Below are positions 1 to 64,000 of a stretch of DNA of 64,000 nucleotides, in pieces. How positions within the stretch are numbered: the stretch's first letter is position 1; every line of letters starts with the position of its first letter. Origin of the DNA: Candidatus Magasanikbacteria bacterium RIFCSPHIGHO2_01_FULL_33_34 (GTDB lineage: Bacteria; Patescibacteriota; Patescibacteriia; Magasanikbacterales; UBA922); NCBI GenBank assembly GCA_001782825.1, contig MFPS01000007.1, positions 84,487 to 148,486 of the forward strand, written 5' to 3'. The notes beneath the pieces are model-generated. The model did no database searches. It saw only the letters and a list, made by a program, of their open reading frames with translations, and was not told the DNA's origin. A program made the translations under genes and the position numbers.

Positions 1-2144
1 CTTTTATCTGCGCCCGGTCTATCACTGACATAATCAACATAATCTTCTAATCTTACATTTAAAGATCTTGCTAATAAATTTATTATATCCATATTTGTTT
101 TTTCCTCTCCATGAACATTATAAATTTCATGATCTGGAGATTTGTGAGCAATGATATCAATTGCACTACAAAAATCATTTACATGAACCCAACTACGAAT
201 CTGTTGACCTGTGCCATGTATTGGAATTTTACTTCCTTCAATAATATTAGAAATTGCAAGTGGAATTAACTTTTCTGGATATTGGTACTGTCCATAATTA
301 TTTGAACCACGCACAATTACTGCTGGTACTTTGTGTGTACGAATAAATGATTGCACGATTAAATCAGCCGCCGCCTTAGACGAAGAATAAGGATTTGAAG
401 GTCTCAATGGAGAATCTTCATAAGAATAGCCCTCATCAATATCCCCATAAATTTCATCAGTAGAAATATGTACAAAACGTGGTACATTATATTTTCTGAC
501 GGCTTCAATCAAACTTCTTACACCACCGATATTGGTATAAATAAAATCATTCATATCAATAATTGATCTATCAACATGAGTTTCTGCCGCAAAATTTATC
601 ACCATATCAAAATTATGGCGAGCAAAAATAATATCTAAAAATCTAGTATCGCATATATCTCCATACAAAAAATTGTATCTTTTTTGATTTGAATCTAAAC
701 TACATTCTTTCTTTTCAATATCAAGAAGATTGTCTTGATTGCCTGCATAAGTTAATAAATCAATATTATAAATACGATATTCAGGATATTTTTCGTACAA
801 ATGTCTTACAAAATTTGACCCAATAAATCCATAACCACCAGTAACTAAAATATTTTTATTTTCTCGCTTTGGCAAATTGACCATGCTTGAAGTCAAAAAC
901 CCAGCATTCCTATTTTGTAATTTTTTTTTAAAAAATTCATTAAATGTATCCTTCAAATATTGAATCTGTTCTGTTTGTAAACCGTGGTGACAACCAACTA
1001 CAAAGCCATTTCGCATTACTTTATCAGTAATCGGGAAATTATTATCAGCCACTTCTTTACTTTCCAAATTACTAAAAGCTGGTTGTTTTAATACATTGCC
1101 AGTAAAAATAGGTCTTGTTTGAATATTTTTTTCTTCCAAAAATTTAGTTATCTCATTTCTTGTAAAACCAACATTATCTTTAAGTGTCAAAGGAAAACAT
1201 AACCAATTTGTCTCTACTCGTATATCTTGTTTTGGTAAAATAAACAAGTCTTCATAATCTCTAAAAAAATTCATCAGTTCAGCAAAATTCTGTTTTCTCT
1301 TCTCCGAAAAAGAATCTAGACGTCTCAATTGAACAAGACCAAAAGCACCATTTAACTCTCCAGATTGAAAATTATACCCAACTTCACTAAAAATAAATTT
1401 TGCATCATAAGTTTCTCCATCTAATTTACCAGCAAATCTCTTTTCAATATCCTCTGATTTTTCATAAACCCCAAACAATGTTGACTCACGCCCCCAATTA
1501 CTCTTAACAAGAGCGCGTTTTGCTAATTCTTTGTCATGAAAACAAACCATACCACCTGATCCAGCAGCGGTTACCACATGTGAAGCATAGAAACTTGTAG
1601 TTGAAATATCTGAATAAAAACCACTTGGATTACCATCAAATTTTGCCCCGAGTGTATCACAAGAATCTTCTACTAAAAATAAACTATATTTATCTGCCAA
1701 CTCTCTCAATTTTTTCATATCTGGCACATTGCCAAGCAATGATGGTATCATCAAAACTTTTGTATTCTGAGTGATCAATGCTTCTATCTTATCTACATCT
1801 ATCAAATAAGTACCTGGCACAACATCTACAAAAACTGGCTTCAAACCCTTTTGTAAAATTGGAGACAATGTGGTCCCAAAAGTAAGTGCAGGTGTAATAA
1901 CTTCAGAGCCAACCGGTAAATCCAACACATCCAAAGCAATTAGATTTGCCGAAGAACCAGAATTTACCATAATGCCATATTCTTTTCCAAAAATACCTGC
2001 AATTTTTTTCTCAAATTCTTTTACTTGTGGTCCAGCCACAATTTTTTTAGGATTTCTCAAAACATTCAAAACAGCCTCAATTTCTTCTGGTCCATATATA
2101 GCGGCTGCATAAGGCACCTCCATACTATCTCTTTTGTTCTCCAT
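1..2144 (-). CDS. Apparent fusion protein: N-terminal DegT/DnrJ/EryC1-family PLP/PMP enzyme (sugar 3-dehydratase-like, His in place of the Schiff-base Lys) joined to a C-terminal NDP-hexose 4,6-dehydratase (RfbB-like SDR). Truncated at the window edge.
   Basis: Hand translation of the minus strand from ATG at 2142-2144 (alternative start 2121-2123) is continuous to position 1 with no stop. The N-terminal ~410 aa has DegT-like motifs (GSSANLIALD; SFYASHVVTAAGSGGMV, where His occupies the usual Lys position). From about nt 900 downward it reads ILVTGGYGFIGSNFVRHL...YGDICD...SPLRPSNPYSSSKAAAD...PLAISNIIEG, typical of dTDP-glucose 4,6-dehydratase. The domain junction coincides with a T9 homopolymer (about 921-929). 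Confidence 0.55.
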   Translation of the reverse strand, partial: MENKRDSMEVPYAAAIYGPEEIEAVLNVLRNPKKIVAGPQVKEFEKKIAGIFGKEYGIMVNSGSSANLIALDVLDLPVGSEVITPALTFGTTLSPILQKGLKPVFVDVVPGTYLIDVDKIEALITQNTKVLMIPSLLGNVPDMKKLRELADKYSLFLVEDSCDTLGAKFDGNPSGFYSDISTTSFYASHVVTAAGSGGMVCFHDKELAKRALVKSNWGRESTLFGVYEKSEDIEKRFAGKLDGETYDAKFIFSEVGYNFQSGELNGAFGLVQLRRLDSFSEKRKQNFAELMNFFRDYEDLFILPKQDIRVETNWLCFPLTLKDNVGFTRNEITKFLEEKNIQTRPIFTGNVLKQPAFSNLESKEVADNNFPITDKVMRNGFVVGCHHGLQTEQIQYLKDTFNEFFKKKLQNRNAGFLTSSMVNLPKRENKNILVTGGYGFIGSNFVRHLYEKYPEYRIYNIDLLTYAGNQDNLLDIEKKECSLDSNQKRYNFLYGDICDTRFLDIIFARHNFDMVINFAAETHVDRSIIDMNDFIYTNIGGVRSLIEAVRKYNVPRFVHISTDEIYGDIDEGYSYEDSPLRPSNPYSSSKAAADLIVQSFIRTHKVPAVIVRGSNNYGQYQYPEKLIPLAISNIIEGSKIPIHGTGQQIRSWVHVNDFCSAIDIIAHKSPDHEIYNVHGEEKTNMDIINLLARSLNVRLEDYVDYVSDRPGADK

Positions 2145-2150
2145 ATGAAT

Positions 2151-3086
2151 CTATTTTTTTAAATAATTAATTACCTCCTTCAAACCAGCCTCTAAACTAT
2201 ACTTAGGCTTCCAATTGAAGTTCTTAAAGGTATTTTCCATATCAGCTTGCCACAATTTACTATCATAGTCAAGTAATGGTCTTTCTCCCCAATTTATATT
2301 ACTCTTTGACCCCGTAAGATTCATAACGATTTTAACCAATTCACCAAGCTGAACCGCTTTACCACTACCAGCATTAAAAATGCCCCCTTTATTATTTTTA
2401 GCAGAATCAATAGCGCTCATATACAAATCAACCAAGTCACCAACATAAATAAAGTCGCGCGAAACATCTTTATTGGTTATTTCAATATCTCTTCCATCTA
2501 AAGCTCTTTTAACAACCTCATAAACTAATCTACCTTTTTGTATTTTTGGACCATAAGGAGTAAATAATCTAAAAGTAATTATAGGTTTATTACTTGTTTT
2601 AGCTACAGCTTGACCATATAAGGTGGCACTTAATTTTGAAATACTATACAACTCTGTTGGTTCACACAAATCTGATTCTTTTACTGGATATTGCTTTGGT
2701 CCATACTCCATAAAACTACCCGTATTAACAAAAAAATTATAATCAATATCCTTAAGACTATCTACTAAATTTTTAAACCCTAAGATATTTGTATTCAACA
2801 CATCCTCATCTCCGGCTGTTACACCGCTGGCTATATTTGAAGCCGCCAAATGAAAAACACCATAAGGTTTTAACTTGTTAACAAAACTTTCCAAACTATT
2901 TTTATCAAGCAAGCTAACATAATGCAAATTTACTTTATCCAAAATATGTTCTATACGCCAAGTATCCGTAGTCTCTTTAATTAAAATATTGACATCGTAA
3001 CCTTCACTTACGAGTCTTTCTACCAAATGCGAGCCAATAAACCCAGCCCCACCTGTTACTAATATTTTTTTGTTTGAATTGCTCAT
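2151..3086 (-). CDS. NAD-dependent nucleotide-sugar epimerase/dehydratase (extended SDR)
   Basis: N-terminal Rossmann motif ILVTGGAGFIGSHLVERL; catalytic YxxxK (YSISKLSATLYG); 311 aa. Confidence 0.7.
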   Translation of the reverse strand: MSNSNKKILVTGGAGFIGSHLVERLVSEGYDVNILIKETTDTWRIEHILDKVNLHYVSLLDKNSLESFVNKLKPYGVFHLAASNIASGVTAGDEDVLNTNILGFKNLVDSLKDIDYNFFVNTGSFMEYGPKQYPVKESDLCEPTELYSISKLSATLYGQAVAKTSNKPIITFRLFTPYGPKIQKGRLVYEVVKRALDGRDIEITNKDVSRDFIYVGDLVDLYMSAIDSAKNNKGGIFNAGSGKAVQLGELVKIVMNLTGSKSNINWGERPLLDYDSKLWQADMENTFKNFNWKPKYSLEAGLKEVINYLKK

Positions 3087-3829
3087 TTTATATCAAAATT
3101 TTCGTATTTTTTAATTCCTAACTTTTGAAAAGTAAACTTTGCTAATACCCCCAACGTCATCATTCCATATTCCAAACTTTTATAAAAACTTGGAGATTTT
3201 GATTCTTCTGTATATCTTGTAGGAATAGGGATTTCATATACTCTAAATTTTCCTAATGAAATTTCTGCAAACATCTCTGTATCAAACACATAATTATTTG
3301 AATTTTTTTCAAATGGAATTCTTGTCAGCAAGTTTCTACCATAAGCTCTATAACCTGTGTGATATTCTGTTAATCCTAGACGAAAAAAAGAATCTTCTAA
3401 AATTGTCAACGCTCTATTAGCCACAAATCTCCATAATGGCATTCCACCTTTTCTAGCATCGCCCTTGTTATGCATCCGGGAACCAAAGCACACATCGGCT
3501 TCACCCAAAGCTATTTTTTTAACCATTTCAGGAACCAAACTAGGGTCATATTGAAAATCAGAGTGAACCATTACAGCCACATCTGCGCCCATATTAAGCG
3601 CTTCTCTATAACCGGTTTTTTGAGCACCACCATACCCTTTATTCTTTTCATGAACAACCAAATGCACACCCAATCTTTTGGCAATTTCGCTAGTTTTATC
3701 CCTACTACCATCATCAACTACTATAATTTCGTCTACAGAACCTTCTGGTATAGCTTTAATAGATTTCTCTAATGTTTTCTCTGTATTATATGCAGGTATT
3801 ACTACTATTATTTTTTTATCATTGATCAT
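3083..3829 (-). CDS. Family 2 glycosyltransferase (GT-A fold)
   Basis: IIVVIPAYNTEKTLEKSI...VVDDGSRDKT...NKGYGGA...HSDFQYDP. 248 aa; 4-nt overlap with the upstream gene. Confidence 0.7.
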   Translation of the reverse strand: MINDKKIIVVIPAYNTEKTLEKSIKAIPEGSVDEIIVVDDGSRDKTSEIAKRLGVHLVVHEKNKGYGGAQKTGYREALNMGADVAVMVHSDFQYDPSLVPEMVKKIALGEADVCFGSRMHNKGDARKGGMPLWRFVANRALTILEDSFFRLGLTEYHTGYRAYGRNLLTRIPFEKNSNNYVFDTEMFAEISLGKFRVYEIPIPTRYTEESKSPSFYKSLEYGMMTLGVLAKFTFQKLGIKKYENFDIK

Positions 3830-3832
3830 AAA

Positions 3833-4279
3833 TTAATATAGAACTTTTAACACTATTTTTTTAACTTCTTGTGGAATGTCTTCCATAATACCAGTCACAT
3901 GACCATCTTCTGGAAAAAAAACTACAATATCATTTTCACTCAATATAAACTTCTCCCCATCACCATTATACAAAATATAATCACCATCTTCATTATAGTC
4001 TGTTTTTAATTCTAATTTTTTTATATCTTGATAACAAACTTTTTCCGTACCAGAAAGAATACAATGTACATCAATAAATTTTTTATGTGATTCCCATACA
4101 CATTCAGATTCTTCTTTTGTGGTGTAATTTAATCTCAAGAAAAAATTATCACCAGATAGTTTATGCTTCCCTTCTTCAAGATTTAACAAATCCAAACTAA
4201 ACACTTCCAAAAGAGCATTCTTAACTTTTTCTGTAAGTTTTTCTTCTAATACAAAAACTTTTTTATCAGTAAGTATCAT
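3833..4279 (-). CDS. YhcH/YjgK/YiaL (DUF386)-like small protein, a family often found in sialic / nonulosonic acid loci
   Basis: 148 aa; weak resemblance to the DUF386 beta-sandwich family; located 2 nt downstream of the NeuB-like synthase. Confidence 0.35.
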   Translation of the reverse strand: MILTDKKVFVLEEKLTEKVKNALLEVFSLDLLNLEEGKHKLSGDNFFLRLNYTTKEESECVWESHKKFIDVHCILSGTEKVCYQDIKKLELKTDYNEDGDYILYNGDGEKFILSENDIVVFFPEDGHVTGIMEDIPQEVKKIVLKVLY

Positions 4280-4280
4280 A

Positions 4281-5363
4281 TTATTTTTCTACCAAATCCA
4301 AATTCATTGGAGTTCCACGTTCTATATCTTGCGTAGATTTTTTCCCTAAAATTTCATCCAAATATTTTGGTGCCACTCCAATACCCGGTCTAATTGACCT
4401 AAGATTTTTTTCTGTAAATTCTTCGCCCTTTTTCATATCTTCAACCACAAATAAAGATTGACGTAAGTGTTTAGCATTATAAGCCTCCTTTTCATTAGCT
4501 GGCCCATAATGAATTTTGCCTAAAACTTTTTCTGCTTCACGTATACCTTCTATCATAACTTTTAACTCACTCGGAGTAACAGAAAAATCAGAATCTGGAG
4601 TTTTTTCTTTTCCTTCAGGCATTACATGTTTTTCTATAACTTTGGCACCAGCCAAAACTGCCATAGCGGCTGTTCTTGTGCCACCAATATTTTCTGAAAA
4701 TCCAGGTATGACATCAAACTTACTTTTTATGTCAGCAATATTTTTCAAATTTAAGGTAGTAAAATCTGGTTCATGTGTATACGTAGTACTACAGTGCAAA
4801 ATTACCAAATCTTTTATACCATTTTCTTTCAAAGTATCTATGCCAAGTTTTGCCTCTTCTTCGGTTGCAAAACCGATTGACATTATAACTGGTTTACCAG
4901 TCTTAGCCACACGACGCAAAAGTGGAATATGTGACACCTCATAGGAAGCAATTTTGTACATTCCAACATTCATATTTTCCATATAGTCAACTGCCGTAAT
5001 ATCATATACAGTTGAAAAGAAAAACAAACCAACTTTTTCTGCCTCTTCTTTTAGTTGTGGTAGCCATTCCCATGGTGTATAAGCAGTTTTATACAAATCA
5101 TAAAGTTTAGCCCCTTTCCATGGGTTCTCATCCCCCTCCATTACAAAACCATTTTTATCACAATCAATAGTCAAAGTATCAGGAGTATAAGTTTGAAATT
5201 TAACCGCATCAGCACCTGCACCAGCTGCTGCGTGTACTATTTCAATCGCTTTTTCCAAATTTTGATTATGGTTTGCTGAAACTTCAGCAATTACAAAAGT
5301 TGGTGCGTCCCCACCAATCTCTCTTTCTCCTCTTGGTGTTTGTAATTTAAAAGATTTTGACAT
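4281..5363 (-). CDS. NeuB-family nonulosonic acid synthase (pseudaminic / legionaminic / N-acetylneuraminic acid synthase) with C-terminal SAF domain
   Basis: GGDAPTFVIAEVSANHNQNLEKAIEIVHAAAGAGADAVKFQTY is diagnostic of NeuB/PseI/LegI TIM-barrel synthases. 360 aa with a C-terminal antifreeze-like extension. Confidence 0.8.
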   Translation of the reverse strand: MSKSFKLQTPRGEREIGGDAPTFVIAEVSANHNQNLEKAIEIVHAAAGAGADAVKFQTYTPDTLTIDCDKNGFVMEGDENPWKGAKLYDLYKTAYTPWEWLPQLKEEAEKVGLFFFSTVYDITAVDYMENMNVGMYKIASYEVSHIPLLRRVAKTGKPVIMSIGFATEEEAKLGIDTLKENGIKDLVILHCSTTYTHEPDFTTLNLKNIADIKSKFDVIPGFSENIGGTRTAAMAVLAGAKVIEKHVMPEGKEKTPDSDFSVTPSELKVMIEGIREAEKVLGKIHYGPANEKEAYNAKHLRQSLFVVEDMKKGEEFTEKNLRSIRPGIGVAPKYLDEILGKKSTQDIERGTPMNLDLVEK

Positions 5364-5381
5364 ATATTTTTTATTAAAAAA

Positions 5382-6611
5382 CTAAGCAGGTTCCACATCT
5401 ATATTATTTTTCTTTAACCATTCTCTGTGTTCTATTCTCTTCTTTTCCAAAGTATCCTGATCATCCCATATATTTTCCTTTATCCATTGATTATTTTCAT
5501 CCTTCCACCAAATCTTTGGATCATAAAAATTCTCGTCACAATATTTATCAAATTCTTCCTCAGAAACTCCTGCATAATCAAACCAAAATTTAAAATCTTT
5601 GGAACGCACATGGTCATATTTTTTTATCATTTCAATTCCTTCTTCACGAGTCATATAACCCAGTCTAATATCCTTACAAACATGATCACTACATCTACCA
5701 TATCCAAACTTCACATATTTTAAGTAATCCTTAATACCTGTTTCATATTTATCATCTAAATTAGAAATAGTACGATATGTTCTTTCAAATGGCTCTGGTG
5801 AAGGTTCCCAACCAAGTTCTTTCATTATAAAATCAGTTTGCTTATACATATCCCAATGTACATAATTGCCCAAAAATATTCCTCTGATTCCTAAATCAGA
5901 GATCTCTTCCATAGTAGGATACTGATAAAAGTTAAAATCATTTTCTTTTAAACCTTCTCTCAATTTTGAACGCCCAATTTTTTCCAACCCCTCATCTGTT
6001 AAGTCTCTAAAATTAAAACCTCTCTGATGATGCTCATGGAAGTCCCTAGCACTCATTTCTACCAAATCATAAAGAGAATATTGACCTCCACGATCAAGTC
6101 GACCATGTTCACCCCACATTATAAGGGGTACATTGTATTTTACTGCCATCTTAACTGGAAAACTAAAAATACCAGAATGGCAATGCCAACTCATATCACC
6201 CATCAAACGAAAAGTTAAACGGTTTAATTTTTTCAAAACTTTTATACTGGGGTAACCAATGATATGATCAACATCAAAAGTATGACGCATTTTGTATAAA
6301 TTTTTCTCACCAATTGGGTGGTAATTGTTACCGTGATATGTCACTAACAATGGTTTAAGTTTTAAAACTTCAGTAGCATACCAAGTTTGATACCAACTAT
6401 CTTTTCCACCACTTACTGGTATTAAAATATCATAACCACCAGTTTTGGAACGATAAGGCTCTACCAAATCTTGTAACATCTTGGCCCTTTCATCCCAGTC
6501 TATTTTTGGTTTTTCAGCATTAACAATACAACCACTACAAACCCCATTTTCATCAAAAGATAATTTTACGGCAGAAGATGCTGGATAAATACATTTTGTA
6601 CACCATTTCAT
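5382..6611 (-). CDS. N-acetyl sugar amidotransferase (PseA/WbpG-like, PP-loop ATP pyrophosphatase family)
   Basis: Cys-rich N-terminus (CTKCIYP...CSGC) followed by the PP-loop ILIPVSGGKDS. 409 aa. Immediately followed by HisF- and HisH-like genes, the classical acetamidino-forming triad. Confidence 0.65.
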   Translation of the reverse strand: MKWCTKCIYPASSAVKLSFDENGVCSGCIVNAEKPKIDWDERAKMLQDLVEPYRSKTGGYDILIPVSGGKDSWYQTWYATEVLKLKPLLVTYHGNNYHPIGEKNLYKMRHTFDVDHIIGYPSIKVLKKLNRLTFRLMGDMSWHCHSGIFSFPVKMAVKYNVPLIMWGEHGRLDRGGQYSLYDLVEMSARDFHEHHQRGFNFRDLTDEGLEKIGRSKLREGLKENDFNFYQYPTMEEISDLGIRGIFLGNYVHWDMYKQTDFIMKELGWEPSPEPFERTYRTISNLDDKYETGIKDYLKYVKFGYGRCSDHVCKDIRLGYMTREEGIEMIKKYDHVRSKDFKFWFDYAGVSEEEFDKYCDENFYDPKIWWKDENNQWIKENIWDDQDTLEKKRIEHREWLKKNNIDVEPA

Positions 6612-6637
6612 ATATTTTGCTTAAAATAATATTTTAA

Positions 6638-7429
6638 TTACCTAACTTCAATCCCATTTTGTTTCATAAAATTTTTGGCATGCATAGTTGAATGTTCTGT
6701 AAAGTGAAACTTATTTCCAACCGACACAGCCGAAGCTCCACCCTCTTTTATTCCCTCTACCAAATGTTTCCAATCTCCGACACCACCTGAGGCAATTACT
6801 GGGATATCTACTGCACTTGCTACTGTTTTTACAAGTGCAATATCATAACCCCGCATAGAACCATCTTCATCTATAGAAGTCAAAAATATTTCACCTGCCC
6901 CCAATTCTTCAACTTTTTTAGCCCAACCAACTACATCCATACCTGTATCAATTTTACCAAAACCTTTCATAACTTTATGTGTCCCATCTGTTTGTCTTTT
7001 TGCATCTATGGAAATGACTATACACTGACTACCAAAAACTTTTGCGCCCTCTGTTATAATTTCTGGTGTTTCAATTGCAACTGTATTTATTGTTATCTTG
7101 TCAGCTCCCATTTTTATATATCGCCTAATATCTTCCACACTTCTAATACCACCACCAGCGCACAAAGGAACGAAAGACTTCTTTGACACATATTTTATCA
7201 ACTGGTCAAAATCAGTCAATGTATTATCATAATTTACATCTGGCCTAAAAAAATCATAATTTTTCTCTCTGTTTATATCCAACAAAATTATTTCATCAAT
7301 TGCCCAAGCATTGAAATGCTCTACTGCCATAATAGCATTTCCCACCACCAAAAATTCAGAAAAATGCTTGCTCTGCACAATTTGACCATCTTTTATTATA
7401 AGACAAGCTATTAATCTTTTTTTCAACAT
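6638..7429 (-). CDS. Imidazole glycerol phosphate synthase cyclase-subunit homologue (HisF-like, WbuZ-type) of the amidotransferase triad
   Basis: MLKKRLIACLIIKDGQIVQS...ILLDINRE...GGGIRS...SGGVG are (beta/alpha)8 HisF motifs. The track start at 7450 is probably an N-terminal extension; Met8 chosen. Confidence 0.7.
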   Translation of the reverse strand: MLKKRLIACLIIKDGQIVQSKHFSEFLVVGNAIMAVEHFNAWAIDEIILLDINREKNYDFFRPDVNYDNTLTDFDQLIKYVSKKSFVPLCAGGGIRSVEDIRRYIKMGADKITINTVAIETPEIITEGAKVFGSQCIVISIDAKRQTDGTHKVMKGFGKIDTGMDVVGWAKKVEELGAGEIFLTSIDEDGSMRGYDIALVKTVASAVDIPVIASGGVGDWKHLVEGIKEGGASAVSVGNKFHFTEHSTMHAKNFMKQNGIEVR

Positions 7430-7436
7430 ATTAACC

Positions 7437-8048
7437 TCAATATTTAACAAATTTTCTCATCATTTCAATGCCATCTTTTTGACTTTTTTCTGGATGAAAT
7501 TGTGTTGCCATTATATTGCCACGCTCCAAACTACACACAAACTTACCACCATAATCTGTAACTCCAGTAATATCCTCTTTATTTTCACAATCAAAATGAA
7601 AACTATGCACAAAATAACAAATCTTTGGACTCATATCATTACCATACAACACACATTCTCTTTGTGGTTCAACATCATTCCAACCAATATGTGGAATACG
7701 ATATTCATCGCCTTCTGGAGTCAATTTTTTTACTTCACCTTTTATAAAACCTAGCCCATTATGCTCGCCTATTTCATAACTTTTATCTGCCAAAAGTTGC
7801 ATACCCAAACAAATTCCTAAAAATGGTTTTTTAACTTCCATTACTTCATTGGACAAAACTTCAACCAAACCAAGCTTTTTTAAATTTTCCATTGCCTCGC
7901 CAAATGCACCCACACCTGGCAGAATTAATTTGTCGGCTAATTCAATTTCTTTAGTTTTATTTGTAATTATGTTTTTCTCGCCAATATAATCCAGAATATT
8001 TGCTACTGATTGCAAATTTCCCATTCCATAATCAATAATTGCTATCAT
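7437..8048 (-). CDS. Class I glutamine amidotransferase, HisH-like (WbuY-type)
   Basis: MIAIIDYGMGNLQSV...GICLGMQLL...QFHPEKS (catalytic Cys-His-Glu triad context). 203 aa. Confidence 0.75.
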   Translation of the reverse strand: MIAIIDYGMGNLQSVANILDYIGEKNIITNKTKEIELADKLILPGVGAFGEAMENLKKLGLVEVLSNEVMEVKKPFLGICLGMQLLADKSYEIGEHNGLGFIKGEVKKLTPEGDEYRIPHIGWNDVEPQRECVLYGNDMSPKICYFVHSFHFDCENKEDITGVTDYGGKFVCSLERGNIMATQFHPEKSQKDGIEMMRKFVKY

Positions 8049-9172
8049 ACTACAATTGCTTTTACTTTTTCTATTACTTTCTTTTGTTCATCTTCGGTCA
8101 AATCAGGATACAAAGGCAACGAAATTACACTATTATACCATTTTTCTGTTTGCTCTAAACCATCACTTGTATAACCTAAATTTTTATAAAAAGTATGCAT
8201 ATGTACTGGAATATGATGAACTTGAACACCAATTCCCTCCGCACGCAATTTATCAAAAATTGCTACTTTCTTTGACACCAGATTTTCTTTTAATCTGATT
8301 GTATACAAATGCCAAGCTGATTTATAAATTTCATCATCCTTAACTGGAGTAATTATGTTATCAAAATCTAAAAAAGCTTCATCATACTTCTCCACTATTT
8401 TTTTTCTTTTTTGTAAAAATAAATTAAGTTTTGATAATTGTCTTATACCAAGCGCGCAAGCAAAATCTGGCAAACGATAATTTAATCCCAACTCCACCAT
8501 ATCAAAATACCATGCGCCAAGATTTTTATCTAAATTTTCTTTTATAATACCATGAGTAATAAATCTTTTCATTTTTTTGTAATATTCCTCATTATCAGTC
8601 AAAATAGCCCCACCTTCACCAGTAGTAATATTTTTCACAGGATGAAAACTAAAAGTAGACAAATCACTTATTGAGCCTACTTTTCTACCATTGAAACTTG
8701 CCCCCAATGCTTGTGAAGCATCTTCTATAACTTTTAAATTATATCTATCAGCAATTTCTTTTATTTTTTCCAAATCAACTGGGCGTCCAGTATAATCAAT
8801 TGGTACAATCGCCTTTGTTTTATCTGTTATTTTTTCTTCTATTTTAGAAATATCCATATTACCTGTAGTAGGATCAATATCCACAAATACTGGTCTAGCC
8901 CCTTGCCACACACCTACATTACTAGTAGCCACAAAGGTTAATGATGTGGTTATAAATTCATCTCCTGATCCAATTCCAACCGCAACAAAAGCTGAATGTA
9001 AAGCAGCCGTTCCATTTGATACAACTACAGCATATTTAGCGCCACAATAATCTGCCAAATCTTTTTCAAATCTTGTAACCCTTTCACCTTGAGTTAAACA
9101 ATCTGAACCAAGTGCGTCTACAACTGCATCAATGTCTTCTTTATCAATTGACTGATGTCCGTATGGTATCAT
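8045..9172 (-). CDS. DegT/DnrJ/EryC1/StrS aminotransferase, PseC-like (UDP-4-keto-6-deoxy-hexosamine 4-aminotransferase)
   Basis: MIPYGHQSIDKEDIDAVVDALGSDCLTQGERV...SNGTAALH...FSFHPVKNITTGEGG. The Schiff-base Lys is present, so it is a true aminotransferase. Confidence 0.75.
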   Translation of the reverse strand: MIPYGHQSIDKEDIDAVVDALGSDCLTQGERVTRFEKDLADYCGAKYAVVVSNGTAALHSAFVAVGIGSGDEFITTSLTFVATSNVGVWQGARPVFVDIDPTTGNMDISKIEEKITDKTKAIVPIDYTGRPVDLEKIKEIADRYNLKVIEDASQALGASFNGRKVGSISDLSTFSFHPVKNITTGEGGAILTDNEEYYKKMKRFITHGIIKENLDKNLGAWYFDMVELGLNYRLPDFACALGIRQLSKLNLFLQKRKKIVEKYDEAFLDFDNIITPVKDDEIYKSAWHLYTIRLKENLVSKKVAIFDKLRAEGIGVQVHHIPVHMHTFYKNLGYTSDGLEQTEKWYNSVISLPLYPDLTEDEQKKVIEKVKAIVV

Positions 9173-9178
9173 ATATTT

Positions 9179-10180
9179 TTATTCAAGCATGTCCAAAAGT
9201 TTTTTTAAACCTTCTTCGTCCAACCATTTATCATTTTTATGACTAGCAAAGAAAAATCCTTCTGGAACTTCTTTACCCCTTATATAATTATCTGACTCAT
9301 CCCACCATTTATCATCTTGATAATCAGGAAAAATTATATAATGATTATCAAACTCACGTACATTACGTGCTTCTTCTGGAGTAATCAAAGATTCATGTAA
9401 TTTTTCTCCTGGACGAATACCAATATACTTTAATCTACAACCTGGGGCACAAACTTGTATTAAATCTTTAATACCCATACTAGGAATTTTTGGAATAAAA
9501 ATTTCTCCACCTCTCATATCATTCAAAGAATCCAAAACAAATTCAATACCCTGATCCAAAGTAATCCAAAAACGAGTCATTTTTTCGTCTGTTATAGTTA
9601 TTTCTCCACTTGCTTTTTGCTTTGCAATCACTCCAATTATACTGCCACGGCTACCAAACACATTACCATATCTCACAACACTCAACTTTGTACCACCAAG
9701 TCCAGAATAAAAATTACTATTTACTACCAATTTTTCAGCACAAAGTTTTGTGGCTCCATACAAATTGGCTGGATTAGCTGCCTTGTCAGTTGATATAAGT
9801 AAAACTTTTTTAACACCTTTTTCAATCGCCGCATTTACTACATTCTCTGTGCCAAGTATATTCGTCTTAATTGCTTCTGTAGGATTATATTCAAGAGCAG
9901 GAACTTGTTTCAAAGCTGCCGCATGCACAACATAATCAACCCCTTGAAATGCGCGCTTTAGACGATCTAAATCTCTAACATCGCCAATAAAAAAACGTAA
10001 CCTATCTCTGTGTTCTGCAAAAGTTATTTTCATCTCATGCTGTTTCAATTCATCACGACTAAACACTATAATTCTTTTAGCACCACTTTTCATTAATAAT
10101 GTTTTTACAAAAGCTTGACCAAAAGAACCAGTACCACCAGTAACCAAAATAGATGAATCTACCAAAAAATCTAATGACAT
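9179..10180 (-). CDS. UDP-GlcNAc 4,6-dehydratase (inverting), PseB/FlaA1/CapD-like
   Basis: ILVTGGTGSFGQAFVKTLL...KRIIVFSRDELKQHEM is typical of PseB. The track start at 10240 overlaps a predicted promoter, so the internal Met (MSLDFLVDSS) was chosen. Confidence 0.7.
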   Translation of the reverse strand: MSLDFLVDSSILVTGGTGSFGQAFVKTLLMKSGAKRIIVFSRDELKQHEMKITFAEHRDRLRFFIGDVRDLDRLKRAFQGVDYVVHAAALKQVPALEYNPTEAIKTNILGTENVVNAAIEKGVKKVLLISTDKAANPANLYGATKLCAEKLVVNSNFYSGLGGTKLSVVRYGNVFGSRGSIIGVIAKQKASGEITITDEKMTRFWITLDQGIEFVLDSLNDMRGGEIFIPKIPSMGIKDLIQVCAPGCRLKYIGIRPGEKLHESLITPEEARNVREFDNHYIIFPDYQDDKWWDESDNYIRGKEVPEGFFFASHKNDKWLDEEGLKKLLDMLE

Positions 10181-10211
10181 ATTTATTTTACAAATTAATA
10201 TAACGCCTCTT

Positions 10212-10240
10212 ACTTTAGCAAAAAAATACAAAAATTGCAA
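10212..10240 (-). promoter_or_regulatory. Sigma-70-like promoter candidate for the PseB-like operon (TTGCAA-N17-TAAAGT)
   Basis: On the minus strand, -35 TTGCAA (10235-10240), a 17-nt spacer, and -10 TAAAGT (10212-10217), about 30 nt upstream of the chosen start codon. Confidence 0.3.
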
Positions 10241-10318
10241 GTTGTATTGTCTTGATTTTTAAAAAATAAAAAAATAGCTAATTTAAGCTAAAAATATAAT
10301 CAAAAAACAAAATAAAAA

Positions 10319-11464
10319 CTACTTAATTTGTAAAACCTTTTTATATATTTTTATATACTCACCTGCTATTTTATTCCATCTATGATTTTCTGCATACTTT
10401 TTACCAGCCTCCCCCATTTGTTTAGCTAAATCTTGATCTTTTAATATTTTTATAATAGCCTCAGCGGTAGAATCAATATCATTTTCTGGTACAAGAATGC
10501 CAGTCTTACCATCTAAAATTGCATCTGGTACACCTCCTGAACGACTACCAACAACCGGTTTGCCAGTAGCACCAGCCTCCAAATAAACTATACCAAACCC
10601 CTCAAAAGCGCCATCTGCATTCCTTGGAGTATGACAATAAACATCACACATATGAAAATATGCCGGCAACTCTTCATCACTTACCCGTCCAGCAAATAAT
10701 ATAATCTTCTCCAGTTTTAATTCTTTGACCAAATCTTTCAAACTTTTTTCATCAGTTCCAGAGCCAACCAATACATAAATTGCATTTGGCACAACTTTGA
10801 TCACTTTTTGCATAGCTCTAATTACAATATCAAAACCTTTTCTACTTTTAAGCGCACCCACACCTATTACAATTTTTTTATCTACTCCATATTTTTCTCT
10901 CAATTCTTTTATATCAACTTCTTTTTCAAATCTAGCGTAATTAACACCGGCATGAACTACGTCTATCTTATTTTCACTTATATTATATCTTTGCTTAGCG
11001 ACATTCATTGTAAAATTACTAATTGCGTTTACATTGACAGCCTGCTTATAAGTTTTACTAAACAAAAAATTATCCGGAAAACTTTTAAAAGGTTTATAAA
11101 ATGTACCACACAAAGTAATAATGTATGGAATTTTTTTATGAGAATTTATCATAGCCGAAAAAGCATATGGAAAATCAAGCGCATGAATCAAATCTGTTTT
11201 TCCAACCAATGCTTTGTTATTGACATAATTCCATAATCTTTTTGGATTTCTAAAAGACCATGCAAACTCAGGTAAAGTAAAATGGACTTTATCTACAAAA
11301 CTGAAATTGTCTGTATATCCTTTATTTTTCTCAGATTTAGGTAAATACAAATCAAACTCTAATTCATCACGATAAAAATTAAAATATGAAGTACAAAGTT
11401 CTGAAGCAACTGCGCCCCATCCATTTTTTTTATCAGCTGACGAACTAAAAAAAGCAATCTTCAT
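10319..11464 (-). CDS. GT4 (GT-B fold) glycosyltransferase
   Basis: C-terminal EGFGIVYLEAGATGKPVVGSRSGGVPD is the characteristic GT4 nucleotide-sugar binding motif. 381 aa. Confidence 0.7.
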   Translation of the reverse strand: MKIAFFSSSADKKNGWGAVASELCTSYFNFYRDELEFDLYLPKSEKNKGYTDNFSFVDKVHFTLPEFAWSFRNPKRLWNYVNNKALVGKTDLIHALDFPYAFSAMINSHKKIPYIITLCGTFYKPFKSFPDNFLFSKTYKQAVNVNAISNFTMNVAKQRYNISENKIDVVHAGVNYARFEKEVDIKELREKYGVDKKIVIGVGALKSRKGFDIVIRAMQKVIKVVPNAIYVLVGSGTDEKSLKDLVKELKLEKIILFAGRVSDEELPAYFHMCDVYCHTPRNADGAFEGFGIVYLEAGATGKPVVGSRSGGVPDAILDGKTGILVPENDIDSTAEAIIKILKDQDLAKQMGEAGKKYAENHRWNKIAGEYIKIYKKVLQIK

Positions 11465-11640
11465 AATTAGTGTGAATTAATTTATAAATATAAAATAGAA
11501 TTAATAATTAGAGATTATTATGAGCGGATTTGATGCCACAAAAGACATCACCCTCGGAGCCACAGCGAGAATGAGCGAATGATAATCTCTAATTATTAAT
11601 TATTCTATTAAATAATAATTTTTAAATTAATTCACACTAC
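11465..11640. promoter_or_regulatory. Nested-hairpin intergenic element A, carrying the conserved core GGATTTGAT-N15-CATCACCCTCGGAGCC-ANNGCGAGAATGAG. Candidate cis-regulatory leader or structured RNA.
   Basis: Outer stem 11469-11484 pairs with 11622-11637 (16 bp). Inner stem 11498-11520 pairs with 11580-11605. The loop 11521-11580 matches the loops of elements B (20821-20932) and C (42488-42562). Abuts the start codon of the GT4 gene at 11464. Confidence 0.45.
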
Positions 11641-11738
11641 TCATTAATTATTCAATCCTGGACTTTTTACCTAAAAAAGGCTAAAATTATATTACTATTA
11701 AATTAATCTTACTCTATATAGACTTCAATTTCAAGCAT

Positions 11739-13196
11739 ATGAGCAAAGAGGGTGTTTTAGGAAAATCAATCAAAAGTGGGAAATGGTTATCTATTGGTTA
11801 TGTAATTCAAAGAACTTTAGGCATAGCCTCTTTTGTTGTTTTAGCTAGAATTTTAAGTCCAGAAGATTTTGGTGTAATGGCAGTAGTACTCATTGTGCCA
11901 AATTTTTTACAAGCCACCACTGAAATGGGTTTTTATCCAGCCATTATCCAATCTGAAGGGTCATTTAAAAAATATCTTGATCCTATCTGGACCATAGGTA
12001 TTATAAAATCCATCATTATCTTAATTGTTACTTTTTTTGGCGCGCCAATAATTGCAGATTTTTTAAACGCCGAGCATATAGAAAGTGCAATTAAATTGGG
12101 TGGTATATTTTCTTTTATTCTACGTCTTGGCAATCCAGCAGAAGTAACCACTTACAGAAATGTAGAATTTAAAAATGTATTTGTACGCGATACAGTCCGT
12201 GAAATTACATACATAACCATCGCTATAATTTCTGCAATACTCCTCAAATCATACTGGGCTCTAATCATTGCTACATTTGCTTCTAAAATTGCTCAAGTTA
12301 CTATAACATATATTCAATATTCATACAGACCACATTTTTCTTTTCACTGGAAAAAATTAAAAGAACTATTTGGTTATAGTAAATGGATTATAGGACAAGG
12401 TTGGTTAAATCAAATTTACAGCGCAACTGAAAGTATGACCATCACTAGATTGTCTGGTATATATAATATGGGTCTATATACAAAAGGAAAAAACCTAGCT
12501 AGTGTTGGTCCTGGTTTTATAAGTTCAATCATGAATCAAGTAAGTTTCTCTGCATATTCAAGATTAAAAGATTCTCTAGATAAAATAAATGATGGCTTCA
12601 AAAAAAGCTTAGATATTCTTTTCTTTTTTGTAGTTCCAGTTGGTTTTTTATTATTAACAGCTGGTGGCAAATTAATACTTATATTTTTAGGAGAAAAATG
12701 GCTACCTATGAACGGCACAATGCAAATAATGTTTATCTATTTTTCACTTAATCTAATTTTGGAAATACTATATGCACTTTTCAACGGCGTCGGACACCCA
12801 CAAAAAAAAGTTAAGATGGATATGATCAAAATTGTTTTAACTCTCAGTATGATTATTCCTTTTACAAAAATGTATGGCATTATTGGAGCAGCCTTGGCAC
12901 TATTGTTTGGCATGCTACCAGTCCTTTTAATCGCATTAATACATTTGAAAAAAATTACAAAAATAAGTTACAAAGAAATATTTAAAACCACTTATTCCCC
13001 AGCAACCCTATCAATATTTATGATGATGCCAATTATAATCTTCAAAGATAGTTTCTTATCATGGAACACTTCAATGCTATTATTATACGGAGCTTTTTCT
13101 GGAATTTTTTACTTGGGCGGTACCTATATAATGGGTAAAAAATTAAATACAGGCCCATACAAAACCATAGAAACTATTTTAAAACATGTATTATAA
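11739..13196 (+). CDS. Polysaccharide biosynthesis / oligosaccharide flippase (Wzx-like, MOP superfamily)
   Basis: 485 aa, about 12-14 predicted TM helices, N-terminal polysaccharide-biosynthesis-protein-like region. Confidence 0.6.
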   Translation: MSKEGVLGKSIKSGKWLSIGYVIQRTLGIASFVVLARILSPEDFGVMAVVLIVPNFLQATTEMGFYPAIIQSEGSFKKYLDPIWTIGIIKSIIILIVTFFGAPIIADFLNAEHIESAIKLGGIFSFILRLGNPAEVTTYRNVEFKNVFVRDTVREITYITIAIISAILLKSYWALIIATFASKIAQVTITYIQYSYRPHFSFHWKKLKELFGYSKWIIGQGWLNQIYSATESMTITRLSGIYNMGLYTKGKNLASVGPGFISSIMNQVSFSAYSRLKDSLDKINDGFKKSLDILFFFVVPVGFLLLTAGGKLILIFLGEKWLPMNGTMQIMFIYFSLNLILEILYALFNGVGHPQKKVKMDMIKIVLTLSMIIPFTKMYGIIGAALALLFGMLPVLLIALIHLKKITKISYKEIFKTTYSPATLSIFMMMPIIIFKDSFLSWNTSMLLLYGAFSGIFYLGGTYIMGKKLNTGPYKTIETILKHVL

Positions 13197-13200
13197 AATA

Positions 13201-13230
13201 AAAAATAGTCTAATTAATTAGACTATTTTT
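13201..13230. terminator. Bidirectional intrinsic terminator (perfect 30-bp palindrome) between convergent genes
   Basis: AAAAATAGTCTAATTAATTAGACTATTTTT with flanking A and T runs. Confidence 0.5.
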
Positions 13231-13234
13231 TATT

Positions 13235-14362
13235 TTATACTTTTTTAAACGCCATCATAAAGTAAGAAGTAAACAAATCACGCAAATCTATATCAGCCCT
13301 AAAATGATTTATATCACGCAAGACTTCCTTGGCATTTATATCTCTATTTATTGGATCTCCAGGTTTATAAGTTTCGTCAATTGTATCGCTCAAAAACGGT
13401 ACAACTAATGGTTTAAAAGCAATCAAATTTAAACCAGCATCATAACTGTGATCAACATATTGCTTGATTGACGTTCTGGTTGGATCATGATGATTGTATA
13501 ATTTTTCTACATACTCTAGTTCATCTGGTTTGAATTCCTGATAATATTTCTTTATATCCTCAAGTGTCATACGTTTCTCAAAATAAGGAAAATCTCCAGA
13601 CAAACCAGTCACAGGACCCGGCCCCCAAGTATAACGTTCAAAAAAAGCAAAAACCCCACCCGGTTCTAACATACTAGACACTTTCTCAACCAATTTCTTG
13701 TAATCTATTAAACATAAAGCCAAAAAGCATGTAGCCATATCAAACTTACCATCAACACTAGTATTTAAAAAATCACCAACCATAAACTTGTCTACATCAG
13801 CTTCTCTTTTAAAATTGAAATTATAAAAATTTTTCTTTGATGGCTCCACACCACACATTGTCATATGACGACGAGATTTTTTACCAGGAAATAATTTCCC
13901 CAAAATTGGCGCAGTGATTGGATTATCCTCCAAAAGCATTTCACCCCATTTATGCTTTTTTTGATTTTGTATTATTTTTTTCATTTTTTCTGCAAAATCA
14001 GGGTCATTACCATCCATCAAATCAGCCGAAACAGCGTACTTTGAGTGTTGCGCGCGAAAAAGAGCCGCATGAATCCCCTCTCTTCCACCAATATCAATAG
14101 ACCTATTGTAGCCTTCTTTTGGCAAAAGTCCATTATCCTCCAAAAAATCCATCAAGAGCGCATAGGTTATCACATCACGTCCAAAATTATCTACTTCAAT
14201 ATTTATAGAACTTCCTTCTACATAATGCAATCTTTCATATACTTCATTCAATTTCTTTCCAGCAAGTGCTTTTTTCTTATTAAAACCAGTACTATCTCCA
14301 TATCCTGGTATCAATTCTATTTTCTCACCAAATTGAGTAGTAAAAAATTGCTTTCCTTCCAT
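13235..14362 (-). CDS. Hypothetical protein, possibly a class I SAM-dependent methyltransferase
   Basis: IDIGGREGIHAALF (degenerate motif I) and MLEPGGVFAFF (motif-II-like). 375 aa. Confidence 0.35.
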   Translation of the reverse strand: MEGKQFFTTQFGEKIELIPGYGDSTGFNKKKALAGKKLNEVYERLHYVEGSSINIEVDNFGRDVITYALLMDFLEDNGLLPKEGYNRSIDIGGREGIHAALFRAQHSKYAVSADLMDGNDPDFAEKMKKIIQNQKKHKWGEMLLEDNPITAPILGKLFPGKKSRRHMTMCGVEPSKKNFYNFNFKREADVDKFMVGDFLNTSVDGKFDMATCFLALCLIDYKKLVEKVSSMLEPGGVFAFFERYTWGPGPVTGLSGDFPYFEKRMTLEDIKKYYQEFKPDELEYVEKLYNHHDPTRTSIKQYVDHSYDAGLNLIAFKPLVVPFLSDTIDETYKPGDPINRDINAKEVLRDINHFRADIDLRDLFTSYFMMAFKKV

Positions 14363-14482
14363 AATTTTAATTTAAATTAATATAGGTATAATAATAACAA
14401 ATATACCAAATTGATACAATACCCTTGATTTTTAGCCATATTTTGATACAATAAACTCATTATATTAATTTTCTCTTACCTT

Positions 14483-15967
14483 ATGAAAGGATGTATTGTA
14501 TTACAAGGAGACTATGCCAAACTTGGACACTCAATAGCGGTAGCCCTTAAAAATCACGGGTTTACTGATTTTTGTGGATATATATTTACACCACACGCAA
14601 AACAATTAATAGAATCCCAAAATGACATCCAATATACCCAATTGCTAGTTGATCATGAATTACACGAAGGCTACGAAAAAATTGAAATAGATTATGATTT
14701 TATAAAAGAATTTGAAAAAGAATATGGTAATCCAAACTTATGGCCTTTTTTCTATGGAGATAGACAACTACTCCTATCTACTCCACCACTAGACGAGACG
14801 ACCATGGAAATAAACGCAAAATACAACTACGAAGATCTTTTGCGAATTTTTCTATCACGCGTCAAAAAAATTGAAAAAATGATTAACGAAGAAAAACCTG
14901 ATTTCATATTTTTCTTCACAGTTGGCACAATAGCGCATAAAATACTTTTTCATATTGCTAAAAAAAAAGGTATAAAAACTTTTGTAATACACGAAGGTCG
15001 CATTGGTAGCAAAGTCACAGTGTCCGAAAACTACAGTACCATAACTGAAGTTGAAGAATTATTTAAAAACCCAGAGAATATCAAATCAGAAAATATTGAA
15101 CAAGCAAAAAAAATAATAAAAAAATTCAGAGAAACTGGCTCACTACAATTAGAATTTTATACCGAAACAGAAAATAAATTTATAAGAAAAAAACTAAACC
15201 CATTTAAAAAAATACACAATAGTTTAAATTGGCTATTCAAACTTACCAAAAATTATTTCAAAAATAAAAAATTATTTTTGTATGGTGTAACATCTTTAAA
15301 CCCACTTAGATTTGCTTATTATCAACTAAGAAAAAAAGTAAGAAAACTGATTGGCTTTAATAAATTTTATTCTGAACCAAAAAATGAAAGATATGCTTTT
15401 TATCCACTACACATGGAACCAGAACAGGCTATTTTAGATTATGCTCCATACTATATAAACCAAACCGCCTTAATAGAACAAATCGCCAGATCATTGCCAA
15501 TTGATATGAAACTATATATAAAAGACCACCCAACTATGGCTTTCAAAAGAACTAGATCTTTTTACAAAAAACTTCTAAATATTCCAAATGTAAAAATAAT
15601 TAACCACAAAACCAGATCATTTGAAATAATTAAAAACTCTACTATTATAATTACTACTACCAGCACAGTTGGCTGGGAAGCGCTATTTTTGAAAAAACCA
15701 GTTATAACTTTTGGTAATGTTTACTATAATATTTTTCCAACTGTCAAAAAATGCAATGAAATAGAAAAATTGTATGAAATGATTAATGAACAAATAGCCA
15801 ATACTAATTTTGATGATGAGCTATTTAGCAAATTAGTCGCATCAGTTTTGCAAGACTCAGTAGATATGCGTCTAAACAGTCTATGGTATGAAGATTTTGA
15901 AAAAATAAAAAGCGACAAAGGCATTAAAGCTTTTGCAGAACTAATAGCAAATAAGGTTAAAAAATAA
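14483..15967 (+). CDS. Capsule-polysaccharide-biosynthesis (KpsC/KpsS/LpsZ-like, Capsule_synth) family protein
   Basis: 494 aa; C-terminal YIKDHP...STVGWEALFLKKPVITFG resembles the Capsule_synth fold of beta-Kdo transferases. Confidence 0.4.
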   Translation: MKGCIVLQGDYAKLGHSIAVALKNHGFTDFCGYIFTPHAKQLIESQNDIQYTQLLVDHELHEGYEKIEIDYDFIKEFEKEYGNPNLWPFFYGDRQLLLSTPPLDETTMEINAKYNYEDLLRIFLSRVKKIEKMINEEKPDFIFFFTVGTIAHKILFHIAKKKGIKTFVIHEGRIGSKVTVSENYSTITEVEELFKNPENIKSENIEQAKKIIKKFRETGSLQLEFYTETENKFIRKKLNPFKKIHNSLNWLFKLTKNYFKNKKLFLYGVTSLNPLRFAYYQLRKKVRKLIGFNKFYSEPKNERYAFYPLHMEPEQAILDYAPYYINQTALIEQIARSLPIDMKLYIKDHPTMAFKRTRSFYKKLLNIPNVKIINHKTRSFEIIKNSTIIITTTSTVGWEALFLKKPVITFGNVYYNIFPTVKKCNEIEKLYEMINEQIANTNFDDELFSKLVASVLQDSVDMRLNSLWYEDFEKIKSDKGIKAFAELIANKVKK

Positions 15968-15969
15968 TT

Positions 15970-16692
15970 ATGGACTTATCTATTGTGGTGCCAATTTACA
16001 ATGAAGAAAAGCTACTCAGAAATTCTATTGAACAGATATATAATTTTTTAAAAGAAGCAAAAAAAATTGATTCATACGAAGTCATATGTATTGATGATGG
16101 TAGCACAGACACGACTAGACAAATACTTGAAACATTAAAAATCCAATATCCTGACATTATTATAAACCAAAAAAGACCAAACCACGGAAAGGGATACTCT
16201 GTCAAAGAAGGTATACAAATGTCCACAAAAAACTATGTGGTATTTTTTGACGCCGACCTCTCTACACCTCTATATGAAATAAACAATTTTATAGACGAAA
16301 TGAACAATACTCAACCTGATATAATAATTGGCAGTAGAAATAATGAAAAATCAAAAACAAAACGATCATTCAAACGTACTCTCATAAGTAAAACATTTGC
16401 TATACTAAAAAAATTAATTTGTAATATTTACTACCAAGATACACAATGTGGTTTCAAATTTTTTAAAACTAATACAGCCAAAGATATTTTTGAAAAAATA
16501 ACAATAAATGGTTTTACTTTTGATGTAGAGATGTTGGTAATAGCAAAAAATAAAGACTATTCCATAAAAGAAAAACCAATTGAATGGGTTGAAGCAAAAA
16601 CTACTTCCCTGAATATTTTCAGACAAGTTTTCAAAATGTTAAATGATTTATTTTATATAAGAAAAAATATCAAAAAAGGACTATACAACTAG
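15970..16692 (+). CDS. GT2 polyprenol-phosphate glycosyltransferase (Dpm1/ArnC/GtrB-like)
   Basis: SIVVPIYNEEKLL...ICIDDGSTDTT...FFDADLSTP...QCGFKFF. 240 aa. Confidence 0.7.
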   Translation: MDLSIVVPIYNEEKLLRNSIEQIYNFLKEAKKIDSYEVICIDDGSTDTTRQILETLKIQYPDIIINQKRPNHGKGYSVKEGIQMSTKNYVVFFDADLSTPLYEINNFIDEMNNTQPDIIIGSRNNEKSKTKRSFKRTLISKTFAILKKLICNIYYQDTQCGFKFFKTNTAKDIFEKITINGFTFDVEMLVIAKNKDYSIKEKPIEWVEAKTTSLNIFRQVFKMLNDLFYIRKNIKKGLYN

Positions 16693-18149
16693 TCCTTAAT
16701 TTTATATAAAATGTGCTTCCCTTCTCTCTTTACTTCTTCAAAATTTTCTTCTAACTCTGACAAATAATCTTTTAATAACTCATTATCTTCTGGATATATT
16801 GCTACGATATAATCTGGATAAGGAAATTCTTTAAACAAATTTTTACCCACACGTAAATGACTATTTATCCTATAATTGTGATAAGTATTTTTATGTTGCA
16901 CCAAAAACCCAATTGCCGCCTGATCCACCATAAACAAAACCTTGTCTTCTTCTATATTTTTATTTAAATATTCAGCAAATATTCTTGGCGATTTGTTATG
17001 GTACAAAATATCCCCCCTACTATTTATCAAATGAAAAGTCTGTACAGATAGCAAAAAAATAAAAGCAAATCCAAGTATTTTTTTAATATAAACTTTATGA
17101 TCAAAATATTTTTTACAATACAAAAATGCAGGCCCAGCAAAAATCAAAGCTATAATATGAGCTGGAAAAAAATATCTATACCAACCTGGACTTTTCAAAA
17201 AGTATACAACATCTACCACAAGAAAAATCCAAAAAATCATCTCTTCTCTACTTAATTTTCTACTATTACTTTTAATCTTAAAAAAACAAAAGAAAACAAC
17301 CAATAAAAGAAAATGTATAGGTGTACTTTCTGTAAAAAACTTTAAAAAATTAGCCTTAAGAGTTCCTTCATTGGTAATTTGAGAATTACTATAATAATCA
17401 AAAGTTTCTTTTAAATATCCTATTGTAAGCTCTCCTGGAAATAATGTTTTAAACCAAAGAAACAAAGGCAAAATCATGCCCACAAACAAAAGCAACCACC
17501 TTTTCCACTCCACTCTTTTACTTTTATACGCAAAATATAACTCTTCTACTGCCAGCGCAAAAAGTATTGGCAAAAACAATGGTTTGGTTGCTACGCATAT
17601 ACCAATCAAAAACCCAGCCAAAAGCGTCTTCCAGATTTTCTCACTATTTAAAAAGAAAAAAGAAGCTAACAAAAAAGTTATTCCTGGCAATTCCCCATTT
17701 GCACCCGTAAGACCATTTCCATATAATGGCAAAAATGATACCAACAAGGCAATACTTATATAAGCCGACTTTTCTGAATACCTATCCTTTACAAAGAAAA
17801 AAGTCAAAAATAAAAAAACAAAAATAAACATTATCATCACAATCTTTACTTGCCACAACCCAATACCAAACAATAAAAAAGATAAAGCAATTGGCGCTAA
17901 AACTGGATAATTATTTGTTATCAACCACGGCAATTGAGACACATAATCTTCTGGTGAAAGCCTAAAGCTATAAACCCCCGTCTCTACCCATGTTTTAACT
18001 ATTCCTATATTTATACCCTCATCCAACCAAGGAGACGGGCTATCTGGAAAACCATAAAAAATAGAATATAAAAATATACCCAATATTATCGGTATCAATA
18101 TTTTCTTATAATTTTTATCCAAAAAAGAAACGGCTTTGTTTATATTCAT
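16689..18149 (-). CDS. GT-C fold membrane glycosyltransferase (ArnT/PMT-like, GT39/GT83-type)
   Basis: 486 aa, about 11-13 TM helices, periplasmic-loop acidic residues near the N-terminus, C-terminal soluble domain. Confidence 0.55.
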   Translation of the reverse strand: MNINKAVSFLDKNYKKILIPIILGIFLYSIFYGFPDSPSPWLDEGINIGIVKTWVETGVYSFRLSPEDYVSQLPWLITNNYPVLAPIALSFLLFGIGLWQVKIVMIMFIFVFLFLTFFFVKDRYSEKSAYISIALLVSFLPLYGNGLTGANGELPGITFLLASFFFLNSEKIWKTLLAGFLIGICVATKPLFLPILFALAVEELYFAYKSKRVEWKRWLLLFVGMILPLFLWFKTLFPGELTIGYLKETFDYYSNSQITNEGTLKANFLKFFTESTPIHFLLLVVFFCFFKIKSNSRKLSREEMIFWIFLVVDVVYFLKSPGWYRYFFPAHIIALIFAGPAFLYCKKYFDHKVYIKKILGFAFIFLLSVQTFHLINSRGDILYHNKSPRIFAEYLNKNIEEDKVLFMVDQAAIGFLVQHKNTYHNYRINSHLRVGKNLFKEFPYPDYIVAIYPEDNELLKDYLSELEENFEEVKREGKHILYKIKD

Positions 18150-18229
18150 AATTATGATAATATATCTCTATCCTAAGGATTTAACCATAAAATACAATAT
18201 TTTTCAAATTTTATGGACATAAATATATT

Positions 18230-18940
18230 ATGAAATTAGCCATAATTATTCCAACTCTAAACGAACGAGGCTCTTTGCCACTATTATTTAACGAGATGGA
18301 TCAAATATATCAAAACATAAAAGATAAAGGATTTGAACCAGAAATTATTATAATAGACGATAATTCAAATGATGGTACACAACAATTTGTAGAAGAATAT
18401 TCCCATAATTCACCCTACAAAACAAAACTGATAGAGAGAAAAGAACGAGGTCTAGCAACCGCAGTCATTCGTGGCTTTACAGAAACAGAGGCTGATGTAC
18501 TTTGTGTTATGGATGCAGATTTGTCTCACCCACCTGCGCTTATCCCTAAATTAATCGAAAATTCAAAAAGTTTTGACATAGTTCTGCCTTGCAGAAATAT
18601 GATTGGTGGTGGCGCAGAAGAATGGCCAATACATAGAAAACTCACATCAATGTTCGCCACATCACTTGTGAAATTACTCGGTATAACAGTGCGAGATCCA
18701 ATGAGTGGCTTTTTCTTGATTCACAAAAAAGTTATAGAAGATGTAAAATTAAATCCCATTGGCTATAAAATACTTTTGGAAATCCTAGTAAAAGGAAAAT
18801 ATAAAAATTATATAGAAGTACCCTATATATTTCGCAATCGTGCAGTTGGTAATAGCAAAATGAGTGGAAAAATAATCGGTCAATACCTCAAACATCTCTG
18901 GGAACTCAAAAAATGGCAAAAACAAAAAACAAGGACTTAG
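18230..18940 (+). CDS. GT2 polyprenol-phosphate glycosyltransferase (Dpm1-like)
   Basis: LAIIIPTLNERGSL...IIIIDDNSNDGT...MDADLSHPP. 236 aa. Confidence 0.7.
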   Translation: MKLAIIIPTLNERGSLPLLFNEMDQIYQNIKDKGFEPEIIIIDDNSNDGTQQFVEEYSHNSPYKTKLIERKERGLATAVIRGFTETEADVLCVMDADLSHPPALIPKLIENSKSFDIVLPCRNMIGGGAEEWPIHRKLTSMFATSLVKLLGITVRDPMSGFFLIHKKVIEDVKLNPIGYKILLEILVKGKYKNYIEVPYIFRNRAVGNSKMSGKIIGQYLKHLWELKKWQKQKTRT

Positions 18941-18952
18941 TCCTTGTTTTTT
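18924..18952. terminator. Palindromic hairpin spanning the overlapping stop codons of convergent genes (bidirectional terminator candidate)
   Basis: AAAAAACAAGGACT-T-AGTCCTTGTTTTTT. The TAG at 18938-18940 is the stop of the plus-strand gene; the same AAGGACT/AGTCCTT stem recurs at 16676-16697. Confidence 0.45.
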
Positions 18953-19662
18953 ATGTATATTATCATTCCTTGAGCATACATAGACGGCCATATTTTATTC
19001 AAAATTGGCAATCCTTCGTATAAAATAAATTTAGACAGTCTAAACCCAATGGCCCGCACCCAAAATTTCATATCCTTTACTGTCCAAAAACGCACATGCT
19101 CTCCCGGATGAGCTATCCACTGCAATGGAAATCTACCAAACAAAAGTCTCAATCTATGCGCATAATAACCTGTGTTTGGAGTAGAAAAAATAAATCCTTT
19201 TTTTGCTTTGTCTTTTAGTCTATATACAAATTGCTCTGGATTTGGCATATGTTCTATTATTTCAAACCCAGTAATATAATCAACTTCTGGTAAATTTTTT
19301 ATATTTTCCAAATCATTTATATCCATTTTTATAGCTTCCAAACCCAAACTTCTTACCCTCTCAATTGATTTTTCATCAATATCAACCCCTATTCCTCTTA
19401 TATCCGCCTTATCTTTAAAATATTTCAATATGGCTCCGTCTCCACAACCAATGTCAAGTACAGTACTGCCCTTTTCTAGAAAACCCAGTACCAAATCAGC
19501 TCTTTGTTTTTGCCAATTAGACAAAACTGGTTCATCTGTTTGTCTACGTTTTTCCCAATAAGCCCCATGATCTTGAGATAAATTTGGACCAAACTTACAC
19601 TCTGGATAAAAAGTTATTTTCTTAAAATCCTCTTTGATTTTCCAAACCAACTGCTTTAACAT
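18937..19662 (-). CDS. Class I SAM-dependent methyltransferase
   Basis: VLDIGCGDGAILKYF (motif I); 241 aa. Confidence 0.6.
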   Translation of the reverse strand: MLKQLVWKIKEDFKKITFYPECKFGPNLSQDHGAYWEKRRQTDEPVLSNWQKQRADLVLGFLEKGSTVLDIGCGDGAILKYFKDKADIRGIGVDIDEKSIERVRSLGLEAIKMDINDLENIKNLPEVDYITGFEIIEHMPNPEQFVYRLKDKAKKGFIFSTPNTGYYAHRLRLLFGRFPLQWIAHPGEHVRFWTVKDMKFWVRAIGFRLSKFILYEGLPILNKIWPSMYAQGMIIYIKNKD

Positions 19663-19664
19663 AA

Positions 19665-20789
19665 TTATTTTAATATAAAATTTACTATCTCCTTAGCCCT
19701 ACTTTCCCAATCATATTTTTTAACATCCAAATTAGCTTGCTTTACCAAACTATCAGACAAATCTTCTTGTGTCAAAACTTTTTTTATGCCATTAGCTAAC
19801 TCCACAACATTACCCGCTTCTACCAATACAGCATTATCTTCAGACAATACTTCCCTTATAGATGGCAAATCTGATGCCACAATTGGCGTGCCAGAAGCCA
19901 TATATTCAAACATTTTCATTGGAGATGTATAATGCGAAGATATTTTTTCTTCTCCACAATTTGGCAAAATTAAAACATCAACTGCATTCATCCAGTCTGG
20001 CATCTCATCGTGACTCTGCCAACCAATATACTTAAGATTTTTAAAATTATATTTTTCCTTAAATCTTTTCAAATCCACATCAGTACCACCTACAATATAA
20101 AAATCAAGCTCTGGTAACTCTTTGGCAGTCTCCGCAAATATATGCGCACCCTTCCATTTATAAAGATGTCCGGTATACAAAGCAATCTTTTTATCTTTTG
20201 GTATATGCAATTTTTTTCTTGAACTATCTTTTGTTCTATTGATATTAAATTTTTCAATGTCAACCGCATCACGAGCAATAATTATTTTATTTGCATCTAC
20301 ACCAAACTTGACCAAATCATCTTTTATATTTTGGCTAATAACAATTATACCTTTTACTCTTGACCATGTCTTTATATATTTTGATGATGGTTGCTGAGGT
20401 AGACTATGCACTTCATAATAAACGCTATTATAGACCTTTGATAATTCCAATGCTATATATAAATCACGCGTATAAAAAATATCAATATTCTCTTTTTTAA
20501 TATAAGCTCTGACTGCATAATAAAAAGTCAAAGTTTCAATCCAAAAAAATATCTTTTTAAAAAATGGTAAATTAACCAAATCCAAACACCATACTTTAAT
20601 AATAGAAAAATTTTCTTTTATACTATAAAATTTAAAAGGATTTTCTTTATGATTATTTTTCCTTGTCGGAACAACTAATACAACTTTCAAATCAGATGAA
20701 ACCAAAGATTCACATGTCTTCACAATCTGGATTCCATGTGCTTTTTCAGTTGGTAAACGAATATTTGCAATATAAGCTAACGATTTCAT
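19665..20789 (-). CDS. GT4 (GT-B) glycosyltransferase
   Basis: 374 aa; C-terminal EYMASGTPIVASDLPSIREV nucleotide-binding region. Confidence 0.6.
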   Translation of the reverse strand: MKSLAYIANIRLPTEKAHGIQIVKTCESLVSSDLKVVLVVPTRKNNHKENPFKFYSIKENFSIIKVWCLDLVNLPFFKKIFFWIETLTFYYAVRAYIKKENIDIFYTRDLYIALELSKVYNSVYYEVHSLPQQPSSKYIKTWSRVKGIIVISQNIKDDLVKFGVDANKIIIARDAVDIEKFNINRTKDSSRKKLHIPKDKKIALYTGHLYKWKGAHIFAETAKELPELDFYIVGGTDVDLKRFKEKYNFKNLKYIGWQSHDEMPDWMNAVDVLILPNCGEEKISSHYTSPMKMFEYMASGTPIVASDLPSIREVLSEDNAVLVEAGNVVELANGIKKVLTQEDLSDSLVKQANLDVKKYDWESRAKEIVNFILK

Positions 20790-20820
20790 ATTTATATGTA
20801 ATAAGAATTGAGGACATTAT

Positions 20821-20932
20821 TTATAATTAAGCATTAGTTTGTTTATTTATTTTTACGGATTTGATACCCATAACAGGCATCACCCTCGGAGCCAAGGCGA
20901 GAATGAGTAAAAACAAATAAACAAACTAATGC
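20821..20932. promoter_or_regulatory. Hairpin-embedded intergenic element B, same conserved core as element A
   Basis: Stem GCATTAGTTTGTTTATTTATTTTTAC (20821-20846) pairs with GTAAAAACAAATAAACAAACTAATGC (20907-20932). Loop reads ...GGATTTGATACCCATAACAGGCATCACCCTCGGAGCCAAGGCGAGAATGAG. It lies 32 nt upstream of the GT4 start at 20789. Confidence 0.45.
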
Positions 20933-20977
20933 GATCGTAGATGAAATATAAACAATGCTATTATATCTTACAACTTA

Positions 20978-22333
20978 TTATATAAACAAACCCAATTTTT
21001 CCTTTAATTTGTCCATGCTTAATAGTAAATCAATTATAGCATTTAAACTTATTATTCCAAAAGCCATAATAAAAGCTTTTTCTTTGATATTTTTCTTATT
21101 TTGCCACAACAATACCGCTCCATATCCAGCTAATAATGAAAGCAATGGATATATTTGAAATCTATATCTAGTTTCAACCACAGTAATAAATAATATCAGT
21201 GGAGTTAAAAAAATAAACGCAAAAATATAATTTAACGTATTTGATCTTTGCGACCACAATTTAATAGAGGCATACAAAGACAAGACAAATAACAAAAGTG
21301 ACCAAACAGCCGAAGACATCAAAAATAAAAATTGACTAATACCTGAATCATAAAACCAAAAACCCATCGGTCGTATAACACTAAAATATCTATTTATCCT
21401 AAGTGCGGTCAGACGAATAAAATCCAATGGATAATTACGAACAAAAATTTTAAATTCATCGATAGACTTATCAGATACCAAATATGCGCCATATTCTACT
21501 ATAAAATCCTCTACCTCCTCTGGCTTGTCTTGTTCACCAGTTGCACCAACATGATTGCCTATCCAAAAATTATAACCACCAGCTGCGCCAAAAGGCATTA
21601 TTTTTTCATAAGCCATATAATTACGGACTGTCCACGGTGTAAATATAGCACCGATAGCCACAGACATTATAATTATTTGTTTGTATTTTTTCTTGAATAC
21701 AAAATACAAAAATATAACAGGCAACACAAAAAGTACCGGTGGTCTCGCCAAAACAGCCAAGCCACTAATTATCCCTAAAGATATAGCATTAATCCAAGAT
21801 TTTGATCCAGAAATTTTCTCTTTATCAATAAAGTTTAAAAAATACCAAATAAGCCATGTCCAAAAAAATATATATAATGTCTCTGTCATAAGCATAGCAG
21901 AAATCTCTACTAAATCTGGAGAAAAACCAAATATAATAGTAGAGCCCAAAGCCATCAATTCAACTTTTTCGTATTTTTTAAATAAAATTTTAGCAGATAA
22001 ATAAACAAAATAAGCGGACACAGTATGTAACAAAGCCTGAATTATCCAAACTACTTCATAATTGTGCCCAAATACCAAATAAATAAATGCCAAAAAATAT
22101 TGGTATAATGGACCGACTCTGGTTATGGCTTTATCAAACTTAACATCTGCGCCAGCATCTTCTACAAAACCATTACCAGAAATTATATTTTGAGCAATAT
22201 GATCATAGGCTCTAGCGTCAACCACTGGATGAATTCTAAAAACAAAAGAATAGGCAATACACAAAAAAAGAGACCCTAACAAAATATATAATAAAGGTTT
22301 CTTTTTGAGATTATTTTTAACCTCCTCAAACAT
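20978..22333 (-). CDS. GT-C fold membrane glycosyltransferase (ArnT/PMT-like)
   Basis: 451 aa polytopic membrane protein immediately downstream of a Dpm1-like GT2 (9-nt gap). Confidence 0.5.
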   Translation of the reverse strand: MFEEVKNNLKKKPLLYILLGSLFLCIAYSFVFRIHPVVDARAYDHIAQNIISGNGFVEDAGADVKFDKAITRVGPLYQYFLAFIYLVFGHNYEVVWIIQALLHTVSAYFVYLSAKILFKKYEKVELMALGSTIIFGFSPDLVEISAMLMTETLYIFFWTWLIWYFLNFIDKEKISGSKSWINAISLGIISGLAVLARPPVLFVLPVIFLYFVFKKKYKQIIIMSVAIGAIFTPWTVRNYMAYEKIMPFGAAGGYNFWIGNHVGATGEQDKPEEVEDFIVEYGAYLVSDKSIDEFKIFVRNYPLDFIRLTALRINRYFSVIRPMGFWFYDSGISQFLFLMSSAVWSLLLFVLSLYASIKLWSQRSNTLNYIFAFIFLTPLILFITVVETRYRFQIYPLLSLLAGYGAVLLWQNKKNIKEKAFIMAFGIISLNAIIDLLLSMDKLKEKLGLFI

Positions 22334-22341
22334 AGATGAAT

Positions 22342-23046
22342 TTAATTAGTAAACCTGTATTTGATTATACAATAAATTGCACGGACTCCATCTTTCCAAT
22401 TTATCTTTTTACCTTCTTCATAAGTTCTATGATCATACGAAATAGGTACTTCAAAAATTTTAATACCTTTTACTTTAGCTAATTTTGCGGTAAACTCTGG
22501 CTCAAACCCAAATCTATTTTCACGCAACTCAAAATTATTTAATATCTCTTTTTTAAAAACCTTATAACAAGTTTCCATATCTGTGAGAATCAAATTTGTA
22601 AACATATTAGACAATAATGTCAAAAACTTGTTACCCATAGTATGCCAAAATTTTAATACTTTATGAGAACCTGGTTGTAAAAATCTAGAACCATAGACCA
22701 CGTCCATACCATCTTCCAATATTGGTTTTAACAAAACTTTATATTCATCTGGATTATACTCCAAATCAGCATCTTGAATAATTATTATCTCACCTTTTGC
22801 CTCCTTGAAACCACGACGAATGGCAGCTCCTTTGCCCATATTTTGTTCTTGACTATAAACACTAAGGCTATACTTTAACGCCAATTCTTCTAAAACTTTT
22901 TTTGAATTATCTCTTGAACAATCATTGACACATACTATTTCTTTTTCAAGTCCAAGGACATCCGCCTCTTTTACTCTTTTCAATATTTTTTCAACTGTTT
23001 TTTCCTCATTATAAACTGGGATAACAATAGATACTTTACTAAACAT
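22342..23046 (-). CDS. GT2 polyprenol-phosphate glycosyltransferase (Dpm1-like)
   Basis: [18 protein letters not shown]...[11 protein letters not shown]...QDADLEYNP. 234 aa. Confidence 0.7.
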
Positions 23047-23058
23047 ATATTTATTTAA

Positions 23059-23700
23059 TTATTTCTTTTCAACTATTAAGGCCATTTGCTTAGCACCAGG
23101 CCTTATCGGTGAATTTAGATAAGCTCTAATTACTAACCTAGGTGTAGGTATAGAACTACTCTTAAATGAATAAGGAGTAATTTTTGGTAAGACTTTTATC
23201 AAATCAAAATTATTCTCTTTAAGTAAAGTAGAAAGACCCTCATGGGTAAATATTGTCCTATGAGTATAATCATCAAAATACTCACGCCAACAATACCTAA
23301 AGTTTGGTTGTAAAATACACAATCTTCCACCCTTTTTCAACACTCGGTTAATTTGTAAAATTATTTTTTCAACATCTTCAATTATAAAATGTTCAAAAAA
23401 ATTACTTGCTAAAAACATATCTACTGAATTATCTTCAAAAGAAGATAATTCAGTCGCATCTTGGACTAAAGCTTCTGTGCCATTTTTAGCATAATCTCTA
23501 ACAATTGGAGAAATATCTATTGCTACCTTTTTATTTGCTTTTACATTATTTATCCAACAACAATAACCAGCGCCTAATTCTACAACTTTATCTAATTGTT
23601 TTGGATAATAAGCAGAAAAAAAACGATTCAACTCTTCCCAAACAATATCTCTTCTGCCATCAGCTGTTAATCTTTCTTCAAAATATTTTTCTGTGTACAT
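23059..23700 (-). CDS. Class I SAM-dependent methyltransferase
   Basis: VVELGAGYCCW (motif I), LKKGGRLCIL (motif II-like). 213 aa; overlaps the upstream GT-C gene by 34 nt. Confidence 0.5.
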   Translation of the reverse strand: MYTEKYFEERLTADGRRDIVWEELNRFFSAYYPKQLDKVVELGAGYCCWINNVKANKKVAIDISPIVRDYAKNGTEALVQDATELSSFEDNSVDMFLASNFFEHFIIEDVEKIILQINRVLKKGGRLCILQPNFRYCWREYFDDYTHRTIFTHEGLSTLLKENNFDLIKVLPKITPYSFKSSSIPTPRLVIRAYLNSPIRPGAKQMALIVEKK

Positions 23701-25040
23701 ACTTTTTTATTTCGTATATATTTACAATAAATCTCCCAAGCTCCAAATACACCCAACATAACAACAAACGGAAAAAATGGCATATTATATCTACCAGAAT
23801 TTGAACCATTAGCTATGTTCCCTGTCAACAATACATTCAAAGCCAAAAAGCTCAACAAAAAACTAGTCCAAAGTCTATATTTTTTAATCATTAAGGTAGA
23901 TAAGGCTAGTAGTACTAAACCATACCAAAAAATGAACAAAAATGCAACCACAGGCTTAAGTACATACTGAGGAAAATCTGGCTTTTTAGGAAGAAGCACA
24001 TGATCAGCCAAATACCCATAATCAGCCTTAAAAAAACCTTTAAACGCACCCGTTAGATGAAACCTAATAAAATCTATAGGATGTCTAGTTATCAAATCTC
24101 GCAAATATTCCTTATAAAATGGATGATTATTATATTCATAATGATAATATGTATATTTATTTGGTCTTCTCATATTATCTGATCCAGGAAACTGATAATA
24201 ATCAGGTGGTGGTTCAAGCCAATAATGTGGAATATTATGCAATTTAGCAAATGGTTCTGAAATATATATATGAATTGCCATCCACCCATTGCTAGACAAT
24301 GAAAAATGTCCAAACTGTTTATAATTTCTTGCCATCCAAGGAAAAAGAACTAAGCAGAAAAAAAATACTACTAATACTACAGGTTTTATAAAAGGCTGTT
24401 TTTTTATTTTTTTTGTCCTTAAAAAATTTTTTACACTATCTTTGTGCATATAAAGAAGTGTTATTATTACAATCGGAAATAAATACAAAAAAATTGGCCT
24501 TACTTGAGCAGTAATCCCAATCATCAAACCAGCTAATCCATATTTTTTCTTTATAAAAAACAAAACAAAAAATGCAAAAAATACACCAGCAAAATGGTCA
24601 GACATCAAAAGATTTGACCAATAAATCATTGTCGGATCAAAAGAAAAAATTACAGACGATATTATTCCTACGTATTTGTTGTTGAACAATAATAATGCTA
24701 TTTTATAAATCAAAACTGAAACAATACCAGCTAAAATATTTTGCACCATTACTATAGTAATATATGGTGTACTAAATAATCTAAATGGCAATAAAAACAA
24801 TGGATATCCTGGAGTCCTCATAGCATCTGGTACTAACTCTGGATGCACCAATGCTTCACTAAAAATATTATTATACAAAATATTATTTGCCAACTTTACA
24901 TACACAGTCGTATCTGAATAAGAAACAAACACATCTTCACCAAACATTCTCTGTATTACTATTGCATAAATTGCACGAATAGAAAAAGCTAATAAAAAAA
25001 GTATAATTTCTATATTATATTTTTTTATTAATTTAATCAT
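23667..25040 (-). CDS. GT-C fold membrane glycosyltransferase
   Basis: 457 aa polytopic membrane protein; start codon 3 nt from the stop of the preceding Dpm1-like GT2. Confidence 0.5.
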   Translation of the reverse strand: MIKLIKKYNIEIILFLLAFSIRAIYAIVIQRMFGEDVFVSYSDTTVYVKLANNILYNNIFSEALVHPELVPDAMRTPGYPLFLLPFRLFSTPYITIVMVQNILAGIVSVLIYKIALLLFNNKYVGIISSVIFSFDPTMIYWSNLLMSDHFAGVFFAFFVLFFIKKKYGLAGLMIGITAQVRPIFLYLFPIVIITLLYMHKDSVKNFLRTKKIKKQPFIKPVVLVVFFFCLVLFPWMARNYKQFGHFSLSSNGWMAIHIYISEPFAKLHNIPHYWLEPPPDYYQFPGSDNMRRPNKYTYYHYEYNNHPFYKEYLRDLITRHPIDFIRFHLTGAFKGFFKADYGYLADHVLLPKKPDFPQYVLKPVVAFLFIFWYGLVLLALSTLMIKKYRLWTSFLLSFLALNVLLTGNIANGSNSGRYNMPFFPFVVMLGVFGAWEIYCKYIRNKKVCTQKNILKKD

Positions 25041-25042
25041 AA

Positions 25043-25765
25043 TTATTTCTCTTTATGTTTTTTTGAAAATATCCGTTCTTTGAGTATAAAAAAAATCATT
25101 ATAATACCAAGTTTGACTGCTTTAGAAGTTTTTCCTGTTATTTTTGATTCCCCTTTTCTTGGACAATAATGCACTGGAACCTCAACACAAGGTATATTAT
25201 ATTGCAAAACTCTTATCATAAATTCTGGAGAAAACCACGAACCAGGTACTGTAAATCTATGTTTTATTTTATCATAAGCAAGTTTATGAATGACTTTGAA
25301 GGTGCAACCGACATCAGTAAGAGATGGTCCATTAAACAAATACTCTAAAAATTTTGCAACTCCCCAATTGCCCAAGCGAATACCAAATTTCATATTAGCG
25401 CCAGACCATATCAAAGCTCTTGATGTTCTTGTACCAAAAACAACTTGATAATCAACCGAATAAATAAGCAACTTTTCTATATCTTTTGCCAAAAATGTAC
25501 CATCTGGTTCAACAGTAACAATCAAATCCCCATTAGCTTCCTGCATACCTCTTTGCAAAGCAGAACCATAACCTTGTCTTGTTTCTAGCACATACCTAGC
25601 ATTTGTTTTCAAAATCTCTTCTTTACTCCTATCTGTAGAATTATTATCTACTGCAATAACTTCATCTACTGACGGTTGTGATAAAAAAGATTTTATTGCA
25701 TTATGTATATTTTCCTCTTCATTATATACAGGCAATACTACTGAAACACGCATTCCATTATACAT
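25043..25765 (-). CDS. GT2 polyprenol-phosphate glycosyltransferase (Dpm1-like)
   Basis: VSVVLPVYNEEENI...AVDNNSTDRS...VTVEPDG. 240 aa. Confidence 0.7.
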   Translation of the reverse strand: MYNGMRVSVVLPVYNEEENIHNAIKSFLSQPSVDEVIAVDNNSTDRSKEEILKTNARYVLETRQGYGSALQRGMQEANGDLIVTVEPDGTFLAKDIEKLLIYSVDYQVVFGTRTSRALIWSGANMKFGIRLGNWGVAKFLEYLFNGPSLTDVGCTFKVIHKLAYDKIKHRFTVPGSWFSPEFMIRVLQYNIPCVEVPVHYCPRKGESKITGKTSKAVKLGIIMIFFILKERIFSKKHKEK

Positions 25766-25788
25766 ATAAATATTTTAAAAATAAAAAA

Positions 25789-26802
25789 TTAAAATAATTT
25801 ATCCTTCCACGTACGTGGTGTAATATCAGAAACTATTTCCAAATCCAAATGATACCTAAATGGCTTGACACCACGATCTCTTATATAATTAATCATAGAA
25901 CGAATGCCATCTTGCAAAGATGTTTGTGTTTTATAGCCAAGTAAATTACGAGCTTTTTGAGCACTACAAGTAGCAACTTTAACTTCACAAGGTCTATCAG
26001 CCATATAAATTGGTTCTAAATTAAAATTAAGTTGCTCTGCTATCACTCTGGCAAGCTCATTAATAGTAATCAATTCTTCATCAGGTCCAATATTTACTAT
26101 ATGTCCAACAACTTCATCAGAAGTACCCAATAATTTTAATGGATTAACAACATCTTCAATAAAAGAAAAACATCTCTGTTGTTCACCATCACCATATATA
26201 ACAGGTTGTCTATTTTGCAACATTAAATTGATCATAATAGAAGCTACATTTCTATAAGGATCATCATATTTTTGTCTAGGCCCTATAATATTATGTGGCA
26301 CAGCTATAACATATTCCATATTATGTGTTTCACAAAGATTTCTAACGGTTAGTTCTGATGCAAGCTTGGCTATGCCATATGGATCCTGAGGTTTGGGAAT
26401 CATTTCTTCTCTAAAAGGTAAACTTTCTTGTGTGCCATATCTAGCCATACTAGAACAAAAAACAAAGCGTTTCACTTTATTTGAAATTGCAGATGAAAGT
26501 ACTGATGTCGCAATACCATAAGTATTCTTTGTAATCAGATGAGGAGAAAACACACTCAAACCTTCATAAGCAGTACATGCGCAATGATAGACTATATCAA
26601 CGCCTTCCATGATTTTTACCATAGCTTCCCTATCCCCACAATCATACGAAAAAAACTTAACCCCCGGTGGGACATTATCCAAATAACCTCCAATTAAATT
26701 ATCACAACCGATCACTTTATAACCATCTTTTAGCAATCTATCTGCCAAATGACTTCCTAAAAATCCAGCGACTCCTGTAATAAAAACTGTCTGTTGAATC
26801 AT
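25789..26802 (-). CDS. NAD-dependent nucleotide-sugar epimerase (UDP-glucose / UDP-glucuronate 4-epimerase-like SDR)
   Basis: VFITGVAGFLGSHLADRLL; YxxxK (YGIAKLASE). 337 aa. Confidence 0.7.
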   Translation of the reverse strand: MIQQTVFITGVAGFLGSHLADRLLKDGYKVIGCDNLIGGYLDNVPPGVKFFSYDCGDREAMVKIMEGVDIVYHCACTAYEGLSVFSPHLITKNTYGIATSVLSSAISNKVKRFVFCSSMARYGTQESLPFREEMIPKPQDPYGIAKLASELTVRNLCETHNMEYVIAVPHNIIGPRQKYDDPYRNVASIMINLMLQNRQPVIYGDGEQQRCFSFIEDVVNPLKLLGTSDEVVGHIVNIGPDEELITINELARVIAEQLNFNLEPIYMADRPCEVKVATCSAQKARNLLGYKTQTSLQDGIRSMINYIRDRGVKPFRYHLDLEIVSDITPRTWKDKLF

Positions 26803-26827
26803 GTTAAAATATTTAAATAATGATTAA

Positions 26828-26856
26828 ATCATATATTATTAAAAATAAAATTGCAA
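26828..26856 (-). promoter_or_regulatory. Sigma-70-like promoter candidate (TTGCAA-N17-TATGAT) upstream of the epimerase gene
   Basis: On the minus strand, -35 TTGCAA (26851-26856), a 17-nt spacer, and -10 TATGAT (26828-26833), about 25 nt upstream of the start at 26802. Confidence 0.35.
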
Positions 26857-26871
26857 GCTTAAAATAATCAA

Positions 26872-28605
26872 CTATCTTATACCAAAATTCTTAATTTCCT
26901 TTTGGCTATGCTTATTTAAAACTACAAAATTAATATCCACTAAATCAGATAATAAAATATTATTATTACTGACTAGAAAAAACCGATTTTCAGTTACTGA
27001 TTCTATAACGCCTTTTTCTAAAAGATACTTTGTATACATAACACCGTCAAGGTCTTTAAACACAATTTTATTATCTTTTGTAACACTACTAATTAATAAC
27101 TCATCTTCAGTATCAAATACTTTATTATTATTTGTATCCTGATAAATACTAAATAAAGACTCAGTATCTAAATCATTGGATAAACCAAAAGCTATTTCAT
27201 CCAAAATATTAGTTACAAAACTTTCAGTAATAATATCTATAGAAATAATTTTTTCATCATATTTTTTCGTCTCTACAATATAAGAACCTTGTTCAAAAAT
27301 ATTTTTTAAATTATTAAAATAATTAATAAAATTATTTCTAAATCTCTCAACATCATCATCAAAACTAAAATTACTCTTCCTTTTTAATCTATCTCTATAA
27401 AAATCTAATTTTGTATCTTTATAGACTTCATCATAAAAAGAAATATCATCATTCAAATTATCTTTATCACTAATATATTCCCACAAAATTTCATTACGCC
27501 TATGACGAAATTCAGGCACACTCAAAAATCTATCTACAATTGGATTATATTTTATGTCAATTTGTTCTATATTAGATGGAATATTTTCATGCCTATGATT
27601 CATATCCATATTTACATCCCATACAACTGGCTCAAATCTTTTACTCTCCGGATCAAAATAAAGACGTAAATTACTTATACCTTGATGATAACTCTGAGCT
27701 AAAAGATAATGGACATTCCATTTTAAAAATTTTTCAATATCAACAATTTTTTCTACTTCTTCTGCAAATGATTTATTATCCTCAATAGAAAAAATCTCAA
27801 ACAATTTTTTTAACTCATCATATTCATCACCATCTTCATTGCCAGCAGATAATTCCCACAAAGATGTATAACTTTTTATACAGTCATAATATGCTTCACG
27901 ATCCTTACAAAAATCACTACGTATATCTCTTGTCTTAAACAATTTTCCTTTACTACTTTTTCCAATATTATCCAAATATTCATTAGACCAGCCTTCTTGC
28001 TGTAAATAAACCCCATGTAACTTTCCATTGATACGCAAATTAATAAATTTTGTATCTACATATATAAGGTCAAACTTTTTTGCTCTATAACTATTTAGAT
28101 ATTCAACAAAATATTTTCTATCTAATGGCAATATAAGATTCAATTTTCTAATCCCTTTAAATGTTTTATCTTTATCAAATCTGATTGAATAAGATTTTTT
28201 ATCAGCATTCCAATGAATATCCTGCAAGCCACGATAACTTATCTCAATATTATATTCCTTTCCATCAAAATAAAATTTTGCTGGAACAAGTGCTTTCATA
28301 TCATCTTCAAAAACCATATCATCCCCTATCTCATTTAATCCTTCATTCATTTTTTGTAAATCATCATATTTAATTTCTATATTATATTCATCTAAAGTAG
28401 ACCCACCTCTCATTTTTGGTAAATATACCAAATCTGCCAAATCTCGCATCTTATATGCTACATTTCTACCAAATTCAAAAAGACTACTGCCATAGGTAAC
28501 TCTTTCCTTTATTTGAGGAAGAAATTTAAATACCAAAAAAGAAAATAGTAAAAATATCCCCAGCAATATTATTGATACTATTTTAAATCTCTTACTTATT
28601 ATCAT
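26872..28605 (-). CDS. CotH-family protein (atypical kinase fold related to Fam20), membrane-anchored
   Basis: N-terminal TM helix; KKSYSIRFDKDK...RKLNLILPLDRKYFVEYLNSYRAKKFDL...INGKLHGVYLQQE...WDVNMD follows the CotH consensus pattern recalled from Pfam. 577 aa. Confidence 0.5.
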   Translation of the reverse strand: MIISKRFKIVSIILLGIFLLFSFLVFKFLPQIKERVTYGSSLFEFGRNVAYKMRDLADLVYLPKMRGGSTLDEYNIEIKYDDLQKMNEGLNEIGDDMVFEDDMKALVPAKFYFDGKEYNIEISYRGLQDIHWNADKKSYSIRFDKDKTFKGIRKLNLILPLDRKYFVEYLNSYRAKKFDLIYVDTKFINLRINGKLHGVYLQQEGWSNEYLDNIGKSSKGKLFKTRDIRSDFCKDREAYYDCIKSYTSLWELSAGNEDGDEYDELKKLFEIFSIEDNKSFAEEVEKIVDIEKFLKWNVHYLLAQSYHQGISNLRLYFDPESKRFEPVVWDVNMDMNHRHENIPSNIEQIDIKYNPIVDRFLSVPEFRHRRNEILWEYISDKDNLNDDISFYDEVYKDTKLDFYRDRLKRKSNFSFDDDVERFRNNFINYFNNLKNIFEQGSYIVETKKYDEKIISIDIITESFVTNILDEIAFGLSNDLDTESLFSIYQDTNNNKVFDTEDELLISSVTKDNKIVFKDLDGVMYTKYLLEKGVIESVTENRFFLVSNNNILLSDLVDINFVVLNKHSQKEIKNFGIR

Positions 28606-29593
28606 ATCTTTTTTTCTTTTTTAATCTATAAAAAAAGTAAGCAGAAACACCTACAAAAAATAAAGTTGATAAAAATAATAAAGCTGTTATTTTTTTTAAA
28701 TAAACAATCATAATCATTCTCAACCTTTCATAACTAAACCTAGGAATATTTTCTCTATAAGAAGGTAATCTTTCTTCTATTTTTTTAAAATTTAACCCTG
28801 CTATATCCTCGTGTACTGCAATAGGATTCACAACTATATCATCCTCAGACACAACTACATGCAAAAAATGTTGGGGAAATTTATATTCTCTTTCTGAGAA
28901 ACCTACCCCATAATAATCAATACCATTTTCTTGATAAGCAAAATATGGCTGTCTAGAACCAACATCACCAACAAAAACTCCCAAAGTATTACTGTTTATA
29001 AATGGTACTACTTCAAAATTCCAATTATTTGATTCACTTATTGTCTGTCCCCTATTATTGCACAAATCAACCTCATCTTCATAAAATAAACAATGATGAA
29101 CAAACACTATATTTTGCTTATCTTTTTTAAAATTTTCTTTTAACCATTCAAGTTGAGTACCCAATATATCATAAGTAGCAATTGGCGCAACCACATCAGA
29201 ACTGTTTAAAAATAAAAAATTTATATTTTTTAATTCAAAAGATTGATATAAAGGTCCAATTTTTTCTATAAAATTTTGTCTATCATCAGACCTATCCTCT
29301 ATATCGTGATTACCTGGTACAAAATAAACCGGCATACTAAATTTGTCGGTAATTTCAAGTATTACCTCCCATTCTGTTTGATGATTATTTGGTAAAGTGT
29401 CACCATTAAAAACAACGAAATCCGGCTTAAGCTGATTAACTTTTTCTACACTTTTTTCCAATGCTTCATAATCTGGATATATATGTCCAAATACTACAAA
29501 ACTAACATCTTCTTTTTTATCAATCTGCGCAAAAACAAAATCTGGAACTAATAAAAATGCCAGTAAAAAAATTATTGTATATACTTTATTCAT
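28592..29593 (-). CDS. Calcineurin-like metallophosphoesterase with signal peptide and C-terminal TM anchor
   Basis: VVFGHIYPD...FNGDT...GNHD...VHHCLF metallophosphatase motifs; overlaps the CotH-like gene by 14 nt. Confidence 0.6.
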   Translation of the reverse strand: MNKVYTIIFLLAFLLVPDFVFAQIDKKEDVSFVVFGHIYPDYEALEKSVEKVNQLKPDFVVFNGDTLPNNHQTEWEVILEITDKFSMPVYFVPGNHDIEDRSDDRQNFIEKIGPLYQSFELKNINFLFLNSSDVVAPIATYDILGTQLEWLKENFKKDKQNIVFVHHCLFYEDEVDLCNNRGQTISESNNWNFEVVPFINSNTLGVFVGDVGSRQPYFAYQENGIDYYGVGFSEREYKFPQHFLHVVVSEDDIVVNPIAVHEDIAGLNFKKIEERLPSYRENIPRFSYERLRMIMIVYLKKITALLFLSTLFFVGVSAYFFYRLKKKKRYDNK

Positions 29594-30660
29594 AATAATT
29601 TTTTAATAATCTGTTCAACAGTACTTTCAAGACTATGATTTTTAAACACTGCATCCCTCAAACTATCAGTATTAATTTCTTTGTATTTTGTTATCTTCTC
29701 AACCAAGTCATTTAAATCACCATCTTCAAATAAACAATTTTCAGGAAGAATATTTTTAAAGGTAAAATTGGATGTAATAACAGGTAAACCACTGGCCATT
29801 GCCTCAAGTACCGCTTTGTCTACCCCTCCAGTTCTACTAGCATTCAAAAATAAATCTGCTCGCTTATAATATTCTACAATATTTTCATATGGTACTTTTC
29901 CAACAAATTCTACTAATTCTTCCTCCTGCTCACGTTTTAAGTAACTTTTTAACTCTTCTAAATATTCCCTATCTTCATCCAAATAAGGCTCTCCAACAAT
30001 CAAAAATCTAACTTTTTTATCAAGCTTTTTTTGTAAAATTATAACAGATTTGACTAAAATTAGCAAATTTTTGCTACTAGATACTCGCCCTACTGTAAGC
30101 ATAACAAATTCATCATCTTTCATCCCAAGGCTGACTAGCCTCGGGCTGACTTCTCTACTTTCTATATTTGAAAATATATTCAAATCAATTCCATGCCCAG
30201 TAGCAATTACTTTATGTGATTTTATTGGAAATCCATCAATATGAGCTGTAAAAACATAATTTGTAATTATATGAGATAATTTTAATTTCCAAGTTAGAGA
30301 TTTATGCAAATACCAAATACCCACTTTTTTACCAAACAAACGCGCAACCCAACCACCATAGACAATGTATTCAGGACACATATGTATCAAAACACTTCTT
30401 ACTTTTGGTAAATATTTAAATAACAAACTCCAAAATATAAAAATTCTTTTGAATCTACTTATATCTTCTTCTTTTTTTAGAGAAGATACAACTACATTAT
30501 CCGGTAAATTATATTCACCAACTTTATTTGCAATCACATAAACTTTATCAGCTTGTTTAGAAAATTCTCTAAGCCAACCACAAAAAAATCCAAGATTAGA
30601 ATCTCTTTCATCTACTGTTTGAGTTATAATCAACAAATTTTTATTTTTCATAACATTCAC
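29590..30660 (-). CDS. GT4 (GT-B) glycosyltransferase
   Basis: 356 aa; C-terminal GGVDKAVLEAMASGLPVITSNF. Confidence 0.65.
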   Translation of the reverse strand: MNVMKNKNLLIITQTVDERDSNLGFFCGWLREFSKQADKVYVIANKVGEYNLPDNVVVSSLKKEEDISRFKRIFIFWSLLFKYLPKVRSVLIHMCPEYIVYGGWVARLFGKKVGIWYLHKSLTWKLKLSHIITNYVFTAHIDGFPIKSHKVIATGHGIDLNIFSNIESREVSPRLVSLGMKDDEFVMLTVGRVSSSKNLLILVKSVIILQKKLDKKVRFLIVGEPYLDEDREYLEELKSYLKREQEEELVEFVGKVPYENIVEYYKRADLFLNASRTGGVDKAVLEAMASGLPVITSNFTFKNILPENCLFEDGDLNDLVEKITKYKEINTDSLRDAVFKNHSLESTVEQIIKKLL

Positions 30661-30664
30661 TCTA

Positions 30665-31429
30665 TTATTTATATCTAGCTATTAGTGTATTTGTATCCCT
30701 TGATCCTGGCACTAAATCAGCTAACAATCTAAATATTGCAAGCATAATATTTCTTGGAAATTTATCTTTGCCATTAAATAATGGAGAGGTGCGAGAATTC
30801 TGTGCTTTGATAATCTCTAACCCAGACCACTCTGCCATCTGAGCCAACTCTTTTATAGTATATTCTCGCCAATGACCAACAAAATTATCCCCTTCATCAA
30901 AAAATGGCTTCAAATCACGGCAAGCTGAACGTCCACACATTACACGACATCTATTCAACAAATCTACCATATTAGGCACAATACAAAAAAATAAACCACC
31001 TTGTTTCAAATTACGCAAACAAGAATCAATAAACTTTTTTGGAGATTTTTGATGTTCTAATACAGCTATATTCATCACACAATCATACTTTGTAGTATTT
31101 ACAAAATTAAATATATCTTCATTTAAAATAGACACGTTATTCTTTTGCCATACTTTACTCAAACTTTCTAATCCATTTTCTTTGACTGATAAATAATTAT
31201 TTGGTTGAAAAATATATTTGTCTAATCCAATGACTTTATATCCCAACTTGGATAAAGTAATCATAGATATACCTATACCACATCCAACATCCAAAACAGT
31301 AGATCCAACCGGAACATACTTTACAAAAAATTCTAAATTTTTTAAATTATTCCTAAATTCCCATCTCTGCCTATCACTATAAGGTGAAAGTTCATTGTAA
31401 GAATACTCCAAAGCTTCTTTTATATTCAT
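30665..31429 (-). CDS. Class I SAM-dependent methyltransferase
   Basis: VLDVGCGIGISM (motif I), LKQGGLFFCIVPN (motif II-like). 254 aa. Confidence 0.6.
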   Translation of the reverse strand: MNIKEALEYSYNELSPYSDRQRWEFRNNLKNLEFFVKYVPVGSTVLDVGCGIGISMITLSKLGYKVIGLDKYIFQPNNYLSVKENGLESLSKVWQKNNVSILNEDIFNFVNTTKYDCVMNIAVLEHQKSPKKFIDSCLRNLKQGGLFFCIVPNMVDLLNRCRVMCGRSACRDLKPFFDEGDNFVGHWREYTIKELAQMAEWSGLEIIKAQNSRTSPLFNGKDKFPRNIMLAIFRLLADLVPGSRDTNTLIARYK

Positions 31430-31436
31430 ATATATA

Positions 31437-33272
31437 TTAAAAAAATTTCTTATACCAAATTTGAAAAGTAATTAATGCCCACAATAAATTCATATTATAT
31501 GCTTTCTTATTAATATGATTATCTAACATTTTTCTTATTTCATCAAAATTAAAATATTCTTTTGTTTCTGGTATATAATTCTCAGACAAAACTTCATACG
31601 CCAATTCTTTCATATCAGTCCGCAACCATTCTGAAACTGGTGAGAACCACCCTCTTTTTGGTTGATTTAAAATATAATCTGGAATATATTTACTCATCGC
31701 TTCTTTAAAAATTGCTTTCGTATTTTTTCCTTTGATCTTCCATTTTGTTGGAATTTTCAAAGATAATTCTACCAAACGATGATCAAGTATTGGTACCCGT
31801 TGCTCAAGTCCGTAGGCCATAGACATTTTGTCACTACGAATTAAAGATTCGTCTACTAGCCATGAACGAATATCTGCCCACATAAATTGCTTTTCAAAAT
31901 CTTCAATTTTATTATTAAAATAATTTTCTCTATATATTTTCTCTACACTCAAATAATTACTATATTTATTTTTTAAAAATAAAGAAATATCTTTCTCTTC
32001 TTGGGCCATAAACGATAAATATCTTTTCTCGTCTGCAGGTAAATTTAATTTTGCTAAAGACTTATTTTTATGCTTGAATAAATTAATAAAAAGATTTCCA
32101 AATGACACTCTCAAAAAGCTAGGAATTTTTTGGTAATTACTTATCAATTTACTCATACGATAACGTTCATAACCACCAAACAATTCATCCCCACCGTCTC
32201 CTCCCAAAACTACTACCACCTCTTGACTAGTCCTCTTAGATAAAATATAAGTAGCAATTTGCGTAGCATTAGCGACTGGCTCATCCATATGTTCAATCAC
32301 ATCAAACAAATTATCTCGTGCGTCAGAGCCTGTAATTTCTATTTCTGTATGGTCTGTTTTATAATATTCACTTGTCCTTTTTGCCAAATCTGCATCTATA
32401 TTGAATTTATTGACCTTCACATCATAATTGGCTGAAAAAGTTTTTACTTTGCTCTTTGTGATTTCACTTACAAGTCCTGTTATAACAGTAGAATCAATTC
32501 CACCACTTAAAAATACCCCAACCGGTCTATCTGAAATTAATTGTAATCGTACAGAATCTTTCATCAAATTTCTTATTTGCGATATTGCTTCTTTCTTGTC
32601 TTCAATATTTGCAAAGTCCTTTGGCTCCCAATATTTTTCTTTAGTTAATTTATTATCCTTGTAAACTAAATATGAACCTGATTCTAATTTATTTATTCCG
32701 TCAAACATTGTTAATGGCGCTGGCACATAAAGAGTCCTAAAATATATGTTTAGTGCATCAGTATTTATTTTCCTCTCTATACCATGCTCCAAAATACTTT
32801 TAATTTCTGAAGAAAAAATAAATTTATCATTATCATAATAATAATATAATGGTTTTACACCTACTCTATCTCTAGCCAAAAATATACTTTTATCACTCTT
32901 GTCAAAAATTGCAAATGAGAAAATTCCATTAAATTTTTGCAAACATTCAACTCCATACTCCTTGTATGAATTTATAATAACTTCTGAATCACTATCTGAC
33001 AAAAATTTGTAACCCTTACTCTTCAAATCCTTCCGTATATCTTGAAAATTATAAATTTCTCCATTAAATACCAAAACCAATGAATCATCTGTACTAAACA
33101 TAGGCTGACTAGCTTTGTCTGACAAATCAATAATCGCTAGTCTAGTATGTCCCAAAGAAATATTATCACACACAAATATGCCATCACCATCAGGGCCACG
33201 GTGCTTTATTTTGTTATTCATTTTTCTTATTAATTCTTCACTGGAAAAATTGAAACCATTTATTCCACACAT
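31437..33272 (-). CDS. asnB: Asparagine synthetase B-type glutamine-dependent amidotransferase (probably a sugar-uronate amidase such as WbpS rather than a housekeeping AsnB)
   Basis: N-terminal MCGINGF (Ntn nucleophile Cys2); PP-loop SGGIDS; 611 aa; embedded in the glycan locus. Confidence 0.8.
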   Translation of the reverse strand: MCGINGFNFSSEELIRKMNNKIKHRGPDGDGIFVCDNISLGHTRLAIIDLSDKASQPMFSTDDSLVLVFNGEIYNFQDIRKDLKSKGYKFLSDSDSEVIINSYKEYGVECLQKFNGIFSFAIFDKSDKSIFLARDRVGVKPLYYYYDNDKFIFSSEIKSILEHGIERKINTDALNIYFRTLYVPAPLTMFDGINKLESGSYLVYKDNKLTKEKYWEPKDFANIEDKKEAISQIRNLMKDSVRLQLISDRPVGVFLSGGIDSTVITGLVSEITKSKVKTFSANYDVKVNKFNIDADLAKRTSEYYKTDHTEIEITGSDARDNLFDVIEHMDEPVANATQIATYILSKRTSQEVVVVLGGDGGDELFGGYERYRMSKLISNYQKIPSFLRVSFGNLFINLFKHKNKSLAKLNLPADEKRYLSFMAQEEKDISLFLKNKYSNYLSVEKIYRENYFNNKIEDFEKQFMWADIRSWLVDESLIRSDKMSMAYGLEQRVPILDHRLVELSLKIPTKWKIKGKNTKAIFKEAMSKYIPDYILNQPKRGWFSPVSEWLRTDMKELAYEVLSENYIPETKEYFNFDEIRKMLDNHINKKAYNMNLLWALITFQIWYKKFF

Positions 33273-33319
33273 AAAAATAGTTCTTAGCTATTAGTCCATA
33301 GCCAATAGTTCAATTGATT

Positions 33320-33673
33320 TTAAACATATAATTTCTCACGATATTTATATAACATTTTTAAAATTTCCAATAAAAGATTATCAGCTTTAGTAAATAATTT
33401 TATTCCTGCAAAATTTAATTTTTTTGCTATGACAATTTGAGTTTCAAGTTCAGTTGCAGAACCAAAGGAAATGTTAACAAACTGCGCATTTTCTTTTTTA
33501 CTCTTTCTTGCATACCCTTCGGCAATATTGGATGGTATTGAAATTGCACACCTTCTCATCTGTGAAATAATACCAAATTTTTCTTCCACTGGAAACAAAT
33601 TTGTTAATTTATAAATTTCTACCACTAATTCAATAGATTTCTGCCAAACAATCAAATCTTTATAAGTATTCAT
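33320..33673 (-). CDS. Four-helix-bundle protein (TIGR02436-like; the family often encoded in 23S rRNA intervening sequences)
   Basis: MNTYKDLIVWQKSIELVVEIYKLTNLFPVEEKFGIISQMRRCAISIPSNIAEGYAR. 117 aa. Confidence 0.65.
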   Translation of the reverse strand: MNTYKDLIVWQKSIELVVEIYKLTNLFPVEEKFGIISQMRRCAISIPSNIAEGYARKSKKENAQFVNISFGSATELETQIVIAKKLNFAGIKLFTKADNLLLEILKMLYKYREKLYV

Positions 33674-33683
33674 AGTTTTTACT

Positions 33684-33725
33684 ACTGGCTACTGGCTATT
33701 GGCTATTGGCTATTGACTAATGGCT
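33684..33725. repeat. Heptanucleotide tandem repeat (ACTGGCT/ATTGGCT/ATTGACT, 6 units) overlapping the gmd stop codon and lying 11 nt upstream of the four-helix-bundle gene
   Basis: actggct actggct attggct attggct attgact aatggct. Inverted copies (CCAATAG / GCTATTAG) occur at 33277-33298 on the other side of the four-helix gene. Confidence 0.6.
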
Positions 33726-34687
33726 TCCAAATCTGCTTCTACCATCAATTTAACTAATTCCTTAAACTTTACTTTTGGTTCCCAACCAAGTTTTTCTTTG
33801 GCTTTTGAATAATCACCTACCAATAAATCTACTTCGGCCGGACGCAAGAATCTCTCATCAAACTCTACATAATCTTCCCAATTCAAATTAACAAAACCAA
33901 AAGCCTCTTCCAAAAATTCTCTAACTGTATGTGTCTCACCTGTAGCTATAACATAATCATCCGGTTCATCTTGTTGGAGCATCAACCACATTGCCTCTAC
34001 ATATTCTTTTGCATAACCCCAATCCCGTTTAGAATCTAAATTTCCTAATATAATCTTATTACTTAATCCATTTTTAATTTCTGCCACCCCTTTGGTGATT
34101 TTTTTAGTGACAAAATTCTCTCCTCTTCTAGGAGATTCATGATTAAATAAGATTCCACTACAAGCAAACATCCCATAACTTTCACGATAATTTATTGTCT
34201 GGTGATGCGCAAATACTTTTGCACATGCATAAGGACTCCTAGGATGAAAACAAGTTTTTTCATTCTGCGGAGTTTCAGATACCTTCCCATACATTTCACT
34301 ACTTGAAGCTTGATAAAACTTTGTTTTTATTCCACTATCTTTAATTGCCTCTAACAATCTTATAACACCCACACCTGTAATATCTGCAGTATACGCTGGT
34401 ATATCAAAACTAATTCTAACATGACTTTGAGCTGCTAGATTATATATTTCATCTGGCTGTATATTATACAAAAGCTTAGAAATATTTGTCCCATCAGACA
34501 AATCACCATAATACAAAAATAATTTTTTATCTTTATATTTTTCAAATAAATGCTCAATTCTAGAACGAAATAATATACTATTTCTTCTTACAATTCCATG
34601 AACTTCATAACCTTTCTCAAGTAATAACTCCGTCAGATATGAGCCATCTTGCCCTGTAATCCCAGTAATAAATGCTTTTTTTATCAT
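33710..34687 (-). CDS. gmd: GDP-mannose 4,6-dehydratase
   Basis: [35 protein letters not shown] is the signature Gmd N-terminus. The track start at 34723 is an extension; Met13 chosen. Confidence 0.85.
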
Positions 34688-34747
34688 AAATAATAAATTT
34701 ACTTGATTATATTGATTAAACAATGTCTATATTAAAATAAATATATT

Positions 34748-35950
34748 TTAACTATTTAATTTATTAAAAAAATCTTTAAATATAGAAATTGTATATTCTC
34801 GTTCTTCTTGACTTATTTTTTCATGACAACCAATATAAAAACCATTGTTATTAATCCACTTGGAAACTGGATATTCATTTTCTATTTCTCCAAAATCTTT
34901 AATAACAACCGGTTGATTTATCAAAGGGAGCATATCGCGAGTCTCAATATTATTTTCCTCCAAAAACATAACCAAATCTTTTTTTATTATTTTTTCATCT
35001 TTTATAACTATCGGAAACATCATATAGGCATGTTCTCTATTAGGTTGGATATGTGGTAATTGGATAAAATTTTCAAATTCAGATAATTGTGAAATATAAT
35101 ATTGAGCGCACTCAAACCGTCCATCAATAATTTTGTCATGCTCCTCAAACTGCGCTAAAGCCAAAGCGCCTTCCATCTCTGTAACCCGAGCGCTATAACC
35201 AGGTCTCACAAAAGAAAAACGTCGCAAAACAACATTCTGTAACTCCTCTTTTGACAAACCCTTGTCATCATCAATAGATATATAGATTGAATCTCTTCCA
35301 TGATTCATCAGACTTCTTAAAATAACGGCATATTCTTTATTGTTAGTAAGAGCTAAACCACCAACACCAGAAGTAAGCAAATGTGCCATATAAGTTGAAA
35401 AACAACTAATATCACCAAAAGATCCAACTTTTTTTTCTTTATAGGAAACAAACATTGTTTCACATGAATCTTCAATTATTTTTAAATTGTATTTAGCACT
35501 AATTTCTAAAATTGGATCCATATCTGCTGGCTGACCAAACAAATGTACTACCATAATAGCTTTTGTATTTGAGCTTATCTTTTTTTCAATTTGTTTTGGA
35601 TCAATATTGTACGAATTACTTTCTACATCCACAAAAACTGGCTTCAAACCTTGGTCAACTATTACATTATAATCAGAAATAAAAGTAGTTGCTGGTAAAA
35701 TTATCTCCGCTCCTTGAGACCAATTATGCGCTTCTTTTAAACAAGCTATAGACAAACGCAAAGCATCAGTCCCACTATTCATCATAACCCCATATTTTGC
35801 ACCGTGATATTCCGAGAATTTTTTCTCAAATTCCTGAAGATATTTGCCATAAGACAATCTACCAGAATCTAGTACATCATTTACATATTTTTTGGCATTT
35901 TCTGAAATATTAGCTGTACCAACACCAACTTGTTTTTTTGCTTTATCCAT
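34748..35950 (-). CDS. DegT-family PLP/PMP enzyme with His in place of the conserved Lys (GDP-4-keto-6-deoxymannose 3-dehydratase ColD-like, or an E1-like sugar 3-dehydratase)
   Basis: 400 aa; NSGTDALRLSI; FSTYMAHLLTSGVGG aligns to SFHPVKNITTGEGG of the PseC-like gene with K replaced by H. Adjacent to gmd. Confidence 0.5.
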   Translation of the reverse strand: MDKAKKQVGVGTANISENAKKYVNDVLDSGRLSYGKYLQEFEKKFSEYHGAKYGVMMNSGTDALRLSIACLKEAHNWSQGAEIILPATTFISDYNVIVDQGLKPVFVDVESNSYNIDPKQIEKKISSNTKAIMVVHLFGQPADMDPILEISAKYNLKIIEDSCETMFVSYKEKKVGSFGDISCFSTYMAHLLTSGVGGLALTNNKEYAVILRSLMNHGRDSIYISIDDDKGLSKEELQNVVLRRFSFVRPGYSARVTEMEGALALAQFEEHDKIIDGRFECAQYYISQLSEFENFIQLPHIQPNREHAYMMFPIVIKDEKIIKKDLVMFLEENNIETRDMLPLINQPVVIKDFGEIENEYPVSKWINNNGFYIGCHEKISQEEREYTISIFKDFFNKLNS

Positions 35951-36066
35951 AAAAAATATTATTTTTTACCTAAATATTCCAACCTCTATTTTCTTTATTA
36001 TTACTATAGTTTAGCACATTTTTCTTGCCTGTCAATCTTTCAATAATCATAAAAAATACCTAAAAA

Positions 36067-37272
36067 TCATTTCAATGCCTCTAAAACCAGACTATCATAT
36101 TTTTCATTAGAAAATAGATCTTTACTTTTTTCTACAGCTTTTAAAGAAATTTCTTTTCTAAAATTTATATCCAATAATTTTCCTAAAGCCAAGACAAATT
36201 CCTCTTTGCTTTTGGCACACAAAATATCCTGTCCACATTCAAAAGAATAGCCTGCCAAACCTCTTTCTGAAACTATTGTAGGGAAACCACGCACAATTGG
36301 TTCAAAAATTTTTTGTTGCATACCAGCACCAGAAAGAGACGGTATCAAAGCAATATCCATACCATCCAAAAATTTATTCAAATCATCAACAAAACCTACA
36401 TAACTTATAGAGCTAATCTCATTACATTGGTTTTTAAGATATTCAGGCAACTTTCCACCAGTAATAAAAAATTTAAATTTACCTGGATATTTCTTATTAG
36501 CTAATGGTGCAACTTCCTCTATCACAAATTTTACTGCCTGAAGATTGTGCTTTACATTATAAGTACTGCCCATAAAAAAGACATTCAACACTTTTTTATC
36601 CTGTATATTATTATTTTTACCTATAAAATTTGATAATGCTCTGAGTGGTAGGGTTTTAATTTTTTTAGCGCCTAATTTTTTATACAAAATATTTTCATCT
36701 GGAGTGATTGCAAAAAAATAATCACTTTTTTTAATACTTACAAATTCAGTAAGTGTTTTTATCTTTGATTTTAAAATATTAACAAAACTATAACCCTCCT
36801 CTTCCAAAAGATTATTTGGATCATATATAAGTGAATGAGTAATGATCTTGCAACCATAACGACGAGCGATTGGATACAAAGGCAACATAAAAGTATAGTC
36901 AAACCAAACTATTTCTGGCTTCCAACTATTTAAAATTTCTTCCATTTTTCTCTTTATTATCAAATCATCATATTCATATACAGAACCATCCCAAAATGGT
37001 GGCCATAAAATTCTTTTTAATAAATATTTTAACTTTTCAAAATATTTCATTTTTTGATTATAACGATATGGAACCAAATGAATAGGAATATTATATTCCT
37101 TTGAAAAATTCAATATATCTTCCTTACTTTGAAAATCAAAAATCTTCCCAATAACTTGGACATCATAACCTAACCTTTTCAACTGTTTTATTCCTTCCAT
37201 TCTGTCTTGCTCACATGCTCCTGAAGTAGGTATAGGAAAACGTGGTGTGATTAATAAAATTTTCTTACTCAT
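36067..37272 (-). CDS. GT-B fold glycosyltransferase (GT4/GT1-like)
   Basis: 401 aa; C-terminal ...IALIPSLSGAGMQQKIFEPIVRGFPTIVSERG. Confidence 0.45.
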   Translation of the reverse strand: MSKKILLITPRFPIPTSGACEQDRMEGIKQLKRLGYDVQVIGKIFDFQSKEDILNFSKEYNIPIHLVPYRYNQKMKYFEKLKYLLKRILWPPFWDGSVYEYDDLIIKRKMEEILNSWKPEIVWFDYTFMLPLYPIARRYGCKIITHSLIYDPNNLLEEEGYSFVNILKSKIKTLTEFVSIKKSDYFFAITPDENILYKKLGAKKIKTLPLRALSNFIGKNNNIQDKKVLNVFFMGSTYNVKHNLQAVKFVIEEVAPLANKKYPGKFKFFITGGKLPEYLKNQCNEISSISYVGFVDDLNKFLDGMDIALIPSLSGAGMQQKIFEPIVRGFPTIVSERGLAGYSFECGQDILCAKSKEEFVLALGKLLDINFRKEISLKAVEKSKDLFSNEKYDSLVLEALK

Positions 37273-37303
37273 ACAATCAAAACTATATTTAATATTATAT
37301 TAT

Positions 37304-38212
37304 TTATATATCCCAATAATTATATATATCTTCAATCATTTTTTCATAATTTATCAAAGGACTCCAATCAATTAACTTTTTTAATTGTCCATTATCACCA
37401 TATATGTCTATGACATCATCTTGACGAACAAATTCAGGATTAACTCTTATGTCAATATCCTTTAACCCAGAGAATTTTTTCCCATATTGAATGACATCAT
37501 TTAGACTTATTGACTTGCCTCTGCACACATTAACTACAACACCAAACTTATCTTGCTCCAAAAGCATTACATAAGCCCTAACCACATCTCGCACATCCAA
37601 TATATCACGCTTGATATTTATATCTCCAATCTCTAAAAATTCTCTCTTTCCATTCTTGATATCAACTATTTGACTAATAATTTTAGGAATTACAAAAGCG
37701 TCATTTTGCGCAGGTCCAGTATGATTAAAACTCCTAACCACAATAGTATTAATTTTATTTGAAAAACTCTTGACTAATGTTTCTTGCTTTATTCTTGACT
37801 GCGCATATGCGCTTTCGCCATTCAAAGGATGATTTTCTCTTACTGGTAAATTATTTGGTTTACCATATACATGGCTAGAACTCACAATTAAAACTTTTGT
37901 ATCTCTTAGAGAAGATAATACCTCCAATAAATTTCTTGTGCCCTCTACATTGACATCATAAGTTCTTTCTGGATTAACTGATGCCAAACTCTGAGAACTT
38001 ACACCAGCTAAATGAAAAACATAATTAGGTTTAATTGATTCAATAGTAGTACGAAGCAAATCCTTATCAGTGATATCAACACAATAATAATTTTTATTTT
38101 TTAAATTTTCATAGCCAATCCCAAAAACATTATAACCACCATCTTCAAGTTCACGCTTCAAGTATGGACCAACAAATCCCCTACTACCGGTTATCAATGC
38201 TATTTTACTCAT
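37304..38212 (-). CDS. NDP-sugar 4-ketoreductase/epimerase of the extended SDR family (Rmd/ColC/Fcl-like)
   Basis: IALITGSRGFVGPYLKRELEDGGYNVFGI (GFVG-type Rossmann motif as in GDP-6-deoxy-4-keto-mannose reductases); YxxxK (YAQSRIKQE). Internal Met chosen over the track start at 38275. Confidence 0.55.
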   Translation of the reverse strand: MSKIALITGSRGFVGPYLKRELEDGGYNVFGIGYENLKNKNYYCVDITDKDLLRTTIESIKPNYVFHLAGVSSQSLASVNPERTYDVNVEGTRNLLEVLSSLRDTKVLIVSSSHVYGKPNNLPVRENHPLNGESAYAQSRIKQETLVKSFSNKINTIVVRSFNHTGPAQNDAFVIPKIISQIVDIKNGKREFLEIGDINIKRDILDVRDVVRAYVMLLEQDKFGVVVNVCRGKSISLNDVIQYGKKFSGLKDIDIRVNPEFVRQDDVIDIYGDNGQLKKLIDWSPLINYEKMIEDIYNYWDI

Positions 38213-39203
38213 ATTTTTTAATTTCATTAATAAATCTTTCTTTATAATCAATTGGTAATATAATAACATTTTCACTTGGCTTCAATTCATAGTTAGCTAC
38301 ACCAACATCTGACATAATCACTTTTTTACCAGCCATATTTGCCTCCATTGGCACCATACCATAACCTTCACTTAAACTTGGAAACAAAACAACATCACAA
38401 GTCTTTATATAACTTATATGATCATCTGTCCAATCTTCAAATTTGATATTATTTTCTAGACCTAACATTTTTACTTTTTCGATCAAAATATTTTTCTGCG
38501 AACCACTACCAACCACAAGTAATAAATAATCTTTTTTTTCTTTAATTACTTCTGCAAAAATATCAATTAAAAAATCAATATTCTTGACAAGCTCAAGCCT
38601 ACCAATACTTAAAAATATTTTATTATAAGCAGAATATTTTTTCTTCAAGTCTGTCTTGATTTGATATGATTCAATATATTCTTTATTCACTTCTATTGCT
38701 CTCAATTCTATTTTGTCTTCATTCACTCCCAATTCTAATAAATTATTCTTTATTCTTTCCCCTACTACTCTTATTTTATCTGCATTATACAAAACTATAT
38801 ATTTTGCCAAAAAATATTGTATAAAATTTTTAAAACCACTTTTTTTATAATAACTATTACCAAAAAAATCTCCGTGCAATTGAATCTCCAAATTAATTTT
38901 TGTCTTTTTCTTTAAAATCAAACCTAATAAACCAGTAAAAAATGGATCTTGTGTTGTTATCAAGTCAATAACATATTTTTTAATGATAATCTCGCCTTTC
39001 TTTTTTAATTTTATAAATTGTTTAATTTTATTACCACCAATTCCCCAAACTTTAACCTCTGGAGACAATTCTACAAACTTATCTATAGTATTTGGTACAA
39101 TAATATACAATCTATCATATACACCATAATCAACCATGCGTTTCGCCACCATAGAGTTACTGTCCAATATTTTATTGTCTAAACTTATCATTAATTTTGG
39201 CAT
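38205..39203 (-). CDS. GT4 (GT-B) glycosyltransferase
   Basis: 332 aa; C-terminal VVLFPSLSEGYGMVPMEANMAGKKVIMSDVG. Confidence 0.6.
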   Translation of the reverse strand: MPKLMISLDNKILDSNSMVAKRMVDYGVYDRLYIIVPNTIDKFVELSPEVKVWGIGGNKIKQFIKLKKKGEIIIKKYVIDLITTQDPFFTGLLGLILKKKTKINLEIQLHGDFFGNSYYKKSGFKNFIQYFLAKYIVLYNADKIRVVGERIKNNLLELGVNEDKIELRAIEVNKEYIESYQIKTDLKKKYSAYNKIFLSIGRLELVKNIDFLIDIFAEVIKEKKDYLLLVVGSGSQKNILIEKVKMLGLENNIKFEDWTDDHISYIKTCDVVLFPSLSEGYGMVPMEANMAGKKVIMSDVGVANYELKPSENVIILPIDYKERFINEIKKYE

Positions 39204-40330
39204 ATTTTTTTTAATATAGAACTTGTACTATCAACCATTGATTTTAAGGAAAATTTTTCAAAAAATATATCCTTTTCTTGATCTGACCATTCTAAATTCA
39301 TTTCTCCATTTAACAAATTCAGAATTTTATTTTTTATATCTTCCTTATTGTTCAACTCAAACAAATCGCCATTTTTACCAGGAATAACTAATTCTGAATT
39401 TCCGCCTGCTCTGCTTGCCAAAACCGGCGTATTAACATGCAATGCTTCTAATATCAAATGCGACAAACCTTCATAGCCACTATTTAGCACAAAACAATCA
39501 GCCTTATTTATTTTACACATCAATTCTTTGCGACTTAATTGTCCAGGAATTTCAACCACGCCTTCCAATTTTAATTCTATAACTTTATTTTTCAAAAACT
39601 TCAAATCTGGACCATTTCCATATATCTTTAATTTTGCATTTTTTTGTTCTTTCAATATTTCTGGCATAATTTCAATCAATTCCAACATCCCTTTCCAAGG
39701 TACAAGCCTACCAGCAGAAATAATCCATTTTTCCTCTTCTGCTTTTTCAACCGGACACACCCCAACATAACTAGATGAATTATAAACTACAACTACAGAA
39801 TTTTCAGATACACCCCAACCTACTACAATATTTTTCAAATAAAAACTAGGAACTATAACTATGCTACTATTTTTAACAACTATTTTTTGAATCCATTTTA
39901 ATAATCTGACCATAAAAGAATAATTATTTTTTGTCTGAAAAATATCTATAGAATCTTTTACACCAAACCTCTGCACACCTTGTTCCCAAGCATAATCTCC
40001 TACAACTTTTACAACTAACTTTTTGCCAGTCAATTTAGATGCGATCATGGCTGGAAAACCAGCATTGACCGGTCCCATAGCATAAATTACATCGCTCTTT
40101 ATTGCATTTTTAATCAAAAGAAAAATATATTCAAAATATTTTAAAAATTTATTTTTATTTTTTACAATATCTATTTTACAAATAACAACTTTTTTATCTG
40201 AATCTGGATTTAATGAAACAATTTTAACATTCTCACCTTTTTTAGTAAGTTCATTCGCAATTGTAACGCTATATGTAGCCGGACCACCAAATTGTGGTGG
40301 AAATATATCGGCAGCGATCAATATATTCAT
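39191..40330 (-). CDS. GT4 (GT-B) glycosyltransferase
   Basis: 379 aa; NSGYEGLSHLILEALHVNTPVLASRAGGNSELV. Confidence 0.65.
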   Translation of the reverse strand: MNILIAADIFPPQFGGPATYSVTIANELTKKGENVKIVSLNPDSDKKVVICKIDIVKNKNKFLKYFEYIFLLIKNAIKSDVIYAMGPVNAGFPAMIASKLTGKKLVVKVVGDYAWEQGVQRFGVKDSIDIFQTKNNYSFMVRLLKWIQKIVVKNSSIVIVPSFYLKNIVVGWGVSENSVVVVYNSSSYVGVCPVEKAEEEKWIISAGRLVPWKGMLELIEIMPEILKEQKNAKLKIYGNGPDLKFLKNKVIELKLEGVVEIPGQLSRKELMCKINKADCFVLNSGYEGLSHLILEALHVNTPVLASRAGGNSELVIPGKNGDLFELNNKEDIKNKILNLLNGEMNLEWSDQEKDIFFEKFSLKSMVDSTSSILKKICQN

Positions 40331-40336
40331 AAATAA

Positions 40337-41449
40337 TCAAATTAAATCTTTAAAAATATTATTCATATTTTTTGCAATCAAATCCCAATTATACTTTTCT
40401 ATTACCATCTTATGTGCATTAATCTTGACTTTTTCTACCTCTTCTTTATTCTTTTCATCAATTATATATTTAATTTTTTCTGCAATACTCTTAGGATTAA
40501 ACACTTCACAAAACCATCCTGTTTCTCCTTCTACAAGAAAATCTGGTATACCACCGACTTTTGTACCAATCGTCGGCAACCCACTTGCCATTGCTTCTAA
40601 AAATGCATTACCCAACCCTTCAGACAAGCTAGGTCTACAAAATATATCTGCCTTTGATAAATAGTTACTAACTTCTTTTTGATTAATACTACCAACAAAA
40701 TATACCCTCTCTCTTAAATTATTTTCTTTTACTACATTTTCAAGATGATCTCTCAATTCCCCATCACCTAAAATAGTCAAATGCACATTATTATCTAAAT
40801 AACTCATTGATTTAATCAAATCTTCTATTCCATTTTTTTTGACCAATCGTGAAACTGTAATAACTTCTATATGATTAGAAAATTTTTTGTACTGACTATT
40901 ACTTTCATCAGTAAAATTAACTAAGTCAACTCCATTGGGTATTATATCTACCTTAACCTTTGACCCCATATCACAAGCCCAATCTCCAAGGTATTTACTA
41001 ATTGCTTGTATCCTATCAGCCATCTTAAATATCTGTTTAAAATATGGCCAAATAAACCAAACTCTTTTATAAATATGATATTTACTATCACCTTCTTGTA
41101 ATGTCAGTAAAAAAGGTACTTTTTTATTTTGTTTTTTATAACGTAAACCGGCAAATCCACCAAAACTAGCCATGATTGACCATACAATATCAAATTTACC
41201 CAAAGATTTTGCGTATTTTGGCCCGGAAAAAATCAGACGAAACTTGTCCCAGTTATTCCCCTTGCCAATCCGGTGGATATATAAATTATGTAATTTCTCC
41301 TCTCTTGGTAATTTTTTATCTAACTTTGATGCAATCATAACAAATTCACAATCTTCAATCCTGTCAGTGATTTCTTTTACCGCAATTTCCGCTCCACCAA
41401 TCAACGGAAAATAAGCAGTTGAAAAAATTAAAATTCTTTTTTTACCCAT
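40337..41449 (-). CDS. GT4 (GT-B) glycosyltransferase
   Basis: 370 aa; RPSLSEGLGNAFLEAMASGLPTIGTKVGGIPDFL. Confidence 0.7.
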   Translation of the reverse strand: MGKKRILIFSTAYFPLIGGAEIAVKEITDRIEDCEFVMIASKLDKKLPREEKLHNLYIHRIGKGNNWDKFRLIFSGPKYAKSLGKFDIVWSIMASFGGFAGLRYKKQNKKVPFLLTLQEGDSKYHIYKRVWFIWPYFKQIFKMADRIQAISKYLGDWACDMGSKVKVDIIPNGVDLVNFTDESNSQYKKFSNHIEVITVSRLVKKNGIEDLIKSMSYLDNNVHLTILGDGELRDHLENVVKENNLRERVYFVGSINQKEVSNYLSKADIFCRPSLSEGLGNAFLEAMASGLPTIGTKVGGIPDFLVEGETGWFCEVFNPKSIAEKIKYIIDEKNKEEVEKVKINAHKMVIEKYNWDLIAKNMNNIFKDLI

Positions 41450-41487
41450 AAAAAAGTGCGAGGTTTAATTTCTGGCATGTTATAATT

Positions 41488-42432
41488 TTATATTTTAAGC
41501 CTGATTTTAAAATTTTCTATAGTTTTTATCAGACCCTCTTCTAATTCAATTTTTGGTTCCCAATCTAATACCTTCTTAGCAAGTGATATGTCTGGTTGGC
41601 GTTGCATCGGATCATCCTCACGAAATTCACCATTAAATATTAACTGACTTTTACTATTTGTTAATTCAATAACTTTTTTGGCTAATTCTTTTATAGTAAA
41701 TTCATTTGGATTACCTAAATTGACCGGACCTGTAAAATCAATATCCGAATTCATCATCTTAGTAATACTATCAACAAGATCATCAACATAACAAAAACTA
41801 CGAGTCTGTGAACCATCACCATCAATTAATAAATTTTCATCTTTCAAGGCATTTAAAATGAAGTTAGATATAACACGACCATCCTCAAAAGCCATACGTG
41901 GACCATATGTATTGAAAATCCGGATTACCTTTATTTCCATTCCATGCATACGACGATAATCAAAACAAAGTGTTTCAGAAACTCTCTTCCCCTCGTCATA
42001 ACAAGCTCTCGGACCAATTGTATTTACATTGCCTCGATAACTTTCCACTTGAGGGTGAACATCAGGATCACCATAAACTTCCGAAGTTGATGCTTGTAAA
42101 AATCTAGCATTGTGTCTACGAGCCAGTCCAAGCATATTTATTACGCCGATTGTATTGGCTTTGATTGTCCTAACCGGATTTTCTTGATAATGAATCGGGC
42201 TAGCCGGACAAGCTAAATTATATACCTGATCAATTTTTTCATCCAAAAATAAAGGCTCAATAATATCATGTTCAATAAACTTAAAATTTTGATTACTTTC
42301 TAAATGTCTTATATTGTCATATGAACCAGTAAAAAGATTATCAACACAAAAAATTCTATTATTATCAGCAAGTAATTTTTCGCATAAATGAGAACCAATA
42401 AAACCGGCCCCACCTGTAATTAAAATATTCAT
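41488..42432 (-). CDS. uxs: UDP-glucuronate decarboxylase (UDP-xylose synthase)
   Basis: MNILITGGAGFIGSHLCEKLLADNNRIFCVDNLFTGSYDNIRHL...YDEGKR. 314 aa; classic UXS/ArnA-decarboxylase-type signature. Confidence 0.8.
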   Translation of the reverse strand: MNILITGGAGFIGSHLCEKLLADNNRIFCVDNLFTGSYDNIRHLESNQNFKFIEHDIIEPLFLDEKIDQVYNLACPASPIHYQENPVRTIKANTIGVINMLGLARRHNARFLQASTSEVYGDPDVHPQVESYRGNVNTIGPRACYDEGKRVSETLCFDYRRMHGMEIKVIRIFNTYGPRMAFEDGRVISNFILNALKDENLLIDGDGSQTRSFCYVDDLVDSITKMMNSDIDFTGPVNLGNPNEFTIKELAKKVIELTNSKSQLIFNGEFREDDPMQRQPDISLAKKVLDWEPKIELEEGLIKTIENFKIRLKI

Positions 42433-42487
42433 ATTTAAATTATTAGAATCATCAGTATTATTTATAATTAAGTATTATTTCCAATTA

Positions 42488-42562
42488 TTTATTTTTACGG
42501 ATTTGTTTGTACCAACAGACAAACACCTCGGAGCCCGTAGGCAATGTGTAAATTGAAATCCA
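42488..42562. promoter_or_regulatory. Intergenic element C, a degenerate copy of the A/B core (TTTATTTTTACGGATTTGTT...ACACCTCGGAGCC)
   Basis: Shares TATTTATTTTTACGGATTTG with element B and CCTCGGAGCC with A and B; lies 56 nt upstream of the uxs start codon. Confidence 0.35.
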
Positions 42563-42680
42563 GCCTAAGGAGACATACAACCATAATAATAACTTTATTT
42601 ATCTATTTTGTCAAGTAAAAAAATGGCTAATTTAAGCAAAAATTTTATATAATAATGATGATTGATGTAAGAATTAATAA

Positions 42681-44390
42681 TTAAAATTTATAGACTTTAA
42701 AGACATCTTCATTACGATGATTTTTAATAAATTCAGGTTCAATACCCTTCTCTAATAAATATTTCTCAAAAGCAGTAGTCTCTACTTTTAATTTGTATGG
42801 CGCATAGAGCGGACCGACATTAAAATCTTTTTGTTCCACGCCGGTAAAATAAAGAAAATGTTCCACTCCTTGTTCTCTATAATATTCATCCCATTTGTCC
42901 CCAGTAATATTGAAAAACGCCTCATCAGACATTACTGGCCAACTATTATAAATAAGCCTTCTTTGAAATGTCCATAAACGAGACAAAAAATTAAAATCAT
43001 AATCATAAATAATAACCAATGCATATTTTGTAAAATTTTTTCTTGTCTCATTTTCTATCTGTTTATTTTGCAAATCTACCATAAATTGATATATAGGCTT
43101 GCCAAAGGCATCGGAAGTTTTGCCATACAAATAATCATCTAGGTAATCATTTACCTCAACAAAACCAAAATTTTGTTCTTCAACATTTATTTGCGCATAA
43201 TCAATATTCATTTTCCCTAAAGAAGGTGAAATTAAAAAACTATTGACAGTAAACAATAACTCAGACACAAAAATAAAACCTAAAAATAAATAAATAAATT
43301 TTTTATATTTTCCCCATTCAAATAATTTTGCAAAGATATATGCAATGAGTAAAATAAAATATGGTATTATCATCACTACAAAACGTAAAGTTGAACCAAT
43401 AATCAAAAACCAAAAACTTTCTAAAATAATTGTAGCCAATAAGAAAAGGACAAGCTTTGATCTATTTCTTATATACAAATAAATTGCAGTCAAAATAGAA
43501 AAAGAAATTATAAAATTAAAAATTATACTATTAGCTTGACGCAAAATTTCAAAGAAAAATATAAACCTATCACCTACTCTGCCAACCATTGCTCTTCCTT
43601 GCCTAAACTGCCACCGCTCAACATGCTGATTTAATAAGGCCGAAACTTGAAAATCAAAATGCCCAAAATTTTTATAAAGAAACAAATTATATAACCAAAA
43701 TGGAAAACTAAAAATTATAGTGCTTAATACACCATAATAAAAAAATTTATTTTTAATAAAACTATATTTATAAATTACAGCATAAATGAGTAAAATAGGT
43801 ACAATTATCAATACTGTAAGTTTAGTAATAATCCCCAGGCCAAGAGTGATTCCCCACAAAATCCACAAATACAATTTGTTCTCATCTAATGCTTTTATCC
43901 AAAGAAATAGTATAAGTAATGAAAAAAAGATAACTGTACCATCTTGAATACCCAGTCTAGACACCCATACATGATAAGATTGCATTGAGAACAATAACCC
44001 AGCGATATAACCAGCTCTCTTGTTTATAAGACGAGTAGCAATAAGATATATCAAAAAAACCGAAGCAATACCAAATAAAACAGATGGCGAACGCAAACCA
44101 AGCATATTCTCGCCCAATATACCTATACTTATGTGCTGTATTAAGAAAAATAATATAGGGTGATCATGAAAAGATAAATGCATCCACCATGGTACTTTAT
44201 CTACCCATTGCCATGGGGTTGTTTGTACAAGAGACAAATCATAATCAATCATAGAAATTGCCCTAAAACCTGTCAAAACTTCATCAGTATATGGATCATG
44301 AGAATCTACATTGAAAAACCTCAAAAAACTGGCTAAAAATATAATAGCAATAATAAGTAAAAAACCTTTACTTTTAAATTTTTTTAACAT
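42681..44390 (-). CDS. GT-C fold membrane glycosyltransferase (ArnT/PMT-like) with a large C-terminal soluble domain
   Basis: 569 aa; about 12 N-terminal TM helices, then a hydrophilic C-terminal ~180 aa. Confidence 0.5.
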   Translation of the reverse strand: MLKKFKSKGFLLIIAIIFLASFLRFFNVDSHDPYTDEVLTGFRAISMIDYDLSLVQTTPWQWVDKVPWWMHLSFHDHPILFFLIQHISIGILGENMLGLRSPSVLFGIASVFLIYLIATRLINKRAGYIAGLLFSMQSYHVWVSRLGIQDGTVIFFSLLILFLWIKALDENKLYLWILWGITLGLGIITKLTVLIIVPILLIYAVIYKYSFIKNKFFYYGVLSTIIFSFPFWLYNLFLYKNFGHFDFQVSALLNQHVERWQFRQGRAMVGRVGDRFIFFFEILRQANSIIFNFIISFSILTAIYLYIRNRSKLVLFLLATIILESFWFLIIGSTLRFVVMIIPYFILLIAYIFAKLFEWGKYKKFIYLFLGFIFVSELLFTVNSFLISPSLGKMNIDYAQINVEEQNFGFVEVNDYLDDYLYGKTSDAFGKPIYQFMVDLQNKQIENETRKNFTKYALVIIYDYDFNFLSRLWTFQRRLIYNSWPVMSDEAFFNITGDKWDEYYREQGVEHFLYFTGVEQKDFNVGPLYAPYKLKVETTAFEKYLLEKGIEPEFIKNHRNEDVFKVYKF

Positions 44391-44412
44391 AATTTAGCCA
44401 TTATGTAGAAAT

Positions 44413-44455
44413 AAAATAGACCCATAATTAGTAGGTCTATTTTACACTTTTTTTT
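44413..44455. terminator. Intrinsic terminator hairpin (AAAATAGACC-loop-GGTCTATTTT followed by T8)
   Basis: Perfect 10-bp stem 44413-44422 / 44434-44443, with a T run at 44447-44455. Confidence 0.45.
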
Positions 44456-44476
44456 ACTCGTATTCAACTTCTTTGA

Positions 44477-45826
44477 TTATGATGACAATTCTTCACCATC
44501 TGGATATTCTTCTGAATCTTCTACTGTTACAATTCTATCCCATCTATATCCTAGATTTTTAAAAGCTTGTTCATCAGTTATATGTCTCTTTAAACCACCT
44601 TCTAGACGATATACTCTTGAATCATCTAAATACTTAATAAGAGTAAAATTAGGATGACGATCTGTATAATTTATCTCAGTTCCAACTGTATATTTGTCCA
44701 ATAATGATTCATCAATATCTTCTATCCAATTCCATTTATATCCCAATGTATTAAACACTGCTTCATCAGTTATCCAATATTTTTCTGTACCAAGTAATAA
44801 ATAAACTTTTGGATCACTAACTATTTTGACTAATGCGCCATATTTTGGATCATATTTTGATCCCCATGGCATAAAGCCTAAATTATCCTCATCCAAAGCA
44901 TCCAAACTTTCTCTTGAAACAACATTTACATCATTCCAACTATCAAAATAAGTAAAGAATACTCGTGAATTATTGAAAGATCTTTTTTTACAATCTTTAG
45001 TCACATAATATACAGCTGAAGATTGTGAACGCTTGAAAGCCTTACCAACTTGTAATGAACAACCCAGAGGGCCCTGTTCAGGTTCTAAATCTGACACAGC
45101 CATAGAATCTGCTGACGTCAATTCAACAAACTTAAACTGTGGTTTAAGACTACTGGTTGACAAGCCATAATAAGTAACCCGTAAATCAGTCCAACCATTG
45201 CCATCAGTATCTATATCTTTAGTTTCATTCTTGTTTAGAGACATTCTGAGAGGTTTTGATGAGATTGTTAATAATGCAATTGCATCTGACGCGCTTGTGA
45301 CCACAACTGTATGAGAAGCTGATGTTAATGATAAAGCAAAAGGATCATTTACATTCAAGGTTACCTCTACCGTGGTTGTGTCCGGAGTTTGAGTAGTACT
45401 ACTTCCTCCGCCACCACCACTACCAGGACTCACTCCACTACCACTACCGCCACCACTACCGCCAGTACATGAATTGGCTGCACCAGGAGTAATAGTCAGA
45501 GTTATACTAGATGAACACTGCATTGCAATTGTAGACAAACTATCTGTACAGGTTGATGCTAGCACTTCACAACCAGCGCTAGGTGTTAATTTACTTCTAT
45601 TAGTAGATCTAATTTCAACAATAGAGCTATCCTGCATTACAAATGCTATATCATTAGTATTTACAGTAAAAGATTCTACACGTGTCGCATTTGTCAAAGT
45701 ATAAGTTAAACCATTACCAGGAAGTAAAATATCTGCACTACCAGAAACCGTCACATCGTTAAATGCGGCTAATACGACAGATGGTACTAACAACAGCGCA
45801 AATATAATAAATAATATTTTCTTCAT
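44477..45826 (-). CDS. Secreted protein with signal peptide, Gly/Ser-rich linker and two C-terminal ~45-aa repeats (VYLLLGTEKYWITDEAVFNTLGYKW / VYRLEGGLKRHITDEQAFKNLGYRW)
   Basis: MKKILFIIFALLLVPSVVLA signal; GGSGGGSGSG linker; the same repeat type occurs three times at the N-terminus of the 1251-aa protein. Confidence 0.5.
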   Translation of the reverse strand: MKKILFIIFALLLVPSVVLAAFNDVTVSGSADILLPGNGLTYTLTNATRVESFTVNTNDIAFVMQDSSIVEIRSTNRSKLTPSAGCEVLASTCTDSLSTIAMQCSSSITLTITPGAANSCTGGSGGGSGSGVSPGSGGGGGSSTTQTPDTTTVEVTLNVNDPFALSLTSASHTVVVTSASDAIALLTISSKPLRMSLNKNETKDIDTDGNGWTDLRVTYYGLSTSSLKPQFKFVELTSADSMAVSDLEPEQGPLGCSLQVGKAFKRSQSSAVYYVTKDCKKRSFNNSRVFFTYFDSWNDVNVVSRESLDALDEDNLGFMPWGSKYDPKYGALVKIVSDPKVYLLLGTEKYWITDEAVFNTLGYKWNWIEDIDESLLDKYTVGTEINYTDRHPNFTLIKYLDDSRVYRLEGGLKRHITDEQAFKNLGYRWDRIVTVEDSEEYPDGEELSS

Positions 45827-45862
45827 AAGGTTTTAATTTTGTTCCAATCTAATAGGAATTAA

Positions 45863-46453
45863 TTAGAAACAACTGGCAGTGGATGTTGCCCAACCAGTAG
45901 CTTGCATAGCTACAGTAGGACAAGCTGTACCATTACAAGGCCAATAATAAAGTTGTGTATCAGTTCCAGCTACATCAACTGTTGTTCTAAAACACAATTG
46001 TGGTACATCTATAGTTGAAGAAGTATTTACGGTTCCGATAGAAAGTTTTGCTGATGGAGTTGAGCTGGATATACCGATACGACTATTAACCTTATCTACA
46101 TAAAGCAAATCACTTAAATCACCCACAAAAGCTGTACTTGATACATATATATCCTTATAAGCAAAACTAAAAGCTCCCAAATCTATTGTATTGTTAGCAT
46201 TTGGGTCTAAATCTGCTGCCAAACGAGCTGTAACTGTAAGAGTGTCTGTGGTTGCATCACCAACAGTAACACTGCCATTAAATGTACTTGCGCCAGTCAC
46301 AGTCAAAGTACCTGTTACAGATACATTTGTACCAATTGATGTGGCATAAACATATGATAACGGCACAAGCATAGCTACTATCACCAAAATTAAATAAAAC
46401 AGAAAGTGACCCACTTTCTCCCTCCCCAATGTATTTGATATGCTCATATGCAT
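45863..46453 (-). CDS. Secreted or membrane-anchored beta-rich protein with four C-terminal cysteines
   Basis: Hydrophobic N-terminus (FLFYLILVIVAMLVPLSYVYA), then T/S/V/G-rich beta-strand-like repeats (TGTLTVTGASTFNGSVTVG). Confidence 0.35.
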   Translation of the reverse strand: MHMSISNTLGREKVGHFLFYLILVIVAMLVPLSYVYATSIGTNVSVTGTLTVTGASTFNGSVTVGDATTDTLTVTARLAADLDPNANNTIDLGAFSFAYKDIYVSSTAFVGDLSDLLYVDKVNSRIGISSSTPSAKLSIGTVNTSSTIDVPQLCFRTTVDVAGTDTQLYYWPCNGTACPTVAMQATGWATSTASCF

Positions 46454-46483
46454 ATATAGTTATATAAATAAATTAAATTAAAC

Positions 46484-46993
46484 TTAATTTTCTTCAAATG
46501 GACTATTCGGAATATATGTCCCATCTGGCAAACGGCGCATTACATCCACAATTTTATCCAAAATAGGATCATAAATTATAATTCCCAATTGATAAAATAA
46601 TAACTTATCGCCATTTTTTGCATATTGAAACAAATCTGGATAATCTGTCCTTAAGCCATCAATATTTGTGACACTAGCAACAGTCACATCGCCATCTACC
46701 AAAAGCATATGTTTGCTTACCATTTTTACTACCTCTTCCACACTTAACTCCTCTGGCAAAAATATTTTTTCTTCAATAACCTCCTGCTCTGTTTTAGGTT
46801 TAGCTTCATTTTTTATAAAATCAACTTTTTCTTTTTGAAAATCATTATAAATGACCTTTCTACCTAAACTGTATTTAAGTACATAACAACTTAATACAAG
46901 AACTATAACAAACATTATAAAACTTGAAATTGATAAAGCGATTACTAACTTCTGCATCCTTGAATCTTCTTTCTTTATCTTAGTCGTAGGCAT
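46484..46993 (-). CDS. N-terminally membrane-anchored hypothetical protein
   Basis: 169 aa; single TM helix (LVIALSISSFIMFVIVLVLSCYVL). Confidence 0.3.
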   Translation of the reverse strand: MPTTKIKKEDSRMQKLVIALSISSFIMFVIVLVLSCYVLKYSLGRKVIYNDFQKEKVDFIKNEAKPKTEQEVIEEKIFLPEELSVEEVVKMVSKHMLLVDGDVTVASVTNIDGLRTDYPDLFQYAKNGDKLLFYQLGIIIYDPILDKIVDVMRRLPDGTYIPNSPFEEN

Positions 46994-47147
46994 AATTTAG
47001 ATAAGCAAAACAAAAAATATTACTTTCATTATACCACATAATAAATAATTAATATAGAAGAATATAAAAAAAACATCATACTGTGGATAAATCCTTAAAA
47101 TTAGACAAATTTTTAATATTACAGTATATTTATTAATAAATTACCTT

Positions 47148-48329
47148 ATGAAAAAAAATAAACTAAAACTTCTCTATCTTATCACCCAAGGACATTGGGG
47201 TGGAGCCCAAAAATATGTATTTGATTTAGCTACAGCGCTAACTGATGAATATGATATTACAGTAGCTGTTGGAGAACCAAATAATCTACCTGATTTACAA
47301 AAAAAATTATTAACCAACCAAAAAATCAAACTAGTTCAACTTAATTTTTTGCAAAGATCTATTTCTCCTATAAAAGACTTTTTGGCTCTACTTGAAATCA
47401 ATAATCTATATCGCAAAATCAAACCAGATATTGTCCACCTCAATAGTACCAAAGCCGGCATTCTCGGCTCATTTGCTTGTCAAATGTCAAATGTCAAATG
47501 TCAAATGTTGGTATATACTGTCCATGGCTGGGTTTTTAATGAACCTATGAACAAATTTAAAAAATACATATATAAAATAATGGAAGGTATAAGTTCACGA
47601 CGCAAAGATAAGATTATTGTATTATCTGACAATGAAAAAGAAACAGGTATAAATTTATTGAATATCAAAAAAGATAAATTTGTAATAATTCCAGTCGGTA
47701 TTGAATCTAACATAACTACCCTAAACAGAGTGAACGCTATAAACAAAATAAATAATACTTTCAAAAAAAATATACTAAAGCAAGATGATTATATAATTGG
47801 CACAATTGCAAACTTCTATCCTACAAAAAATTTAAGTAGTCTAATAGAAGCAATCAATATTGTTAAAAACAAATTAAACAATTTTCATAGTATAATCATT
47901 GGCGAAGGAGAAGAAAGAGTACATCTGGAATTTTTGATAAAAAAATATAATCTTGAAAACAATATACATTTAACCGGTTTTATTGATAATGCTCAAAACC
48001 TCCTAAAAGCATTCAATGTATTTGTGTTACCTTCCAAAAAAGAAGGTATACCTTATACCATAATAGAAGCCAGAATAAATAATATCCCAATCATAGCCAC
48101 CAATGTTGGTTCTATATACAAAATAATTGACAATATGAAAACTGGCATACTTCTGGAACCAGAAAATACTCAAAAACTTGCCGAGGCATTGATTTATGCC
48201 TATGAAAATCAAAAAGAAATGATCGCAATGGCAAATGCATCCAAAGAACAAAATCTACCAGAATATCTCAAAAACACCATGATTATAGAAACAGCCAATA
48301 TATACAAAAATTTTACCAATAAATCCTAG
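47148..48329 (+). CDS. GT4 (GT-B) glycosyltransferase containing an in-frame heptanucleotide tandem repeat
   Basis: 393 aa; C-terminal PSKKEGIPYTIIEARINNIPIIATNVGS; (GTCAAAT)x4 at 47479-47506 encodes CQMSNVKCQM. Confidence 0.65.
   Translation: MKKNKLKLLYLITQGHWGGAQKYVFDLATALTDEYDITVAVGEPNNLPDLQKKLLTNQKIKLVQLNFLQRSISPIKDFLALLEINNLYRKIKPDIVHLNSTKAGILGSFACQMSNVKCQMLVYTVHGWVFNEPMNKFKKYIYKIMEGISSRRKDKIIVLSDNEKETGINLLNIKKDKFVIIPVGIESNITTLNRVNAINKINNTFKKNILKQDDYIIGTIANFYPTKNLSSLIEAINIVKNKLNNFHSIIIGEGEERVHLEFLIKKYNLENNIHLTGFIDNAQNLLKAFNVFVLPSKKEGIPYTIIEARINNIPIIATNVGSIYKIIDNMKTGILLEPENTQKLAEALIYAYENQKEMIAMANASKEQNLPEYLKNTMIIETANIYKNFTNKS
47479..47506 (+). repeat. (GTCAAAT)x4 heptanucleotide tandem repeat inside a GT4 coding sequence (candidate slipped-strand phase-variation tract)
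   Basis: Four perfect 7-bp units plus a partial GT. The unit length is not a multiple of 3, so a +/-1 unit change shifts the frame. Confidence 0.7.
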
Positions 48330-49765
48330 AATTTTTGCAACACTATATATCTATCATCAATTATTGTCATTTTGTATAATCCAGAATTAATTCTAGAATC
48401 AAAATATTGTTGAAATTGCTGATCAGAACTAAATCCTAACTTATCAAATCTATCAATTATTACTATATCTACATAAAAATCTTCATAACCTATCATTTTA
48501 ATATATTCTCTATGTGATAAATAAGGTAATAAATTTGTATAAGTCGCCACAGACACATCATCCGGTATTTGTTTCACTATTTCTCTAAATGTTTCAGCTC
48601 GCAAATTTTTTTGAAATAAATAAATAGGAAATTTTTTTGGACCAACAAAAGAGAAAAAAGAAAAAGATAATATTGAAAAAATAATTATTGAATAAAAAAT
48701 AATCTTTTCTTTTTTAATTTTATTAAACAAAAACAAAACTCCATATACAGTCGAAATATACAAACCTGGTAAAATTACCGCATCATATTGAAACAGACCT
48801 GAAAATTGAGGTTCATAGTTCGTTAAAATATTCTCTAATACTCCTGGCAATACCAAAAATATAGAGGAAATTGATAATAACGGCAATAATACTACAGGTA
48901 AAAGCAAAAATAAAATATATTTTAATTTTACTATTGTAAAAATAGTTGAAAAAAACGACAACGGATTAGCTACAATATTTCTAATAATACCAACAAAATC
49001 AGCCCCTAAATGACCATACCTATCCAGACGCAATAGCCCTCCACCAAAATAAGGCATAAGAAATTGTATTGAAATTATAAAATATAATAAAAGAAAAATA
49101 AAAAGAATAGCTATACTCTTTGCTTGTTTATTGATCTTTATTCGTATTTTCTTATTTTCAATTCTAAAAATTGACTGGATTAGCCAAAATAAAACAATTG
49201 ATACACAAATCAAAACTGAATCTTCCTTTGTCGATGCTGACAATAATATAAAAATCCAAGCCAAAAATAATCTTTTCTTTTCAAAAAAATAAAATGCTGA
49301 AAATACAAAAGGAATAAAAAAAGCCACTGGATGAAAATCAAACAAATTTATACTATGAAGTGATGGATGTAAAAGATAAGATAATATAATAACTTTTACC
49401 AAACGATCATTATTCAACTTTTCTTTGGCAAAGAAATACAAAGGAATTGCCCCCAAACCAAGCGCCAATGTCTGGATTATTATTAAAAAATAAGGACTTT
49501 GAAAAAAAACATAAAACGGAATCAATAAAAATAAAAAAGGGCTCATATGAACACCCAAATGATTTGGTATTTCTTCCAAGCTATTTTGCATCACCCTACT
49601 ATTGACAGTGTTCCACATCGTTTGCTCAAATATACCCATATCCCAAGCCTGAGTTTGAAATTGATAATGACGCAAAATTGATACAGTTCCCAAAATTATT
49701 AAATACAACAAAATTACAATAGACAAAAATTTGTATTGAAAAATTTTTTTTAAAAAATCAGCCAT
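48326..49765 (-). CDS. DUF2079-like polytopic membrane protein (putative GT-C-like glycan polymerase/transferase)
   Basis: N-terminus ...RHYQFQTQAWDMGIFEQTMWN...HLGVHMSPFLFLLIPFY resembles DUF2079 as recalled. 479 aa, many TM helices. Confidence 0.45.
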   Translation of the reverse strand: MADFLKKIFQYKFLSIVILLYLIILGTVSILRHYQFQTQAWDMGIFEQTMWNTVNSRVMQNSLEEIPNHLGVHMSPFLFLLIPFYVFFQSPYFLIIIQTLALGLGAIPLYFFAKEKLNNDRLVKVIILSYLLHPSLHSINLFDFHPVAFFIPFVFSAFYFFEKKRLFLAWIFILLSASTKEDSVLICVSIVLFWLIQSIFRIENKKIRIKINKQAKSIAILFIFLLLYFIISIQFLMPYFGGGLLRLDRYGHLGADFVGIIRNIVANPLSFFSTIFTIVKLKYILFLLLPVVLLPLLSISSIFLVLPGVLENILTNYEPQFSGLFQYDAVILPGLYISTVYGVLFLFNKIKKEKIIFYSIIIFSILSFSFFSFVGPKKFPIYLFQKNLRAETFREIVKQIPDDVSVATYTNLLPYLSHREYIKMIGYEDFYVDIVIIDRFDKLGFSSDQQFQQYFDSRINSGLYKMTIIDDRYIVLQKF

Positions 49766-49772
49766 ATAAAAA

Positions 49773-51833
49773 CTACTCTACCAAGTCACCCTCGGCTTTA
49801 TTTTTTTCTGATTTGTATTTATTTAATATACTTTCAATCACTGGCTCACCCTCACCACCAAAATTAATGCCTTTTTCAGTGGCTTCATTTATTGTCGATA
49901 TTGCATCATCCATAGTCCTAAATACACTCTGCAAAAGAGCCAAGCGCCACCAACTTTCACCAATCGTTTCATCATCTTTTATGGCTCGCCTATACAATGC
50001 CTCTGCTTCATCAACTTTATCCAATTGAATCTTGATTCCAGCCAAGGTATAAATAAACTGCTGTCTTTTTGGAGACTTTTCTAAACCATCTTCCATAATC
50101 TTTTCTGCCTCAAGCAATAAGCCTTTATTTCCTGAAAGCGTAGCTGCTTCTTGGATTAACAAAGCTTGTTGAGAATGAATACGCAAATCCAATGGATGCA
50201 ATTTTCTATTCTTTTCTAATTCTTCAATAGATAATTGAAATAAAGCTTGAGCCAATTCTGGTTTCCCCGCTTGTACATATCCACGCAAAGATGAACTTAT
50301 AGTTCTGGTAACATCATTGCGAATATCATCAATATGCGGAGTTGGAATACTAACAGCTTTTTCATAAAGTGGTCTTATATCCTCCATACCATAAATCCCT
50401 CTCAAAACTATTAAAGTTGCCATATTGGCCCGAGCTGGATTTAAATTGGTTGCATAAATAAATAAAACCATAGTCAAAATAGAAACAACTGCAACTGGAA
50501 TAGAAATATTTTTATTTTTTGCATCTGCTATATTCTCAATGTCTTTATTCTTTATTCCCAAGATCTGACTATTTATCATCGCCAAAAAGAAAAAGAAATA
50601 TAAATAAGAAGTAGGGTTGTCAAATACTGATACAGTCTGCGCTAAATGGGCTATCAAAAAAGCCGAAGTTACAGCCAAAAGATGTATATCAAATCCATCT
50701 GAATTTTTTCTATATAATTTCCATATATAAAAAATAGCAACAAAAAATATTCCCAAATAAATTATAACACCAACAATCCCCCGTTCTGTCAAAGTATTAA
50801 GAACAATATTGTGAGCATTGTCAAACCAGGTTTCACGATAACTAAAATGTAAAAATTCTGCTTTATAATATTGATTAAAAGCAAAATAATAATTGCTAGG
50901 GCCCCAACCAAAAATTGGATAATCTTTCCAACCTTCAATCGCTATTTGCCAAGCCATAAACCTAGTCCCAAGAGTGCTATTTGAAGTATTCAATAATCTG
51001 CCAACAGTGGGAATACTCTTGATAAAACTAGTCTGTCTAAAACTAAATACAATACCAAAAAAAACTATTAAAAATACAGTCAACAATAATAAAAGTTTTC
51101 TAATCTTTGTATGTTTTTTGAGAGTAATAATATATGAAATAATCAAAATACCAATACCCACTATAAACGCTAATAAAGCTCCTCTGGAACCACTAAAAAA
51201 TATACCCAAAAAACCCAAAAAACCAACAATGCCCACAAATAACTTCCACCCCAACGACTTCTCTTTCATCAACATAAGCCAGCCCATAAAAGCCAAAAAT
51301 AATCCATAACCACCAACATAAATCGGATTGCCAAGTGTAGAGGCTGATCTATTTCCACTAGTATTTAATAAAAACTCCTGATCAAATTGTTGAATTAAAG
51401 CAATCCCCATCACAATCCCTCCAGCCAACAAAAAAGTTCTTAGCAACCATTGCCAATCGTCCCAATTGCGTACTACCGATGTAACCATCAAATAATACAA
51501 AACATAATGAGCTACAGTAAAAAATCCCAACATCCTTTCATGATTATCCCAAAAACTTCTGTACCAATCTAACCCAACAAAGGTTGAGATACCAAAACTA
51601 ATCAAAAATAACAAAATAACTATATTTAAAGGAGAATTTCGTATAATATATTTTTTCCAATCACTAGCCAAAAGAATAATATACAAGGCAAGAAGTACAA
51701 GAGTAAGCGATCTGAATATCACAATCTTTGGAACAATAAACGGAAAAATAAAATTTGTCGGAAAAAAAGCCAATGGTACAAAAAAAGTTAATCCAACCAC
51801 AATTTTAAATAATAATTCAATTCTTTTTTGCAT
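49773..51833 (-). CDS. O-antigen ligase/polymerase (Wzy_C) domain membrane protein fused to C-terminal TPR repeats
   Basis: FSGSRGALLAFIVGIGILI Wzy_C-type loop; about 12 TM helices; C-terminal ~250 aa TPR-like (AEALYRRAI..., AQALFQLSIEELEK...). Confidence 0.55.
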   Translation of the reverse strand: MQKRIELLFKIVVGLTFFVPLAFFPTNFIFPFIVPKIVIFRSLTLVLLALYIILLASDWKKYIIRNSPLNIVILLFLISFGISTFVGLDWYRSFWDNHERMLGFFTVAHYVLYYLMVTSVVRNWDDWQWLLRTFLLAGGIVMGIALIQQFDQEFLLNTSGNRSASTLGNPIYVGGYGLFLAFMGWLMLMKEKSLGWKLFVGIVGFLGFLGIFFSGSRGALLAFIVGIGILIISYIITLKKHTKIRKLLLLLTVFLIVFFGIVFSFRQTSFIKSIPTVGRLLNTSNSTLGTRFMAWQIAIEGWKDYPIFGWGPSNYYFAFNQYYKAEFLHFSYRETWFDNAHNIVLNTLTERGIVGVIIYLGIFFVAIFYIWKLYRKNSDGFDIHLLAVTSAFLIAHLAQTVSVFDNPTSYLYFFFFLAMINSQILGIKNKDIENIADAKNKNISIPVAVVSILTMVLFIYATNLNPARANMATLIVLRGIYGMEDIRPLYEKAVSIPTPHIDDIRNDVTRTISSSLRGYVQAGKPELAQALFQLSIEELEKNRKLHPLDLRIHSQQALLIQEAATLSGNKGLLLEAEKIMEDGLEKSPKRQQFIYTLAGIKIQLDKVDEAEALYRRAIKDDETIGESWWRLALLQSVFRTMDDAISTINEATEKGINFGGEGEPVIESILNKYKSEKNKAEGDLVE

Positions 51834-51840
51834 ACGAAAT

Positions 51841-51960
51841 ATTTAAACATTAAAACATATAAACATACAAACATATAAACATTTTACAAATCTTAAAATA
51901 CTCTACTAAAAATGTTTAAATGCTTATATGTTTGTATGTTTATATCTTAATCTATTGTGT
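51841..51960. repeat. TAAACAT-unit inverted-repeat array X (about 30-bp arms)
   Basis: Left arm ATATAAACATACAAACATATAAACATTTT; right arm AAAATGTTTAAATGCTTATATGTTTGTATGTTTATAT. Related arrays occur at 52611-52670 and 58795-58925. Confidence 0.5.
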
Positions 51961-52614
51961 AGTAGCTGAGTCTGGGTAAAGTTGATTAATTTTATTCTGT
52001 ACTTCTTGAGATTTTTCTGGATTATTACGATTATAAAATAATAATAATCTATTCAAAATATCAAAATTATTATTGGTTGTCGCCAAACCATTTAAATATG
52101 TTTGTTCTGCAGATGCCATATCTTGTAATTGAAATTCTTCAACCAAAGCAAGAGAAATATATAAGTCTGGATCTCCTGGAGATAACTCTATAGCCAATCT
52201 ATAATATTCTTTAGCAGATTTATAATCTTTTAGATTATTTTTATAAACTTCAGCAATATTTCTATAACCCAAAATATTATTATTCTGTAATATTATTGAT
52301 TGCCTAAAAGCCTCTACCGCCCCCTCATAATCTTCTAAAACAGTTTTAAGATTGCCAATAGCAATCCAAGTCTCCCAAATATCTGGACTCTCCAGATACA
52401 TTGCTTTAGTCTCATCAATTTTTACTTGTATTACCGCTCTGGTTGCCTCATCTTTTCCTTCTGGTATAGAAATATTCTCAAACGGATCAATCACTTTGTC
52501 AACCATTGCGCTATTATCTGTAATTTTTGCTTCTTTGTTATAAATATAATATCCAACCGCACCAATTAAAATGGCAATTATTATTATATATAATAGTATT
52601 TTTTTATTTTTCAT
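51952..52614 (-). CDS. TPR-repeat protein with N-terminal TM anchor
   Basis: 220 aa; LLYIIIIAILIGAVGYYIY TM; TPR-like helices (AVEAFRQSIILQNN, AKEYYRLAIELSPGD). Confidence 0.5.
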   Translation of the reverse strand: MKNKKILLYIIIIAILIGAVGYYIYNKEAKITDNSAMVDKVIDPFENISIPEGKDEATRAVIQVKIDETKAMYLESPDIWETWIAIGNLKTVLEDYEGAVEAFRQSIILQNNNILGYRNIAEVYKNNLKDYKSAKEYYRLAIELSPGDPDLYISLALVEEFQLQDMASAEQTYLNGLATTNNNFDILNRLLLFYNRNNPEKSQEVQNKINQLYPDSATTQ

Positions 52615-52670
52615 AATGTTTATATATTTTAATGTTTATATGTTTATGTATTTCATATTTTAACATAAAT

Positions 52671-52715
52671 ACAAAAAAAAACAATCCCCTGGCTTGCGCC
52701 AGAGGAATTGTTTTT
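52671..52715. terminator. Intrinsic terminator downstream of the 1251-aa gene (hairpin flanked by A9 and T6)
   Basis: AAAAAAAAA-CAATCCCCTGGCTTGCGCCAGAGGAATTG-TTTTTT. Confidence 0.5.
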
Positions 52716-52759
52716 TCGTCCTAACCTTAGGACCACCGATGTATATGCTAACTAATAAA

Positions 52760-55700
52760 TTAGAGAGCAACTACAGTAGGTGTGGTTGAAGCTGAGCCTA
52801 AACCAGAAATCAAGAATCCATTTGTCCAGTCATTTGTAGTCGTAGCATGTGCGCTAAGATGTCTATCTGACCAGATAAAGTCATCATGTGTTTCACCGTC
52901 AACATTAGTTGCTTTTTCCATCAACAATGCAGGTGTACCACCTTCAGCAACAGAAGCGTCGCCACCCAATCTAGTGGAAACTGAAGCGCCTGATGCAGCA
53001 CCAGTTACAGTACCACGAAGAACATAAGTTCTAGGTGTACCTAGAGCAACTGTTCTAGCTTCACCACCTTGACCTGTACCACTTGAATCTGTATCAAATA
53101 GAGCTTCAAAGTATCCATTTGCATAAGCTGTTGTTGCAGAACTATACAATGACACTTCTGTCTCATCTGTTACATCTAATACTTCAACATTAGTTACAGT
53201 TGCAGTTGTAGTTGTCATATCAAATACAAATTTGTATAGATCAATATCGCTAGTATTAGCGGTTACTTTGAATTTATACAAATCAACTGAACCGTTAGAC
53301 AATGTTCCACCGACTGTAAGTTTTGTTACAGTTGGAACACCTCTATACATGTAGTTAGTATTTCCAGTTGGAGCAGTTGTACCAAGATACTCTACCGCAC
53401 CGCTTCCAGTTTGAGCACCTTTAGCAGTCATATCTCCAGCAGCAGTAATCTTGAAACCAAGTCTATGTCCGCCAACTGTTACATTTTGTGATGAACCAAT
53501 ATTACTCAAATTAGCTTTCAAGTACATTTTTTGTCCATCAACATCATCTTTGTTAACTACAAAGGCACCTGAGCTGAATTCTATTACTGGAGTAGTTGAA
53601 GTTGGAACAACTGAACCAACGACTACACCAGCTTCATTTTCAAGATACAACAAGTTGTAATCTAGGTAAGATGAAGATGCAGTGGCTGTAACGACTTGAG
53701 TGAATTTAACTCTCTCCATTTCTACATTTTCTGTAGTAGTAGCCAAGAAGTTAAATACAGCAAGAGTTGCGCCTTGAGTACCAGCAGCAAATAATTTTGC
53801 AGTTGGGTTTGAACTGTCAAGAGATGCTTGAACAACACCACCAGCAGTTCCCACTGTCATTGAATTTCCAGAAGCAGTATCAATTGATTCAGTTACAGTG
53901 TTGTTTGTACTAACACCAATAGCTGTTACAAAGTTTGATGTACTTACAGCCATATTGTGAGTTCCAGCTGTAGCGCCACCTGAGATGTCACCACGAACTT
54001 CTACTACCAATGATTTGCCTTTAGCAACTGTAAATTGGTCAGCACTGGAAAGATTGAAGGTATAATCTTCAGATCCACCGGTTGTACCTGTACCAGCGTT
54101 TACAACTGATAATTGTTCAAGTGTACCACTACTATTGAATGAATCACCATCTTTGTCTACCCATAGAGTAACATTTTGAATGTGATTAGTTGCAACATTA
54201 GCTGCATGTCTAACTTTGAACTGAGTAACTTTCAACGCTTCAGAAGATCCGGTAGCATCTAATTGTACTTTAGCAAAGGTTATACCACTTGTTCCAGGAG
54301 CAAATGTTTGTGCTGCAGGAGTAGATAATGTGGTTATACGCAATGCTGCTGTAGTAATAGTTCTTGCATTAGCTGCCACAGTACCTGAACCTGGATATAC
54401 TTCCTGTGTACTACCAGAAAGTTCATAGTCATCCCCACTATCAACACCTTTAGCAACAAAATTGTCAGCTTTTTGGTCAATAGCTACAGTAATAATATCA
54501 CCATTTGCTGGTGTTGAATCAATATTACCTTTCAAAGTAAGAATATTGTCTCCGACTGGAAGAGTCATTGTGTCAGTTGAAGTAGCATATCCTGGACTGG
54601 CAGCGCCAACTCCATCTACTCCACTTATCAATGCTTTGCCAGCTGAATCATACAATGTCAAAGCATCAAAAGCGGTTGGTACTGCTGTACCGGTACCGGT
54701 AACAGTAAGCTTGAACACTATAGTTGAAACATCAACTGCTTCACCAGTAACTCTGAAATTCCATGAACCAAGTTCTACACCATTGGCCGCTTCTGGCACA
54801 TTACCAGCTGGGACATTGTTTACTTTTGTAATATTCAATGTTCCAGGACCAACCTGAACAATGTTTGACATATCTGAAGCACTGTTTGTAGGCAATCTGT
54901 AAACATTGGTATTTAGTTCTCTAACAAGAACATGTGATGCTCTTTTAACATCCAAGTCCATGTTACGGGTTGTACCGTTAAGTACATCACCATAAACTCC
55001 ATACTGTTTGTTATTACCTTTTACTATTTTACAATCATCACCACAGCTTGTCAGATCAAAGCTAACGTATTTTCCATCCCATACACCATCAGCAATTTTA
55101 TTGCTATTGTATGTAAGGTGAATATTAGCAAAATCAGAAGCTGAAGCTGTACCTCTGTTATAAAGAGTAATTCTCTCTACTCTTCCATCTTGAGTAGCAG
55201 TAGAGATTTGTAAGTTAGCAAGATTTACTCCTGTTTCACCGACTCTCTTTGTTACTGTTCCAACTGAAGCGCCCTGAGTTACAGTGGAAGTTCCCAAAGT
55301 AATACTAGCATTCAAGCTAACTGGATTTCCATGTAATGGAAGAGAACCGACTACTGTTGAGGCTGTCTCAACTGAGTAAACCGCCAATGTTGGCACGTTA
55401 CCACCTGTTACAGTACCCATATCGCCAACAAGAGTATATGTTTTTGTTACTCCTGATGGGATTGTTAGATCTTCAGAAAAAGATACTAAGTGATCAGAGT
55501 TAAGTGTTTTACCAGCTTCATTCAATAAATTTCCATCTGGTTTAACAACATTAATTGTACTAAAATCACCATCAACTCCTACTCCACCACGAAGCACTTT
55601 CAATGTTTTGATTACTACATCACCGCCTGTGGCTGTGAAGTTAACCTTTGTGAAAGCTAAACGTGATTGATTGGAATAACCATAAGTTCCAGATGGAGTG

Positions 55701-56515
55701 TCAGAAGCCAAAGCTACTGTCAAAGTTCCAACTGTTCCAGTACCTGTTCCTGTTCCTGTTCCAGTACCAGTTCCTGTTCCAACTCCGCCTGCTCCTTGTG
55801 TAGGATCAGCGTAAAGACTAGCAGATGTTACACTACCAGAACCTTCAGATACAGAATCTAATACAGCTTGTGATACAACTTGTACGTCAGCCATATTGCG
55901 AACAGAACCGTCAACCATATAACGCATACCATCCATTACCTTATAAGTAGTACCGCCAGCAACTTTTACTAGCATACCATTATGAGGTACGGCTTCTGTA
56001 AGCTCAGCACCAGAAGTTGAGTAGTTTGGCCAGAAAACATCAGCGATGTCTACTACCTTACTAGCCCAGTTACTTCCATATAGAGCTGAAGCTACAGCTT
56101 CGCTACCAACTTTGGCAAGAACATTGCCAGGTTGAACAGCGTATACACTTGGTGAGATTTGAACCTTAACTAACATTGAGCCAGGTCTGTAGTTAACACC
56201 AAATGGGGCACTTGATGGTGCAGGGTATGCATCCACACAAGTGGTTGGGATTTCAACAACCCCAGAAAAATCACTGAACCATGTTTTGTACACAGTTGAG
56301 TGTGGGAAATACAAACGTTCCATGTTGCCATTTAGCAAGTACACTGCACTATTACCAGGCACCTTGAAAAGGTCTCCAGCTTCTAGTGTAGGACAAGCTG
56401 CTTGTGCATTTGCAACCACTGGTACAAGAGCAGCAACGCCCATGCTCCAAAGGATTGTAAGCACAACTACTGACCATGTAAATGTTTTCTTTCCTAATCT
56501 TATTACATTCGTCAT
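52760..56515 (-). CDS. Giant secreted cell-surface protein (1251 aa), Thr/Gly/Val/Ser-rich, with a (GT)n run and N-terminal ~45-aa repeats; putative S-layer or adhesin-like glycoprotein
   Basis: Signal peptide MTNVIRLGKKTFTWSVVVLTILWSMGVAALVPVVANAQA; GVGTGTGTGTGTGTGTGTVG; about 18% Thr; three N-terminal repeats of the type also found in the 44477 protein. Confidence 0.55.
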   Translation of the reverse strand: MTNVIRLGKKTFTWSVVVLTILWSMGVAALVPVVANAQAACPTLEAGDLFKVPGNSAVYLLNGNMERLYFPHSTVYKTWFSDFSGVVEIPTTCVDAYPAPSSAPFGVNYRPGSMLVKVQISPSVYAVQPGNVLAKVGSEAVASALYGSNWASKVVDIADVFWPNYSTSGAELTEAVPHNGMLVKVAGGTTYKVMDGMRYMVDGSVRNMADVQVVSQAVLDSVSEGSGSVTSASLYADPTQGAGGVGTGTGTGTGTGTGTGTVGTLTVALASDTPSGTYGYSNQSRLAFTKVNFTATGGDVVIKTLKVLRGGVGVDGDFSTINVVKPDGNLLNEAGKTLNSDHLVSFSEDLTIPSGVTKTYTLVGDMGTVTGGNVPTLAVYSVETASTVVGSLPLHGNPVSLNASITLGTSTVTQGASVGTVTKRVGETGVNLANLQISTATQDGRVERITLYNRGTASASDFANIHLTYNSNKIADGVWDGKYVSFDLTSCGDDCKIVKGNNKQYGVYGDVLNGTTRNMDLDVKRASHVLVRELNTNVYRLPTNSASDMSNIVQVGPGTLNITKVNNVPAGNVPEAANGVELGSWNFRVTGEAVDVSTIVFKLTVTGTGTAVPTAFDALTLYDSAGKALISGVDGVGAASPGYATSTDTMTLPVGDNILTLKGNIDSTPANGDIITVAIDQKADNFVAKGVDSGDDYELSGSTQEVYPGSGTVAANARTITTAALRITTLSTPAAQTFAPGTSGITFAKVQLDATGSSEALKVTQFKVRHAANVATNHIQNVTLWVDKDGDSFNSSGTLEQLSVVNAGTGTTGGSEDYTFNLSSADQFTVAKGKSLVVEVRGDISGGATAGTHNMAVSTSNFVTAIGVSTNNTVTESIDTASGNSMTVGTAGGVVQASLDSSNPTAKLFAAGTQGATLAVFNFLATTTENVEMERVKFTQVVTATASSSYLDYNLLYLENEAGVVVGSVVPTSTTPVIEFSSGAFVVNKDDVDGQKMYLKANLSNIGSSQNVTVGGHRLGFKITAAGDMTAKGAQTGSGAVEYLGTTAPTGNTNYMYRGVPTVTKLTVGGTLSNGSVDLYKFKVTANTSDIDLYKFVFDMTTTTATVTNVEVLDVTDETEVSLYSSATTAYANGYFEALFDTDSSGTGQGGEARTVALGTPRTYVLRGTVTGAASGASVSTRLGGDASVAEGGTPALLMEKATNVDGETHDDFIWSDRHLSAHATTTNDWTNGFLISGLGSASTTPTVVAL

Positions 56516-56809
56516 AAATTATTTATTCGCCTTATCCAGAACGCAAGCTTACCTTAAAGGTAGCCGTCTCCAGACTAAGACATATTTTTACAGAGCACAT
56601 AATGACCCTATATTGGACCTCGACCTTTGTTATATGCGATTTATACGGTTTGCCCTCCTTGACAAATGCCAAGGATCACATACTGTATGGCACAAGTTTG
56701 TCCATAATTTTGAACAAACCTAGCTATACAGTCCCCGTATACACCGAATTAAATTAAAATTTAATTAGTTAATTAATTGATTCTCATCAGCCTGATTAGT
56801 CTTTTTTAT

Positions 56810-58195
56810 TTATTCAACTATTTTTACTGCTTCTGTACTACTGACTTTTACTGTTTCAATATTATTAATCTTGCTCGCATCAATCGCTTCTTGGACTACT
56901 AGATCTTTGGCATCTTGTACAACCACTTTTTCAACTATATTAACGGCAATGGATGCCTCATCTACTACAACTTTTGTTTCCGTCTTTATCGTATCAAGTT
57001 CAATTATTTTCTGTAATGCTGCGGTAAAATTATCCTGTTCAATCAATATCTTTACATCAGCTTTAGTTGTCTCGGCTATTTTATTTGCTTCACCAATCTT
57101 TTGTTCTGCTACCACGACTTTTTGTTCAGCATCAACTACTTTTTTCTCGGTCTCCACAGCTTTAATCACTATGTCTTGAGTACTACTGGTTGTAGACTGT
57201 TTACTATTCATTTCAGTACTACTAGCTGTCTCACCAACTGCACCTTCTATACCAATAATATTTTTTGTGGTTGTAGTTGTCTTTATAATAGCAATGGTAC
57301 TACTAGCCTTCTCACTGGTTTCAACTACTGTTACATCTAGTTTTAATACTCCTTCTGTCAATTTGTCCAATCTGCGATTGATCGTATCAGTTACTTCTTT
57401 TTTTGTGATAACACTTTCTTTGACGTCCTCTTTGTTAACATTCTCTACTAGAACACCGACTGCTTTGATACCAGCATTTTGTATCAAAGCTTCTACTTCA
57501 ACCACATCTTTTTTAAGTTGTACTTTGGTTACCTCTGGAGCTATATCCTTAAGCTCAATAGTTCTTTCTTTTTCTTTTGGCTCTGTCAATGAATCTAATA
57601 TCTCACTTGTCTTTTTCTCAACTACTTTGGCAACCGCTACAACTTTCTCCGGAGACTTACCATTAACCTTGTCCATACTATCCTGAGTTGATTCAATTTT
57701 TTCCTTCAAAGATTTGATGGCTACAGTTGCTTGTTCGGTTGATTCTGATCTTTGATATTCATCAACTCTTGAAGAAGCGTGCTTCAATATAGTAGTTACT
57801 TCATCTTCATCTGATCCAATCACAGATGCCACCAAAAGTTCTGTTGATTCGGCTGCCATCTTGACTCCATACAATGCCTCGCCTGGCAAACTATCATATG
57901 ACGCGCTTACACTAGCAATCCAACCACTCACAGCTACCGCTCCTACCAATAATATAGTGAGACTTGATCTGGCCATTGATAATACTCTACCAGAAACAAA
58001 TACATGCAAACCTTCACTAATAGTATCAAACACACTTGTCTTTACCATCTCTTCATTCACTTCAGTATTTGTTATATTACATTTGATATCTTCAATCAGC
58101 TTGACACGAGTTTGCGCAACCCAAGAGCGGTCTGGATTTAACCGACCGTTTTCATTTTTTATATTCTTGAGTTGTTTTACAAGCTTTCGGCTCAT
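56810..58195 (-). CDS. Single-pass membrane protein, putative anti-sigma factor partner of the upstream ECF sigma
   Basis: Start codon 10 nt after the sigma stop. About 75-aa cytoplasmic N-terminus, TM helix LTILLVGAVAVSGWIASVSA, then a long E/K/V/T-rich extracytoplasmic region. Confidence 0.4.
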   Translation of the reverse strand: MSRKLVKQLKNIKNENGRLNPDRSWVAQTRVKLIEDIKCNITNTEVNEEMVKTSVFDTISEGLHVFVSGRVLSMARSSLTILLVGAVAVSGWIASVSASYDSLPGEALYGVKMAAESTELLVASVIGSDEDEVTTILKHASSRVDEYQRSESTEQATVAIKSLKEKIESTQDSMDKVNGKSPEKVVAVAKVVEKKTSEILDSLTEPKEKERTIELKDIAPEVTKVQLKKDVVEVEALIQNAGIKAVGVLVENVNKEDVKESVITKKEVTDTINRRLDKLTEGVLKLDVTVVETSEKASSTIAIIKTTTTTKNIIGIEGAVGETASSTEMNSKQSTTSSTQDIVIKAVETEKKVVDAEQKVVVAEQKIGEANKIAETTKADVKILIEQDNFTAALQKIIELDTIKTETKVVVDEASIAVNIVEKVVVQDAKDLVVQEAIDASKINNIETVKVSSTEAVKIVE

Positions 58196-58204
58196 AATAT
58201 AATA

Positions 58205-58768
58205 TTATTTTTTCTTTGGGCTTTTAGGCTCAACAAATTCTTTTAATTTTTTGGTAGCGCGATAGATTATTATTCGTACATTTGTTGCGCTGATATCCAA
58301 TATGCCTGCAATATCTTTGGTTGACAAACCTTCTATATATCTCAAATGTATTACTTCCTGATACTCATGTTTTAATTTTTTTATAGATTTTATCAAATCT
58401 TGCTGTTCTTCTTTTACTTCAATATCTATTCGCAAATCATTACCAACCAATGTCTCAGTCGCCACATCAATCAAACACTCATTCTTTCTGGCGCGCTCAC
58501 GATACACATCAATTATTCTATTTCTAGCAATTCTATAAACCAATTGTCTAAAACTGGTAATATCTCTCGGTTTCTCAATCAAATAATCCCAAGTTTTTAA
58601 AAAGACTTCAGAAGATATATCTTCAGCATCCTCACGATTGGATAATTTAAAAAAAACAAACCTATAAATCGGTTGAATATAAAAATCATACAATTTAGCA
58701 AATGCTTCTGTATCTCTCTTGCTGATCACTTTGTAAACTAATAATTTCTCTTCTATATGAGTCTTCAT
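58205..58768 (-). CDS. ECF-type sigma-70 family RNA polymerase sigma factor
   Basis: Region 2 (FAKLYDFYIQPIYRFVFFKLSNREDAEDISSEVFLKTWDYL) and region 4 HTH (LSTKDIAGILDISATNVRIIIYRATKKLKE). The track start at 58870 overlaps a palindromic array; Met35 chosen. Confidence 0.75.
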   Translation of the reverse strand: MKTHIEEKLLVYKVISKRDTEAFAKLYDFYIQPIYRFVFFKLSNREDAEDISSEVFLKTWDYLIEKPRDITSFRQLVYRIARNRIIDVYRERARKNECLIDVATETLVGNDLRIDIEVKEEQQDLIKSIKKLKHEYQEVIHLRYIEGLSTKDIAGILDISATNVRIIIYRATKKLKEFVEPKSPKKK

Positions 58769-58794
58769 ATATATAGACGGGAAAATGGTTAAAA

Positions 58795-58925
58795 TGTTAC
58801 ACTCTATGGCATTTAAACATGTAAGCATATAAACATTTAAACATATGGTGATTTCATCAATATGTTTCAACCCACATGTTTAAATGTTTGTATGTTTTAA
58901 TGTTTATATGTTTTAAATGCCAAAA
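58795..58925. repeat. TAAACAT-unit inverted-repeat array Z, immediately upstream of the ECF sigma gene
   Basis: GGCATTTAAACATGTAAGCATATAAACATTTAAACATATGG ... CATGTTTAAATGTTTGTATGTTTTAATGTTTATATGTTTTAAATGCC. Confidence 0.5.
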
Positions 58926-59307
58926 AAAATCGGAAATCCCGAAAGTGTACAGATACGAGTATACTATATATATGGTAAAGAAGCAAGTGGAAAGAGTTAA
59001 TTGTGCCATGTTTAATACACACTATCATTACCCCGCAACAGGCGGGAATCTATTAATTTACTCTCTATAAGCTATATTTCCGCCTATGTGAGAAAGACAA
59101 ATTATGTCTTGAAGAAATCGGCATAAATTATATTTATAAGTAAAAATAACCAAAAAAGCAATACTATTCAACAAAACCTCAAAATACACTAAAAAGTTAT
59201 TTGCAAATAAATTTTTACTGATTACACTAGCTAATATAGCTATATTTGTATAGACTATTGTATACAAATATGATTTTATATTATTTTTCAATCGCTTAAA
59301 TTAGCTA

Positions 59308-59353
59308 TTTATTAATATTTTGTATAGACTAGTCTATACAAAATATTAATAAA
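59308..59353. promoter_or_regulatory. Perfect 46-bp palindrome (TTATTAATATTTTGTATAGACT|AGTCTATACAAAATATTAATAA), candidate operator upstream of the HTH gene
   Basis: Verified base by base. The related half-site palindrome ATTTGTATAGACTATTGTATACAAAT lies at 59244-59269. Confidence 0.6.
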
Positions 59354-59460
59354 AACACCTAAATAACCAAAAAATCTACAAACAAGTATTGACAAAAACC
59401 TCATTATATGCTATAATTGTATATACTATTCTGTACAAAAAGTATAAATATTACTAAATT

Positions 59461-59799
59461 ATGACAGATTTGCCTACAATTGATCAATCCAAAGAAATAG
59501 TAAGAGTGTCAATTTCTGAAGCTGCTCGTTTATTTGGAGTGAATGCCCAGACTATACGTAGGGCAATCCAATCTGGCGAGATTACTTATGTGGTGGTAGC
59601 TGGTAGATACAAGCTAAACTTTGAAAGCCTTGTCAGATGGTCTCAAACCAAAACTACAGTTAAAAACAAATCAGAAAAGTTTGGTATCGGGCAATATGTG
59701 GATAAATGGAAGATAAAGAACACACTCTACTCCCCTAGCACCAAGAGCATAAAAACATCTAAACATAAAAACATAAAAACATCAGAACCGTCAGCCTAA
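59461..59799 (+). CDS. Helix-turn-helix DNA-binding protein of the excisionase/MerR-like 'excise' family
   Basis: VSISEAARLFGVNAQTIRRAIQSGEITYVVVAGRYKLNFESLVRW follows the excisionase-family DNA-binding pattern. 112 aa; Lys/Ser-rich C-terminal tail encoded by an (AAAACATA)x3 repeat. Confidence 0.5.
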   Translation: MTDLPTIDQSKEIVRVSISEAARLFGVNAQTIRRAIQSGEITYVVVAGRYKLNFESLVRWSQTKTTVKNKSEKFGIGQYVDKWKIKNTLYSPSTKSIKTSKHKNIKTSEPSA

Positions 59800-59815
59800 G
59801 GCTGATGGTTTTTGT
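59792..59815 (+). terminator. Intrinsic terminator (TCAGCC-TAA-GGCTGA followed by a T run) whose loop is the stop codon of the HTH gene
   Basis: Hairpin 59792-59806, then TGGTTTTTGTATT. Confidence 0.5.
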
Positions 59816-59953
59816 ATTAAAAGTTGCATCATTTTAGAAAATAAAAAAAGACGTCGCGAGGCTGGGAGCCAAGCGACGTCGTAGGGGATCTCTGAAGACC
59901 CCGTTAGGATCACCTTCGGTGAGGGTTACTCACCTTGGGTGAATCACACTGCG

Positions 59954-60943
59954 TCATGGGTAGACGCAAGTGTTTGTGCCCACGTCGCAGTATGGCGACG
60001 GTGGACACGAATCTCCACACGGCAAGGCCGTGTAAAGGGTGCAGTGCCAGTCTTCATAGCACTGCACGCAGGTGCCATCCAGGCACTTGCGTTTGTCCGA
60101 CGGACAGTCGGAGTGCCCACTGCACTCCGGTTCCGGCTTGTCGCAGGTGCACTCACCGGCGACGCAGGAGTAGCCGTCGTCGCAGACGACCAGTTCGTGC
60201 TGGCAACCTAGAGTTGCGTCGCACGAATCGGTCGTACAGCTGTCACCGTCGTCGCACCCACCCAATGGGGGGGCAACTTGGTCACACAAACATGTGTCCG
60301 GGTTTTGTGCCCAGACACCGTTGCACGCGTCCTCGTCATCACAGACGAGGGGCGCGCAGCTCGGCGGAGCGTCACACTCCGGAACACCGGCATCCGGTGT
60401 CCCAAGGGGACATGTCGGACACGTCGGTTCCGGAGTGCATCCACTGGAAGTCGAGCAAAACTCTCCTTCGTTGCAGATTGTGCTGTCGGGGACCTGGAAA
60501 CACCCAGTACCCTCGACACACACGCCGACGGTGCAGACGAACGGGTCGTTGCAAGCGGGCGGTTCGCCCGGACGACATTCGCCGTCCAGACAGCGCTCCG
60601 CGCCGTTGCAGAACAACCCGTCGTTGCAGTCCAGATCCATTTCACAGGTCTCCGGACAACCGACACACGTGGGCGGACCCACGCACTCGTTGCGACTCTC
60701 GTCGCAGGTCATGCCGTTTTGACACAGGTCACCGGTGTGGGCACATTCGCCCACTCCGATACAGTACTCCACGCCATTACAGAACAACCCGTCCTGCGGA
60801 CAATCGCAAGCGTTACCGCCTGCATCATCCGCCGAACCAGCGTCAAGGGTAGAATTGCCGTTTGGCAACTCCACCCCGAAGTGGTCACGGCCCTCACCGC
60901 AAGCGGCGAGAGCCAAGAAAGCAAGAATGAGGATTCTCATCAT
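59954..60943 (-). CDS. Cysteine-rich secreted lipoprotein (about 16% Cys) with repeated DGLFCNG.E.C / CDDGDSC-type modules
   Basis: Signal peptide plus lipobox (LALAAC-G); repeats DGLFCNGVEYC, DGLFCNGAERC, CDDEDACNG, CDDGDSCTTDSCD. 329 aa; high GC3. Confidence 0.5.
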   Translation of the reverse strand: MMRILILAFLALAACGEGRDHFGVELPNGNSTLDAGSADDAGGNACDCPQDGLFCNGVEYCIGVGECAHTGDLCQNGMTCDESRNECVGPPTCVGCPETCEMDLDCNDGLFCNGAERCLDGECRPGEPPACNDPFVCTVGVCVEGTGCFQVPDSTICNEGEFCSTSSGCTPEPTCPTCPLGTPDAGVPECDAPPSCAPLVCDDEDACNGVWAQNPDTCLCDQVAPPLGGCDDGDSCTTDSCDATLGCQHELVVCDDGYSCVAGECTCDKPEPECSGHSDCPSDKRKCLDGTCVQCYEDWHCTLYTALPCGDSCPPSPYCDVGTNTCVYP

Positions 60944-60964
60944 TTTCTTTTCTTTCTGCCACCC

Positions 60965-61423
60965 TTAGCGGGTGGCATAGCAGATGATACCGGTGACGAG
61001 AGCCGACGCGCCTGCTCCGGCCGCCGCGAACTTCCACGTGGCGTCGAACCAGACGTCGACGCGAGAGGCCGAAACCTCCACGTCGTTGGGGTAGCGGATG
61101 CTGCCGTAGGCAGCACCTCCTGCTGTTCCGGCGAGACCGCCGAGAGCCATTGCTCCCAGACAGCCCCGCTTCTGCGCAGGTACCTTGACCGTGGTCGTGT
61201 CCGTGATGGGCACGACCAATTCGACGTCACAGTCCCCGTCAGACGGGCACTGCACCTGGCGGTCAAAGACCGCTTCGCCGTTGGCGGTCACTCCGTCGCT
61301 GGTGTCAAGCATCGTGCTCGAGACCACCGGCCTGGCGGTGTGCACCGCACAACCGCTGAGGATGTTGACCACAAGGGCCAACGCGAGGCCGAAAACGGCC
61401 AGAAACAAAAGATCCTTCTTCAT
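60965..61423 (-). CDS. Small lipoprotein (Gly/Ala-rich C-terminus)
   Basis: MKKDLLFLAVFGLALALVVNILSGC lipobox; SD AGGAGAGAG 5 nt upstream of ATG. 152 aa. Confidence 0.45.
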   Translation of the reverse strand: MKKDLLFLAVFGLALALVVNILSGCAVHTARPVVSSTMLDTSDGVTANGEAVFDRQVQCPSDGDCDVELVVPITDTTTVKVPAQKRGCLGAMALGGLAGTAGGAAYGSIRYPNDVEVSASRVDVWFDATWKFAAAGAGASALVTGIICYATR

Positions 61424-61547
61424 GTCTCTCTCCTGTTTCCCGACATCTTATCGGGATAGTTTCTGTTTGGTTGAAAGGTTGAAAAGAAAGGTCACCCTGC
61501 CTGGTGGTTAAACTGGGCAAAATGACCAGCGATGTGGCTGATGAAGA

Positions 61548-62513
61548 CTATCTCTCCACCGCCACGGTCTTGGTCCTGGGGACCACGACCCGCACGTTTA
61601 CGGGCTTGTCAGCCCGCTTGCGCAGATCGTCAACCCCGACCGAGAGGTTGCCATACTTCGCCTCCAGGCTCAGTAGATAACCCCTCGTCTCTTCGGACCG
61701 CTTTTTGTCGGCCTCTTCATGGCTCCGAAGCCGACGATCATGCTCATCGAGCTTCTTGTTGACCCTGTTGATGGCGCGACCGTTCTTCTCGCTCTGCACG
61801 AGGCCCTTTTCGGTCAAGCCGAACAGCATGTTCAGCATGCCGTTCTGTGGCTTGCTCAGGTGGCAACACTCACTCGGAGTCTTACCACTCTTGACACACT
61901 CATCAAGCAACTTCTCGTAGGCAAGAACCTCCGCCGGGTCAGTCACGACCCAGCCTTGGAACTTCTTCAGGAGACGGTAGGTCTCCGTATCGGTTCCACC
62001 GACCAAACGGCGAGTCTCCTCGCCGTCGATCCTCATCGTCGAGACGATGGGGCCGTCGACGCCAAGCAGAGCCCTGGTGACATCACCATCCTTGGTGACC
62101 GCCGAAGCGATCTTGTCGACGCTATCATCGTCATTGAACTGCTGATACAACAGCAGTCCAATGACGACAGCGATCCCCGCCAAGATGGCGACGAACCACC
62201 ACACCGAACGCTGAGGCGTCGGCGAAGGTGCCGGAGGGGGCAGAGTCTTGGCGACCCCGCCATTGATGTGTGGCGGAAGACCGCCACCACCACCGTGCTG
62301 TTCCATGCTCATATTCTGTTCTTTCTGGCGCTCACGACGCCTCTTCTGGTACTCCGTCTCCGTGACGCCGGGAAGCGCCGAATTGGGCTTGGTGTCCTGA
62401 TTGTCAGCGACGACCGAAGGGACACTCTCCTTTTCCGGGAGAACATCCTTTCCTCCATCTCGAGTTTGAATCTCCCCAGCCGCTTCGAGCTCACGTCGTT
62501 CATTTGCGGTCAT
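61548..62513 (-). CDS. Single-pass membrane protein with a Pro/Gly-rich cytoplasmic N-terminus and a charged C-terminal domain
   Basis: Start MTANERRELEAAGE preceded by SD AAGGAGAGG; TM VWWFVAILAGIAVVIGLLLY; GC3-rich codons on the minus strand. Confidence 0.45.
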   Translation of the reverse strand: MTANERRELEAAGEIQTRDGGKDVLPEKESVPSVVADNQDTKPNSALPGVTETEYQKRRRERQKEQNMSMEQHGGGGGLPPHINGGVAKTLPPPAPSPTPQRSVWWFVAILAGIAVVIGLLLYQQFNDDDSVDKIASAVTKDGDVTRALLGVDGPIVSTMRIDGEETRRLVGGTDTETYRLLKKFQGWVVTDPAEVLAYEKLLDECVKSGKTPSECCHLSKPQNGMLNMLFGLTEKGLVQSEKNGRAINRVNKKLDEHDRRLRSHEEADKKRSEETRGYLLSLEAKYGNLSVGVDDLRKRADKPVNVRVVVPRTKTVAVER

Positions 62514-62800
62514 AACAATCCTCTCCTTTTGAAACCTATGTAGGGACCAGCACCATGCTGGAACTGGCCCCAAGTGGGACCAAAAATCCCACACAGGCAC
62601 AAAAACACAACCAATGCTCTAATGCCTATGTAGAATTTCCCTACGCTATATTCAATTGTAAGGAACAGAATAATATAGCACATTTTTACACTTTTGTCAA
62701 GTTTTTGTAGTGATTAAAAAAACAAAAAACTCTAACTAATTTCTATATTTGTTACATATCAAAAAAACCGCTTAATTAAGGCAGTTTTTTTGATGTTATT

Positions 62801-63925
62801 TTAATCTTGAACAGTAATTTTGGGTGGTGTTTCACTCAAATCGACGTCTATCAAATGCTCTTTACCGTTACTATCAACGGCAACAACCACTCCATTGTCC
62901 CCCTGCAAAAAAGTATATTCTTTATCAAAAATTATATAATCCTTGCCATTGCTGGATATCTTCATAACATTAGAACCACCTTTTACTACATCAATTTCAT
63001 TCTCATTTGCCTGTTCAGTATTGAATAATAATTCTGCTTCATCTTTATAATCATCGGTAATATGGTTAAGCATATTCATTCTTACTGCTTCGGCAATTTG
63101 TTCAGATGATGCTTTTGCATCTGTTTTTAGCAGATCAATTAATTCTTGATTTGAGGAATCAAGTGTAGAACTACTTCCCAAATCCTGTACTATCAAACTT
63201 CCAAAACTGGCTGAATCTTTAACATCATGCCCTTCAATGCTATGATAATTAACTCTATTCTTTAAATAATTCAAATATTTATTGAACTCTTGATCATATA
63301 CTTCTCTATATTTATTTTGTATTTCTGGATCAACTACAGACACTTCTGTATTAGATTCAATTTTTTCTGTTTCTGGTGATGTCTCAGCATCTTCAGCCTC
63401 AACTTGAGTATTCTGTACCGGAACTACTTCTTCACTAGGATATGAAACATTTTCTTCGCTTTCAACTTTCAATTTATCTACATCATCTGCGATCGGTTTT
63501 TCTACTGCTAGGTTATTTTCTGGTTTTACAAAATGATCAGCTCCAGAAATAGCGTCTACTTTGTTATCTGTAAGTGATATATCAGCCACAACCTTATTAA
63601 CATCTACTGCTTCAGTCACTCCACTTGGTTTATTTTCAACCGCATTTATCATAGCCTCAGTACTCACAAATGCAGAACCTTTTGGCAATTCACCGGTAAA
63701 TGGCACATTGATAGTTTTTTGAATAGTTTCAGTATGACCAACAATATCAAAATTTGATCGATCGCCACTCATTGCATCTATTGCAGGACCAGAAACATAT
63801 TCTGCATGAGGGCCAGCCGACAATTGCGCGTCCCCACTCATCAAAGCTTCATTGTTGCCAACTTCTCCACCTCTTGGACTCATTGCTTCCCATCTATAAC
63901 CTTCTAATTTATTGCCATCGTACAT
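62801..63925 (-). CDS. Acidic hypothetical protein (AT-rich, host-like composition)
   Basis: 374 aa, Asp/Glu/Ser-rich, no recognisable motifs. The reading frame may continue upstream toward the window end. Confidence 0.3.
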   Translation of the reverse strand: MYDGNKLEGYRWEAMSPRGGEVGNNEALMSGDAQLSAGPHAEYVSGPAIDAMSGDRSNFDIVGHTETIQKTINVPFTGELPKGSAFVSTEAMINAVENKPSGVTEAVDVNKVVADISLTDNKVDAISGADHFVKPENNLAVEKPIADDVDKLKVESEENVSYPSEEVVPVQNTQVEAEDAETSPETEKIESNTEVSVVDPEIQNKYREVYDQEFNKYLNYLKNRVNYHSIEGHDVKDSASFGSLIVQDLGSSSTLDSSNQELIDLLKTDAKASSEQIAEAVRMNMLNHITDDYKDEAELLFNTEQANENEIDVVKGGSNVMKISSNGKDYIIFDKEYTFLQGDNGVVVAVDSNGKEHLIDVDLSETPPKITVQD

Positions 63926-64000
63926 TTCTACCCCAAAACCATTATCTGTTGGATAATAATGTTTGATTTCACTACCTTGTAATGTCGCTGGAACTTTGGC

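Follow-up and report, generated by a model that had tools for sequence, protein, structure and literature searches.

The GC-rich envelope-gene island of a Magasanikbacteria clade is probably a resident, recombination-shuffled operon

The 2.8-kb GC-rich island in the DNA analysed here (the window, 64,000 nucleotides of a Candidatus Magasanikbacteria contig) is most probably a resident operon of a genus-level Magasanikbacteria clade (Patescibacteria/CPR) that is shuffled by recombination and whose high GC content is maintained; we put the probability of this reading at roughly 0.65. The locus is syntenic across related species, its alleles have been replaced between near-identical strains and form mosaics, its synonymous sites are saturated with the GC content retained, and protein searches recovered no donor.

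Between positions 59850 and 62600, the GC content is 0.594, compared to 0.312 in the rest of the 64-kb window. The contrast described in an earlier note on this DNA is therefore confirmed, but not its background figure of 29%. In 200-nt windows, the content jumps sharply at about 59850 and about 62600, from 0.36-0.40 (59600-59899) to 0.575-0.68 (59900-62400) and back to 0.27 (62600), and the island provides the only 1-kb bins above 0.40 in the whole 64 kb. The shift affects all codon positions (GC1/2/3 of 0.61/0.49/0.71 versus 0.41/0.32/0.22 in 47 native genes) as well as the amino acids, which are rich in Gly, Ala, Arg and Pro and poor in Lys, Ile, Phe and Tyr. The spacers inside the island reach 0.43-0.58 GC, its non-coding parts (0.44-0.58) are about twice the background of 0.23, and the GC skew ranges from -0.24 to +0.18 in 200-nt windows and is about -0.07 to -0.09 in 1-kb bins. 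Since the GC rise begins past the promoter and ends at the terminator, it coincides with the transcription unit. Both junctions were identical in more than 20 contigs of ENA, JGI, NCBI and Logan assemblies from different samples (MEGAHIT-style k141 contigs, scaffolds from other pipelines, JGI contigs, NCBI MAGs and Logan unitigs), in agreement with the previous view of the GC-rich stretch as a genuine, contiguous feature rather than an assembly chimera.

The island contains the three minus-strand envelope genes A, B and C, as proposed before. Gene A (59954-60943) encodes a 329-aa Cys-rich lipoprotein with the lipobox LAAC, modules of the type DGLFCNG.E.C / CDDG.SCT.D.C and a cysteine content of 14.9%, slightly below the 16% first given. 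Its orthologue in the related species is A2, with which it has the N-terminus C-E-x-RDH-x-GV in common. One repeat (aa 230-249) matches Pfam Dicty_CTDC (PF00526) with 29.6 bits versus a cut-off of 27, but no NCBIfam model matched A, A2 or A3 at E <= 0.01, so that the myxobacterial repeat family is not matched. The repeat type is that of high-GC bacteria; the suspected likeness to myxobacterial Cys repeats does not hold at the level of a curated NCBIfam/TIGRFAM repeat model. Cys-rich repeat proteins of high-GC bacteria (P0002, P0003, P0007) have the same kind of module (DGLFCNG.E.C / CTxDxCD, Pfam Dicty_CTDC-type) with 33-43% identity over the repeats; unlike these, gene A is short, lipobox-anchored and carries the clade-specific N-terminus shared with A2 of lineages L007 and L095.

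Gene B (60965-61423, minus strand) encodes 152 aa with the lipobox LSGC. Signal peptide, lipobox (Cys25) and a variable ectodomain (aa 26-84) are located at 61172-61423, and the ectodomain is only 21-38% identical between most lineages. The conserved C-terminal half (60965-61171), which anchors the variable cassette on its right by homology, shows 68-100% identity between lineages and comprises KRGC, a Gly-zipper helix, the motif YPNDVEV..RVDVWFDATWK and a second hydrophobic helix. It is predicted to be a two-helix membrane anchor, and the AF2 model, although poor, places helices at 89-110 and 127-151. Gene C (61548-62513, minus strand, 321 aa from ATG) has one central hydrophobic helix and, judged from its sequence, is a hypervariable, predicted bitopic membrane protein whose charged N-terminal part would lie in the cytoplasm, followed by a TM helix around aa 104-125 and an ectodomain of helical or coiled-coil type (AF2, low confidence). 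Lipoboxes, TM helix and variable ectodomains may point to surface exposure, which is read from the sequence, the structure models being of low confidence. An assignment of gene C as an anti-sigma factor was rejected (NF052375, 18.7 bits versus a cut-off of 100, E 1.4e-3).

The operon has a sigma-70-type promoter at 62672-62700 (minus strand; TTGACA, 17-nt spacer, TATATT, TG extended -10), which scored 11/12 in a consensus scan and is AT-rich and native-like in composition. Its -35 and -10 boxes do not vary among the window, L007, L094 and L095, and are conserved in L103 too. A structured 5' leader RNA of about 115 nt (62533-62646, minus strand) anchors the variable cassette on its left by homology. 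Its four helices (closing stem P1, long hairpin P2, P3 and P4) fold with an MFE z-score of -5.5, show compensatory changes in 13 of 44 pairs and are 93.5% paired versus about 40% when slid. A covariance model (R1) recovered the untrained leader copy of L103 at 64 bits and nothing in 78 other Magasanikbacteria loci, and Rfam 15 gave no match over 62514-62646, even at E <= 10. Both the leader, which is intermediate in composition, and the AT-rich promoter are conserved among the island-bearing relatives. Shine-Dalgarno sites precede gene C (AGGAGAGG, 62520-62527, minus strand) and gene B (AGGAG, 61430-61434, minus strand), with an AGGAG spacing of 6 nt for B and 9 nt for C, and are also found in front of the C homologues in L007, L094, L095 and L103; gene A has no such site. 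As none of the 48 native ORFs with a length of 150 aa or more has even a 4-nt SD core in the upstream 20 nt, the claim of the earlier note about SD usage turned out stronger than first put, and GC3 and SD sites together set the compositional and translational signature of the island apart from that of its host, as suggested there. An intrinsic terminator (59838-59880, minus strand), consisting of the hairpin GACGUCGC...GCGACGUC followed by a U-run, ends the operon, and the fold of 59825-59955 on the minus strand has a z-score of -6.7.

Homologous islands were found at the same locus in the related low-GC lineages L007, L095/L009/L011 and L103. The gene order is C-B-A in the window and L103, and C-B-A2-A3 in L007 and L095/L009/L011, and all loci are bounded by a giant-protein/DUF5663/SmpB block and by HTH_17/ECF-sigma/DUF5667/p1251. 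In every lineage the island has a GC content of 0.59-0.63 and sharp edges. Between species, flank proteins are 51-89% identical and island proteins 26-54%. Four-fold sites of gene B differ by 48-72% and those of the HTH_17 and sigma genes in the flanks by 48-68%, and GC4 is 0.69, 0.77 and 0.83 in the islands versus 0.17, 0.20 and 0.44 in the flanks, the island values going up with those of the host. Four-fold sites that are saturated yet GC-rich indicate that the high GC is a maintained equilibrium. A recent horizontal insertion, as initially assumed, is contradicted by the syntenic homologues in related low-GC genomes together with the saturated synonymous sites of gene B. The distribution is patchy, with many Magasanikbacteria species lacking such a gene after HTH_17, which requires either repeated loss or repeated transfer.

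Exchange of alleles became visible in a comparison of strain X (L095) with strain Y (L100+L101+L098+L104). Both are about 100% identical over more than 5 kb, with a few scattered mismatches, except for one block of 1.3 kb (X coordinates 1000-2330), which covers gene C and codons 1-94 of gene B and is 24-87% identical or unalignable. The breakpoints lie in the leader and at B codon 95, and identity is back to 100% in the C-terminal half of gene B; the gene C ectodomain is replaced. The B ectodomain of strain Y shows 66% identity to that of species L007 and 33% to that of X, a strain of the same species, while its anchor is 100% identical to X. At least four independent contigs support each allele, and metagenome Ga0208958 contains both. 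Genes A2 and A3, equally GC-rich, do not differ between X and Y; because of this identity, they have not been exchanged recently. The population of the window itself is clonal, and no alternative cassette was seen there. As a candidate mechanism, a diversity-generating retroelement target was rejected: the window holds no repeat of island sequence, the variation is whole-block and not adenine-restricted, and no reverse transcriptase was found among the neighbours scanned.

Searching 5.8e9 proteins with gene C returned gene C itself as the sole match, and three matches were obtained among 1.84e9 representatives, two of them further clusters; where the contigs reached past the gene, all matches were within this clade. 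For gene B, the 5.8e9 proteins yielded seven matches, which were syntenic CPR loci wherever context was available. Neither B nor C has a homologue outside the clade in the two sets, and none above 33% identity was found there for A, B or C. The nearest non-CPR homologues of gene A (P0002 and P0003, 33% identity) reside in genomes with a high GC content throughout (0.65-0.77 and 0.56-0.67 in 500-nt windows). The expectation of relatives in high-GC bacteria was therefore borne out for gene A, whereas no donor for B or C emerged. Phages, plasmids and IMG/VR contained no island matches. Within the lineage, 83 Magasanikbacteria loci include 19 Cys-rich ORFs with a mean GC3 excess (dGC3) of +0.30, compared to +0.005 for the other 766 ORFs. 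These 19 are mutual best matches within the tested set and have a common neighbourhood, and an SD core is present in 54% of the high-dGC3 ORFs versus 4% otherwise (p = 6e-16).

We propose that the native AT-rich sigma-70 promoter and the structured leader RNA would drive three envelope proteins, namely the bitopic C, the lipoprotein B on its two-helix anchor and the disulfide-rich repeat lipoprotein A. The ectodomains of C and B would persist as very old and very divergent alleles, which are exchanged between strains and across species by homologous recombination, with one anchor in the leader and the other in the 3' half of gene B. The 60% GC would then represent a maintained equilibrium instead of an un-ameliorated relic, with synonymous turnover to saturation that stayed GC-rich. 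We infer that the three proteins form a surface complex under diversifying selection, which would be driven by host contact or by phage or predator recognition. As a possible starting point, the Cys-rich gene may have had a foreign source in the distant past. As a separate observation on the resident reading, SD sites and amino-acid make-up resemble foreign ancestry, which counts against it.

The force towards GC would be biased gene conversion and/or selection for GC, and the assignment to a conversion bias associated with recombination is tentative, with the odds somewhat against it. In bacteria, recombining genes are GC-richer, independent of codon selection, and intergenic DNA is affected as well, but the shifts described across genomes are modest (Lassalle et al. 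2015, PMC4450053). The intergenic island DNA is likewise GC-raised; in contrast, the island shift is extreme and limited to one operon. Three observations argue against conversion bias: the GC3 shift of +0.5 is far above the differences between genes that are commonly attributed to bacterial biased gene conversion, the spacers (0.43-0.58 GC) stay below the four-fold sites (0.69), which speaks against a purely regional bias unless the spacers are constrained, and A2 and A3 are GC-rich though identical in X and Y.

Alternatively, the operon is resident and its high GC is kept by direct selection instead of conversion bias, which we consider unlikely but worth serious attention. Selection could act on mRNA stability or structure, on translation that is gated by SD sites and by rare codons ending in G or C, or on a DNA property required for recombination itself, as proposed for vls. 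This would fit the coincidence of the GC shift with the transcription unit, the excess of GC at coding four-fold sites over the island spacers and the co-occurrence of SD sites and high GC, and the authors of the Borrelia vls work favour selection on GC (PMC11499132). However, the non-coding parts of the island are still at about twice the background, GC1, GC2 and amino-acid usage are also shifted, and a vls-like GC skew is missing, with island values of about 0.

Somewhat less likely again is recurrent import, in which a hot spot downstream of HTH_17 is fed by an unsampled high-GC reservoir, e.g. the bacterium that hosts these episymbionts or a mobile element of high GC, so that the islands are young and the alleles old. 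The patchy distribution and the presence of different high-GC genes at the site point in this direction: L031 carries a 124-aa gene with a GC3 of 0.79 there, and in other species Cys-rich lipoproteins are encoded one gene beyond the site. The island is also located at a synteny break, SD sites are enriched on high-GC genes across the lineage, and L096 has the promoter-leader-C-B module behind a different upstream sequence. On the other hand, no reservoir of B or C was found among the 1.84e9 and 5.8e9 proteins, with the same aquifer metagenomes deeply sampled, nor among IMG/VR, phages and plasmids. Moreover, the AT-rich promoter and leader are conserved and move with the island, the exchange observed between X and Y is from CPR to CPR with CPR-internal anchors, and island GC4 tracks host GC4.

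Intragenomic antigenic variation, with silent cassettes rewriting an expression site and X and Y as states of one strain, is very unlikely. The model is Borrelia vls, a contiguous silent-cassette array with unidirectional segmental conversion in one cell, whose 49% GC lies about 20 points above the 28.6% of the genome, is conserved across species, argued to be actively maintained and tied to gene conversion, and is accompanied by a strong GC skew (0.52) and G-runs (PMC11499132). Our locus resembles vls as a high-GC surface-lipoprotein locus in a low-GC genome that is conserved across species; in addition, X and Y have flanks of about 100% identity, one metagenome contains both alleles, and L096 may be a second copy. 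In contrast to vls, no island segment is copied elsewhere in the 64-kb window (blastn, tblastx), protein searches did not reveal a paralogue of any of the three genes within the same genomes, the skew is about 0 and the G-run signature absent, and one 1.3-kb block containing unalignable sequence is replaced between strains as a whole, without segmental patches.

A recent, single and not yet ameliorated horizontal insertion of 2.8 kb, derived from a Proteobacteria- or Myxococcota-like donor with high GC and SD usage, would explain the sharp GC edges, the confinement of SD sites to island genes, a codon and amino-acid make-up like that of high-GC organisms and the location of the nearest non-CPR homologues of A in 62-72% GC genomes; nevertheless, we regard it as slightly less probable still. 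The locus shares with classical genomic islands its atypical GC, codon and SD usage, sharp borders and accessory, patchy occurrence. Unlike them, it is syntenic across species with saturated synonymous divergence, has a conserved, native-like promoter and leader, shows no amelioration and lacks a donor, no homologue of A, B or C exceeding 33% identity outside the clade. Signs of mobility were not found either: tRNA genes and Rfam families are absent from the window, and, consistent with the earlier note, no integrase was detected among the 27 of about 50 large ORFs scanned against Pfam. The direct repeat GTAGGG(G)A(T)C, formerly taken as att-like, occurs at chance level (10 matches in the window versus 8.6 expected), and its right copy belongs to a stem of the conserved leader RNA. 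The presumed excisionase at the left border (59461-59799, plus strand), which is convergent with the operon and outside the GC-rich unit, does match Pfam HTH_17 (E 2.5e-7), yet it is a core gene adjoining the ECF-sigma/DUF5667 block in at least 80 Magasanikbacteria species and no mobility feature. An assembly chimera, in which a fragment of a high-GC organism was joined into a CPR contig, can practically be dismissed: scaffold L113 departs at 60548 and ends in unrelated 60% GC DNA, but the more than 20 contigs are colinear and at least 99.9% identical over both borders, and other species have the same architecture.

Among known systems, the resident, recombination-shuffled operon can be compared with replacement flexible genomic islands or hypervariable surface loci, in which surface clusters (O-antigen, capsule, S-layer) are exchanged by homologous recombination (Lopez-Perez et al. 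2014, PMC4033161). As in these, the locus is fixed in relatives, near-identical strains carry alleles that diverge strongly or lack homology and that are incongruent with the species tree, and conserved flanks serve as recombination anchors. It also codes for predicted exposed structures, is atypical in composition and adjoins a glycan cluster, being set in a 25-kb glycan/envelope gene cluster. It differs in its tiny size (a 1.3-kb variable cassette in a 2.8-kb operon), in encoding proteins and no glycan synthesis, in its CPR host, in breakpoints within gene B and the leader RNA, and in a composition that deviates upward by about 30 GC points and is kept through saturating divergence. O-antigen and capsule operons have a JUMPstart/ops leader, which the conserved leader at the 5' edge of the island recalls. 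Finally, the HTH_17 gene is 82-89% identical among the island-bearing species, and it is transcribed from a promoter that nearly copies that of the island in inverted orientation; the gene is a candidate regulator of the operon.

In 200-nt windows, the GC content rises from 0.36-0.40 (59600-59899) to 0.575-0.68 (59900-62400) and falls to 0.27 at 62600. The GC island described in an earlier note is real: the stretch 59850-62600 has 59.4% GC in comparison to 31.2% in the rest of the window, and no other 1-kb bin in the 64 kb exceeds 0.40. It carries a minus-strand operon transcribed in the order C-B-A. Gene C (61548-62513, 321 aa from the ATG) encodes a predicted bitopic membrane protein with a single central hydrophobic helix, gene B (60965-61423, 152 aa, lipobox LSGC) a lipoprotein with a variable ectodomain and a conserved anchor, and gene A (59954-60943, 329 aa, lipobox LAAC) a lipoprotein with 14.9% cysteine. 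The shift affects all codon positions (GC1/2/3 of 0.61/0.49/0.71 versus 0.41/0.32/0.22 in 47 native genes), amino-acid usage (Gly, Ala, Arg and Pro up; Lys, Ile, Phe and Tyr down) and non-coding DNA (0.43-0.58 in island pieces versus 0.23 in background spacers). The noted contrast in Shine-Dalgarno (SD) sites is correct and striking: AGGAG precedes B and C (A has no SD), whereas in window 1-59400 not one of 48 native ORFs (150 aa or longer) has even a 4-nt SD core upstream, and the host genome appears to start translation without SD sites. Over most of its length the plus strand of the window has a strongly negative GC skew (-0.2 to -0.47), and nearly all genes are on the minus strand; in the island the skew is near zero.

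Annotations of this locus should be used with caution. Because of the high GC, long false ORFs run in all frames, and the public GenBank MAG records of the same strain (L107, L109 and L112; GCA_001782955.1, GCA_001782875.1 and GCA_001784315.1) miss A and B and call a spurious opposite-strand ORF of 384 aa (60278-61459, plus strand) instead. The Pfam scan matched A to Dicty_CTDC only (29.6 bits, cut-off 27) and gave no match for B and C; PDB sequence searches with all three proteins returned nothing, and NCBIfam and PADLOC searches nothing significant. Classification of C as an anti-sigma factor was rejected (18.7 bits against a cut-off of 100), and the predicted structures were of too low quality for fold-library comparison (pLDDT 49 for C, 57 for B).

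Upstream of C lies a near-consensus promoter (62700-62672, minus strand; TTGACA and TATATT, 17 nt apart, with an extended -10), followed by a candidate leader RNA of about 115 nt (62533-62646, minus strand), and an intrinsic terminator (59838-59880, minus strand) closes the operon. The limits of the GC-rich block are thus those of a single transcription unit under a native-looking promoter. Promoter and leader are kept in every island-bearing lineage, with leader copies in L007 (8924-9044) and L103 (330-446), two such lineages, in L095 (901-1020), from a related species, and in L094 (78-194), a 1.1-kb contig of protein cluster P0077 that holds the conserved promoter, leader and gene C only. 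The leader folds into a closing stem and three hairpins, i.e. four helices (z = -5.5). A covariance model built from five copies found the untrained L103 copy at 64 bits. In the six-sequence alignment, compensatory changes occur in 13 of 44 pairs and 93.5% of the cells pair versus about 40% with slid partners, values that come from few sequences and from an alignment fitted to the model. The model had no match in the other 78 Magasanikbacteria loci, Rfam 15 yielded no family even at E <= 10, and a metagenome scan with the leader core gave four real contigs only, a fifth (L099, from a high-GC genome) being a chance match. The leader, a candidate new regulatory RNA, is confined to the island-bearing clade.

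The att-like direct repeat reported near both borders is at chance level (10 matches versus 8.6 expected), and its right-hand copy is one arm of the leader closing stem. The HTH gene at the left border, HTH_17, is a core gene in 80 species and not an excisionase of the island; its match to 'mad1' reflects the helix-turn-helix domain alone. The HTH_17 promoter (59389-59415) and the island promoter (62674-62700) are consensus promoters, near-identical to each other and inverted (27 nt, 74%), and a second inverted match of 14 nt lies just downstream of both; co-regulation of the two promoters by HTH_17 is possible. The interval from the ECF sigma gene to the HTH_17 promoter contains a perfect 46-bp palindrome (59308-59353; 23-nt arms, no spacer). 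The 3' end of the HTH_17 gene contains four tandem copies of an 8-nt unit (AAAAACAT-like, 59743-59788) that encodes KHKNIKT-type repeats, and the C-terminal tail varies between species.

Among 5.8e9 proteins, B has homologues in six other clusters (51-60% identity) and C has none; an exhaustive phmmer search of 1.84e9 representatives returned only two homologues of C. B and C are probably orphans of the island-bearing clade. Of the homologues looked up, all but P0075 and P0076, every contig long enough to show neighbours is from a related CPR genome with one shared gene order: SmpB, DUF5663, a giant protein, the island, HTH_17, ECF sigma, DUF5667 and a protein of about 1250 aa. The island is a resident operon, composed of C-B-A in the window and L103 and of C-B-A2-A3 in L007 and in L095, L009 and L011 (type X), where A2 and A3 are Cys-rich genes. 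The related islands have 0.55-0.70 GC and sharp edges in host genomes of 0.31-0.45 GC (GC3 of 0.68-0.85 versus 0.18-0.46 in the flanks), and protein identity between species is 26-54% in the island versus 51-89% in the flanks.

Four-fold sites were compared at codons with the same amino acid only. Between species, 48-72% of these sites differ in gene B and 48-68% in the flanking HTH_17 and sigma genes, so that both are at or near saturation; the high GC is nevertheless retained. Pooled GC at four-fold sites (GC4) is 0.69 in the island and 0.17 in the flank of the window, 0.77 and 0.20 in L007, and 0.83 and 0.44 in X, corresponding to a logit shift of 1.8-2.6. Island GC4 climbs with host GC4, albeit over three points only; the trend is no more than suggestive, but it is the one predicted if the island evolved in situ, subject to the mutation bias of its host and to a GC-ward bias of constant strength. 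A fragment decaying to host composition cannot produce this pattern; the high GC is most likely an equilibrium held through saturating divergence, not a relic.

Exchange of alleles can be followed in two strains of one related species over about 6.5 kb: X (L095) and Y (L100, L101, L098 and L104, merged over overlaps of 100% identity). Outside X 1000-2330 the strains are about 100% identical (a few other 100-nt windows at 97-99%), whereas within this block identity drops to 24-87% with many gaps. Alleles are replaced at conserved anchors: the block runs from the leader's 3' end to codon 95 of B. Within it, the cytoplasmic N-terminus of C retains 86-87% DNA identity and the C ectodomains are unrelated, while B differs in the ectodomain (33% identity) and not in the anchor (100%). 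The B ectodomain of Y is 66% identical to that of another species, L007, so ectodomain types are not confined to one species. The two alleles were found together in one metagenome (Ga0208958), and at least four independent contigs support each of them. Such block replacement is typical of replacement flexible genomic islands, whose content is exchanged through homologous recombination (PMC4033161). The population of the window itself is clonal: all of the at least 20 contigs belong to one clone, and none carries an alternative cassette. On contig L096, unrelated AT-rich sequence (1-214) precedes an X-type promoter-leader-C-B module with the break exactly at the -35 box, which may reflect a duplicate of the module, a strain with a rearrangement, or faulty assembly.

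In a survey of 785 ORFs of at least 120 aa from 83 Magasanikbacteria loci, the mean GC3 excess (dGC3) was +0.30 in the 19 Cys-rich ORFs (at least 7% Cys) versus +0.005 (standard deviation 0.08) in the other 766. An SD core precedes 54% of the high-dGC3 ORFs versus 4% of the others (Fisher p = 6e-16); by a rough estimate, chance alone would give about 15% in DNA of 60% GC. The 4% in normal ORFs is about chance level. About half of the Parcubacteria were found to lack the anti-SD motif in a published survey (PMC9297842), and a search of all fetched loci for the 16S rRNA 3' end found none. Many distant Magasanikbacteria possess HTH_17, a protein of about 615 aa and then a Cys-rich lipoprotein of 520-911 aa with GC3 of 0.61-0.85 versus 0.25-0.5 in its neighbours; these lipoproteins are mutual best matches within the tested set. 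Other species (e.g. L012, L014, L016, L021) have no Cys-rich gene, and L031 has a different small high-GC gene exactly at the site of the window's island, downstream of HTH_17. The window clade lacks the ~615-aa gene, so synteny is broken where the island sits. Other Magasanikbacteria also have isolated genes of high GC (GC3 0.8-0.9), the majority with lipoprotein-like N-termini (L031 10418-10792; L045 15196-15804; L080 13603-14202; L073 13694-14128; L040 9786-11210; L066 1-3150).

The locus behaves like a replacement-type hypervariable locus for probable surface proteins. Within a CPR lineage it combines an unusual persistence of high GC and SD sites with a candidate new leader RNA and the two orphan protein families B and C. 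Our literature search found no relevant earlier description of GC-rich hypervariable loci in CPR; a Gracilibacteria 'hypervariation' paper concerns a PTD-repeat gene, a different thing. The proteins may form a surface complex under diversifying selection, and a GC-ward fixation bias would keep the island's composition. As a cause we favour, weakly, a bias linked to recombination, since a correlation between GC and recombination holds across bacteria (PMC4450053); we hold it weakly because the GC shift is extreme, the island spacers lie below the four-fold sites in GC, and A2 and A3 are rich in GC although nothing indicates that they were exchanged recently. A serious rival is direct selection for GC, which has been argued for the vls locus of Borrelia (49% versus 28.6% GC; PMC11499132). 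Another is an unsampled high-GC reservoir that would supply the island.

A further reading, to which we assign a tentative probability of about 0.35, is that Magasanikbacteria use a second 'genetic dialect' for hypervariable surface lipoprotein genes, with high GC at all codon positions and SD-led initiation. It would be held long-term by a locus-specific GC-ward process inside SD-less genomes of 30-45% GC and coupled to a new leader RNA that doubles as recombination anchor; the process might be biased gene conversion of an extreme kind, acting at a hot spot of recombination, or a mutational or repair mechanism dedicated to the locus. If true, no stronger natural example would exist of GC heterogeneity driven by recombination or selection inside one bacterial genome, and the dialect would offer a way into host or phage recognition by CPR bacteria. 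The locus points to a surface complex, small and fast-evolving, of two clade-specific orphans (B, C) and a Cys-rich lipoprotein (A); attachment to hosts and phage recognition would be obvious candidate roles for it in these uncultured episymbionts. The locus bears on what counters AT-biased mutation in bacteria, biased gene conversion or selection, and offers a compact natural test case: near-identical strains that differ only by a 1.3-kb cassette, and three host backgrounds of different GC.

Sharp GC islands are normally taken as recent gene transfer, an inference that is wrong for this locus. The interpretation in the earlier note is partly supported: the region is compositionally foreign-looking, but it is not a recent insertion. 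Homologous islands lie at the same locus in related low-GC genomes, the outcome that the note itself had named as an argument against recent acquisition, and one-off recent transfer is poorly supported. The island had no blastn match to phages and plasmids, and B none in IMG/VR. A's repeat module is of a type found in Cys-rich proteins of high-GC bacteria, and its two best outside homologues (33% identity) lie in uniformly high-GC genomes (0.65-0.77 and 0.56-0.67 in 500-nt windows), so it is plausible that Magasanikbacteria received a Cys-rich gene by transfer in the distant past. Switching from silent, vls-like cassettes is likewise poorly supported, because the 64-kb window contains no second copy of any part of the island.

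Chimeric assembly, raised as a possibility in the earlier note, finds little support, as more than 20 independent colinear contigs share the same junctions. At least 24 contigs encode the exact B protein and at least 23 the exact HTH_17 protein; they are drawn from ENA, JGI, NCBI and Logan assemblies of different samples and pipelines. Gene order is the same in every contig spanning the island region, and over both borders the retrieved copies match the window at 99.9-100% identity. A true chimeric scaffold end is seen in L113, a Rifle scaffold that leaves the sequence in gene A (break at window 60548): in contrast to the colinear contigs, its final 435 nt (7086-7520) are unrelated 60% GC DNA.

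Scanning with the HTH_17 protein, one genome per species, gave 80 loci, nearly all labelled Candidatus Magasanikbacteria or Patescibacteria. This host assignment is supported by the neighbours DUF5663, DUF5667, SmpB, IF3 and a 25-kb glycan/envelope cluster (26872-52614), which comprises at least six GT4 glycosyltransferases, three GDP-mannose-dehydratase/epimerase-type genes, DegT, asparagine synthase (AsnB), a methyltransferase, a CotH kinase-like protein, PMT_2, DUF2079 and Wzy_C. The conserved 1251-aa protein (52760-56515; GC 0.40, GC3 0.21) has no Pfam domain and is extended to 1332 aa in the strain of L113 by an insertion of about 243 nt.
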